Of a DNA stretch of 46,473 nucleotides, positions 1-46,473 are shown piece after piece. Position 1 is the stretch's first letter, and every line of letters starts with the position of its first letter. Position numbers and translations under genes: made by a program. Under the pieces are notes generated by a model, which was given only the letters and a program-made list of their open reading frames with translations, ran no database searches and was not told where the DNA came from. Location of the stretch: IMG/VR virus record IMGVR_UViG_3300017909_002824, positions 1 to 46,473 of that record, one strand, 5' to 3'. This DNA is from a virus. Taxonomy: Duplodnaviria; Caudoviricetes.

Positions 1-519
1 GAAGCATACGCACACATGGACGCAAAAATGCGTAAGGCGTTCGTAGAAGTGTTTGAAAAGATCAATACTGCTTGTGATACTATTATTCAAACAAAAGCGA
101 CTACACGCAAGGCTCGTAAGCCTAAGGCACGGTCTAAAGAGACTATTGTAAAGAAAATGAAGTTTCAAGTAAATGACAGTGATTTAGGAATTGCAAGTAT
201 TCATCCTACTGAAGTTGTAAATGCCAATGAATTGTGGGTTTACAATACTAAAACCAGAAAGGTAGGAGTATATCATGCCAGAAATAAAGATCCAAGGGGT
301 ATGGGTCGGGACGGCTTAACTGTAAAAGGTACTACTATTCAAGATTTTGATGAAGATCAAAGCATACAAAAAACTCTTAGAAAACCAGCCGAGCAAATAC
401 AAAATTGGACAGGCAAAGCCAAAACAAAATTTGCCAAAGCATTTGAGGAAGTAAAAACCACACCAATAAAGTTAAATGGTCGTATGAACGACAATACTAT
501 TATCCTCAGAGCCTTTTAA
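1..519 (+). CDS. Conserved phage hypothetical protein, 5'-truncated
   Basis: Frame is open from position 1 (EAYAH-MDAK...), so the true start is probably upstream of the window. Lys-rich; no recognisable catalytic motif. Confidence 0.6.
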   Translation, partial: EAYAHMDAKMRKAFVEVFEKINTACDTIIQTKATTRKARKPKARSKETIVKKMKFQVNDSDLGIASIHPTEVVNANELWVYNTKTRKVGVYHARNKDPRGMGRDGLTVKGTTIQDFDEDQSIQKTLRKPAEQIQNWTGKAKTKFAKAFEEVKTTPIKLNGRMNDNTIILRAF

Positions 520-523
520 ATTA

Positions 524-1537
524 ATGATTACATATGATAAAGGCTTTACATCAAATGCCATAGATCAGCCTAACATTATTGGTGATCTCGATTCTAAAAT
601 TATACAAACCATTAAAAATCAATTGAGCGAAAATGATTGCTTTATTAATACCACGTGGATTCAATTAGACACAGATTTAAAACAAGCAATTAGGCTAAGT
701 TCAGAACAAGGCAAGAGGCTGGTATGCTACAGTGGTGCTGATTGGAATAACAAATTTAGCCATGAAGAAGAAAACAATGAAAGAATTTTAGAGTTTAAAC
801 GAACTTGGAAATTTATAGAAGATAGTGGGTGTGAAGTTGTTCATATTGGCAACAGCAGAGGTAAACACTATTTTAGTTTTTGGTTAGAATTTATAGCACA
901 ACACAAAAAAAATTTTAAAACTTATAATGTTTGGGATTTTGATACTCCCCTTAAAACTTATATGTGTTTAAATAGGAAGCCACATACACATCGCAAAGAA
1001 CTATACAAAAATCTCAAAAATAAAAATTTATTAGAATATGGTTATGTTAGTTTGGGAGGAGAAAATCCTGTCTTATTGGAAAATGATATTGTAAATGCTC
1101 AAGGTGATAATGCAGTAAACGGTGTTGTTGGCATTACAAATGACATTCACAGCCTTGGGCATAATGCAAATTGGAATAATCATTTTTTAAATATAGTGTC
1201 AGAAACTACTACTTATACAGATGTTTTTATAACAGAAAAAACATTTAAGCCTATAATAGGGGAAAGGCCCTTTGTAATCTTGGGCGATAATAACATTTAC
1301 AAACAATTAAAAGAATGGGGGTTTGATACCTTTGATGATTTATTTGGCACAGGATACGAAGACCCTGATTATAAAAAACGTATTAATTGGATATCCGAAA
1401 TAATAGCACTTTATAAGGGAGATAACCATTTACACTTGCTTTTAGAAGATCTCAAACCGAGACTGCAATATAACAGCAATCAACTTACAACAGCCATACA
1501 GATCAACCAAAAAGCATTACAAACTTGTTTAAAGTAG
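524..1537 (+). CDS. Putative glycosyltransferase-like/surface-modification enzyme (paralog of 17132..18286)
   Basis: Motifs CLNRKPHTHR, IVSET, FITEKTFKPI..RPF and GFDTFDD occur in the same order in ORF 17132. The function is inferred. Confidence 0.45.
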   Translation: MITYDKGFTSNAIDQPNIIGDLDSKIIQTIKNQLSENDCFINTTWIQLDTDLKQAIRLSSEQGKRLVCYSGADWNNKFSHEEENNERILEFKRTWKFIEDSGCEVVHIGNSRGKHYFSFWLEFIAQHKKNFKTYNVWDFDTPLKTYMCLNRKPHTHRKELYKNLKNKNLLEYGYVSLGGENPVLLENDIVNAQGDNAVNGVVGITNDIHSLGHNANWNNHFLNIVSETTTYTDVFITEKTFKPIIGERPFVILGDNNIYKQLKEWGFDTFDDLFGTGYEDPDYKKRINWISEIIALYKGDNHLHLLLEDLKPRLQYNSNQLTTAIQINQKALQTCLK

Positions 1538-1544
1538 ATAAATA
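1537..1544 (+). promoter_or_regulatory. Late promoter GATAAATA (T4 TATAAATA-like)
   Basis: Motif lies 5 nt before the neck-gene ATG and recurs before most structural genes. Confidence 0.7.
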
Positions 1545-1549
1545 GTAGT

Positions 1550-2311
1550 ATGCCACAAGATCAAATAGGATATAATAGCAGAGAAGACCTCATCCGAGAA
1601 ATGCAGTTACGTCTTGCTGACGGTATAGTTGATGTAGAATTAGACAGAGAACACTATGACGTTGCTATAGATAAAGCATTAGCAATCTACAGACAATTAA
1701 GTAGTGGTAGTGTTGAAGAAAGTCTTTTGTTTCTTAATACTAAAGACGGTGTAACAGAATACACATTACCTGATGAAGTGCAAGAAGTAAGAAGAATTTA
1801 CCGTAGAGGTATAGGTACTAACAGTGGTGGCGGTACTAACTTTGATCCTTTTGATGTTGCATTCAATAATATGTATATGCTACAAGCAGGACAAATAGGT
1901 GGACTTGCTGTATTCGATGCATTTGCACAATACAAAGAAGTTATTGGAAGAATATTTGGTAGCGAATATAACTTTTTATGGAACAGAAATACAAAACAAT
2001 TAAAAATTCTTAGAAACATTAGGCATGAAGAAGAAATTGCTGTGGGCATTTACAACTTTATACCTGAAAGCATTTTATTAAAAGACGTGTACGCAGGAAA
2101 CTGGTTAGGTACTTATGCTCTTGCACAATCTAAGCAAATGTTAGGAGAAGCAAGAAGTAAGTATGCAAGTGGGTTACCTGGAGCCGGCGGAGCAATTCAA
2201 TTAAACGGTGATGCACTTAAAAATGAAGCAGTGACTATGATGACTGATCTCAGAGAGCAATTATTCCAGAAAGAAGAAGGCAATTCGCCATTAGGATTTA
2301 TTATAGGATAA
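1550..2311 (+). CDS. Neck/head-tail adaptor protein (T4 gp13-like)
   Basis: N-terminal LRLADGIVDVEL and C-terminal LGEARSKY..LPG.GG.IQLNGD resemble T4-like neck proteins; lies upstream of the sheath gene. Confidence 0.75.
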   Translation: MPQDQIGYNSREDLIREMQLRLADGIVDVELDREHYDVAIDKALAIYRQLSSGSVEESLLFLNTKDGVTEYTLPDEVQEVRRIYRRGIGTNSGGGTNFDPFDVAFNNMYMLQAGQIGGLAVFDAFAQYKEVIGRIFGSEYNFLWNRNTKQLKILRNIRHEEEIAVGIYNFIPESILLKDVYAGNWLGTYALAQSKQMLGEARSKYASGLPGAGGAIQLNGDALKNEAVTMMTDLREQLFQKEEGNSPLGFIIG

Positions 2312-2312
2312 T

Positions 2313-2975
2313 ATGGTAATAGGACTTGTAGGTTTTATTGGTTCTGGCAAAGACACCGTAGCAAAAGAGTTTGTCAAAAGAGGGTGTGTGCAAGATTCCT
2401 TTGCAGGCCCTTTAAAAGATCTTTGTGCTTCTATCTTTGGTTGGGAAAGATCGTTACTTGAAGGCGACACATTAGAAAGCAGGGACTTTAGAGAAACTCC
2501 AGATATGTTTTGGACAAAGAAATTAGGTGTTCCTAATTTTACTCCAAGGCTTGCATTACAATTAATAGGCACAGATGTTTTGAGAAAAAACTTTAGTCAA
2601 GATATTTGGCTTAATAGTTTAGAATACAGAATAAGAAAGCAAAGCAACAATGCACCTTGCACAGTAATAAGTGACGCAAGGTTTAGAAATGAGTTAGATC
2701 TTATTAAAGAAATGGGTGGAGTAGTTATTTGGGTACAAAGAGGCGACTTGCCTGAATGGTTTGAGACTGCCAGCCATGCTCATGAAAATGCAGTTAGTAG
2801 AAAAATAATGGAAACTAAGTACAGAGATGTACACGAAAGTGAATGGAATTGGGCAGGCTACCCTGTAGACTACATTATAAACAATAATGGCACTTTAGAA
2901 GATTTGTCTGAGCATGTTGAAAAAATCAGAGATTGGCAAACAGGCGAATTTAAAGATTATCTTAAAATAGTATAA
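2313..2975 (+). CDS. Deoxynucleoside monophosphate kinase (T4 gp1-like)
   Basis: P-loop GFIGSGKDT, SFAGPLKD, TPRLALQLIGTD, ISDARF.NE, HESE. Confidence 0.9.
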   Translation: MVIGLVGFIGSGKDTVAKEFVKRGCVQDSFAGPLKDLCASIFGWERSLLEGDTLESRDFRETPDMFWTKKLGVPNFTPRLALQLIGTDVLRKNFSQDIWLNSLEYRIRKQSNNAPCTVISDARFRNELDLIKEMGGVVIWVQRGDLPEWFETASHAHENAVSRKIMETKYRDVHESEWNWAGYPVDYIINNNGTLEDLSEHVEKIRDWQTGEFKDYLKIV

Positions 2976-3012
2976 TACCACCTAATACCACCAAATATTC
3001 CTTAAACTCCTA
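2973..3012 (+). repeat. 10-bp tandem repeat (TAATACCACC x2 plus degenerate copies)
   Basis: taataccacc|taataccacc|aaatattcct|taaactccta directly after the dNMP kinase stop codon. Confidence 0.55.
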
Positions 3013-3027
3013 AAATACGCAAAAAAA

Positions 3028-3035
3028 GATAAATA
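3028..3035 (+). promoter_or_regulatory. Late promoter GATAAATA for the tail sheath gene
   Basis: Motif about 45 nt upstream of ATG 3081, followed by a GGAG RBS. Confidence 0.7.
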
Positions 3036-3080
3036 CTTGCATACTTTAAAAGTATTCATTCAATATATTGGGAGAATAAT

Positions 3081-5870
3081 ATGGCAACATTAGTAAGTCC
3101 TGGAGTTAGTGTAAGTGTAAGCGACGAATCGTTTTACGCCGCCGCAGGTGCCGGTACTGTGCCTTTGATCGTTATTGCAACGGCACAAGACAAAAAAGCA
3201 CCAGATGGTAGCACAACAGCCGCATACACAACAGCCGCTAAAGCAGGAAAATTATATCAAATTACAAGCCAAAGAGAATTGCTCCAAAGTTATGGTAATC
3301 CAGTGTTTAAAAAGAGTGGTACAACTCCTTTACACGGTGACGAAAGAAACGAACTTGGTTTAATGGCCGCGTACAGTTTCTTAGGAATAGCCAATAGAGC
3401 ATACGTTCTCAGAGCAAACATCGATTTAGATGAATTAACAGCCTCTTCAACTGCACCAGGTGGACCTCTTTCAGATGGCACATACTGGTTAGATACAGAT
3501 GACTCAGCATATGGAGTTTATAAGTATGTAAGCAGTGAATGGGTAAAACAAACAGTAAAAGTTGCATCAAAGTCAGACGTAGATAGCAGTAGTGTTCCTA
3601 AATCTGCATTTGGTGTAGACGAAGAAATTTGTGTAGTCCACTTTACTTCAGCAGGTGCTTCAGCAGGTACAATAAAGTTTTATCAAAAACTATCAGGTAC
3701 TTGGCATCACATTGGTTCAAGTGGATGGAGTTCTGCAGTTTCAGGTTCAGCAGGTGACTTCCAATTTGCAAGTCATTTATCAATTCCAGCCTTAAAAGGT
3801 GGAGGCGGTGCCTTAACAGCAGGTGATATTCATATTAGAACAACAGCACCAAACAATGGTTCTAACATTGTTCTTAAGAAGTACAGCACAAGTTCTGCAC
3901 AGTTTATTTCACAATCAGTAGCATTAAACGATCTTTCAAGTAGTGTTTATACAAACACATATACTTCACCTTCAGCAGGTGACATTTGGGGTAATACCGA
4001 TGGCGAAAATGATCTTGCTACAATTAACTTAACAAAACATAACGGTGGTTCAAGCCTAACTGTAGCGGCAAGTGCCGCACTCACTGATACTGCTATTACA
4101 TTATCAGGTCATTCAGGTAAAATTTCAATTAATTTAAACGTTAATGATGGAACAACTATACCAGTAACTTTTAGTACTGATGGTGACGGCGATGGTAATG
4201 CGAGTGTTGATGACATGGTAACAGACATCAACAATGCAATCAGTGGCGCAAACGCAAGTTTAACATTCAGTAACACACTTATTGCAAGTAATGTTAGTGG
4301 TAAAATTAATCTTGTAGTAAGCAACGGTAAAGACTTAAAAGTATCTGCAGGTAACGTTGCCGGATTTACTCCAGCAAACTTAAACATTACTGCTGGTACA
4401 TACAGTAACTTTGAAGACCTTGTTTATGAAGTAGGCGCATCAGCACCAACAGGATCAATTGGCAATGGCCAACTATGGTACGATGATAACATTGCAAACA
4501 CTAACATTGATATTTTATATCAAAACAGTGGTTCATGGGCAACATGGACAGGTGATGTACAATTTAGTGCTTCTGAGCCAACTAAGCAATCAGATGGTTC
4601 AAGTTCACTTTCAACAGGTGATATTTGGATTGACAGCAGTGACTTAGAAAACTTCCCTATAATTTACAAATATAGTGCCGCAGGCAAATTTGTGTTGATA
4701 GATAACAAAGATCAAACTACTGCAGACGGTATTTTATTCGGAGACTTTAGAGCAAGTGCAAGTGATTCATTGATTAGTACTGCAAACGGATTGCCAAATC
4801 CTGCATTATACCCAAGTGGTATGTTAGCATGGAACAAAATGGCGTCTGTTGGTAATGTTAAACAATATGACAGTTCATCATCTTTATGGAAAGACTACAG
4901 CGGAAACAAAGTAGACGGTTCTCCATATATGATGAGAAAAGCACAACGTAGAGCAGTTGTAATTAAATTACAATCAGTTGTGGCATCTCAGCAAGATATC
5001 AGAAACGAAACTAACCGATTTAATCTTATTGCATGTCCTGGATATCCAGAACTAATTGATGAAATGGTTAGCCTTGGAGTTGAAAGAAAAGAGACTGCTT
5101 TTGTTATTGGTGACGCACCTTTAAGATTGGCCTCAGATGCAACAAGCACAGGTAATTGGGCAAAGAATAGTAATAACGCAGATGTTAACGGTGAAGATGG
5201 ATTAATTTCAAGTTCGCCATATGCAGGTGTTTACTATCCTCATGCATTAACAACTGACCTCGATGGTTCAAATGTATTAGTACCAGGTTCACACATGGCA
5301 CTAAGAACTTTTGCATTTAATGATCAGGTGGCATTCCCTTGGTTTGCACCAGCAGGTTTCCAAAGAGGACTTGTTAACAATGCTTCAAACGTTGGTCACC
5401 TTGATGCAACAACAGGTGAATTTACACCTGTAGCATTGAGCGAAGGACAACGTGATGCTCTTTACATTGATAAAATCAATCCAATTGGCAACTTCCCAGG
5501 AAGAGGAATTGCTGTATTTGGACAGAAAACATTAAACCCAAGTTCAAGTGCATTGGACAGAGTTAATGTTGCAAGACTTGTTGTTTACATCAGAGAAAGA
5601 CTTGACGATATCGTTAAGCCGTTCTTATTTGAACCAAACGACGAAGTTACAAGAGCAAATGCTAAATCAGTTGTAGATAGATTCTTAGGACAATTAGTGT
5701 CTCAAAGAGGATTGTTTGACTTTATTACAGTATGTGATACTACAAACAATACTCCTGCAAGAATAGATAGAAACGAATTGCACATTGACATTGCTGTACA
5801 GCCAGTCAAAGCAGTAGAGTTCATATACATTCCTGTAAGAATTCAAAATACATTAGGCTCAACAGCATAA
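3081..5870 (+). CDS. Contractile tail sheath protein (T4 gp18-like)
   Basis: LVSPGVSV N-terminus; C-terminal PWFAPAG..RG, INPI, FGQKTL, RVNVARL, FEPND, CD.TNNTP..IDRNEL, EFIYIP. Confidence 0.95.
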   Translation: MATLVSPGVSVSVSDESFYAAAGAGTVPLIVIATAQDKKAPDGSTTAAYTTAAKAGKLYQITSQRELLQSYGNPVFKKSGTTPLHGDERNELGLMAAYSFLGIANRAYVLRANIDLDELTASSTAPGGPLSDGTYWLDTDDSAYGVYKYVSSEWVKQTVKVASKSDVDSSSVPKSAFGVDEEICVVHFTSAGASAGTIKFYQKLSGTWHHIGSSGWSSAVSGSAGDFQFASHLSIPALKGGGGALTAGDIHIRTTAPNNGSNIVLKKYSTSSAQFISQSVALNDLSSSVYTNTYTSPSAGDIWGNTDGENDLATINLTKHNGGSSLTVAASAALTDTAITLSGHSGKISINLNVNDGTTIPVTFSTDGDGDGNASVDDMVTDINNAISGANASLTFSNTLIASNVSGKINLVVSNGKDLKVSAGNVAGFTPANLNITAGTYSNFEDLVYEVGASAPTGSIGNGQLWYDDNIANTNIDILYQNSGSWATWTGDVQFSASEPTKQSDGSSSLSTGDIWIDSSDLENFPIIYKYSAAGKFVLIDNKDQTTADGILFGDFRASASDSLISTANGLPNPALYPSGMLAWNKMASVGNVKQYDSSSSLWKDYSGNKVDGSPYMMRKAQRRAVVIKLQSVVASQQDIRNETNRFNLIACPGYPELIDEMVSLGVERKETAFVIGDAPLRLASDATSTGNWAKNSNNADVNGEDGLISSSPYAGVYYPHALTTDLDGSNVLVPGSHMALRTFAFNDQVAFPWFAPAGFQRGLVNNASNVGHLDATTGEFTPVALSEGQRDALYIDKINPIGNFPGRGIAVFGQKTLNPSSSALDRVNVARLVVYIRERLDDIVKPFLFEPNDEVTRANAKSVVDRFLGQLVSQRGLFDFITVCDTTNNTPARIDRNELHIDIAVQPVKAVEFIYIPVRIQNTLGSTA

Positions 5871-5890
5871 TAATAGTTATAACTATACAG

Positions 5891-5916
5891 AAAGGGCGGT
5901 TAATCCGCCCTTTTTT
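5891..5916 (+). terminator. Rho-independent terminator
   Basis: AAAGGGCGG-ttaat-CCGCCC-TTTTTT after the sheath gene. Confidence 0.85.
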
Positions 5917-5959
5917 GTGTCATAATTAAAACACGAGTTAATGATTTTGGTACAAATAT

Positions 5960-5967
5960 GATAAATA
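5960..5967 (+). promoter_or_regulatory. Late promoter GATAAATA for the tail tube gene
   Basis: Motif upstream of an AGGAG RBS and ATG 6004. Confidence 0.65.
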
Positions 5968-6003
5968 TTCGTATAATATTAAATAAGTTCTTAGGAGAAC
6001 ATA

Positions 6004-6645
6004 ATGGCAACATCAACAGCGACAACTGAAACAAAAAGTAAATTTGGGGTACCAATTACTGGAGCAACTGGTTCTGGTATTTTGATGCCTAAATTAAAAT
6101 ATCGTTTCCGTGTTTCTTTTTTGAATAACTTTGGTGGACAGGCTGAAACAAAAGTCTTAACACAAAATATTCAGAATGTTTCAAGACCTAAGATTACTTA
6201 CGAAGAAGTAGTTATTGACAGTTACAATTCGAAAGTATATGCTCAGGGTAAACATGCATGGGAACAAATTAACGTTGTTATAAGGGATGACATTACTAAC
6301 CAAGTTGCTAAGTCCGTAGGTGCACAGGTTCAAAGACAATTGAACCATTTCCAACAAAGCACTCCAGCCGCAGGTGCAGACTATAAGTTTGACATGCAGA
6401 TTGAAGTACTTGATGGTGTAAATGCAGGCTCTACTGAAGTTTGGTTCCTCGAAGGATGTTTCTTAACTAACGTAGATTACAGTGAAGCAGATTATAGTAC
6501 ATCTGAAAATGTTACTATCAACTTAACTGTACGTTATGATAACGCAACACACTTTGAAGGTGATAACGATATTAATGGTAGAACAGCCGCTGGTAACCCA
6601 TTCCCTGAAAACCCAGTTACAGGTGACGACGGAATACAGGCTTAA
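6004..6645 (+). CDS. Tail tube protein (T4 gp19-like)
   Basis: Follows the sheath gene; PKLKYRFRV, GKHAWEQINVVIRDD, W.LEGCF, LTVRYD pattern. Confidence 0.85.
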   Translation: MATSTATTETKSKFGVPITGATGSGILMPKLKYRFRVSFLNNFGGQAETKVLTQNIQNVSRPKITYEEVVIDSYNSKVYAQGKHAWEQINVVIRDDITNQVAKSVGAQVQRQLNHFQQSTPAAGADYKFDMQIEVLDGVNAGSTEVWFLEGCFLTNVDYSEADYSTSENVTINLTVRYDNATHFEGDNDINGRTAAGNPFPENPVTGDDGIQA

Positions 6646-6668
6646 TATAGCAACGGAGGTCTCTTAAC

Positions 6669-7844
6669 GTGAAATTTACGAGATTTGTTGGTCCTCACTC
6701 CAACGATAAGTTTTACGCAAGAGACTTTCGTAATGGTTACAGGTTTAGACCTGATGTCAACCCACCAAGACAACAGTTTCAAGGGTATGTAAATTTTATC
6801 TTTAATAGATCTGTTTTACAGTTTCTTGCAAACAGCAATCTCACATTTAAAACAAGTTTGAGTAGCCTTATTCGTAGGGCAACTCTACCTGGCGTAGATT
6901 TCAGAACAGAAGTAAAAAATCAATTTAACAAAAGAAGAATTGTAACAACAGGTTTAGATTATACACCTGTAGAGTTTACTTTGTTAGACACTTTAAATAA
7001 TGATTGGCTAACTGTATTGATGAAGTATTATGCTTATAACTTCATGAATCCAAGAAATAAAAATAGATTTGCTGACAGAGATATTACAACAAACAAAGCA
7101 ATGATTGATGAAATGTCTGGTTCAATGTTCAAAGGTGATACTTTTAACAGTAATGAAGCAGGATTTAATTTACAATTTGAACAGAACTTTTTTGAAAGAA
7201 TAGATTTTATTTTATATCATGGTGGTAAAGGTGTGCAGTATTCAGTGACAAATCCTACAATTACTGCTTTTAGAACAAAAGAAATAGATTATGCAAGTAG
7301 TGAATTTATGGAGTTTACTATTACTGCTGACTATGAAAACTTTACAACATATGATATTGCAAACTTTGATTTAACTAAAGTTGATCTCGATAGATTTGAA
7401 GACTTACCAGATGGATTTGAATTTTATGGTGATGATTTACTTATCAAACCATTGGGTACAGAAGTTGAAACAGACTTTGAGTTCCTTGGAAACAGAGTAT
7501 CAGAATCTGCTGGTGGTATTGGGTCACGTGGTAGAACAAGTCAACCTGCAAACTTCAAACAAAGAGATACAGACGACATAACCACAGGAATAGGCGTCAT
7601 AGATGATTTGTTTGGTGGCGCCTTAGACATTGTTGCTGTGAAACCTACTTATGATGAATACAAAGATGCATTTAAAAACAGGGCACTTGGTGTTTTAGGT
7701 GGTGCTCTTGCAAATGCAGTAGTGCAAGGTGTAACATCAAGTACTGCCAACGTACAATTATCACCTACAGCAACGACCGAAAATACAGGAGAGTCCAGAG
7801 GTGCAGGTGCAACATCAGTAAATAATCCTACAGGTTCCGCGTAA
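6669..7844 (+). CDS. Tail-tube-like baseplate/tube initiator protein (gp54/gp48-like) with low-complexity C-terminal extension
   Basis: GTG start with a GGAGG RBS. TLPGVDFRTEVKNQFNKRRIVTTGLDYTPVEFTLLD parallels the tube's SRPKITYEEVVIDSYNSKVYAQGKHAWEQINVVIRDD. Confidence 0.6.
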   Translation: MKFTRFVGPHSNDKFYARDFRNGYRFRPDVNPPRQQFQGYVNFIFNRSVLQFLANSNLTFKTSLSSLIRRATLPGVDFRTEVKNQFNKRRIVTTGLDYTPVEFTLLDTLNNDWLTVLMKYYAYNFMNPRNKNRFADRDITTNKAMIDEMSGSMFKGDTFNSNEAGFNLQFEQNFFERIDFILYHGGKGVQYSVTNPTITAFRTKEIDYASSEFMEFTITADYENFTTYDIANFDLTKVDLDRFEDLPDGFEFYGDDLLIKPLGTEVETDFEFLGNRVSESAGGIGSRGRTSQPANFKQRDTDDITTGIGVIDDLFGGALDIVAVKPTYDEYKDAFKNRALGVLGGALANAVVQGVTSSTANVQLSPTATTENTGESRGAGATSVNNPTGSA

Positions 7845-8278
7845 TGTCTACTTCTATATACACAACATTTGGTAATGAAGTTAAGTATGAACTTAAAAAT
7901 GACACACTGGTTGCATACTTAGAAAACTCTACAATAAAATTTCCTTTACCTGAAGCAACGTCTGAAATACTTGCGGAACTGGCCGCACCTAAGGATACTG
8001 CAATAGATCCTTCAACATTAAGTGCTATAAGCACTAAATTAGTTGCTATAGGTTTTTCAGAACTAAATGCTACAGCAATGGCAAAAGTTTTAATACAAGT
8101 TTCAAAAGTTCAAAATGTACATCCTACTACATATTTTGATATGAACAAAGACACATTAAAACTCACCATAGATGCCTTTAATGCCATAAATGCAGTTAGA
8201 CCTGCAGGCAATAAAATAGATCTTAAAACTCCTTTGAAAAATTCAAGAAGTAAGGCATCATATTTGATCCAACCTTAA
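7844..8278 (+). CDS. Hypothetical protein (probably virion-associated)
   Basis: Coupled to the previous ORF through TAATG; lies in the structural block. Confidence 0.6.
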   Translation: MSTSIYTTFGNEVKYELKNDTLVAYLENSTIKFPLPEATSEILAELAAPKDTAIDPSTLSAISTKLVAIGFSELNATAMAKVLIQVSKVQNVHPTTYFDMNKDTLKLTIDAFNAINAVRPAGNKIDLKTPLKNSRSKASYLIQP

Positions 8279-8290
8279 TAAATAATTAAT

Positions 8291-8761
8291 ATGAAAAAGT
8301 TTGCACAAGGTTCATACGAAATTCAGAATGGCGGAAAGTATGTGGGTACTAAGGCTCCATTCTATCGTAGCAGTTGGGAGTTAGCATTTATGAGAATGTG
8401 TGACCAACATCCTAACATCAAAAAATGGGCAAGTGAAAATGTTAAGATACCCTACCAAAGACCGGACACTGGCAAGTATGCAAACTATGTTCCTGATTTT
8501 ATGATTCAATACATAGACAAAGATGGTTTAGAACATGTTGAACTTATAGAAATCAAACCAAGAAATCAAACCACAATGGAAAGTGCTAAAACGCAAGGAC
8601 AAGCATACCAAACAGCCATAAACGCCGCAAAATGGACAGCGGCACAAGAATGGTGTACAAGAAAAGGAATACGTTTCAAAGTTATAAATGAAGACCAAAT
8701 ATTTAAAAATAACAAACCACGCAAATCTAAAAAACGTATTTCTAAGCCAAGAATCAAATAA
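8291..8761 (+). CDS. Head completion nuclease (T4 gp4-like, TnsA-type PD-(D/E)xK)
   Basis: YRSSWE..FM..CD, WASE, YVPDF, LIEIKP, KW.AA..WC, F.VINED. Confidence 0.88.
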   Translation: MKKFAQGSYEIQNGGKYVGTKAPFYRSSWELAFMRMCDQHPNIKKWASENVKIPYQRPDTGKYANYVPDFMIQYIDKDGLEHVELIEIKPRNQTTMESAKTQGQAYQTAINAAKWTAAQEWCTRKGIRFKVINEDQIFKNNKPRKSKKRISKPRIK

Positions 8762-8769
8762 ATACCAAT

Positions 8770-9255
8770 ATGACTAAGAAATTAGAAGAAGAATTTAACT
8801 TACCGCCTATTGAAGAAGCAACAGCCGAATCAGTGCCATCTATTCAAGAGTCTAAAACACAGATAGAGGAGTACAAAGAGGCATTGAGTTTAAGTGAAAA
8901 GATCAATAATGCTTTTAAAGAAGTACAAGGGTTAGACGAACACGAATCTGAAATGACTGAAATTGGCAAAGAAGCCTTAGACAGTTATAGACAGTTAATG
9001 GACCTTGGTATGAATGTTAGTGATATGGCGGCAGGTAAAGTATTTGCAGAAGCAAGTAATATGTTAAAAATTGCTCTTGAGGCCAGCGATGCTAAAACAA
9101 AAGCAAAATTACAACAAATAGATTTAATGATTAGAAAACAACGTGCTGATAAAATGGGCGGTGGTTCAAACGATGATGTGCAACTTGGACAAGCAACTGT
9201 GTTTGATAGAAACGAATTGTTAAAAATTGTAACAGAAACTAAACCGTCCAAGTAA
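8770..9255 (+). CDS. Probable terminase small subunit
   Basis: Helical 161-aa protein upstream of terL with its own late promoter (8757-8764). Assignment rests on size and position. Confidence 0.45.
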   Translation: MTKKLEEEFNLPPIEEATAESVPSIQESKTQIEEYKEALSLSEKINNAFKEVQGLDEHESEMTEIGKEALDSYRQLMDLGMNVSDMAAGKVFAEASNMLKIALEASDAKTKAKLQQIDLMIRKQRADKMGGGSNDDVQLGQATVFDRNELLKIVTETKPSK

Positions 9256-9874
9256 CCAATTTAAATTGTTCCTCAGGCAAGTCTAATTGTTCAGTAGTCC
9301 ATTTGCTTTGCCCTACAAAATCTAAATGTGACCATTCGTCTTTTTTACTAAGTTTGAAGTTTGCAAATTCTTGCCAGTCTGTCGACATCAATAAGTTTTC
9401 TATTTTGATTTGTTTCTCTAAAACAGTATCTAAATTAAAGTCGTCCCATTCATAATGAAATAACTCCATAGTATTATATCTACTGTCATCTACATAATCA
9501 ACACTGATATCTATGCCCCATTTAGGTTTGAGTTGAATCATTTTGTGTATAAGATGATTGCCTTCTGCCCAGTGCCCTAACTGTTCTAATGCGTATCCAT
9601 GGTATCCTTTACGTTCAAACAAATATGAATGATTAATATGAGGCCCTGTGGTATTAGGCAAATTTTTAAACCAAGGTTTAGCAATTGACCTTCTATAACG
9701 AACAAAGTCTGCTTCTCCCATATTCTTTTTAGCATATTCCTGTTCAAGTGGGCACAAATCATATCCACTTTGATCAAACAGTGACAATGCTTCATAAGTA
9801 GGGCAATGCATTTGTTCTATGGCTGTGCCCCAGGTTGGTTTAGTGTTGAAGTGATTTTCAGATCGATGAAACAT
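9239..9874 (-). CDS. Hypothetical protein (reverse strand, late promoter)
   Basis: 211-aa ORF filling the gap between + strand genes; AATAAATA lies on the - strand (9881-9888) 6 nt before the ATG. Confidence 0.7.
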   Translation of the reverse strand: MFHRSENHFNTKPTWGTAIEQMHCPTYEALSLFDQSGYDLCPLEQEYAKKNMGEADFVRYRRSIAKPWFKNLPNTTGPHINHSYLFERKGYHGYALEQLGHWAEGNHLIHKMIQLKPKWGIDISVDYVDDSRYNTMELFHYEWDDFNLDTVLEKQIKIENLLMSTDWQEFANFKLSKKDEWSHLDFVGQSKWTTEQLDLPEEQFKLVTWTV

Positions 9875-9907
9875 GTAAACTATTTATTCCTTTAAAGTTG
9901 AATAGAT

Positions 9908-9925
9908 GATAAATAAGTATAAATA
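9908..9925 (+). promoter_or_regulatory. Tandem late promoters GATAAATA/TATAAATA, divergent from the - strand promoter at 9881-9888
   Basis: gataaata-ag-tataaata upstream of ATG 9950. Confidence 0.65.
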
Positions 9926-9949
9926 GTTATTCAAAGTAATGGAGACACA

Positions 9950-10648
9950 ATGGAACTTAAAGATTACTTAAAAGAGTCATTCACTAAAGAATATGGCTTT
10001 AGATTAAAGTTTGCCGCAGATTGTGGATCAGATCATATGGATATCTTAGAAAAATGTCTTGCAAAATATAACATGGTAAGCATTTCTCCTTTTAAAAGAT
10101 CTCCAATTGAGGAAAATCCAGTAGAATTTGTTAGAGCAAAAGGTGTTAATTTTACATCAGAAGTATGCAGTACTGATGTAGTTTTAAAATATCCTGTACA
10201 CGAAAGAGTACTTGAAGTATGGTGTGCAGTAAATCTTGGACTACCTCATGAAAGAGTATTAGTTTATGGTGTAAAAGAGCCAAGAAAAGCAGAGGCAGAA
10301 TTTGCCGGTGAAAGACTTGTAAACGATAAAGATAGATCAGTAAGTGAAGAAGATGCAGTATTGAATAACGAAGACCAATCCCATTACGAAATGCAAAACG
10401 AAGACTTTGATGATAACATATCTTTATACGGCGAAGAGTTTAACCAAAAGTTTCTTGATGAACTTGATAAAATCAAATCAGAAAAAGGTGCGGATTATTT
10501 CAGCAACTACCCAACAAAAGATGAATTAATGGGCGACAATTTAAGACCTATGTATGATACATTAACTGGTCAGCCTAATATGGGTAAAGGCGCAGAGCAA
10601 GCCAAAGAAGTTGATAGAATTAATATGCATGGTTCACGTAGTAGATAA
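9950..10648 (+). CDS. Hypothetical late/virion protein
   Basis: GGAG RBS; N-terminus MELKDYLKES carries an L-x-E motif. Confidence 0.65.
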   Translation: MELKDYLKESFTKEYGFRLKFAADCGSDHMDILEKCLAKYNMVSISPFKRSPIEENPVEFVRAKGVNFTSEVCSTDVVLKYPVHERVLEVWCAVNLGLPHERVLVYGVKEPRKAEAEFAGERLVNDKDRSVSEEDAVLNNEDQSHYEMQNEDFDDNISLYGEEFNQKFLDELDKIKSEKGADYFSNYPTKDELMGDNLRPMYDTLTGQPNMGKGAEQAKEVDRINMHGSRSR

Positions 10649-10650
10649 AA

Positions 10651-11256
10651 ATGCAAAGATCTGATCTACAGATAAGACAACTTATGTCGTTATTTGACAA
10701 CGATCGTAATGAGCCATTTGGCACAAAAGTAAAAAGAATTTCACGTAATACTGGCGATGCTATTGGAAAAGGTGCAGTTGGAGGTATGACTGGTGGAGCC
10801 ATAGGCGGAATTACTGGTGCAGTTGATGGCTATATGAGAGGTGGAGCCGCAGGTGTTGTGCCTGGTGCTATAGGTGGTGCTAAATTAGGTGGAGCCATAG
10901 GAGCCGTAGGTGGTGCCTTACAACCAACTATAGACAGAGAATTAGGTGACCCACAAACATTAGCCGCCGATGATGAAAATCCATTTGATGCAGATTCACA
11001 AGATTCAGTAGATGTTAATGTACCAAGTGGTCCTTTTGATGTTACAATTACAGCAAAAGTCAATGATGTAGATAGTTTAAAAGACTTATTGCAAAAACTA
11101 AATGACATTGATTCTAATAAACCAGGAATGGACACTAATATAGATCATGACAATGGAGAAGTAGAACCTACTGAACCGTGCGATAATCCACATTACTCAA
11201 CAGATAAAAAAATACTTGTAAATTATCTTAGAGACCAACTAAAAAATCGTCTTTAA
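10651..11256 (+). CDS. Glycine-zipper protein
   Basis: GAVGGMTGGAIGGITGAVDG...GAIGGAKLGGAIGAVGGAL followed by an acidic tail. Confidence 0.6.
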   Translation: MQRSDLQIRQLMSLFDNDRNEPFGTKVKRISRNTGDAIGKGAVGGMTGGAIGGITGAVDGYMRGGAAGVVPGAIGGAKLGGAIGAVGGALQPTIDRELGDPQTLAADDENPFDADSQDSVDVNVPSGPFDVTITAKVNDVDSLKDLLQKLNDIDSNKPGMDTNIDHDNGEVEPTEPCDNPHYSTDKKILVNYLRDQLKNRL

Positions 11257-11283
11257 ACCTTTTTTCCCACATAAATAGTACAT

Positions 11284-12876
11284 ATGGCAAGAGGAACCGC
11301 AGATACCACCCTGGTTAAGCAGGGTTATAGTAAAGTTGCATATACTGATGACACAATTTTAGATTTTAAAAATTGTGCTGATCCAGTTTCAGGTGCATTA
11401 TACTTTATGGAAAATCACATGAAAATTCAGCACCCTACTAAAGGTGCTATGAGTTTTGCACCTTTTGACTATCAATATGAACTTATAAAAAACTATAATG
11501 ATTACAGATATAGTATTAACATGCTGGGCAGACAGATGGGTAAAACCACTGTGGCGGCAGGATACTTGCTGTGGTATGCTATGTTTAAACCAGATAGCAC
11601 AATATTAGTTGCGGCTCACAAGGCGGCAGGTGCTCAGGAAATAATGCAACGTATAAGATATGCATATGAAAGTGTACCAGATCATATTAGGGCAGGTGTT
11701 ACAGAATACAACAAAGGTAGTATAAGTTTTGATAATGGTAGCAGAATTGTAAGTGCTACAACTACTGAAAACACTGGTAGGGGTATGTCACTAACATTAA
11801 TTTACTTAGACGAGTTTGCTTTTGTGCCTCCTCGAATTGCCAAAGAGTTTTGGGCATCATTATCGCCTACACTTGCTACAGGCGGTAGAGCAATTATTAC
11901 AAGTACACCTAACAACGACGATGATACATTTGCAAGTATATGGAAACAAGCATGTAGAACATTTGATGAAACTGGTGAAGAGCAAGATGTTGGTATAAAT
12001 GGCTTTAAATCTCTTTTAGCAAAATGGGATGAACATCCTGAAAGAGATGATGAATGGGCATTTGAGGAACGCAGTAGAATTGGTGAAGAACGTTTTAGAC
12101 GTGAGCATGAATGTGAATTTGTCATATACGACGAAACATTAATCTCTCCTCTTAAACTTTTAGAACTGTTTGGGGTAGATCCTTTATACAGAAGCGGTCA
12201 AGTAAGATGGTACAAAAACCCTTCACCAGAATGCATGTACACAGTTTCGTTAGATCCAAGTAGTGGTACAGGTGGCGATAATGCGGCAATACAAGTTATA
12301 GAATTACCAACAATGATTCAAGTTGCAGAATGGAGTAACAACAAAGTACCCATAGAAGGCCAAATAAAAGTAATGATGGAAATTATGCAGTACATCAAAG
12401 AAAATGGCGGTTACCAAATTTATTGGACAGTTGAGAATAATACTATTGGTGAAGCGGCACTTGTGGTAATCAGAGACACAGGAGAAGAAAGTTTTCCTGG
12501 AGAAATGTTACATGAGCCTAAAAAAATACAAGGCAAGAAAGGTCGTAAAGGTTTCCATACCACACATAAAAGTAAAATAGAATCATGTTTAATTTTAAAA
12601 CGTTTGATTGAAAACGATAAAATCAAAATCAAAAGCAAAGCATTAATCAGCGAACTCAAAAACTTTGTTGCAAGAGGTAACAGTTTTGCAGGCAAGCCAG
12701 GCGAGTTTGATGATTTAGTAATGTCCTTAACATTGTCTATAAGAATGATAGAATTTATTAGCACATTTGAAGATGATGTGTACAATGTTGTCAACAGCAG
12801 TTTAGGTTTAGGCGACGCAGACTGGATAACTGGAGACGATGATGAGGATACTCCCTTGCCAATTAGTATAATCTGA
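11284..12876 (+). CDS. terL: Terminase large subunit (T4 gp17-like)
   Basis: Walker A GRQMGKTT, Walker B YLDEFAF, ITSTPN coupling motif, FRREHECEF, nuclease motifs SLDPSSG.GGD and DDLVMS. Confidence 0.95.
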   Translation: MARGTADTTLVKQGYSKVAYTDDTILDFKNCADPVSGALYFMENHMKIQHPTKGAMSFAPFDYQYELIKNYNDYRYSINMLGRQMGKTTVAAGYLLWYAMFKPDSTILVAAHKAAGAQEIMQRIRYAYESVPDHIRAGVTEYNKGSISFDNGSRIVSATTTENTGRGMSLTLIYLDEFAFVPPRIAKEFWASLSPTLATGGRAIITSTPNNDDDTFASIWKQACRTFDETGEEQDVGINGFKSLLAKWDEHPERDDEWAFEERSRIGEERFRREHECEFVIYDETLISPLKLLELFGVDPLYRSGQVRWYKNPSPECMYTVSLDPSSGTGGDNAAIQVIELPTMIQVAEWSNNKVPIEGQIKVMMEIMQYIKENGGYQIYWTVENNTIGEAALVVIRDTGEESFPGEMLHEPKKIQGKKGRKGFHTTHKSKIESCLILKRLIENDKIKIKSKALISELKNFVARGNSFAGKPGEFDDLVMSLTLSIRMIEFISTFEDDVYNVVNSSLGLGDADWITGDDDEDTPLPISII

Positions 12877-12898
12877 TAAATAGTATTGGAGACATATT

Positions 12899-14161
12899 AT
12901 GGCTATTAATACAGACTTAGTTGCAGAAAAGATCTTTAACCATTTACGTGGTAAAGGTTTTACGGTTAAAAGTTTTAATAAAACAGGTGACTTAGTTACA
13001 AATCCTCAAGAAGCAACACGATTTGCTGTAGCAGAGCCTAATATACTTGTAAGATTAGATTTAAATAAAGAAAGTGTAAGTTTATCTGTATCGAAAGATT
13101 ACGATGATGACAACTTAAGATCACAACTCAAAGAGTTAGCACAGGATAATTTATTAAGTTTTGATTTTAGAGTGTTCAATAAAAAAATAGAACCTAAAGG
13201 TGAAAAGATAGACATAGCCAAAAAAGCGGAGAGAAATATGGCAGATGTTATGAAAGAAGCAAGTTTAGGTCGTATGACTGGTAGCAGTAAAACCAGTTAT
13301 CAACCACTCGAAAGTGTTAAGGTTGTTGTGCGACATAAGAAAGCAGTTAACGAAGAAATACGTGGTGCAAGAAGTAGAAATATACACAGTATTTTTGTAC
13401 AACGTGGTGAAGAAAGATTTAAAATGGCAGAAAACAATTTGCAAATGGCCAGAGCAATGGCACGTCATTTATATAACGGTGGCGAAGTACATGATAGCAT
13501 CGGTGAAGCAATAACAACTATGGCAGTAGACTACAGACAACTCCGCGAGTTTGTGTCTTATGTGCAAAGAAATAAAGTTATCAACGAAGACAACCAAAGC
13601 ATATTTGAACTTGCAGTAGACCGTGTAAAAGAAATCAGAGAAACATTTAAAAGACTAACTGGTGCAAAAAGTTATGTTATTGCAGTAGAAAGTTTAAATG
13701 AAGATCCTGTAGATAAGGCGGCAGATGCAGTTAGTGATTCAATAGGTGATAGATTCACTGAATCACATCTTGATGATAAAGTAATTAATGTAATCAGTAC
13801 ATTAGAAAAATTACAATCACGTAGAACAACATTTGAAGAAAGCATAATGACAGCAATTGAATCAGAAACTTTTGCTGGAGTAAAAGATTTATTAAGTGAA
13901 GATGATGTAGTAGATTTTGCATCACCTGAAGCAAGACTTGGACATCAAGTTACGCAAATGGGTTATAGTGCAAAAGATGGTACGTTATCAAACTACCTAC
14001 AGAACATAGGTAGTAAAATTAGCAATGGTGGACAACTTAATCCGTTCGAATACAGAGCAGTTAAGGCAAGTTTACTAAGTGCAGGTCAAAAAGGCGCAAA
14101 TGCAAGTCCTGTAGATGCAGGCAAGCAATATGAGTCGTTTTTGAACCAATTTGTAGACTAA
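12899..14161 (+). CDS. Conserved hypothetical late protein (possibly head/core-associated)
   Basis: Own late promoter (12875-12882) and GGAG RBS; helical; internal x-x-E motifs (VMKEA, VINED, LLSED). Confidence 0.6.
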   Translation: MAINTDLVAEKIFNHLRGKGFTVKSFNKTGDLVTNPQEATRFAVAEPNILVRLDLNKESVSLSVSKDYDDDNLRSQLKELAQDNLLSFDFRVFNKKIEPKGEKIDIAKKAERNMADVMKEASLGRMTGSSKTSYQPLESVKVVVRHKKAVNEEIRGARSRNIHSIFVQRGEERFKMAENNLQMARAMARHLYNGGEVHDSIGEAITTMAVDYRQLREFVSYVQRNKVINEDNQSIFELAVDRVKEIRETFKRLTGAKSYVIAVESLNEDPVDKAADAVSDSIGDRFTESHLDDKVINVISTLEKLQSRRTTFEESIMTAIESETFAGVKDLLSEDDVVDFASPEARLGHQVTQMGYSAKDGTLSNYLQNIGSKISNGGQLNPFEYRAVKASLLSAGQKGANASPVDAGKQYESFLNQFVD

Positions 14162-14215
14162 ACTGCAAACAAAATACTAAATAACATTGTTAGAAAAAAA
14201 TTAACAAAAAAAAGG

Positions 14216-14244
14216 TTGACTTTTTTCTATCTTGGCAATATAAT
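14216..14244 (+). promoter_or_regulatory. sigma70-type promoter for the SSB operon
   Basis: TTGACT (14216-21), 17-nt spacer, TATAAT (14239-44). Confidence 0.75.
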
Positions 14245-14308
14245 AAAAAAACAGTAATATGAAAGTATTACGAACATGGCAAATTATGGCAAACAATAGG
14301 AGAATATT

Positions 14309-15322
14309 ATGGCCTCATTAGCAGAAATCCGTGCCAAACTGGCACAAATGGAATCCAAACCTGGTTCCAATAATCAACCCCAAGACAACGCAATTTATCC
14401 ATTCTGGAATATTGACGAAGGTACAAGTTGTACTCTTAGGTTCCTTCCTGACGAAGATCCTAATAATACATTCTTTTGGGTTGAAAGACAAATGATCCGA
14501 CTCACCTTTCCTGGTGTTGTTGGTGGCGAAAATCGTCCAGTAACTGTACAAGTTCCTTGTATGGAAATGTGGGGCGAAACATGTCCTGTTCTTACAGAAG
14601 TAAGACCTTGGTTCAAAGACGCAAGTCTTGAAGACATGGGACGTAAATATTGGAAAAAGAGAAGTTACATTTTCCAAGGATTTGTAAATGAAAATCCTTT
14701 AAATGAAACTGCTCCAGAAAATCCAATTAGACGTTTTGTTATCGGACCTCAAATCTTTAACATTATCAAATCAGCATTGATGGACCCAGAAATGGAAAAT
14801 CTGCCAACTGATTATGTAAATGGTACTGACTTCCGTTTAACAAAAACAACTAAAGGTCAATACGCAGACTACAGTACTTCTAAATGGGCACGAAAAGAAA
14901 GTGCATTAGATGAAACTCAACTTGCGGCTATTGATACACACGGTTTACACAACTTAAACGACTTCTTGCCTGCAAAGCCTTCAGCAGAGGGTGTACAAGC
15001 AATCGCAGAAATGTTCCAGGCAAGTGTTGACGGAGAACTGTATGATCCAGCAAAATGGGGTAACTTTTACAAACCCTATGGACTTGATACAGGATCAAGC
15101 ACACAATCCACAGTTGCATCGGCTCAACCTGCTCCAGCAGTACAGCAACCTGCAACAGAGAGTGTGGCTCCTGTAGTTGAAAATACAGAAGTTGTAGCAG
15201 AAACTACTACTCCTGCCCCGGAACCTGTCGCTGAAGCACCTGCACCTGCAACAGCAGAAGCAGATGCTGGTAAAAAATCAGCAGATGACATTCTTGCAAT
15301 GATCAGAAACAGACAGTCTTAA
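14309..15322 (+). CDS. Single-stranded DNA-binding protein (T4 gp32-like)
   Basis: LRFLPD, CPV, YWKKRSY, GQYADYSTSKW, Ala/Pro-rich linker, acidic ADDILAM end; upstream of UvsX. Confidence 0.85.
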   Translation: MASLAEIRAKLAQMESKPGSNNQPQDNAIYPFWNIDEGTSCTLRFLPDEDPNNTFFWVERQMIRLTFPGVVGGENRPVTVQVPCMEMWGETCPVLTEVRPWFKDASLEDMGRKYWKKRSYIFQGFVNENPLNETAPENPIRRFVIGPQIFNIIKSALMDPEMENLPTDYVNGTDFRLTKTTKGQYADYSTSKWARKESALDETQLAAIDTHGLHNLNDFLPAKPSAEGVQAIAEMFQASVDGELYDPAKWGNFYKPYGLDTGSSTQSTVASAQPAPAVQQPATESVAPVVENTEVVAETTTPAPEPVAEAPAPATAEADAGKKSADDILAMIRNRQS

Positions 15323-15332
15323 GGAGAATACA

Positions 15333-16445
15333 ATGCAAAAGCCTTTTGACTTAACTAAGTTCCGAACTGGACTGACTAAAAGCATCACAGGTATCAGTGC
15401 TGGTTTCCACGACCCAAAAGATTGGGTAAGCACTGGTAATTACACACTTGACTATTTGATTAGTGGAGATTTCAATGGAGGTATTCCATTAGGAAAAGTT
15501 AGTGTGTTCGCTGGTGAGTCAGGCTCAGGTAAATCATTTATTTGTTCTGGTAACATTGTAAAAAATGCACAAGACATGGGTTGTCAAGTAGTGTTGTTTG
15601 ATTCTGAGAATGCACTTGACGAGCAATGGTTACAAGCATTAGATGTTGATACAAGTCCTGAAAAACTATTAAAAATAAGTGTTTCAATGATAGATGACGT
15701 TGCAAAAGCAATTTCTGAATTCATTAAAGACTATAAAGCAAATTATGGAGACTTAGAGTATGAAGAAATGCCTAAGTTAGTATTTGTTGTTGATAGTTTA
15801 GGAATGTTATTAACACCAACAGATGTTGATCAGTTCCAAAAAGGTGACATGAAAGGTGATATGGGTAGAAAACCAAAAGCACTTGCGGCTTTGGTTAGAA
15901 ACACAGTGAACCAAATTGCACCTTTTCCAATCGCATTAGTGGCAACTAACCACACATACGCATCACAAGATATGTTTGATCCAGATGATAAAATCTCAGG
16001 TGGTCAGGGATTTATCTATGCATCAAGTATTGTGGTTGCCATGAAAAAACTTAAACTCAAAGAAGACGCAGATGGTAACAAAGTGTCAACTGTACAAGGC
16101 ATAAGAGCGGCCTGTAAAGTAATGAAGTCACGTTACAGTAAACCGTTTGAAGGAGTGCAAGTTAAAATACCTTATGAAACTGGCATGGATCCATACAGTG
16201 GTATGTTAGAAATGCTTGAATCAAAAGGTATTGTGGAAAAAGTAGGAAACAAACTTTTATATGTCTCTCCTGTAACTGGTGAAGAAATCAAAGAATTCAG
16301 AAAAGGTTGGACTGGAGATAAACTTCAGGTAATTATAGATGAATGGGGTCAGAATCCTAAAGCACAAGTCGATGAACTTGATGTTGGTGATGCTAATCCT
16401 AATGATTTTGAACCAGATACTGAGGAGTACACAGATGAGTCCTGA
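15333..16445 (+). CDS. uvsX: RecA-like recombinase UvsX
   Basis: STGNYTLDYLISG, Walker A GESGSGKS, FDSENA, VVDSLGML, NHTY, SGGQG. Confidence 0.92.
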   Translation: MQKPFDLTKFRTGLTKSITGISAGFHDPKDWVSTGNYTLDYLISGDFNGGIPLGKVSVFAGESGSGKSFICSGNIVKNAQDMGCQVVLFDSENALDEQWLQALDVDTSPEKLLKISVSMIDDVAKAISEFIKDYKANYGDLEYEEMPKLVFVVDSLGMLLTPTDVDQFQKGDMKGDMGRKPKALAALVRNTVNQIAPFPIALVATNHTYASQDMFDPDDKISGGQGFIYASSIVVAMKKLKLKEDADGNKVSTVQGIRAACKVMKSRYSKPFEGVQVKIPYETGMDPYSGMLEMLESKGIVEKVGNKLLYVSPVTGEEIKEFRKGWTGDKLQVIIDEWGQNPKAQVDELDVGDANPNDFEPDTEEYTDES

Positions 16446-16674
16446 AGTAGCACTTTTACACGAACTGTGGGATAGAATCAAAGGGTTCATCCCACAAAAA
16501 GAAAGATTGCGAATTGCAGAAGAAGTTGTTAGAATTTTTGATGACAATGTTGATATTTCAGAGTTTGATGAAGTAATTAATGAATTTGATTCTGTAATGA
16601 AAGCGGCAATTATAAGTCATTTTGATATCGGTTTTGACGATAACGATGATGACGACGATGACTGGGATTATTAA
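16435..16674 (+). CDS. Small acidic hypothetical protein
   Basis: Likely start is ATG 16435 (MSPEVALL...) after a GAGGAG RBS; D-rich C-terminus; lies between uvsX and uvsY. Confidence 0.65.
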   Translation: MSPEVALLHELWDRIKGFIPQKERLRIAEEVVRIFDDNVDISEFDEVINEFDSVMKAAIISHFDIGFDDNDDDDDDWDY

Positions 16675-17132
16675 TGGCATGGTATAACAAAATTGTAGAT
16701 GACTTAGGTAACATTGTTCCGGCGATTGAATACTATGAGTCAGAACTGCAAGATGCCAGATATGAATGCGGTATCAAGGGTAGCCTGGAAAAATCCAGTG
16801 CCGCCCTCCCAGGCTTAACAGAGTATCGCTTTAATCAACTCCAAGAGATTGAAGCGATTCTCGAACATTTAAATATAGAACTTCGCAAAGAACGTTCTAT
16901 TACATTTCGTAAATATTTAGAAAGTTACAACAGACAACTCAGCAGTAGAGATGCCGAAAAGTTTGTTGACAGCGAACAAAGTGTTATTGACCTAACGCAC
17001 CTAACAAATCAATTTAGTCTTTTAAGAAATAAATACTTGGGCATAATGAAAGGTCTTGATACAAAACAATGGCAAATTGGACACATCACAAGACTTAGAA
17101 CAGCAGGTATGGAAGACATAGTAATTGATTAA
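16674..17132 (+). CDS. uvsY: Recombination mediator UvsY-like
   Basis: 152-aa coiled-coil protein after uvsX with C-terminal KGLDTKQWQI...RLRTAGM. Confidence 0.7.
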   Translation: MAWYNKIVDDLGNIVPAIEYYESELQDARYECGIKGSLEKSSAALPGLTEYRFNQLQEIEAILEHLNIELRKERSITFRKYLESYNRQLSSRDAEKFVDSEQSVIDLTHLTNQFSLLRNKYLGIMKGLDTKQWQIGHITRLRTAGMEDIVID

Positions 17133-18286
17133 TGACAACATTTGAATACGATTTACTACAATGCGAAGAAAGAACTTGGCATAGTTGGGAAAATTTTACA
17201 GAAACACTTACACAAGACTTTCAAAGTTTTAGACAGTCTAATCCAGACAAACCAGTAAAAATAATTTTTAATTATACCTGTGAAGGCACCATGTGGCTTG
17301 TAGAAGGAGATATCTTTTACAAAGCAATACACAATTTTGCAAAAAAATATAATGTAAATTGTAATAATATAACTTATAATGGCAGTAATGAAAAATTACA
17401 GGAAAGTTATGACAGTTGGCATAAACAGTATTCTAATACTACAGACAAAATAAATGTAAACAGTGAGTGTTTTGGTTTATACTTGTACAGAAAAGATAGT
17501 GGATACTTTGATAAGTTAATTTATACAAAAGAAGCACCAACTAAACTTAGAAATAAAAAATATAATTGTTTAAATGCAAACATGATGCCACATAGATTAT
17601 TGTTTATGTTAGCAATGCAACAAAAAGGTTTGATAGACAAGGAGCACACTTATACAAGTTTTCATGCTTTTCCAGAACTACTTAATCCAAGTCCAGAAGA
17701 TCCTATACTAAAACATAAAAAATGGGCAGATGTATTGACACAAGAATTCAAAAGTACATTGCCAATACAATTTGATTTATCTGGTGGTTGGGATAAAATA
17801 TATGATAAAATATTTGAAAGTTATCCTGAAGTAGCAGGCCTTGATTGGAACAAAGTAGGTGACTTCAGGTACATTTATGAGGATTGCTACTTTACAATTA
17901 CTACTGAAAGTTCAGAGAGTCATGATTTATGTGATTATCATTGGGACGACAAAGTAAATGATTACTTTAGAACTTTCCATAAAGAGATGTTTCTTACAGA
18001 AAAAATAACAAGGCCTATGCTTAATTTACATCCTCAAATTATATATGGAGCATCAGGCACATTAGAACATTTGCATAGTTTGGGTTTCAAAACATTCAGT
18101 GATTATTGGAGCGAAGAGTATGATCAGTTATATGGCGAAAGCAAGTTAAATGCAATTATAGACATTATTGCTGATCTCGGTTCCAGACCTTTAGAGGAAC
18201 TGCATGAAATGTATTGGGATATGATGCCAATTTTAAAGCACAATCAAGAAATATTATTAAATAACACCTATGAAAAAAATAATTAG
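17132..18286 (+). CDS. Putative glycosyltransferase-like enzyme (paralog of 524..1537)
   Basis: CLNANMMPHR, ITTES, FLTEKITRP..LHP, LGFKTFSDYWSEEYD, ILKHNQ. Confidence 0.45.
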   Translation: MTTFEYDLLQCEERTWHSWENFTETLTQDFQSFRQSNPDKPVKIIFNYTCEGTMWLVEGDIFYKAIHNFAKKYNVNCNNITYNGSNEKLQESYDSWHKQYSNTTDKINVNSECFGLYLYRKDSGYFDKLIYTKEAPTKLRNKKYNCLNANMMPHRLLFMLAMQQKGLIDKEHTYTSFHAFPELLNPSPEDPILKHKKWADVLTQEFKSTLPIQFDLSGGWDKIYDKIFESYPEVAGLDWNKVGDFRYIYEDCYFTITTESSESHDLCDYHWDDKVNDYFRTFHKEMFLTEKITRPMLNLHPQIIYGASGTLEHLHSLGFKTFSDYWSEEYDQLYGESKLNAIIDIIADLGSRPLEELHEMYWDMMPILKHNQEILLNNTYEKNN

Positions 18287-18398
18287 ACAGATAGACATGT
18301 TAATTTTGAAATACAGCACAAGGTATTTACTTTGGAAAGTTGATAGAAAATTAAAGAAAACACTAAAAAAACAACGTTTGAATTGCAAAAAAACGTAA
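18270..18398 (+). CDS. Possible small basic protein (42 aa, MKKIIRQIDMLILKYSTRYLLWKVDRKLKKTLKKQRLNCKKT)
   Basis: Below the ORF-track cutoff; TTAAATA sits 6 nt before the ATG, as in the other leaderless late genes. Confidence 0.3.
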   Translation: MKKIIRQIDMLILKYSTRYLLWKVDRKLKKTLKKQRLNCKKT

Positions 18399-18448
18399 AA
18401 TATTTTGTAAGTTACTGAAATTCTTAGTAAAAAAATCACAAAAACTGG

Positions 18449-18476
18449 TTGACATATCCTGAAAATTTGCTATACT
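18449..18476 (+). promoter_or_regulatory. Early sigma70-type promoter with extended -10
   Basis: ggTTGACA, 16-nt spacer ending in TGC, TATACT. Confidence 0.8.
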
Positions 18477-18506
18477 ATATGCATAGTTAGGAATTAGGAG
18501 TAGCAA

Positions 18507-19004
18507 ATGTCTAAATTAGTAATTAACACACAACACCGTGAGAACTACGGTGCTCATGATTGGGATGGCAAGGGCGAATGTCCGCAGTATTGGAAGTTCA
18601 AAGGTGGCAACACTTATGTTGTACGTGATCTAAGTACTGCTCACATTAACAAAATTGCTGAGCAGGGCATTCCTACTCTAACTACTCTCATCGAAAGCAA
18701 GAGCGAGTACTTCCAAGAGTATATCTTGGGTTGGGAAATTGTTGAGGACGACGCTCGTGAATGCGAGGAGTGGGACTCAGTAATTGAGTTTCAGTGGAAA
18801 GGTGACCGTTGGAGTTGCCTGCGTTTCACAACCAACGGCGAGCATGGTTACATGCGTAAGGAAATACTTGCTAAATCTGAGCAGTGGATTCCACTTGAAG
18901 CAGGGGAGAGGGCTCATTATGCCTGTCAGTACAAAGTCAGCAATGGCTGGTTTGACAGCAATGACCCTCAACTTAAACGTGAAATTGAAAAGGAGGCGGC
19001 GTAA
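18507..19004 (+). CDS. Early hypothetical protein
   Basis: AGGAG RBS; N-terminus TQHRENYGAHDWDGKGECPQYWKFKGG. Confidence 0.75.
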   Translation: MSKLVINTQHRENYGAHDWDGKGECPQYWKFKGGNTYVVRDLSTAHINKIAEQGIPTLTTLIESKSEYFQEYILGWEIVEDDARECEEWDSVIEFQWKGDRWSCLRFTTNGEHGYMRKEILAKSEQWIPLEAGERAHYACQYKVSNGWFDSNDPQLKREIEKEAA

Positions 19005-19327
19005 TGTTAACTGCAGAAATTCATAAATTAGCAACTCGTAATGCCGAGATTGCAACACAAGACTACATTCAAAAGCACGGTGAACATCCGTTTAACTGTG
19101 GTTTTGCTTGGGTTACTGCTTTTGTTAAAGGTAATACAAAATTGGGCAAAAGTTTTATTGCACAAGGTTTTAACAAAAGTTATACTGGTGGATACCAGTT
19201 GTGGAACCCTTCAGGTAATTGCACACAAGATGTAAGTGCCAAAGAAGCAGGTGTAGAAGCATACATCAAAACAGTTGAAACATACTTACCTGATGTAAAA
19301 CTTTACGAAGGGTCAAGGTTAGATTAA
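19004..19327 (+). CDS. Early hypothetical protein
   Basis: TAATG coupling with a GGAGG RBS; CGFAWV motif; C-terminal SRLD. Confidence 0.7.
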   Translation: MLTAEIHKLATRNAEIATQDYIQKHGEHPFNCGFAWVTAFVKGNTKLGKSFIAQGFNKSYTGGYQLWNPSGNCTQDVSAKEAGVEAYIKTVETYLPDVKLYEGSRLD

Positions 19328-19329
19328 GG

Positions 19330-19357
19330 TTGACTTTTCTTCAAAAGATGCTATAAT
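19330..19357 (+). promoter_or_regulatory. Early sigma70-type promoter with extended -10
   Basis: ggTTGACT, 16-nt spacer ending in TGC, TATAAT. Confidence 0.8.
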
Positions 19358-19385
19358 ATTTATATAGTTAGGAAAAAGGAGTAAC

Positions 19386-19559
19386 ATGACAACATTATTT
19401 ATTCTTACAGTTTTAGGACTTTTAGTTGCACCATTTGTGATTACTAAGTCTGCTTTTGCTGGAGTCGACGGTATTGCTGACTTTTTTGCAAGAGTTGTAG
19501 GAGCAATATTTGGATGGTTACTTATACTTTTTGTTATCTTTATTGTTTTTTCTGGTTGA
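19386..19559 (+). CDS. Small two-TM membrane protein (57 aa), not in the ORF track
   Basis: MTTLFILTVLGLLVAPFVITKSAFAGVDGIADFFARVVGAIFGWLLILFVIFIVFSG; own promoter and AAGGAG RBS. Confidence 0.75.
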   Translation: MTTLFILTVLGLLVAPFVITKSAFAGVDGIADFFARVVGAIFGWLLILFVIFIVFSG

Positions 19560-19583
19560 CAAAACACTAAAGTTTGCTATAAT
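19556..19583 (+). promoter_or_regulatory. Early sigma70-type promoter with extended -10
   Basis: ggTTGACA, 16-nt spacer ending in TGC, TATAAT; the -35 box overlaps the stop codon of the previous ORF. Confidence 0.8.
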
Positions 19584-19622
19584 ATACTTATATTTAATTA
19601 ATTGGCTGTGGGAGGCTATGTA

Positions 19623-20657
19623 ATGCAAAATTTTATTAAAATTAAAAAAGGTACTTATCGTAACGCCTTAATCAAAGATACGATTTTTCCAGTAGTAAAA
19701 CCTATTTCTTTTGGTAAGAAAGGTCCTTTTGTTACTGTCGACGGTACTCACTTAATGGGCGACAATGCTAAGAAGATTAGAATTCTTCTTAAGTCACCTG
19801 CTGATATTGAGCCTTCAGATAAGGAGAATTTTGAAATAATGAATCCTGTTGCTCAAGAGCAAAAGAAGAAGGAAGAAACTCCTGAACAAGCAATGGACAG
19901 GATCAAAGGTCGTTTTGAGATTTTAGATCAAATGACTGATGCAGTTGCAAACCAAGTAGTTAGAGGTTTAATTGTGTCAGGCCCTCCAGGAGTTGGTAAG
20001 TCATTTGGTGTTGAAACTATTCTTGAAGAATACGATGCAATGACTAAACTTGCTGGTAAGCCGCCAAGAACAGAAGTTGTAAAGGGTTCTATGACACCAA
20101 TTGGTTTATATCAAACTTTGTTTAACAACTCAAACCCAGGAGATATTCTTGTGTTTGATGACTGTGACAGCATCTTGTTTGATGAAGTATGTTTGAACAT
20201 GCTTAAGGCTGTTTTGGACTCGGGTAAAAAGAGATACATTTCTTGGAAAGCAGAATCGAATGCTTTGCGTAGGGAAGGTATTCCTGATAGGTTTGAGTTC
20301 AAAGGTGGTTGTATCTTTATTACGAACGTGAACTTTGAAAACGTTAAGAGTAAAAAGATCAAAGATCACTTGCAGGCTCTTATGTCAAGATGTCACTACA
20401 TTGACTTGGAAATGGATAGTGTTAGTGATAGGTTCCTTAGAATTAACCAAATTGTTCGAGATGGTATGCTTGACGAATACAAGTTTGGTAAAGAAGGTAA
20501 TGAAGAAATTGTAGACTTCATGGTTCTAAAGGCAAACAGGTTGCGTGAAATTAGTTTGCGAATGGTTCTTAAAATTGCTGATCTTAAGCAGATGTCTCCA
20601 AAGACATGGAAAGAACTTGCAGAGTCAACTTGTATGACAAGGGCCATTATTTCTTAA
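19623..20657 (+). CDS. AAA/P-loop ATPase
   Basis: Walker A GPPGVGKS, Walker B LVFDDCD, FITN sensor, SRC arginine finger; start ATG 19623 after a GGGAGG RBS. Confidence 0.8.
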   Translation: MQNFIKIKKGTYRNALIKDTIFPVVKPISFGKKGPFVTVDGTHLMGDNAKKIRILLKSPADIEPSDKENFEIMNPVAQEQKKKEETPEQAMDRIKGRFEILDQMTDAVANQVVRGLIVSGPPGVGKSFGVETILEEYDAMTKLAGKPPRTEVVKGSMTPIGLYQTLFNNSNPGDILVFDDCDSILFDEVCLNMLKAVLDSGKKRYISWKAESNALRREGIPDRFEFKGGCIFITNVNFENVKSKKIKDHLQALMSRCHYIDLEMDSVSDRFLRINQIVRDGMLDEYKFGKEGNEEIVDFMVLKANRLREISLRMVLKIADLKQMSPKTWKELAESTCMTRAIIS

Positions 20658-20688
20658 ATGTTTAAAGGACCTGTTTATAAATAAATTT

Positions 20689-20762
20689 ACAGGTTCCCCC
20701 TGGTGTCCGATAACCTCCCACATCGGACATTTTAAACCCCCCACTTCTTGGGGGGTTTTCTT
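20689..20762 (+). ncRNA. Candidate small RNA or structured 3' UTR with an anti-SD loop
   Basis: TATAAATA at 20676-83, hairpin TGTCCGAT-aacctcccac-ATCGGACA, then a terminator. Confidence 0.4.
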
Positions 20763-20764
20763 TT
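20734..20764 (+). terminator. Rho-independent terminator
   Basis: AAACCCCCCA-cttct-TGGGGGGTTT followed by tctttt. Confidence 0.85.
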
Positions 20765-20773
20765 AAAAAAGAC

Positions 20774-20801
20774 TTGACAAATCCTGCATGTCGTGTATAA
20801 T
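20774..20801 (+). promoter_or_regulatory. sigma70-type promoter for the TonB-dependent receptor
   Basis: TTGACA, 16-nt spacer, TATAAT. Confidence 0.75.
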
Positions 20802-20830
20802 TAACTTTAGTTGATTAACATGGAGAAAAA

Positions 20831-22597
20831 ATGAACGATTTTGATAAAAACTTTCATCTCAATATGTCTCCCTTATATGCTACATTTGTATTCATGCTGT
20901 TTATGTTATGGGCAAGTGAAGTAAAAGGTGATGAAATAGAAGAGGTTATTGTTACTGCTCAACAAGAAAAAACAGTAAAAGCAGATCCAGTAGTAAACAG
21001 TAGACTCTTTAATGTTGTTATGCCAGCATTTACTTGGAACGCAGGTGGGTATGGTGGCTTTATTGGTTACAATGAACGTGGTGCTCAAACAGTACACACC
21101 TCAGTTTTTGTAAATGGTATTCCAGCAAACGACCCTGGATCAAGTTGGTATGATTTTGGACACGATGTTGCAGTTGGACAGTCTATAAAAATTGTATCAG
21201 GTGCAAACGGAGTTGTATATGGGTCAGGTAGTATTGCAGGAACTATATTGATACAGGACGAAATAGAAACTGGCCTAACAGTTAGACGAGGCGGCGACGA
21301 ATTATATCGTGTTGCAGTAAATGATGCAATAGAAGTTAGCAGTTTTAAAGGCAGTATTGGTAGTGTAAGAACTGATAACGATGAAAAAGATACTTATTCA
21401 AATAAGACAGCAAGGTTTAATATAGATGCTGGTGACTTTAGCATTGTAGGTAAGTTTACCGAATACGATTATGATTATGACAACTGTTTTAATCTTGATT
21501 CTGAAAGCAGTAATGATTGTGTACAAGAAGGCCAAAGATACAATGTTGCTATAAGAAACGATTACATTACAATAGGTAGAAACTTTAATAAAGCAGATTA
21601 CTTTACAAATGATATTTCAAATGAAGGCGAGTATGCACATCAAGATCTTACTTATGCTAATGAAAGTTACAGAGACTATTTAAGAATTGGTAACCAATCA
21701 GAACTATCAAAAAATTTAAATTTATCTTATGGTGTTGACGCCGAAAGACAGACTTACAATACTATGAGTGTATCTTCTTTTGGGGAAGTTTTAGAAAATT
21801 ATAAAGATGAAAACTTTGGTGCTTTCCTTAGTATCAATGCAAACTTTATACTTAATTACAACTTTGGTATTAGAATTGGTAATGATGATCAGAACGCACT
21901 TAGACTTGGTATAGAAAAAGACAATTGGTTCTTTAACTTAGGAAACAGTTTTAGAAAACCTAACTTGTATGAAAAGTTTGGCGATGGTTATGTTGATGGC
22001 AATGAAAATCTTGAACCTGAAGAAGGTGTTGGTATTGAGATTGGTTATGGTGTACTAAGTGTTTTTAGATATGACTTTGATCAAACAATAGAGTATGTAC
22101 CAGGATACAGTACAACGGTAGTTGTAACACCTGCAACATACGATGAGGACGGAAACTTACTCACTGAAGCAGTCACAGAAGATGTTTGGACTAATGCAAC
22201 TTATTCGAACACAGGCAACTATACAACACAAGGCATTAGATTTGCAAATAATTTTGGTCCATTTTTTGTAAGTGTAAACTATACAGATACTGATCAACCG
22301 AGAGTGCCAAAGTATATGGGAGCAGTTGCTTGGACGCAAACTTTTTCTGATGTAAATGTAAAAATAAAATATGCTTTTAATTTAGATAGAGAACCAAGTG
22401 TTTGGGATATGTTACCTGAAGGCCAAGACAAATTAGACGATTTAAATAAACTTGATTTGTATGTTACAAGGGAATGGCCTAATGGTGTAACAGTTGCCTT
22501 CAGAGGAGAAAACTTAACTGACGAAGATACGGAAGTTGTTCCTTTTTATGGTGTACAAGGAAGAGAATTCTTCTTGACAATTAACTACAAATGGTAG
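20831..22597 (+). CDS. TonB-dependent outer-membrane receptor (BtuB-like architecture)
   Basis: Hydrophobic signal-like N-terminus; TonB-box-like EIEEVIVTAQ; plug motifs RGAQ..TSVFVNGIPAND and IVSGANGVVYGSGSIAGTI; FRKPNLYE, NENLEPE, ENLTDE; C-terminal GREFFLTINYKW. Confidence 0.88.
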   Translation: MNDFDKNFHLNMSPLYATFVFMLFMLWASEVKGDEIEEVIVTAQQEKTVKADPVVNSRLFNVVMPAFTWNAGGYGGFIGYNERGAQTVHTSVFVNGIPANDPGSSWYDFGHDVAVGQSIKIVSGANGVVYGSGSIAGTILIQDEIETGLTVRRGGDELYRVAVNDAIEVSSFKGSIGSVRTDNDEKDTYSNKTARFNIDAGDFSIVGKFTEYDYDYDNCFNLDSESSNDCVQEGQRYNVAIRNDYITIGRNFNKADYFTNDISNEGEYAHQDLTYANESYRDYLRIGNQSELSKNLNLSYGVDAERQTYNTMSVSSFGEVLENYKDENFGAFLSINANFILNYNFGIRIGNDDQNALRLGIEKDNWFFNLGNSFRKPNLYEKFGDGYVDGNENLEPEEGVGIEIGYGVLSVFRYDFDQTIEYVPGYSTTVVVTPATYDEDGNLLTEAVTEDVWTNATYSNTGNYTTQGIRFANNFGPFFVSVNYTDTDQPRVPKYMGAVAWTQTFSDVNVKIKYAFNLDREPSVWDMLPEGQDKLDDLNKLDLYVTREWPNGVTVAFRGENLTDEDTEVVPFYGVQGREFFLTINYKW

Positions 22598-22603
22598 TAT
22601 AAT
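22574..22603 (+). promoter_or_regulatory. sigma70-type promoter for UvsW (probably leaderless)
   Basis: TTGACA, 18-nt spacer, TATAAT, then 6 nt to the ATG; no SD. Confidence 0.6.
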
Positions 22604-22609
22604 ATTATT

Positions 22610-24067
22610 ATGGGAAAATGTGTTCTTGAAATAAGAGACGAAGTAAACGTTCGCTTTACAGGCCTTGACGTAAAAACAAGGCGTAAAATATCTGATGAAG
22701 TTAAATTCTTTTTGCCGTATGCTTATCATATGCCAGCATACAAATTAGGCAGATGGGATGGCTGTGTTAGGTATTGTGACATTGGCGGCAGAACTTATTT
22801 TCATTTATTGGATCAGTTACTGCCAATTGTTACTGGAGATGGGTATGAAATTGACATTAAAGATCATAGAAAGAAATGGGACTTTAAATTTTCTGCTGTA
22901 AATGAATCATCATACAGTCACGTTACATGGCCTAAAGGACACCCTGTAGAAGGACAACCAATAAAATTAAGAGACTATCAAGTTGACATTGTAAATAGAT
23001 TTTTAGAAAACACACAATGCTTACAAGAGATTGCCACAGGTGCTGGTAAAACACTTGTAACTGCTGTACTAAGCCAAAAATGTGAGCAGTATGGTAGAAG
23101 TATTGTTATTGTGCCTAACAAAGATCTTGTAGTACAAACTGAAAAGGATTATAAAAATTTAGGACTTGATGTTGGTGTGCTATATGGAGACAGGAAAGAG
23201 TATGATAAAACACATACTATTTGCACATGGCAAAGTTTGAGTGTTCTCGAAAAGAAAAGCAAAAATTATGAAGCAGACTTTCCAATAAATGAATTCTTGG
23301 AAGATGTTGTCTGTGTAATGGTTGACGAAGTTCATAAAGCAAAAGCAGATGTTTTACAAAAATTGCTAAGTGGACCTTTTGCAAATGTTCCTATACGTTG
23401 GGGACTAACTGGAACTGTGCCTAAAGATGATCATGAACGTGTTGGTTGTATTAGTAGTTTAGGTCCTATTGTTGGTAATTTAAGCAGTAAAGAATTACAA
23501 GACATGGGTGTACTTGCAGATTTAGATATAAACATATTGCAATTACAAGACGGTGCATTAGGCTTTAGTAGTTATGCACAAGAACTAAAATGGTTAGTTA
23601 CAGACCCAACAAGGATAGAACAACTAAGTCAAATCATAAAAGGATATAGTGCTAACGGAAATACACTTGTTCTTATAGATAGAATTAAGACAGGTGAGAT
23701 GTTAGCAGAGATTAATGACGACTGGGTATTCATAAGTGGTTCTATGAAAACTAAAGATAGGCAAGAAGAATATGCAGAAGTCAGTGAAATGAATAATAAG
23801 GTCATTGTTGCAACTTATGGCGTAGCCGCTGTAGGTATTAACATTCCAAGGATCTTTAATTTAGTAATGATAGAACCTGGAAAGAGTTTTGTCCGTGTAA
23901 TACAAAGTATCGGCAGAGGTATTCGTAAAGCACAAGACAAAGATTATGTTCAGGTTGTAGATATTACCAGTAACCTAAAATACAGTAAAAGGCATCTAAC
24001 AAAAAGAAAAGCATTTTACAGAGAGCAAAATTTTAGACATGCTGTAACAAAAGTGGAGTATAAATGA
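22610..24067 (+). CDS. uvsW: SF2 DNA helicase (UvsW-like)
   Basis: GRWDG, LRDYQ, ATGAGKT, VDEVH, GLTGT, GINIP, QSIGRGIR. Confidence 0.9.
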   Translation: MGKCVLEIRDEVNVRFTGLDVKTRRKISDEVKFFLPYAYHMPAYKLGRWDGCVRYCDIGGRTYFHLLDQLLPIVTGDGYEIDIKDHRKKWDFKFSAVNESSYSHVTWPKGHPVEGQPIKLRDYQVDIVNRFLENTQCLQEIATGAGKTLVTAVLSQKCEQYGRSIVIVPNKDLVVQTEKDYKNLGLDVGVLYGDRKEYDKTHTICTWQSLSVLEKKSKNYEADFPINEFLEDVVCVMVDEVHKAKADVLQKLLSGPFANVPIRWGLTGTVPKDDHERVGCISSLGPIVGNLSSKELQDMGVLADLDINILQLQDGALGFSSYAQELKWLVTDPTRIEQLSQIIKGYSANGNTLVLIDRIKTGEMLAEINDDWVFISGSMKTKDRQEEYAEVSEMNNKVIVATYGVAAVGINIPRIFNLVMIEPGKSFVRVIQSIGRGIRKAQDKDYVQVVDITSNLKYSKRHLTKRKAFYREQNFRHAVTKVEYK

Positions 24068-24564
24068 AAATTTTAACGATAGAAAATAATACATACGATT
24101 TAGATTGTGTGCCTGATGAAATTGATGATATAAGATACAGCATTTTAGATGCCAGTGATCCTGAAGAAATAGATTTTTATTTCTTGCCTTTGATTTTTTT
24201 AGAAAGTTTCCACGCACCAGCAATATGTTTACAAATAGGTAATTTTAAAGTACAAATGCCTATGGATTGGAGTATATTGTTGTGTGACGAAGATTATGAA
24301 GGATTAGAAACTATTCCTTTAACAAGTCTTAACAATAGGGGATTTAGAGCATTGGTAATGAATCCAATGTCTCATAAAATACCCGACAGTGAAGAAATAC
24401 AAATAACAAACATTTATCAAGATGTAAAATGGTATTTTCCTAAATTAAAGCATGGGCATTTATTGTCTGTGCCTTTAGAGGATAAAAAAAATCCTAAGTG
24501 TGCATTGTTTGTCAAAGAAGCAAACAAAGTAAAAGACATACAAGTTGCAGATTTGATAGGATAG
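24064..24564 (+). CDS. Conserved hypothetical protein
   Basis: Overlaps the uvsW stop; DFYFLPLIFLESF, KWYFPKLK. Confidence 0.7.
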   Translation: MKILTIENNTYDLDCVPDEIDDIRYSILDASDPEEIDFYFLPLIFLESFHAPAICLQIGNFKVQMPMDWSILLCDEDYEGLETIPLTSLNNRGFRALVMNPMSHKIPDSEEIQITNIYQDVKWYFPKLKHGHLLSVPLEDKKNPKCALFVKEANKVKDIQVADLIG

Positions 24565-24572
24565 GAGAAAAA

Positions 24573-25325
24573 ATGGCAAAATATAGATACAGAATAGAGG
24601 GTGGTAGATATGGTGGTGAATTAGTAGTCGGTGAAACTAATCCTGGATTCGCATTGCATTATGGTGAACTGGATGATCAAGAAGAACTTATAGAAGCAGT
24701 ATTAGACGCAGACGGTTCCGGTTGGAATAATGAAGAAGTACCAGAAGACGCATTAATAGATCCTAACCAACCTCCTGGACCTGGCGTAGATGAATATTTT
24801 AACATGTGGGAGAACGATGAGTTAGAACATTGCAATGGTCCTTATTCAGATGGTGGGTTTACTGCATATGAAGTTCCAGCAGATGGTTCTGATGATTACG
24901 ACTATGACAAAGAAGTTTGGGAAGGTGATGCAATTCAAGTGTATAGCAGAGAAGGAGCATATTTTGGCAACGAAAAACCAGAAGAAAATATTGACGAATA
25001 TATTCCTGTTTTAGCATTCCATAGTAGCGAAAAAGGCTCATTCAGTGTTTGGTTTGTAGACACAGACGAACCTTTTGATGAATTTAAGTTAGGCTTTGGT
25101 GTTGTTGAAACAAACGTCTGTGAGTTAGTAGAAAGAGTTTATTATGATAAGGTTGAATTAGATGTTAATTACGACTACAATGATACTACCGGAAAAAGTT
25201 ATCACGCAGATGTAGGCTGGTTAAATAAAAAGTGGAGAGATCCGTACGATCAATACGATGAAGTAGAATCAGAGTATTGGGATGATTTCGACGATAATGT
25301 CGAATATGAACGAGAAAATAGATGA
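24573..25325 (+). CDS. Highly acidic hypothetical protein
   Basis: Start ATG 24573 after AGGAG; about one quarter of residues are D/E. Confidence 0.7.
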   Translation: MAKYRYRIEGGRYGGELVVGETNPGFALHYGELDDQEELIEAVLDADGSGWNNEEVPEDALIDPNQPPGPGVDEYFNMWENDELEHCNGPYSDGGFTAYEVPADGSDDYDYDKEVWEGDAIQVYSREGAYFGNEKPEENIDEYIPVLAFHSSEKGSFSVWFVDTDEPFDEFKLGFGVVETNVCELVERVYYDKVELDVNYDYNDTTGKSYHADVGWLNKKWRDPYDQYDEVESEYWDDFDDNVEYERENR

Positions 25326-26122
25326 AAAGAATTTTGATTTTTGGACTACCTGGTTCAGGTAAGTCGACTCTTGCTGAAAAACTTGTAAAAGTTTTAGGAA
25401 ATGCAGACTGGCATAACGCAGATAAAATACGTGAAACATTTGATGATTGGGACTTCTCACCTGAGGGCAGAGAGCGTCAGTCATTGCGTATGAGAGATTA
25501 TGTACGCAAAAGTGTTGCAAAAGGAAATTATGGTGTAGCAGACTTTGTTTGTCCTACAAATGAACTTAGAGAAAAGAATGTTCCTGAATATGTTATTTGG
25601 ATGAACACTATAGAAGAAGGTAGATTCGAAGACACTAATAAAATGTTTGAGAAACCAGATGGTAGCACATACATAAATGCAATTATCAATGCAGATGAAT
25701 GGTGGACAGAGGAAAAATGCGAAGAATGGGCAAGATTACTTGCAGTTGATATTAAGGATCATGAGTTCCAACCAAAGCAACCAACCACACAAATGTTAGG
25801 AAGATTCCAACCTTGGCATGAAGGACATCAAAAGTTGTTTGAACGAGCATTAGCAAAACATGGGCAGGTTGCAATACTTGTTCGTGATATGCCTCTAACA
25901 GATGATAATCCTTGGCAAGTAGACAAGATTTGTGAAAACATAGAAATTGCTTTGGCAGAACATGCCGGTAAGTTTAGGTGTTACCCTGTACCAAATATAA
26001 TGAATATTACATATGGCAGAGGTGTAGGATACAAAATTGAAGAGGAAGTTCTTGATGAGGAAACACAAAAAATTAGTGCAACAAAAATCAGAGAACAAAT
26101 GAGAAAGGATGGCAAACTATAA
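25322..26122 (+). CDS. APS-kinase-like P-loop domain fused to an HxGH nucleotidyltransferase
   Basis: N-terminal GLPGSGKST, ADKIRE, DWDFSPEGR, ADFVCPT; C-terminal GRFQPWHEGH and ISATKIR. Confidence 0.8.
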   Translation: MKRILIFGLPGSGKSTLAEKLVKVLGNADWHNADKIRETFDDWDFSPEGRERQSLRMRDYVRKSVAKGNYGVADFVCPTNELREKNVPEYVIWMNTIEEGRFEDTNKMFEKPDGSTYINAIINADEWWTEEKCEEWARLLAVDIKDHEFQPKQPTTQMLGRFQPWHEGHQKLFERALAKHGQVAILVRDMPLTDDNPWQVDKICENIEIALAEHAGKFRCYPVPNIMNITYGRGVGYKIEEEVLDEETQKISATKIREQMRKDGKL

Positions 26123-26471
26123 AGTCTATGAAATAAAATTCAAAGATGGCATGGTTTATTACGGTTATACAGCAAAACCTTTTGAAATGAGAATGGCTGA
26201 ACATTTAACAGCCAGTCAAAAAGGCAAAAGTTTTTTATATAAAAAAATGCGTAATGCAGAATATGACTGTGATTGTAGAGTAGTAAATCAGTTTCCTACA
26301 ATGGAAGAAGCATTAGATTGGGAAAAGAAATTGATAAAAAGAACACCATACAATTTAAAATTAAATAAAAGTTGGGGTGGAGAAAACGGAGAAAATAATC
26401 ATAGACGTTGGAAACAGCAGGATATCATCAAAAAACATTACAAAAGGAAAAAGTCTAAATACAGATTTTAG
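26109..26471 (+). CDS. Minimal GIY-YIG endonuclease
   Basis: KVYEI..G.VYYGYT, R..EH, ALDWEKKLI, LN. Confidence 0.7.
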   Translation: MANYKVYEIKFKDGMVYYGYTAKPFEMRMAEHLTASQKGKSFLYKKMRNAEYDCDCRVVNQFPTMEEALDWEKKLIKRTPYNLKLNKSWGGENGENNHRRWKQQDIIKKHYKRKKSKYRF

Positions 26472-26718
26472 TCATCCTGTTTATGCGAGGTATCCACATT
26501 TGAAAGAAAAAGGACCAACAGATGCACAATACACAGAATGGGTAAAGTGGTTTGCTTGGAAGCCTGTAACTACTATGTCAGGTAAAAAAGTTTGGTTAAA
26601 AACAATATACAAAAGACAAAGAACTGTTCCTTGGACACCGCCTACTTTTCCTGTAGACGGTTTAAATCAAACGCAATATGCAGAGTGGGAAACAATTCTT
26701 AATATGAAGATGAGGTAA
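26377..26718 (+). CDS. Hypothetical protein (WFAWKPV motif); start uncertain
   Basis: C-terminal part looks coding and abuts metK; the only upstream start is a GTG inside the GIY-YIG gene. Confidence 0.5.
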   Translation: MEKTEKIIIDVGNSRISSKNITKGKSLNTDFSHPVYARYPHLKEKGPTDAQYTEWVKWFAWKPVTTMSGKKVWLKTIYKRQRTVPWTPPTFPVDGLNQTQYAEWETILNMKMR

Positions 26719-26720
26719 TA

Positions 26721-27824
26721 ATGTATCAATTTACAAGTGAAAGTGTGTCTGAAGGGCATCCAGATAAAGTAGCAGATCTTATTTCGGATAGAATTGCAGA
26801 TTACATTTTGAATAAAAATAATTTAAATAGAACTGCAATCGAAACCTTAGTTACAACTAATATGGTAACCGTTGCAGGTGAGTATAAGACGGATAGACCT
26901 ATTTCTAATACTGCAATAGAACGAATCATAACTGATACTATCAGAGAGATTGGATATGAGCAAGAAGGATTCGATTGGCGTAAACTTAAAATTTACAATG
27001 AGTTGCATGGACAAAGTGCTGACATTGGATTAGGCACTGATAATTTTGGAGCAGGTGACCAAGGACTTATGTTTGGTTATGCTTGTAACGAAACAGAAAA
27101 TCATATGCCTTTAGCAATTAATTACTGCCATAAGATTTTACAAGAGTTGAGTAGCAGAAGAAAGAATGATAGTGAATACAAGAAACATATTTTACCTGAC
27201 AGCAAAAGTCAGATCACAGTCAATTATGGTAATGACGGCACTCCGATTGATATTGATAAAGTTTTAGTAAGCACACAACACTCAGAAGATACCAGCCAAG
27301 ATAAAGTAAAAGAACTTGTATTAGATGTTGTGCATACAATAGTACCAAGTAATTTGCTTAACGACAAAACTAACTACTTGGTAAATCCAACAGGAAGATT
27401 TGTTATAGGTGGGCCAGATGGCGACACAGGGTTAACTGGCAGAAAAATAATTGTTGATACTTATGGTGGTGCGGCACCACATGGCGGAGGAGCATTTAGT
27501 GGTAAAGATGGTAGTAAAGTAGATAGAAGTGCCGCATATATGGCAAGGTGGGTTGCTAAAAATATTGTAGACTTTTATGGTGTAAAAGATTGTCTTGTGC
27601 AATTAAGTTATGCTATCGGTGTTAAGGAACCTACATCTGTTTTAATAAAATGCGAAAATGAAGTAAGACATGATTTAATTGATAGAATTGTAAATGAAAT
27701 AGATCTTACACCTCTTGGTATAATCAATAGATTTGAATTAGGAAGTGTTACAGGCCTATCAGAAACAACAAATTACGGACATTTTGGTAAAGAACATTTA
27801 CCTTGGGAGAATTTAAATTTATAA
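26721..27824 (+). CDS. metK: S-adenosylmethionine synthetase
   Basis: FTSESVSEGHPDK, GAGDQG, GGPDGDTGLTGRKIIVDTYGG, GGGAFSGKD..KVDRSAAY, YGHFG. Confidence 0.97.
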   Translation: MYQFTSESVSEGHPDKVADLISDRIADYILNKNNLNRTAIETLVTTNMVTVAGEYKTDRPISNTAIERIITDTIREIGYEQEGFDWRKLKIYNELHGQSADIGLGTDNFGAGDQGLMFGYACNETENHMPLAINYCHKILQELSSRRKNDSEYKKHILPDSKSQITVNYGNDGTPIDIDKVLVSTQHSEDTSQDKVKELVLDVVHTIVPSNLLNDKTNYLVNPTGRFVIGGPDGDTGLTGRKIIVDTYGGAAPHGGGAFSGKDGSKVDRSAAYMARWVAKNIVDFYGVKDCLVQLSYAIGVKEPTSVLIKCENEVRHDLIDRIVNEIDLTPLGIINRFELGSVTGLSETTNYGHFGKEHLPWENLNL

Positions 27825-28357
27825 TGGACTTAAAGAGAAAAATACGAACAGTACCTGACTTTCCTAAAAAAGGTGTTCAATTCAGAGATATTACAAGTAT
27901 TACAGAAAATGCAGATGCTTTTAATTATACCATTACTAAATTGAAATCTCATGTTGCACGTTTTAATGCAGACTGCATAGTAGGTATAGAAAGTAGAGGT
28001 TTTGTATTTGGCACTCCTGTTGCAAATGATTTTCATTTACCATTTATATTAGCAAGAAAGCCAGGCAAGTTACCAAACCCTACATTTAGCAAAGAATATA
28101 AATTAGAGTACGGTGATGCAGAAATACATATTCAAAAACTATCACCAATAGAGGGAAAGGTTGTTGTTATAGATGATCTAATTGCTACAGGTGGTACCGC
28201 TTTGGCATGTGCTAATTTAATACATGAAAAATTTGATATACCAAAAGAAAACATTTTTATTGTTGCTGTAATAGACTTGCCTGATTTAGGAGGCAGTTCA
28301 GTTATAAAAGACAATGAATACAATGTAGAAACACTAATTGAGTTTGAAGGAGAATAA
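27824..28357 (+). CDS. apt: Adenine phosphoribosyltransferase
   Basis: IRTVPDFPKKGVQFRDIT, ESRGF, RKPGKLP, LEYG, PRPP-binding VIDDLIATGGT; coupled to metK through TAATG. Confidence 0.95.
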   Translation: MDLKRKIRTVPDFPKKGVQFRDITSITENADAFNYTITKLKSHVARFNADCIVGIESRGFVFGTPVANDFHLPFILARKPGKLPNPTFSKEYKLEYGDAEIHIQKLSPIEGKVVVIDDLIATGGTALACANLIHEKFDIPKENIFIVAVIDLPDLGGSSVIKDNEYNVETLIEFEGE

Positions 28358-28519
28358 ATGAAAAAATTATCGACAAAACAAATCTTAAGAAAAAAGAGAC
28401 TTGATAAAAAACGTTTTGCTAATTCTGTAAAAAGAAAGGCAAGAAATAAAATTTTAAGCATACAAGCAGAAAAACTTAAGATTAAATTTCGTAGACAATC
28501 AAGATCATTTATGTTATAA
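28358..28519 (+). CDS. Small very basic protein (53 aa)
   Basis: MKKLSTKQILRKKRLDKKRFANSVKRKARNKILSIQAEKLKIKFRRQSRSFML; AGGAG RBS; directly after the apt stop. Confidence 0.55.
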   Translation: MKKLSTKQILRKKRLDKKRFANSVKRKARNKILSIQAEKLKIKFRRQSRSFML

Positions 28520-28521
28520 TT

Positions 28522-28608
28522 ATGGCAAGGAAACAACAACAACAAAAAGTTGATCCTAAGAAGGAAAAACTAAAAATGAAACAGGCACAAGACAGACGTA
28601 ATGGCTAA
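28522..28608 (+). CDS. Micro-ORF (28 aa, MARKQQQQKVDPKKEKLKMKQAQDRRNG)
   Basis: Fills the gap exactly and overlaps the next start codon. Confidence 0.4.
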   Translation: MARKQQQQKVDPKKEKLKMKQAQDRRNG

Positions 28609-29068
28609 AAAACCTCAGATACCTCTTAAAGATGTAATGGCGGCTATTGATAAAAAAGATAGAGGCTTTTACAGTCGTTTGACTGATGAGCAAAAGAAAG
28701 CCTTTAGTGCATGGATGATGATGAGATATTGTAGTAGTGTTCAAGGCAGAGAAGCCGCAAATTACATTTACTTAACCAATGAACTTGTTAATCATCAATT
28801 TATGGAAGTTAGTAAACATCCAGAGTTGCAATGGTTATTATTAAGTGCCTGCGGCGCCGGTAAAGTTCAATTTCATCCATATGTAAAGCCTCCTAATGCA
28901 AGAAAGAAAAAGAATAAAATATTTGAGTTTGTAAGTGATTTGAATCCTCATATGAAAGCAGAGGATATAAATTTGCTTATTGAGTTTAACACTAAGGAAG
29001 AATTAAAAGAATTAGCAGAAGCACACGGTTATGACGACAAAGCAATCAATGACATCTTTGGAAAGTAA
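28601..29068 (+). CDS. Possible clamp-loader small subunit (T4 gp62-like)
   Basis: Pattern FSAWMMMRYCS...NELVN...HPELQW...KKK resembles gp62-type proteins; replication context. Confidence 0.45.
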   Translation: MAKKPQIPLKDVMAAIDKKDRGFYSRLTDEQKKAFSAWMMMRYCSSVQGREAANYIYLTNELVNHQFMEVSKHPELQWLLLSACGAGKVQFHPYVKPPNARKKKNKIFEFVSDLNPHMKAEDINLLIEFNTKEELKELAEAHGYDDKAINDIFGK

Positions 29069-29738
29069 GCCAACCTGCAAATGGTGTGGCAAAAGTTTTA
29101 TGAGTGAAAGAACTCTTTCTGCTCATATGTGTGTAAAGAAAAGACGTTGGGCAGATAAAGACTTAACGCATACAAGATTAGGTTACAGAGTATTTCAAAT
29201 GTTTTATGAACTTAATACTGCCGCAAGTAAACCTAAGTCACAAGAAGATTTTATTCGCAGTCAATACTATGAAGGCTTTACAAAATTTGGCAGGAGTTGT
29301 ATTCGCAATGAATATTTGCATCCAGAAAAATTTGCAGAATGGCTTATTAAGAATAGCAAAAAATTAAAAGATTGGTGTAAGGATAGCCTCTATGATGAGT
29401 TTCTTTTAGGCTATGTAAAGAAAGAGCCTGGCATGAAAGCATTAGAAAGATCAATAATGTATTTGAATGAATGGGCAACAGAGAATAATAAAGAATGGAC
29501 AAGATACTTTTATGAAGTTAGTACGCCAAGAGCAGTACATGATATTCGTAGTGCAAAAATAAGTCCATGGGTATTATTTCTTAGCGATTCGGGAGATCAA
29601 CTTTTAACAAGATTCAGCGATGAACAAGTTAAAATGATCGAGCATGTAATTGATGCAACATTTTGGATGAAAGTGTTTGCACAAAACAAAGAAGAGGTAA
29701 AAACAATTAAGGAGACCTGCCAGGTAGCAAAACTATGA
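29031..29738 (+). CDS. Hypothetical protein with N-terminal zinc finger
   Basis: CKWCGKSF.SE.TL..HMC. Confidence 0.65.
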   Translation: MTTKQSMTSLESKPTCKWCGKSFMSERTLSAHMCVKKRRWADKDLTHTRLGYRVFQMFYELNTAASKPKSQEDFIRSQYYEGFTKFGRSCIRNEYLHPEKFAEWLIKNSKKLKDWCKDSLYDEFLLGYVKKEPGMKALERSIMYLNEWATENNKEWTRYFYEVSTPRAVHDIRSAKISPWVLFLSDSGDQLLTRFSDEQVKMIEHVIDATFWMKVFAQNKEEVKTIKETCQVAKL

Positions 29739-30448
29739 ATGTAAAATTAATTAGTTACAGTCAAGAAGAAAAGTACGATTACTCTGATAGAGCAAGACCA
29801 GATGGTTTTGTTTTTAGAGAGCAAGAAGAGGAAAAAGATGCATTAGAACTTATTGCCTTTTGTGCAAGAGTAAGTAATCCAGAAAATCAAAATAATAAAG
29901 AAACAAGTGAAAAACTTGTTAAGTATTTGATGAAGCATAAACACTGGTCACCACTTGAAATGGTAAGTGCATGTTTAGAGATTGAAACTACAAGAGATAT
30001 TGCAAGACAAATATTAAGACACAGAAGTTTTAGTTTCCAAGAGTTTAGTCAACGTTATGCAGATCCTACAAAAGATCTTTCTTTTGTTTATAGAGAAGCA
30101 AGATTGCAAGATTTAAAAAATAGGCAAAACAGTATAGAAGCAGAAAACACTGAGTTGCAAGAAGAATGGAAGTGGCAACAAGAGAAAGTAATTAGGGCAT
30201 CAAAATATGCTTATACTTGGGCAATAGAAAAAGGTATTGCCAAAGAACAAGCCAGAGCAGTATTACCAGAAGGAAATACGTTAAGTAGAATGTATGTAAA
30301 TGGCACATTGCGTAGTTGGATACATTACATTGAGTTACGTGGTGCTAATGGTACACAAAAAGAGCATATGGAAATTGCTTGGGCAGTTGCAGACACTATT
30401 ACAAAAATATTTCCACTTGCTGAAGAATTTAAAGGAAAAGACATATGA
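29735..30448 (+). CDS. thyX: Flavin-dependent thymidylate synthase
   Basis: ARVS, HWSPLE, QILRHRSFSFQEFSQRY (RHRx7S), KEQARAVLP, TQKEH. Confidence 0.95.
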   Translation: MNVKLISYSQEEKYDYSDRARPDGFVFREQEEEKDALELIAFCARVSNPENQNNKETSEKLVKYLMKHKHWSPLEMVSACLEIETTRDIARQILRHRSFSFQEFSQRYADPTKDLSFVYREARLQDLKNRQNSIEAENTELQEEWKWQQEKVIRASKYAYTWAIEKGIAKEQARAVLPEGNTLSRMYVNGTLRSWIHYIELRGANGTQKEHMEIAWAVADTITKIFPLAEEFKGKDI

Positions 30449-30702
30449 AAAAACGCGAAGAAATGTTAGTCATTACTATGGAAGAATGCGGCGAGTTAAT
30501 TCAAGCCTGTAGCAAAGTAATCCGTACTAAAGGCAAAACAAAGTATTTGCGTAATCTTCAAGATGAGATTGGTGATGTTATGACCATGATTGAAATAATG
30601 AAAATGAGCGGTCTGGTTACTGATGAGCAAATTGCAGATAGAATGGTTGAGAAAAAAGAAAAATTAATGAAGTGGAGCATGTTGTTTAGCGATGAAGATT
30701 GA
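30445..30702 (+). CDS. MazG-like NTP pyrophosphohydrolase
   Basis: EECGELIQACSK...DEIGDV (ExxE/ExxD). Confidence 0.8.
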   Translation: MKKREEMLVITMEECGELIQACSKVIRTKGKTKYLRNLQDEIGDVMTMIEIMKMSGLVTDEQIADRMVEKKEKLMKWSMLFSDED

Positions 30703-31276
30703 TTTTGATGTAGACATTGATATGGCTAACAGAGATGACTTTCTCAAGTTAGTTAATGTCACTCCTGCAAGTATTGAAAAAGATGGCAAGTTTACCAAAC
30801 ACAATACTGGTGTCTATTTTCAGAACATTCCAAAGTTTCCACTTGAAGGGTACAGTACAGTAGATCACAAACAAGCAGAAGATGAAGGCTGGTTTAAATT
30901 AGATGTTTTAAATAATCATGTTTACAAAGATGTAATCGATGAAGCACATTTAGATAGATTGGTTAATACAGAACCTATGTGGGAGTTGTTTGAACACGAA
31001 GAAATTGTTGAACAACTATTCCATATCAACAATCATTTTGATATTGTAAAGCAACATCCGCCTGAGAGCATAGATCAATTGGCAATGATACTTGCAATGA
31101 TAAGACCAGGTAAACGTCATTTGGTTGGAAAGGATTGGAAGGATGTCGAAAAGAATGTATGGAAAAAGCCTAAGGATAATTCATACTTTTTTAAGAAAAG
31201 CCACAGTTATGGTTATGCAGTTGCAATAATTGTACAATTAAATATTATTGTTGAGAAACTTAATCAGTCTTCCTAA
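30692..31276 (+). CDS. Miniature DNA polymerase III alpha (DnaE)-like nucleotidyltransferase core
   Basis: DFDVDID, KHNTGV, FKLDVL, AMIRPG, FKKSHSYGYA in DnaE order. Confidence 0.75.
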   Translation: MKIDFDVDIDMANRDDFLKLVNVTPASIEKDGKFTKHNTGVYFQNIPKFPLEGYSTVDHKQAEDEGWFKLDVLNNHVYKDVIDEAHLDRLVNTEPMWELFEHEEIVEQLFHINNHFDIVKQHPPESIDQLAMILAMIRPGKRHLVGKDWKDVEKNVWKKPKDNSYFFKKSHSYGYAVAIIVQLNIIVEKLNQSS

Positions 31277-31640
31277 CTAACTGAATACCTCTTCGCTTTA
31301 TTCTTTTTCTGATTAAATTTTCTAATGATGTCATAGGACCAAATAAAACTTCTACATCTTTCATTACAAAAGTTCGTAGATAAGATCTAAAAGGTTTCAT
31401 TTCGTGATGCAGGAAAACATCTATAGGCATTTGTCTATTAGATTCCCACCACCATATCTCACCTAAATCTAAGATTTCTTTTTTAAACTTTTCAGATGGT
31501 AACGCATCTAAATCATAAAAAGTACATATACTGCTATCATGATTTACAACTATGCCTACAAATTCTTTACCGCAGTATTCTATACCAGTTAGGAAAGGGA
31601 ATTTTTCTTGTGTTTGTTTTATTAGATTTTCTTTTTCCAC
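31260..31640 (-). CDS. Hypothetical protein (reverse strand)
   Basis: GTG start 5 nt after CTAAATA on the - strand; WWWESNR motif; basic C-terminus. Confidence 0.7.
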   Translation of the reverse strand: MEKENLIKQTQEKFPFLTGIEYCGKEFVGIVVNHDSSICTFYDLDALPSEKFKKEILDLGEIWWWESNRQMPIDVFLHHEMKPFRSYLRTFVMKDVEVLFGPMTSLENLIRKRIKRRGIQLVRKTD

Positions 31641-31693
31641 AAAACTATTTAGTATCTATAATGATAAATACTGTATATTAAAGAGTTTAAAAT

Positions 31694-32506
31694 ATGACTT
31701 ATGGCGATAATAGACTTTATCTTTATGAAGATGTGCTTGAATTGGTTATTGGAACCGATGGATTATATGTGGATAACAGACCTATGAACAACAGAAAATT
31801 AGTGGCCCATAAAGGCCTTGAAAACGAAATTATTTTTACTATTAGAAATAGAGATAGAAAATTGCAGAATGTTTTTACAGAAACATTAAGTGCATACTTA
31901 ATTAACCCTACAACTAAAAGAAGACTTTTTTATAAGTTATTAGAACATACAGATAGTGTAGGCCAAGCCAAGTTAGTTTTGAACGAAAATGATTTACAAA
32001 ATGTTAATGCAGGGTTATATAGAATCTATATAGCAAGGCAAACCGCAGACGGATACGATAAACCTGTATTTTCAAATCAAAGTAGTGATTTAACATTTGA
32101 TATTGAAATCACAGAACAGATTGATCAATCACCAGTTCCTACCCAAAGTGCAAATAGTTTTATACAAGTTGCTGATACTGGTAGTGGTGCTAACGCAAAT
32201 ATTTTTGCCAGTAGTGCCTTATATGGAAATCAAGATAGAAACTTTAATCATGCTTTACATACCATTGCAATATTCCCAAGCAATTACAGTGGAAATATAG
32301 ATATTCAAGGTAGTTGCATCGAAGGAACACCAGACAGCGATGATGCAAGTACAGATTGGTTTAATATTGTAAATGATGTAAATTTTGCGTCATCCAGTAA
32401 CGTTTATAATAAAACATTTACAATAAATGCAAACTGGATTAGAATTCTCCATAAACCAGACAGCGATAATGCTGGCAGTATTTCTAACGTTCACTTAAGA
32501 AATTAA
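31694..32506 (+). CDS. Late, probably virion structural protein (beta-rich)
   Basis: Late promoter GATAAATA at 31663-70; S/N/T-rich beta-strand pattern. Confidence 0.55.
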   Translation: MTYGDNRLYLYEDVLELVIGTDGLYVDNRPMNNRKLVAHKGLENEIIFTIRNRDRKLQNVFTETLSAYLINPTTKRRLFYKLLEHTDSVGQAKLVLNENDLQNVNAGLYRIYIARQTADGYDKPVFSNQSSDLTFDIEITEQIDQSPVPTQSANSFIQVADTGSGANANIFASSALYGNQDRNFNHALHTIAIFPSNYSGNIDIQGSCIEGTPDSDDASTDWFNIVNDVNFASSSNVYNKTFTINANWIRILHKPDSDNAGSISNVHLRN

Positions 32507-32507
32507 C

Positions 32508-32535
32508 TTGACTTTTTTCTAAAATACTGTATAAT
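32508..32535 (+). promoter_or_regulatory. sigma70-type promoter for primase (probably leaderless)
   Basis: TTGACT, 16-nt spacer, TATAAT, then 6 nt to the ATG; no SD. Confidence 0.65.
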
Positions 32536-32541
32536 AACAGT

Positions 32542-33519
32542 ATGGATATAGACTTTCTTGTAGAAAAAGTACATCGACTTTTGATGGATAATTTGCCTGT
32601 TAAAACAAGCAAAACTCCAAGTGGCTGGACTACAATGAATTGCCCAATGTGTAGCGACAAACGTAAACGTGGTGGTGTAATTACAAGTGGTGCAAAGATA
32701 TCATATAATTGTTTTAATTGTGGATTCAAAACTGGCTGGTCACCAAGTCCTGGGATAGGTAAAAAATATAAAGAACTTGTAAGTAAGTTGGGTGTAGATT
32801 CAAAAGAAATACATCAAATACAAGTTGAACTTTTAAAACACAGCGACGATTTAGAGATTGAGGAAACATCTGATTACGTTTATAATCTATCTAAGTTTAA
32901 TACTGAACAACTACCTGAGTCAGCAGTTGTAATCGAAGATTTACCAAAGTCTCATCCAGTGAGACAGTATGCAGTTGATAGGGGACTATTTGGTCTATAT
33001 CCATTGCTGTACTTTGACGAGTCATTGTACAAGCAAAGATTAATAGTCCCTTTTTCTTACAATGGTGAATTAGTAGGTTGGACAGGTAGACATATAAATC
33101 CACCAGATAAGCAGACACCTAAGTACTTACATAAAATGCAACCTGGTTATGTTTTTAATATAGACAGATTTGCAGACAGTAAAAGACAAATTGTAATTGT
33201 CACAGAAGGAGTATTTGACGCAATACTTGTAGATGGTGTTGCTGTACAAGGCAATCATGTAACTGCCGAGCAGGCACATTTACTTGATAAGTTAAGTAAG
33301 AGAATAATTTTATGTCCCGACAGAGATGATGCAGGTAATGAATTTATAGAACAAGCATTAGCATTAGATTGGGAAGTTAGTTTCCCGCCATGGCACGTTG
33401 ATTGTAAAGATGCCGCAGATGCTGTACAACGATATGGAAGGTTAGCAACAGTAAGCAGTATTATAAAACATGCAACAGGCAACAAATTGAAAGCAAGAGT
33501 AAAGGCAAAAATGATATGA
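32542..33519 (+). CDS. DNA primase (Zn finger + TOPRIM)
   Basis: CPMC...YNCFNCG, GR, PKY, TEGVFDA, PDRDDAG, KDAADA. Confidence 0.9.
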   Translation: MDIDFLVEKVHRLLMDNLPVKTSKTPSGWTTMNCPMCSDKRKRGGVITSGAKISYNCFNCGFKTGWSPSPGIGKKYKELVSKLGVDSKEIHQIQVELLKHSDDLEIEETSDYVYNLSKFNTEQLPESAVVIEDLPKSHPVRQYAVDRGLFGLYPLLYFDESLYKQRLIVPFSYNGELVGWTGRHINPPDKQTPKYLHKMQPGYVFNIDRFADSKRQIVIVTEGVFDAILVDGVAVQGNHVTAEQAHLLDKLSKRIILCPDRDDAGNEFIEQALALDWEVSFPPWHVDCKDAADAVQRYGRLATVSSIIKHATGNKLKARVKAKMI

Positions 33520-34301
33520 AAAATTTATATGTAAATGGTTGTAGTTTTACGCATGGACATAGAGATCATGTTACAAGTTTTGAAGGAATAGAACAGCCTG
33601 CAACATTTACTTGGCCAGCACTTTTGCAAGAAGAGACAGAATGTAATTTAGTAAATGAAGCATACAGTGGAGGCAGTAATAGTAGATTAGTTAGAAGAAC
33701 ATGCGAATATTTGTCACAAGTGGAAGACCCAGAGAATTGGGTAGTTATTTTACAATTTACTTCTTTAGAAAGAGATGAATATTTTGATTCTAACCGACAA
33801 ATATGGATTGGAAATGTGAATGACTATGCATGTTTTGATGATCGATCAAAACATTTTAATCCAAAGAATATTAAAATACGATCAGACTCATTGTTTCAAA
33901 ATCACGTGAGAGCAAAAGTAATTACAAGTTCAATAAGTGCAAATGTTCTCAAGTTAGCACAACAAACACTATTTTTACAAACTTATCTTGATAAGTTAGG
34001 ATTTAAACAAATAATGTTTACTGGCCTTAGTCAAAGTTGCCTTATTAATTATTATATGGAAAAACATTTAAACCCAGGTTCCGATATAGATTTAAGACCA
34101 AAAATAGAAAATTGTGTTAATTTTGACGTAATAAAACATTTATATGACAGCATAGATACTGCAAATTTTGTAGAACCTTTGAGTCATATAACACGTGGTT
34201 ATGAAGAATCAGCAGAAGATGGCCATCCAAATATAGAAGGTCACCGCATTTTTAGTAGATATATAATTAAGCAACTCGATTTGAGGAATTGGTATGAGTG
34301 A
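33516..34301 (+). CDS. SGNH/GDSL-like hydrolase or acyltransferase
   Basis: Block I NGCSFT, NEAYSGGSN, C-terminal DGHPN..GH. Confidence 0.55.
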   Translation: MKNLYVNGCSFTHGHRDHVTSFEGIEQPATFTWPALLQEETECNLVNEAYSGGSNSRLVRRTCEYLSQVEDPENWVVILQFTSLERDEYFDSNRQIWIGNVNDYACFDDRSKHFNPKNIKIRSDSLFQNHVRAKVITSSISANVLKLAQQTLFLQTYLDKLGFKQIMFTGLSQSCLINYYMEKHLNPGSDIDLRPKIENCVNFDVIKHLYDSIDTANFVEPLSHITRGYEESAEDGHPNIEGHRIFSRYIIKQLDLRNWYE

Positions 34302-35676
34302 TATAAAGGATTATAACGAAGAAGTACAAGAATTGTTTCTTCGATTTTTATTAAGTGATAAGGATTTATTTGCAAGATGTCAAAATATTGTAAAGCCTGA
34401 GTTCTTTAATCAAAAGTATAGAAAAGCAGTTGATCTTTTTATCAGTCATAGTGCTAAACACAATGCAATTCCTACACCAGAGCAAGTTAGTGCCGCCGCA
34501 GGTGTTTCTTTAGAACTAATTCCAAATGTTACAGTAGATCATCATAATTGGTTTATGAATGAATTTGAAACATTTTGTAGGCACAAAGCATTAGAAAAAG
34601 CAATCATAGAAAGTACAGACTTGTTAGAAAAACAAGATTATGGTACTGTAGAAAATAAAATTAAAGATGCAAGCCAAGTTGCATTAGTAAAAGATTTAGG
34701 TTTAGATTATTTTGAAAATCCAAAGGAGAGATTGGAGTGGATAAAAAACCAAGCAGGAGCAACAAGCACAGGGTGGAAAGGGATAGACCAAAAACTTTAC
34801 GGTGGACTGAACAGAGGCGAAATGACAATATTCGCAGGAGGCTCCGGCGCAGGTAAGAGTTTATTTTTGCAGAACTTTGCTGTTAATTGGGTACTTGCAG
34901 GAATGAACGTTGTTTATATCTCTTTAGAACTTAGTGAACAACTTATTAGTATGCGTCTTGATGCAATGGTAAGTGGGTTTGGCACAAAAGAGATTATGCG
35001 TAACATGGATGATGTTGATCTAAAAGTGCGTATGAAAGCCAAAGGTGCAGGTAAACTGAGAGTAAAACAGTTGCCTAATGGTATAAATGCAAATGACATC
35101 AGAGCATTTTTAAGAGAATATGAGTTACAAGAAGGCGAAAAAGTAGACTGTCTATTAGTAGACTACTTGGATCTTATGATGCCTATTAGTCAACGTGTAA
35201 GTGGTGGCGATTTGTTTATTAAAGACAAGTATGTTTCTGAAGAGTTGCGTAATTTAGCAGTAGAAAGAGACTTGCTGTTTGTTACTGCATCGCAGTTAAA
35301 CAGAGGTGCAGTAGAAGAAATAGAATTTGATCACCACCATATTGCAGGCGGTATTAGTAAGATACAAACAGCAGATAATGTTGTAGGTATTTTTACAAGT
35401 AATGCTATGAGAGAAAAAGGTAGGTATCAAATACAATTTATGAAAACAAGAAGCAGTAGTGGTGTAGGTACTAAAGTAGATTTAAGATTTGATCCAGATA
35501 CATTAAGGATAGAAGACTTGCAGGAGGGAGACGAAGATACCGCAACTATTACTACAAGCAGTCTTGTAGATCAACTAAAACGTAGTAATACAATAAAAGC
35601 AGACGAACCTGAACAGCAAGACACTATTGGGCAGGCAATGAACATGCGTGAGTTCTTAAAAAAGAATGACATCTAA
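34294..35676 (+). CDS. Replicative DnaB-like helicase (T4 gp41-like)
   Basis: GGSGAGKS, SLELSE, VDYLDLM, TASQLNR, TAD, MKTR. Confidence 0.92.
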   Translation: MSDIKDYNEEVQELFLRFLLSDKDLFARCQNIVKPEFFNQKYRKAVDLFISHSAKHNAIPTPEQVSAAAGVSLELIPNVTVDHHNWFMNEFETFCRHKALEKAIIESTDLLEKQDYGTVENKIKDASQVALVKDLGLDYFENPKERLEWIKNQAGATSTGWKGIDQKLYGGLNRGEMTIFAGGSGAGKSLFLQNFAVNWVLAGMNVVYISLELSEQLISMRLDAMVSGFGTKEIMRNMDDVDLKVRMKAKGAGKLRVKQLPNGINANDIRAFLREYELQEGEKVDCLLVDYLDLMMPISQRVSGGDLFIKDKYVSEELRNLAVERDLLFVTASQLNRGAVEEIEFDHHHIAGGISKIQTADNVVGIFTSNAMREKGRYQIQFMKTRSSSGVGTKVDLRFDPDTLRIEDLQEGDEDTATITTSSLVDQLKRSNTIKADEPEQQDTIGQAMNMREFLKKNDI

Positions 35677-35725
35677 AATAACTATATCATGATAAATAGT
35701 ATAATATATTGCATTGGAGAATAAA

Positions 35726-35995
35726 TTGAGAAAGACAAAAAGCATTCTCGAAGAGTTAAGTAAAATATCTGTTGATCGTGATAGAAACTTTGTTACGGAA
35801 AATCGTGCTGAGCATGTAATTAATAGTGCAATAAATCTTTTGGAGCAAATTGACGAGCATTACACTCCTGAACAAGCAAAAGATTTAAACAACAGACTTA
35901 TTAACAGTATTAGAGGCAGAGATGCTAAAAAATTCTCCAGAGGCATAAAGAAAATAATCAAAGAGGCCCAGAGAGAAGATAATGCTGATAAATGA
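35726..35995 (+). CDS. Small late protein
   Basis: Late promoter at 35691-98; GGAG RBS before TTG 35726 (MRKTKSILEEL...). Confidence 0.65.
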   Translation: MRKTKSILEELSKISVDRDRNFVTENRAEHVINSAINLLEQIDEHYTPEQAKDLNNRLINSIRGRDAKKFSRGIKKIIKEAQREDNADK

Positions 35996-36794
35996 AATAA
36001 TTACAGAAGCACCACAAAAAGGGCCACGTATATCTGGCGCAAAAGATCTTACTAAAGAATTCTTAATTGATGATCCTGTATCTGGGGGGAAATATAAATG
36101 GCGTCCTACCAGAGGTGTATTTATAGATGCGGCAGGTGTTAAAATTAGACCTGGTAGTAAACTTGATAATAACCTTATGAAAGCCGCTGGGTATCGCAGT
36201 ACATTCTTTGGCAGTAACAAAATAAAAGAACGTAATCCAAGTGCTATAGGACAACGTATAAAACACTTTACTGGGCAAACAGCAATTCCTGAAAAGTCAG
36301 GATTAGTAACAAGATTATCAACAGGTATATTTACAGTTGCTGGTAGAATTGTTACTTTACCTTTTAGACTGTTATTTGGAGTAAGTAGATTAATTTTTGG
36401 CGCATTAGGAAGTATTTTAGGTGTTGCTTTTAATGATCCATTTGCTTTAAAATATGCATACGGAAAGGGAGATAAAAAGAAAGATGATCAGCCAAAAGTA
36501 GACCCGGAAGATATTCCACTTCCAGATGAAGATGATCCTCTTAATCTCGATGATCCTAAGCCTAAACCTAAGCCTAAACCTAAAAAGTTTTTCAAAGGCG
36601 ATGTTGTTAAATTTACTCCAAAAGGCAAAACAGATCCTATTAATGCTACCGTTGTGCAATATCCACTTATGATTGTTCCTGGTACCGGCGATAAGGTTTT
36701 AGATCCTACAATGGCTAAAATTAATACTGGTAGACAAGACTTCAATATTAAGATAGATAGATTGACTTTGCTTCGTAAGAGAAAGCCTAAATAA
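35982..36794 (+). CDS. Probable capsid-internal protein with a hydrophobic segment and a PK linker
   Basis: MLINEIITEA N-terminus; hydrophobic stretch; (PK)5. Confidence 0.6.
   Translation: MLINEIITEAPQKGPRISGAKDLTKEFLIDDPVSGGKYKWRPTRGVFIDAAGVKIRPGSKLDNNLMKAAGYRSTFFGSNKIKERNPSAIGQRIKHFTGQTAIPEKSGLVTRLSTGIFTVAGRIVTLPFRLLFGVSRLIFGALGSILGVAFNDPFALKYAYGKGDKKKDDQPKVDPEDIPLPDEDDPLNLDDPKPKPKPKPKKFFKGDVVKFTPKGKTDPINATVVQYPLMIVPGTGDKVLDPTMAKINTGRQDFNIKIDRLTLLRKRKPK
36555..36584 (+). repeat. CCTAAR x5 coding microsatellite (Pro-Lys)
   Basis: cctaag cctaaa cctaag cctaaa cctaaa. Confidence 0.8.
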
Positions 36795-36804
36795 GGATGA
36801 TTCA

Positions 36805-38103
36805 ATGAGGTTTGTAGAAATTTCTAAACCGTTAATTACGGAAATTTTATTCGAACACTATTTGCCTGAGGGGAAGGAAGGCAAGAACACTCATCTTGAA
36901 CACCTTGAAGATAACATCTTTAATAGAGGTTATCAAGGAGCCAAAGAAGCAATAGATTACCTTTACAGTTTACATGAAATGCTTGAAGGTAATTCTAAAG
37001 CACCAGTAAGTATGACAACTAAATGGGATGGAGCACCGGCTATTATTGCCGGTAAAGATCCAGAGTCTGGAAAATTTTTTGTAGGTACTAAGGGTGTGTT
37101 TGCACAAAAACCCAAAATAAATTTTACAAATAAAGATATAGACGTAAACCATGCTGATGTAGGCGATAAGGATGGCAGTGGTTTAAGAAATAAACTTAAA
37201 CTTGCATTAAATTATTTAAGTAGATTAAATTGGGACACAGTTGCACAAGGCGATATGCTTTTTGCTGGTGATAGCGACATCAAAGATGTTACAATAGACA
37301 ATGAGGAATACATTGCATTTAAGCCTAACACTATTGTTTATGCTGTGCCTAAAGGAAGTGATTTAGCAAAAGAAATAATTAGTTCAGGTTTTGGTATTGT
37401 TTGGCACACAGAATATGTTGGTGGACCTACCCTTGCAGATACAAGAGCAAAATTTGGTTTTGACAGTAGTGTGTTAGGACAAGCAAATGGTGTTTGGCAT
37501 AGAGACGCAATTATAAAAGATTTAAGTGGTACAGTTACACTTACAAAAGAAGAAAGCAATGATATAATGAATGCTATTGCTGAAGCCGACGGTTATTTAA
37601 AAAGCATAGATCAAGAAACATTCAGTTTTTTAGAAAAAGGTGCAACAGTAATAGGCGAGAAAGTGTTTTTACAACAATTAAAAGCACACGCAAATAACCA
37701 AGTACGGCAAGGATTTTTTGATGAACCAACAAAATTTGCACAAGACTTTGTGCAAAAATATATTACATATATGGAAAAAGAAATTGCTAAAGTTTCTACA
37801 CAAAAAAGCATAGATGCTAAAACAGATTTAATGGTACAAGGTGTAAAGTTTATTAAAGAACATGTACCACAAATTGTTGCAGTATATGATTTATACTTAA
37901 AACTCATAGAAGCAAAAATAAAATTAATTAAAAAGTTAGAACAAATAAGACAAATACCAACTTTTGTTGAAACAGAAGATGGGTATGATGTAACAGGTGA
38001 AGAAGGATTTGTTGCTGTAGACAGAATGGGCAATGCACTTAAACTTGTTGACAGATTAGAATTCAGTAGATTAAACTTTGGGACTGGTAAGCCAGGTGCA
38101 TAA
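36805..38103 (+). CDS. RNA-ligase-like covalent nucleotidyltransferase (resembles DUF6267-type phage proteins)
   Basis: THLEHLED, motif I TKWDG, QGD, EEGFV, LKLVDR.EFS. Confidence 0.6.
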   Translation: MRFVEISKPLITEILFEHYLPEGKEGKNTHLEHLEDNIFNRGYQGAKEAIDYLYSLHEMLEGNSKAPVSMTTKWDGAPAIIAGKDPESGKFFVGTKGVFAQKPKINFTNKDIDVNHADVGDKDGSGLRNKLKLALNYLSRLNWDTVAQGDMLFAGDSDIKDVTIDNEEYIAFKPNTIVYAVPKGSDLAKEIISSGFGIVWHTEYVGGPTLADTRAKFGFDSSVLGQANGVWHRDAIIKDLSGTVTLTKEESNDIMNAIAEADGYLKSIDQETFSFLEKGATVIGEKVFLQQLKAHANNQVRQGFFDEPTKFAQDFVQKYITYMEKEIAKVSTQKSIDAKTDLMVQGVKFIKEHVPQIVAVYDLYLKLIEAKIKLIKKLEQIRQIPTFVETEDGYDVTGEEGFVAVDRMGNALKLVDRLEFSRLNFGTGKPGA

Positions 38104-38933
38104 TGTATAAGCAAGTAGAAAACAATTTTCAACTGTTAGATACAAAGGATCTTGTTGAAGCAAGAATTTTTCGCACAACAAATAATTTTAAAAATCTAAC
38201 TGGAAAAGATATAGCAGATCTTTTATACTTGACCAGTTTATCTCTTTACTTAATGTACAAAGATGATAAGCAATATGACTTTGCAATATCATATGCAAAA
38301 CAATCAGTACAGTATGGTCCTTACACTTTGTTTAGAAGTCATGCAACAGATTTATACATGTTAGCACATGTTTGTAATAGTAATCATAGACAAAATTTTA
38401 GATTCTATAAAAATAATGAAAGTCAAAAGTTTTTGCAATCATTAAATTTTAATAATAGAACACATTGGAACTTTTTTGCAAAATTAAAAAGCGGTATGCT
38501 TAACGATACAGAAGCACACCCATACTTTTTTAGATTAGAGTCACAATTAAAAGTACAAGACAGTAGATATAAACAATGGCGTAGACTTTTGATGGATTGG
38601 GAAAACTTAAGGTACAGACAACGCCAGTTAGTTACAACGCAAGTTTTACAAGAGTATAGACGTAGGGCAAGAGGCAGTGAAATGGTGTCTCCATTAAGTA
38701 CAATGGTAAAATATAAAAAGTATGGAGTTTCAGATAAGTTTTCTAAAGATCCATATAGGCCAAGTACAGCAAAAAGAGTTGCAGGAGCCACAGCAGGTGC
38801 AGTAGCAGGTAGATATGCAGGAAAGAAAATTGCACAGAAGTTAGGCAAGGATGTTGATAAATATAAGAAAGCAGGAACTGGTTTAGGAGCAATAGCAGGA
38901 TATTGGGCCAGTGGTAGAAAGAAGCAATCATGA
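38103..38933 (+). CDS. Hypothetical late protein with C-terminal glycine zipper
   Basis: DLVEA motif; GATAGAVAGRYAG...GTGLGAIAGYW. Confidence 0.6.
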   Translation: MYKQVENNFQLLDTKDLVEARIFRTTNNFKNLTGKDIADLLYLTSLSLYLMYKDDKQYDFAISYAKQSVQYGPYTLFRSHATDLYMLAHVCNSNHRQNFRFYKNNESQKFLQSLNFNNRTHWNFFAKLKSGMLNDTEAHPYFFRLESQLKVQDSRYKQWRRLLMDWENLRYRQRQLVTTQVLQEYRRRARGSEMVSPLSTMVKYKKYGVSDKFSKDPYRPSTAKRVAGATAGAVAGRYAGKKIAQKLGKDVDKYKKAGTGLGAIAGYWASGRKKQS

Positions 38934-39532
38934 AAATAAATGAAATAATAAATGAGGCGCCGAGGCAATACAAAGTAGGAGATCCTACTGATGCTGGCTC
39001 TGGCGGCTTAGGCGGTCAAGGTCCGTTCACTACAGATCCTACTGCTTATTTTAGATTTATTCAAAACTTAAAAAGTGTAGGGATTGAAGTAGATCCTAAA
39101 CTGATTGCTTTAGGTTTAACAAAATATCAGTCAGGGTTAATGTCACCTGATGAGGCATATGACGCCGCTAAAAGGCAATATATTGATACTCAAGACAGAG
39201 CAGAATTACAACAAGCAATCCAACAATCCAGACGAGATATGCAAATTGCTATACAAAATCAACAAAAAGCATTAACCACTCCTGGTGTAAATCCTCCTAA
39301 AACAACACCTACTATGAATCTTCCACAAGGTAGACAACGAGGCTGGAATGATGAAACTCACGGACATCTTAGAAAACAATACAGGAATTCCAGTGGTGTT
39401 AGTTTTTACGATTTCTTATCTAACTTGAGACAAGCAGTAACTTTAGATACAAGAGATACATTATCAACTGCTACAAGTGGCTTTAACAAGGGTGCTAACC
39501 TTATAACTCGTCTTAGCGGCAAGACAAAATAA
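38930..39532 (+). CDS. Probable capsid-internal protein
   Basis: MKINEIINEA N-terminus. Confidence 0.6.
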   Translation: MKINEIINEAPRQYKVGDPTDAGSGGLGGQGPFTTDPTAYFRFIQNLKSVGIEVDPKLIALGLTKYQSGLMSPDEAYDAAKRQYIDTQDRAELQQAIQQSRRDMQIAIQNQQKALTTPGVNPPKTTPTMNLPQGRQRGWNDETHGHLRKQYRNSSGVSFYDFLSNLRQAVTLDTRDTLSTATSGFNKGANLITRLSGKTK

Positions 39533-39605
39533 TTACAAAATTTCCTTTTTTTGATAAATAATAGTAAGATAAACATAAGTTTATATACAAATTTAGGAGA
39601 AAACA

Positions 39606-39953
39606 ATGGCACAATCAAAAGGAAATGGAGCAGGTGTAGCCGATTTTGCGGCAGGTACACTTATCCAAAAACATAACGTTGTAGCAATTTTAGTTGACAC
39701 TGGTGCAGATCTTAGGAACGATGACGACTCTACAAGAGAAGCAGTAGAAAGAGCACTTCAGTTTATTCAACCACTTGCATACGAAGTTAAAGATAACAAC
39801 AGTGGTGAAATACACGCAATAGTTGACGGAAGTCAATTTGATGCGGCGGCCTTACAAACGCAAATTAGAGGTATTGGAAGTATTACTGACCCAACAACTT
39901 ATAACTTTAGTTCAGCATCTGTAACAGCAGGTAGTTCGCTAACAGTAGCATAA
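39606..39953 (+). CDS. Small virion protein, paralog 1
   Basis: Own late promoter (39553-60), strong RBS and terminator; MAQSKGNG. Confidence 0.7.
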   Translation: MAQSKGNGAGVADFAAGTLIQKHNVVAILVDTGADLRNDDDSTREAVERALQFIQPLAYEVKDNNSGEIHAIVDGSQFDAAALQTQIRGIGSITDPTTYNFSSASVTAGSSLTVA

Positions 39954-39968
39954 GTTTAGTTACTTTAT

Positions 39969-39998
39969 AAAAAGAGGCAGTTATAACTGCCTTTTTTT
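39969..39998 (+). terminator. Rho-independent terminator
   Basis: AGGCAGT-tata-ACTGCC-TTTTTTT. Confidence 0.85.
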
Positions 39999-40061
39999 AT
40001 GGAAATGTGATAAATAAAAGCATAGCCTACTTGATAGGCGCATTATATTTAGGAGAAAACA

Positions 40062-40334
40062 ATGGCACAAACAAGAGTAAATGGACAGGTCGATGCCGCT
40101 GAGTTTATCGGTAAAGATGTGTTCTTAAAAAGTTTTACAAGACAAGCAGGTAACATTAGCCAAACAAATCTTGATTCACTCGTTTTAGAAATCCAAAACT
40201 TGAACTTGTCAGTTCTTAAAGTTGGTGATTTTACAGCAGACAGCCAAACAGCAATTAATCTTATTGTTGAAGGTGCTGATAATCTTGCTAACGGTGACAT
40301 CGCAGGTCACGTTATTGCAGACGTCTCATTCTAA
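40062..40334 (+). CDS. Small virion protein, paralog 2
   Basis: Promoter at 40009-16; MAQTRVNG; a 24-nt leader/start is identical to that of paralog 1. Confidence 0.7.
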   Translation: MAQTRVNGQVDAAEFIGKDVFLKSFTRQAGNISQTNLDSLVLEIQNLNLSVLKVGDFTADSQTAINLIVEGADNLANGDIAGHVIADVSF

Positions 40335-40352
40335 GTTTATCTAACTTACATT

Positions 40353-40381
40353 AAAAGGCAGAATAATAACTGCCTTTTTTT
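40353..40381 (+). terminator. Rho-independent terminator
   Basis: AAAAGGCAG-aataataa-CTGCC-TTTTTTT. Confidence 0.85.
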
Positions 40382-40444
40382 GTGACCAAAATTTGATAAA
40401 TAGTTTTATAGGACAAAAAGTCCGCAATAACATAGGAGATTAAA

Positions 40445-40816
40445 ATGGCACAAACAAAAGTGAATCCAACTTACGTTGATGAGGAAAAGTTTTTTATTGG
40501 CCTTAAACCAACCTTTTTTGAAGTTACATTTGGTGCGGCGGTAAATGCAAAAACTGGCCCAACAAGTACAATTCAAACAGTTATTCATGCAATTTTAAAT
40601 GAAAACCTTTCTATCTTAGGCATGAGTGCATTGTATGACACAAATCAAACAATAGCATTTATGGTTGATGGTGAAAAAGGTACTGATACATATGACGGAA
40701 CTAACAGTGAAACCTTAGCGGCTCACTTAGAAGACGTTATTCAAGCATTAGGAACAGTTGACGGTATCGACTTAACAGGTGCTTCATGTACAGCAAAAAC
40801 ATTTGTTTTAGCATAA
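40445..40816 (+). CDS. Small virion protein, paralog 3
   Basis: Promoter at 40395-402; MAQTKVNP; IQALGTVDGIDLTGAS resembles IRGIGSI..YNFSSAS in paralog 1. Confidence 0.7.
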   Translation: MAQTKVNPTYVDEEKFFIGLKPTFFEVTFGAAVNAKTGPTSTIQTVIHAILNENLSILGMSALYDTNQTIAFMVDGEKGTDTYDGTNSETLAAHLEDVIQALGTVDGIDLTGASCTAKTFVLA

Positions 40817-40830
40817 TAAGTTAAACTTAG

Positions 40831-40862
40831 AAAAAAATCCTCCTTTATGGGGGATTTTTTTT
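40831..40862 (+). terminator. Rho-independent terminator
   Basis: AAAAAAATCCTCC-tttat-GGGGGATTTTTTTT. Confidence 0.8.
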
Positions 40863-40915
40863 GGCTAAAGAAAATCTTACTAATCTGATAAATAGTACAA
40901 AAGACGGAGACACAC

Positions 40916-41320
40916 ATGGTTGGAGAGAGAAGTGGAGCAATGGGAAGTTCAGAAGTTGTTTCAGGCAACATTGAATTTTATACATTATTCACTACATTAA
41001 ATATTACCAGAACAGGAGATTACAGCGACAATACACAAAAAGACTTTGAAAGTGTAGTACAGGTTATAGGTCTTAGGGCACAACCTGTAGTAATGAATAA
41101 TCCTGTTACGTTAAATGGTGCCGGAGCAAATGTTTTAGAAAATTACGGAGCACCAAGTTTAACAGGAGCAGGTTATATTTTTAAGTTTGCATTTGAGAGG
41201 GAAGGTGCTCATAGTGTTGACTTATTGAAAACAGAGTTAAATGGTATTGTGCTTAATTCAGGTACAATAGATACATTGAGTTCCGTAAATATGGAATTCA
41301 CTAAACAAGACTTATTATAG
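40916..41320 (+). CDS. Small virion protein, probable distant paralog 4
   Basis: Promoter at 40887-94, GGAG RBS; similar size and composition to paralogs 1-3. Confidence 0.6.
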   Translation: MVGERSGAMGSSEVVSGNIEFYTLFTTLNITRTGDYSDNTQKDFESVVQVIGLRAQPVVMNNPVTLNGAGANVLENYGAPSLTGAGYIFKFAFEREGAHSVDLLKTELNGIVLNSGTIDTLSSVNMEFTKQDLL

Positions 41321-41329
41321 GAATAAACG

Positions 41330-41581
41330 ATGCCTAAAAAAACTGAACCAGATCATGAGATAAGTGCAAAACCAAAACTGTATGTCGAAGATGGTAATAT
41401 AGAAGCACACATTATTGCTGACATGTTGCGAATAGAAAGTATCACAGCAGAGTTACGTGAATTTAAAGAAACCACAAAAGGAAGATTAGACAAATTAGAA
41501 AGTTGGATAATTGCTATAGTGGGTATTACTTTTACTACACTCATTAGTATTTTAGTTGGAATAGTAATTAATTTAGTATGA
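41330..41581 (+). CDS. Coiled-coil protein with a C-terminal TM helix (holin/XhlA-like)
   Basis: RLDKLE followed by WIIAIVGITFTTLISILVGIVINLV. Confidence 0.5.
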   Translation: MPKKTEPDHEISAKPKLYVEDGNIEAHIIADMLRIESITAELREFKETTKGRLDKLESWIIAIVGITFTTLISILVGIVINLV

Positions 41582-41862
41582 AAATAGAGCATATCACAGA
41601 AGAGCCTATAAATGAAGCCAGAATGATATGGCGTAAAAAAGGTAATTCAGTTGTCCGCGGAGTAAGGTGTACTGCTGGCCGGCGCAAAGGTAGAATTGTG
41701 TCTAAAGCATCACAATGTTCTGCACCTATTAATATGGCAAAAAGAATTACCATGAAAAGGAATAGAGCAAAGTTTGGCGCAAGAATGATGAGGCGAGCAC
41801 AGAGATCTAAAAAATTCAATCCGACAAGCAGAAGAGTAGCCGCTCTTAATAGGAGAAGATAG
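41578..41862 (+). CDS. Small Arg/Lys-rich protein (probable internal DNA-binding protein)
   Basis: MKIEHITEEPINEA leader followed by a very basic body with RC..GRRKGR....C. Confidence 0.6.
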   Translation: MKIEHITEEPINEARMIWRKKGNSVVRGVRCTAGRRKGRIVSKASQCSAPINMAKRITMKRNRAKFGARMMRRAQRSKKFNPTSRRVAALNRRR

Positions 41863-44800
41863 TGAAGGCTAAGGACGTTAGAAGTATTTCAACGTTGATT
41901 AAAGAGTACGGCATGACTCCAGGGCCTCCTACACCTGTCAGTCAGCAAAAGTCAGGTGCACTTGCTAAACAAATAGATTCACAAAGAAAACAAAAATCAA
42001 TAGTAAACAAGCAATCGCCGAGTCCAACAACAGGCAAGCAAATAAAAGTAAATCCTCAAGTTGCACAGCCTGTTACTAAGAAGTTTGGAAATCAACTTAA
42101 GAAGAATGATGTTATCAGAGATGTAAAGACTGGTGCACCACTTGGTATGGTTGTTAGTCCAATAGGACAAGGACAAGTTAAAGATAAAGTAATAGTCCAA
42201 GACGCTGGTGGCAATATTGTTGCACTTAATCCACAAACAGAATATACTGTGGATATGTATGAAGGATCTTTGTTAAAGAAAAGAAATACTTTAAAAGGCA
42301 GAATAAAAAAATTATCAAGGAAAAGATTAAAAGAAGCAAAACCAGAATTGTTTGAAATAAACTTTAACAGGAGAGAGGTTGCCACATCAGCCTTGGATGC
42401 TCCTGTAAAATGCGGGTTTGAAGCAGAATCATTTTTCTATAATGTAGATGAATATGGACCAAGTGATGATGTAGACAACATGAGTGTCAGTGAAGTTGAG
42501 TACGAATTTGGTGATTTACCAGATGTTGCGTACAGCGATTACAACGACTGGATCATGGAAAAGGCAATGGACGAATATTTGCCTGGCTATGTTGATAATT
42601 GGATAGAAGAAAACAGAGACGAAGACGAGTTTATTCAAGACTTTATGAATTCTGGCAACGGCCCTACAGAAGAAGCGGTAGAAGAATACAGAGAAGAATT
42701 TAAAGAACGTGACCCAAGTGAATATGAAAATCGTGAAGAAGACGGTTGGGATTTTGACAATTGGGCCAGAGATTTTATTAACGAAGAGTACGGATACGAT
42801 TACGAAGACTTTCTCAGAGATATAGCAAACGATGACGATCAACTGAGAGATGATGCTGTAAACGAATGCGAAGGTGACTACACCATGGACGATTGGATTG
42901 GCGATCAGTGGTACAGCATGAGCAGTTTCTTAGATGACTACGGTTTTGAATACAGTAGCGAAAGTGGTAGTGTTGAAGGCGTAGCAAATGAATTTTTTAA
43001 CGGTTGGATAGAAGATAACAGCAGATTCGACAGTTTTCCAGATTACGGAGAATATGGTAGCACAAATAATCCAGGTGGCTGGAGTGTAGAAACAGACAGC
43101 AGTATAGATCCTGATTCAGGTGCGGCGGCAGAACTTATTTCTCCTGTGTACTCATCACCAAGAGATATGCTTGAAGAAGCAAAAAGTTTATTTAAATATG
43201 CTGAAGATAATTTTGGCACAAACAATAGTACAGGTTTTCATGTTACTATGAGTTGGCAAGGAAAACCAAGAGCAGGTTCACAAGGAACCGAACCAAACAA
43301 ATTAAAAATGGCATTGCTACTCGGCGATGAATATTTATTAGATCAGTTTGGCAGATTAAGAAATTCATACACAAAAAGCCAATATCAAAATATTTTAAAA
43401 CATGCAGAAAAAATGAAAAAAGGCAGTAGTGAAAGTTTCTTAAAATTGCAATCAGAACTTAAAAGTGGTATCAGCAGTGATAAGTTTTCTACTATACATT
43501 TTAAAGGCCAAACAGACAGGCAAGGCGATGCAGGCAATGAACTTATAGAATTTAGAATTGCTGGTGGTAGTGATTATACAGAAGATTACAAAAAAATAGT
43601 TAAAGCCGTTGTTAGATATGCGACCATTATGAAAGCAGGTTACGACGACGATGCTTTTAGAAAAGACTATATAAATGCTTTATATAGAGTGATAAGAAAA
43701 GCAAGTGAAGTAGATCCAAAAACTGTGAGTCAATTTGATGAACTTAATTCACCTGTAACAGATGCCGCAAAAGAAATTGTTAGTAAAAAAGAATATTTTG
43801 AAGTATTAAAATCTTTAGAAAATGCAATGGAACATTTTAATACTTATAAAAATTTGAGTAGTCCAGACGCAGATAAAAAATGGAAACAAAGTATTGAAGA
43901 TTTCAGAAAAGGAACTGGTAAAGATCCAAGTTGGATGGGCGAAGCAATTTATGAGGAAGAGATAACAGGCTACTTAGAGCCAAATTCAGTAGCACCAAGT
44001 AAACAAGCACCTGAGCATTTAGAAAAAGCAAAAAGAAGTTTTGCTCATGCATGTGTATTACTTGCAAATGACATAGCACAAGGAACTGCGAGAGCAACCC
44101 CAAAATCCAAACACATTTCTGCATTTAGAAATATGGCAAAAGAATTGGGATTTGATAAAACCAGCCTGGAACAAGAACTTTTACAACAAATAGATGATGT
44201 TAACATAGAAGGCAGTGATAAAGAAAAAATTGTTACATTAAAGCAAGGGGTAGAAGATCTGTTCAAGCAAGAGTTAATAGGCGCACCAGAGTTTTTCAAT
44301 TCTCAAGACTTTGACATAATTGCAGATGGGTTATGGCAGTTTTTTCAAACAGTTGATGCCAAAGACAACGTAAAGTTAGACGAACTTGCCGAACTCATAC
44401 AAAAGGTTAATCCTAAAATAGATAAGGTAAACATCATAAAAGATTTGAAAGCAATATCTCATAGAAGGCAAAAGAATGAGTTATATCGCGATCTTAAACA
44501 AGGTTCATATAGTGGTGCAACTAATGGTTTCTTTAAAACTGGTATGGTATCAAACCAAGATGCAGTTGAAAAATTAAAAACATTTTTGCAAGCCTATCAA
44601 GGATACGAACACCCAACAAGCAGAGATCATCATACTAACATGAGATCAGATGATGAGTATGCATCTGTATATCAGATGAATCTTGTGCAAAAATTACGTG
44701 GTAGATTAGATTTTATTAATGAGTTAAGCCAAGCAGATCCAGAAAAAGCAGATAAACTTAAAAAAGATCTAATAAAAATAGGAATAGAATTTTTAACAGC

Positions 44801-46473
44801 ATTAAAACCAGACGAGGAACTCAATAAAGAGTCATACGATTTACAAGATGGTTATGACTATTTGGCCTCTGATAGAAGATTAGAAACATGGAACAACAAA
44901 TTAGATAAACTGGTACGGATGGAAAGTGAAATAGGTTCAGACGATGTCACATATAACTTTCTTCCTTCCTATAATGATTATGTAATAGGTTCTATACATT
45001 TAGATAGGTATTTTGAACGCAAAAAACGATATGGACTACCAGATCCAACTCTTCGTCCTTTAGTTAAAGAAAGATTTGATGCTATTAAAAAATTCTTGTC
45101 AGCATTTAATAAAATTTTCAAAGCAGAAGGGTTCAGTGATTTAGCACAAGAAATCAAAGGTAAAAGAACACTTGATAGGCGTAACACAGATTTTGAAAAA
45201 AATGTTAGAAATAATGCCTTAGCAACATTAAATATACCATCACACAGTTTTGCATATATAAAGAAAGATTTCTATACTGATAATATAGATGATAATTATG
45301 GAGACATTGAAGATGTCAACCAGCGAGTGATAATGAGAGCCGTTGATGTAAATGATGGATTAAATAACCAAGGGCAGATATATGTGATACCTTCTGCACA
45401 CTGGAGTCAGGCTGACGATGCCTACAATGGACTGGATCTTATACAAAGTATGGAAAAGGCTGACAACTATTATCACAGTTGGCGTAGAGCAGGTTATAGA
45501 AAGATACTGAGTAAATTTGCCGCTAAGTATAATATACCATTTGAAGACTTAGTGTATGGAGAAAATTATTACTCTTTCATGAACATAGATAATATCTATG
45601 ATAAATTAAACAAAAAAGGTATTGAGATAACTCGTGCTGGAGATAGTAGAGCAGGGGCACCTGGTCAAGATTATTTGGTCGACCCAGAAGTTCTTAAAAA
45701 TCCTATAAGCGATGAACCCATTGATCGTGGTAGTGCCTTTATGTGGAATCAAATGGATGATGAAGAAAAAGAAATGAAAAGATTCAACGCATTTGATTTC
45801 AGTGTATATCCTAAACCTATGAAAGGTTTAGTTGCTAAAGAACTAAAAGGCATGAAAGAGAAAGAAGGTTACTACAGTTTAAAAGTTGCTTTAGATAATG
45901 TACTTAAAAAAATAAACAATGGAGAAATAAAATTAGCACTCAAAAGAATAGACAACGTAGACGGCATGGCACAAGCGGCTGGTGTTGATGCAATGGATTC
46001 TTATAATTCCTCCTCATCAGAAGTTGCTTATAGAACAAACTGGAGTAATTTAACTGACTACTTAGGAATAGAACGTGGTGTAAATGACCAAGGTGTAAAC
46101 TTACTAAAAAGAGTTTATGATCAATATGACAGTGATCACAACTGGAGACCAGAAAATCCAGAAGCAATAGGTGTAGAAAGATGGGCCGCCGCAGTCAAGG
46201 CCGCATTTGAGTATATTCAAAAGAATTATACTGTGGGTGCTGGAAACTATTTTAGAAAAGATGCTGAAGGTAATGCTGGAGATAATGTCAGTGGTGTATA
46301 TGGTTCTGAAGTATCAGAGCAAGATTATGCTGATGTGCGAGAAAAATATCGTATGTTTAATGCTATGATGCAGAATGGTATTCAATTTTATATTATGAAA
46401 CCAGATGTAAACAGATTGGTAGGCTTCTTAAAAAATCCTGACAATGACGAACTACTTAAACAGGCTGTGTTAA
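41862..46473 (+). CDS. Giant protein (>1537 aa, 3'-truncated) containing a putative amidoligase (COOH-NH2 ligase) domain
   Basis: GTG start after AGGAG; frame read as open to the window end; motifs CGFEAE, WSVETDSSI, AELISP, STGFHVTMS, IEFRIAGG. Confidence 0.8.
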   Translation, partial: MKAKDVRSISTLIKEYGMTPGPPTPVSQQKSGALAKQIDSQRKQKSIVNKQSPSPTTGKQIKVNPQVAQPVTKKFGNQLKKNDVIRDVKTGAPLGMVVSPIGQGQVKDKVIVQDAGGNIVALNPQTEYTVDMYEGSLLKKRNTLKGRIKKLSRKRLKEAKPELFEINFNRREVATSALDAPVKCGFEAESFFYNVDEYGPSDDVDNMSVSEVEYEFGDLPDVAYSDYNDWIMEKAMDEYLPGYVDNWIEENRDEDEFIQDFMNSGNGPTEEAVEEYREEFKERDPSEYENREEDGWDFDNWARDFINEEYGYDYEDFLRDIANDDDQLRDDAVNECEGDYTMDDWIGDQWYSMSSFLDDYGFEYSSESGSVEGVANEFFNGWIEDNSRFDSFPDYGEYGSTNNPGGWSVETDSSIDPDSGAAAELISPVYSSPRDMLEEAKSLFKYAEDNFGTNNSTGFHVTMSWQGKPRAGSQGTEPNKLKMALLLGDEYLLDQFGRLRNSYTKSQYQNILKHAEKMKKGSSESFLKLQSELKSGISSDKFSTIHFKGQTDRQGDAGNELIEFRIAGGSDYTEDYKKIVKAVVRYATIMKAGYDDDAFRKDYINALYRVIRKASEVDPKTVSQFDELNSPVTDAAKEIVSKKEYFEVLKSLENAMEHFNTYKNLSSPDADKKWKQSIEDFRKGTGKDPSWMGEAIYEEEITGYLEPNSVAPSKQAPEHLEKAKRSFAHACVLLANDIAQGTARATPKSKHISAFRNMAKELGFDKTSLEQELLQQIDDVNIEGSDKEKIVTLKQGVEDLFKQELIGAPEFFNSQDFDIIADGLWQFFQTVDAKDNVKLDELAELIQKVNPKIDKVNIIKDLKAISHRRQKNELYRDLKQGSYSGATNGFFKTGMVSNQDAVEKLKTFLQAYQGYEHPTSRDHHTNMRSDDEYASVYQMNLVQKLRGRLDFINELSQADPEKADKLKKDLIKIGIEFLTALKPDEELNKESYDLQDGYDYLASDRRLETWNNKLDKLVRMESEIGSDDVTYNFLPSYNDYVIGSIHLDRYFERKKRYGLPDPTLRPLVKERFDAIKKFLSAFNKIFKAEGFSDLAQEIKGKRTLDRRNTDFEKNVRNNALATLNIPSHSFAYIKKDFYTDNIDDNYGDIEDVNQRVIMRAVDVNDGLNNQGQIYVIPSAHWSQADDAYNGLDLIQSMEKADNYYHSWRRAGYRKILSKFAAKYNIPFEDLVYGENYYSFMNIDNIYDKLNKKGIEITRAGDSRAGAPGQDYLVDPEVLKNPISDEPIDRGSAFMWNQMDDEEKEMKRFNAFDFSVYPKPMKGLVAKELKGMKEKEGYYSLKVALDNVLKKINNGEIKLALKRIDNVDGMAQAAGVDAMDSYNSSSSEVAYRTNWSNLTDYLGIERGVNDQGVNLLKRVYDQYDSDHNWRPENPEAIGVERWAAAVKAAFEYIQKNYTVGAGNYFRKDAEGNAGDNVSGVYGSEVSEQDYADVREKYRMFNAMMQNGIQFYIMKPDVNRLVGFLKNPDNDELLKQAVL

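Follow-up and report, generated by a model that had tools for sequence, protein, structure and literature searches.

A conserved 3′-tail element of a phage AAA+ ATPase message, predicted to fold back on its own ribosome-binding site

To our knowledge, only a few bacterial messages have been shown to be silenced by their own 3′ ends. Type I toxin messages are under about 500 nt long. In hok and aapA1/aapA3, the primary transcript of such a message is silenced by a far-downstream anti-Shine–Dalgarno (anti-SD) sequence (PMC6733600). In Staphylococcus aureus icaR, a C-rich 3′-UTR motif forms a helix of ∼40 nt with the message's own SD region, and RNase III cleavage of this duplex was shown; that report leaves open whether the motif acts in cis or in trans (PMC3868564). 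RNAIII and RsaE are C-rich anti-SD small RNAs (PMC3868564). The two ends of the Bacillus subtilis hbs mRNA also pair directly, in a 14-bp helix that modulates RNase Y cleavage in the leader and, as far as the available part of the source goes, apparently leaves the SD uncovered (PMC5737220). In phage T4, gene e and I-TevI have a late promoter embedded in a hairpin's 5′ arm, so their early and late transcripts take on different folds, and the late start frees the ribosome-binding site (RBS) of a late protein (PMC3014915). The open-access literature yielded no case of own-3′-end silencing in a DNA phage, and none that reaches over a kilobase or across inserted genes.

The locus described here belongs to a 46-kb window (46,473 nt, the whole stretch of DNA analysed), a piece of a large tailed phage with genes for a tail sheath, terminase, UvsX, UvsY, helicases and primase, whose relatives are marine viral contigs of up to 340 kb. 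The gene in question (19623..20657, + strand) encodes an AAA+ ATPase of 344 aa, a homolog of T4 NrdC.10 with an N-terminal beta domain and an AAA+ module. It matches the PHROG profile phrog_1250 over its full length (E 6e-82, residues 5–338), the annotation that the T4 copy of the gene also carries (phrog 1250), and Pfam AAA at E 1e-4. Identity is ∼30% to annotated nrdC.10 and 49% to a protein of Pseudomonas phage PA5oct. Walker A and B motifs are present in the family as the invariant columns G-x-x-G-x-G-K and DDCD. The predicted structure (pLDDT 87.9) matches generic AAA+ folds only (TM ≤0.44), and no specific role emerged from the fold search, NCBIfam or the protein atlas. In print, the NrdC.10-type ATPase appears, in the accessible part of PMC1524935, as a domain match only. 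The PA5oct paper and its supplement contain nothing on the gene, and an IMG/VR search with the PA5oct protein found no relatives.

A single promoter and a single terminator, with no promoter between them, are predicted for the ATPase unit. The early promoter is of sigma-70 type with an extended −10 (TTGACA-16-TATAAT; 19556..19583, + strand) and matches the consensus at 12/12 positions, from which its function is presumed; a similar promoter lies upstream in 92/98 related loci with the element, as judged by a loose pattern. The ribosome-binding region TGTGGGAGG(CTAT) occupies 19607..19619 (+), shortly before the start codon at 19623, and the leader forms only a weak hairpin. Behind the ATPase stop at 20657, the initial annotation had placed two hairpins and a strong terminator with no open reading frame among them, and this architecture was recovered in full: no ORF of at least 30 aa is present on the + strand up to the next gene. 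The first hairpin, P1 (20667..20696, +; predicted fold), has arms at 20667–74 and 20689–96 and holds TATAAATA in its top at 20676–83, exactly where it had been reported. The second, P2 (20702..20731, +), contains the perfect hairpin at 20704–29, built of TGTCCGAT (20704–11), the loop AACCTCCCAC (20712–21) and ATCGGACA (20722–29); it amounts to 10 bp including two G-U pairs, and its loop displays the anti-start sequence at 20710–22. The intrinsic terminator (20734..20765, +) consists of a stem at 20734–58 and a T run, would end both the mRNA and any short RNA, and varies in its stem with compensation (alignment, judged by eye). The tail region folds with z = −5.45, and 0/200 shuffles were as low. 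Among distinct variants, 46/47 have a predicted hairpin that ends at the C-rich linker; where a stand-alone P1 is missing, the predicted hairpin is built from the coding end.

The promoter of the next gene, which encodes a TonB-dependent receptor, starts behind the terminator (20774–20801, +). With its own promoter, its own terminator and a separate promoter for its neighbour, the ATPase would thus form a single-gene early unit. No antisense gene to the ATPase was found: a scan of the minus strand gave no sigma-70 site at threshold in 18745–20508 and one weak site at 20535, and a minus-strand TATAAATA at 19357–64 points away from the ATPase. Rfam 15 returned 0 matches in the window at gathering score. 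One RNA-library contig spans the ORF to 20700 and may be DNA; contigs from seven RNA runs and one other run are of low depth, with no transcript ends visible. Three near-perfect sigma-70 promoters with 16-bp spacers are found within 1.1 kb (18449, 19330, 19556), two of which overlap the end of the preceding gene. The TonB-dependent receptor gene (20831–22597), which has its own sigma-70 promoter, is a frequent neighbour of the ATPase; its nearest match is BtuB (NCBIfam E 2e-10), a match that falls far short of the cut-off.

The two ends of this unit are complementary. As first noted from the letters, CCTCCCACA at 20714–22 is the exact complement of TGTGGGAGG at 19607–15 in the same ATPase gene, and the match can be extended to 12 of 13 nt, the exception being an A-C mismatch (20710–22 against 19607–19; duplex −18.4 kcal/mol). 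No other gene in the window compares: the start/3′-tail complement of the ATPase is the longest among 44 genes, the other 43 having ≤7 nt. Likewise, the ATPase is indeed the best target of the P2 loop among the 44 window starts, at −18.1 kcal/mol against −10.8 kcal/mol for the next. When the whole mRNA is folded, 19607–15 is predicted to pair with 20714–22 at 0.89–0.97, with P2 opened. Three details of the initial annotation need adjusting. Most bases of the 9-mer lie in the P2 loop as described, but its last base sits in the stem. The SD had been called atypical; the GGAGG inside it is a strong and ordinary core, and it is the upstream GTG that is distinctive. Finally, the exact word TATAAATA, which had been pointed out, is not rare by itself, with 4 copies in the window for an expected 6.25; late-type sites in this phage have TAAATA preceded by a variable base.

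Conservation of the two sites was followed in four scans, which gave 255 loci, 143 of them distinct once duplicates had been removed along with loci that lacked a start, a stop or sufficient flank. At ≥64% protein identity, a complement of at least 7 nt that includes the SD core is present in 63/63 distinct loci, and one of at least 8 nt in 58/63; these loci share ancestry and most carry the same 7-mer pair, GTGGGAG/CTCCCAC, so that they count as few events. Across lineages, the start and the tail change together. Apart from GTGGGAG/CTCCCAC, the co-changed pairs are CTGTAGGAG/CTCCTACAG, GGGGATGAC/GTCATCCCC, GGAGCTAG/CTAGCTCC, GGAGCCAACCA/TGGTTGGCTCC, GGGCTAGAAA/TTTCTAGCCC, TAACGGAGTATC/GATACTCCGTTA and GGAGATGAGT/ACTCATCTCC. 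The expectation that the loop would track the RBS sequence in orthologous ATPase loci was thus borne out, and it was quantified in an unselected group of 73 loci at 40–64% identity. Of these, 51 had a terminator no more than 700 nt away; the 85 nt that precede it were compared with the gene's own start, and a match of at least 8 nt was found in 32/51, versus 79/1826 non-cognate pairs and 48/5100 shuffles. No terminator was found within 700 nt in 22/73, and 16 of the other 51 had a complement of <7 nt. In a sister clade whose architecture is like that of the window, the loop GTTAGTCATCCCC is fixed and its partner is the SD spacer or the start codon with the next codons; the complement reaches at least 9 nt in 30/32 variants and in 0/1376 control pairs.

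The hairpin that displays the anti-start sequence is conserved in its own right. Compensation in the P2 stem had been put forward as a test and is present: across the alignment, 90.5% of 327 cells are paired and 23 are changed on both sides, with 0/500 shuffles as high; the 5′ arm belonged to the search pattern and the 3′ arm did not. A DNA pattern of linker, P2 arm and loop had 137 matches in two collections, of which 134 lie within 80 nt behind an NrdC.10-like ATPase; the remaining three are an assembly gap, a too-short contig and one unrelated match. A permutation of the class matrix gave a trace of 90 versus 56.8 (0/200000), on representatives that were picked by eye and are not unbiased. 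In whole-mRNA folds of hand-picked loci, the SD core paired with its own tail in 11/14 cases versus 17/56 with swapped tails, a soft test that leaves ribosomes out of account. Plain duplex energies were poor at telling cognate from non-cognate pairs, and with dinucleotide shuffles the raw energies are dominated by the terminator arms. At the helix flanks, G-U was not favoured over A-C (6 vs 13).

More distant relatives show that the element follows the end of the operon. In 28/39 distant loci it lies 112–602 nt behind the ATPase stop, past at least one other ORF, and in 27 of these shortly before the terminator, usually shown in a hairpin loop. These elements match the ATPase start at 7–11 nt, whereas the starts of the intervening genes match at ≤6 nt (14 loci checked). 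Within 110 nt upstream of them, TAAATA occurs in 1/39 and a sigma-70 consensus in 0/39. An independent small RNA gene would need a promoter, and its lack in the distant elements therefore favours the mRNA's own 3′ end. In many close lineages, moreover, the motif begins 0–9 nt behind the stop codon, with the terminator after it, which leaves no room for a separate gene. The element is thus a real, strongly conserved RNA element. The initial annotation had named the mRNA's own 3′ end as the alternative carrier, and the co-change of loop and start, the stem compensation and the way the element follows the operon terminator all speak for that choice.

The reading that we consider likely is that the 3′ tail of the ATPase mRNA folds back on its own RBS and start, with which it has co-evolved, and is predicted to block further ribosome loading; we infer repression of the ATPase by the tail. 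The unit itself can be read off the DNA: it starts with the promoter at 19556 and ends with the terminator at 20765. Ribosomes would load freely during transcription because the blocker is transcribed last, and the weakness of the leader hairpin would allow translation in that interval. Once the tail is complete, the loop is predicted to seed on GUGGGAGG, P2 to open, and a helix of 9–13 bp to cover the SD. Each message would then yield one short burst of protein, ATPase synthesis would follow early transcription and stop with it, and the silent RNA would perhaps decay faster. Translation per message would be set approximately by transcription time, about 20–30 s for 1.15 kb at general elongation rates. 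The same sequence pattern would fit pairing within one molecule and pairing between two copies.

Judged by its sequence pattern, the phage fold-back would be an icaR-like kind of control in a DNA phage. As in icaR, a 3′-tail motif is complementary to the SD region of its own mRNA. Unlike icaR, it belongs to an early gene of a lytic phage, sits in a hairpin loop beside the terminator in a tail of <110 nt, pairs over 9–13 bp, has many independent sequence solutions, reaches across inserted genes and comes with a candidate late promoter in the tail. With the type I toxin mRNAs it shares long-distance 5′–3′ masking of the SD, here by covariation and prediction only. Those messages encode a small toxic peptide countered by an antisense antitoxin, their co-transcriptional hairpins block early translation, and 3′ trimming activates them; the phage unit has a 344-aa ATPase, a loop of 1.1–1.7 kb, no antisense gene that could be found and a weak leader hairpin. 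A type I toxin–antitoxin locus was ruled out on the size and nature of the protein. RNAIII and RsaE likewise expose C-rich motifs complementary to the SD, and the putative short RNA has two of these; they act in trans on many targets, whereas here the only target that stands out in the window is the element's own start.

Evolution supplies many natural compensatory variants of the element, and these make testable the question raised by icaR, namely how a blocker at the 3′ end can have an effect although translation begins before the transcript is complete. A timer that works without protein and permits a single burst from each transcript would be the simplest answer. Such a timer would let phages end early expression in a gene-specific way, with no need for RegB-like nucleases. 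NrdC.10, whose conservation extends from T4 to marine jumbo phages, would be flagged as a protein whose dose or timing matters.

The most substantial alternative concerns a second use of the same tail. The word TAAATA at 20678..20683 (+), inside P1, is a candidate late promoter with a predicted start at A 20689; its activity is a prediction. In the window, TAAATA stands upstream of 17/44 genes, including 7/8 structural or packaging genes and 0/11 replication and nucleotide genes. It occurs in 27/33 stand-alone P1 variants, where 3.9 would be expected from A-T pair flips and loop shuffles; the 27 are related and not independent. It is kept amid 16 distinct flanking contexts and falls in the stem of certain variants but in the loop of others, a pattern that suggests a signal in the DNA and not a shape of the RNA. 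A start-like pyrimidine-purine at +5/+6 is found in 10/16 P1 contexts and 11/18 intergenic TAAATA sites of the window, compared with 6/24 other sites. On a FastTree phylogeny with weak support at several nodes, the P1 TAAATA is ancestral in the subclade, and a gp55-like sigma is encoded by a subclade member (E 3.5e-7) and a sister-clade genome (E 4.4e-6), that is, in 2/5 partial genomes. The promoter would sit in a hairpin 5′ arm, the arrangement described for T4 gene e (PMC3014915). The T4 late start frees the RBS of a late protein; a start in P1 would free a C-rich non-coding 5′ end with no ORF behind it. In the window's subclade, this probable promoter would also make the last 76 nt separately, and on the long mRNA P1 would sequester the bases with which the putative short RNA begins. 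By eye, the P1 3′ arm (GGTT) is fixed while the 5′ arm drifts via wobble pairs, as if the former were masked in the long RNA but accessible in the short one. Another reading of the P1 TAAATA is an RNase or protein site in an AU-rich loop. Whether the P1 late promoter works we judge to be about an even matter, and the chance of silencing in trans would be lower.

The initial annotation had made such a late RNA the switch from early to late expression. As an option in the window's subclade the idea survives, with TAAATA kept beyond what the hairpin needs; as a general account it does not, because the word is missing in most lineages that keep the complement (present in 10/69 loci of one set and in 1/39 distant elements). 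It is also missing in 20/47 variants with the same loop, was lost on at least six branches (FastTree, counted by eye) and is found in only 9/32 sister-clade variants. The 76-nt copy is dispensable, since many lineages are without it. The predicted net gain of trans binding is only ∼−3.9 kcal/mol, and in a co-folding test, with a program that cannot model loop-only contact, the ATPase was outside the best 10 of 44 starts. That a separate late RNA of ∼76 nt (20689–20765) from the TAAATA promoter silences the ATPase mRNA in trans, in place of the fold-back, is thus improbable. A dual use can be entertained tentatively, though it too is doubtful: an early timer in cis, joined late by a 76-nt RNA made with a gp55-type sigma, which would silence the remaining ATPase messages in trans and expose the C-rich seed GGUUCCCCCU for a further target. 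It is also unlikely, if anything slightly more so than a purely late RNA, that the ends pair for stability or ribosome recycling, with the message closed into a loop that protects cleavage sites or that terminating ribosomes open. Precedent exists in the 14-bp hbs helix and its effect on RNase Y cleavage (PMC5737220), the phages BUDD and X1 discussed below pair the extreme 5′ end with the SD free, and many lineages have the motif inside the ribosome's reach of the stop codon. However, the helix of the marine clades covers the SD or the start codon nearly always, even where the register has shifted, and the motif can be hundreds of bases from the ATPase stop. We give little credence to the two sites being DNA inverted repeats (the ends of an inversion or excision) or sites of a sequence-specific protein. 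The near-invariance of the 7-mer in the close clade and the lack of a G-U excess at the flanks would suit them, but between clades the sequence is replaced wholesale with complementarity kept, and the partner is displayed in a covarying RNA hairpin loop. Repeats of 7–12 bp that move in register are unlike a recombinase site, and no flipped arrangement is seen in the 80 loci listed. A chance match of a C-rich word near a terminator to a G-rich SD is scarcely credible: any anti-SD-like word does match 4–6 nt of most starts, but the cognate and non-cognate counts (32/51 vs 79/1826; 30/32 vs 0/1376) refute it.

A second C-rich motif, GGTTCCCCCT, lies at 20692..20701 (+) in the 3′ arm of P1 and the single-stranded linker. 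It is conserved in the subclade (alignment) and has a related form in the sister clade. No second target of the linker or the short RNA stands out among the 44 window starts or in 4–10 partial relatives. AGGGGG ahead of a start codon yielded a single candidate across four genomes, within the coding sequence of the preceding gene, and matches to GGGGAACY outside the element look like coding sequence. Against one betaproteobacterial 16S rRNA, the best match of the linker seed was equalled by 5/60 shuffled seeds. A supposed likeness of the linker to 16S helix 45 fails in that rRNA. An anti-terminator role of the linker is not favoured; by eye, the G run of the terminator is broken or shortened in some variants.

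Other homologs of the gene vary in what they carry. T4 and other T4-like phages have the ATPase gene without the element, which is therefore not a constant requirement of the protein. In the NrdC.10 homologs of the cultured Xanthomonas phage BUDD (ON758385.1, L411:2210-2260 and 3245-3270) and the cultured phage X1 (OQ427096.1, L492), a 14-nt complement, perfect in BUDD and of the same type in X1, joins the very start of the 5′ leader to the sequence just after the stop and leaves the SD free, which hints that end-to-end pairing can serve purposes other than blocking. In PA5oct (NC_071039.1, L081:525-545 and 1710-1730), an 8-nt complement to the SD-adjacent spacer lies in a hairpin stem and an operon follows; this could be a relic or a coincidence. 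The same phage has a transcribed non-coding RNA, annotated as ncRNA004, 2 kb upstream. In L141 (48% identity; region ∼20–60 nt after the ATPase stop), the only distant lineage with TAAATA upstream of the anti-start hairpin, the word is possibly an independent gain of a late promoter.

Elsewhere in the window, TAAATA stands 5–6 nt before the ATG at 1539–1550, 8279–8291, 8759–8770 and 11272–11284, with the terminase among the genes concerned; at this distance, these late genes would be read from leaderless mRNAs. Finally, four short genes in a row at 39606–41320 have 0 PHROG matches and a TAAATA site each; three of them start with MAQ, terminators follow, and the four may be a paralog array.
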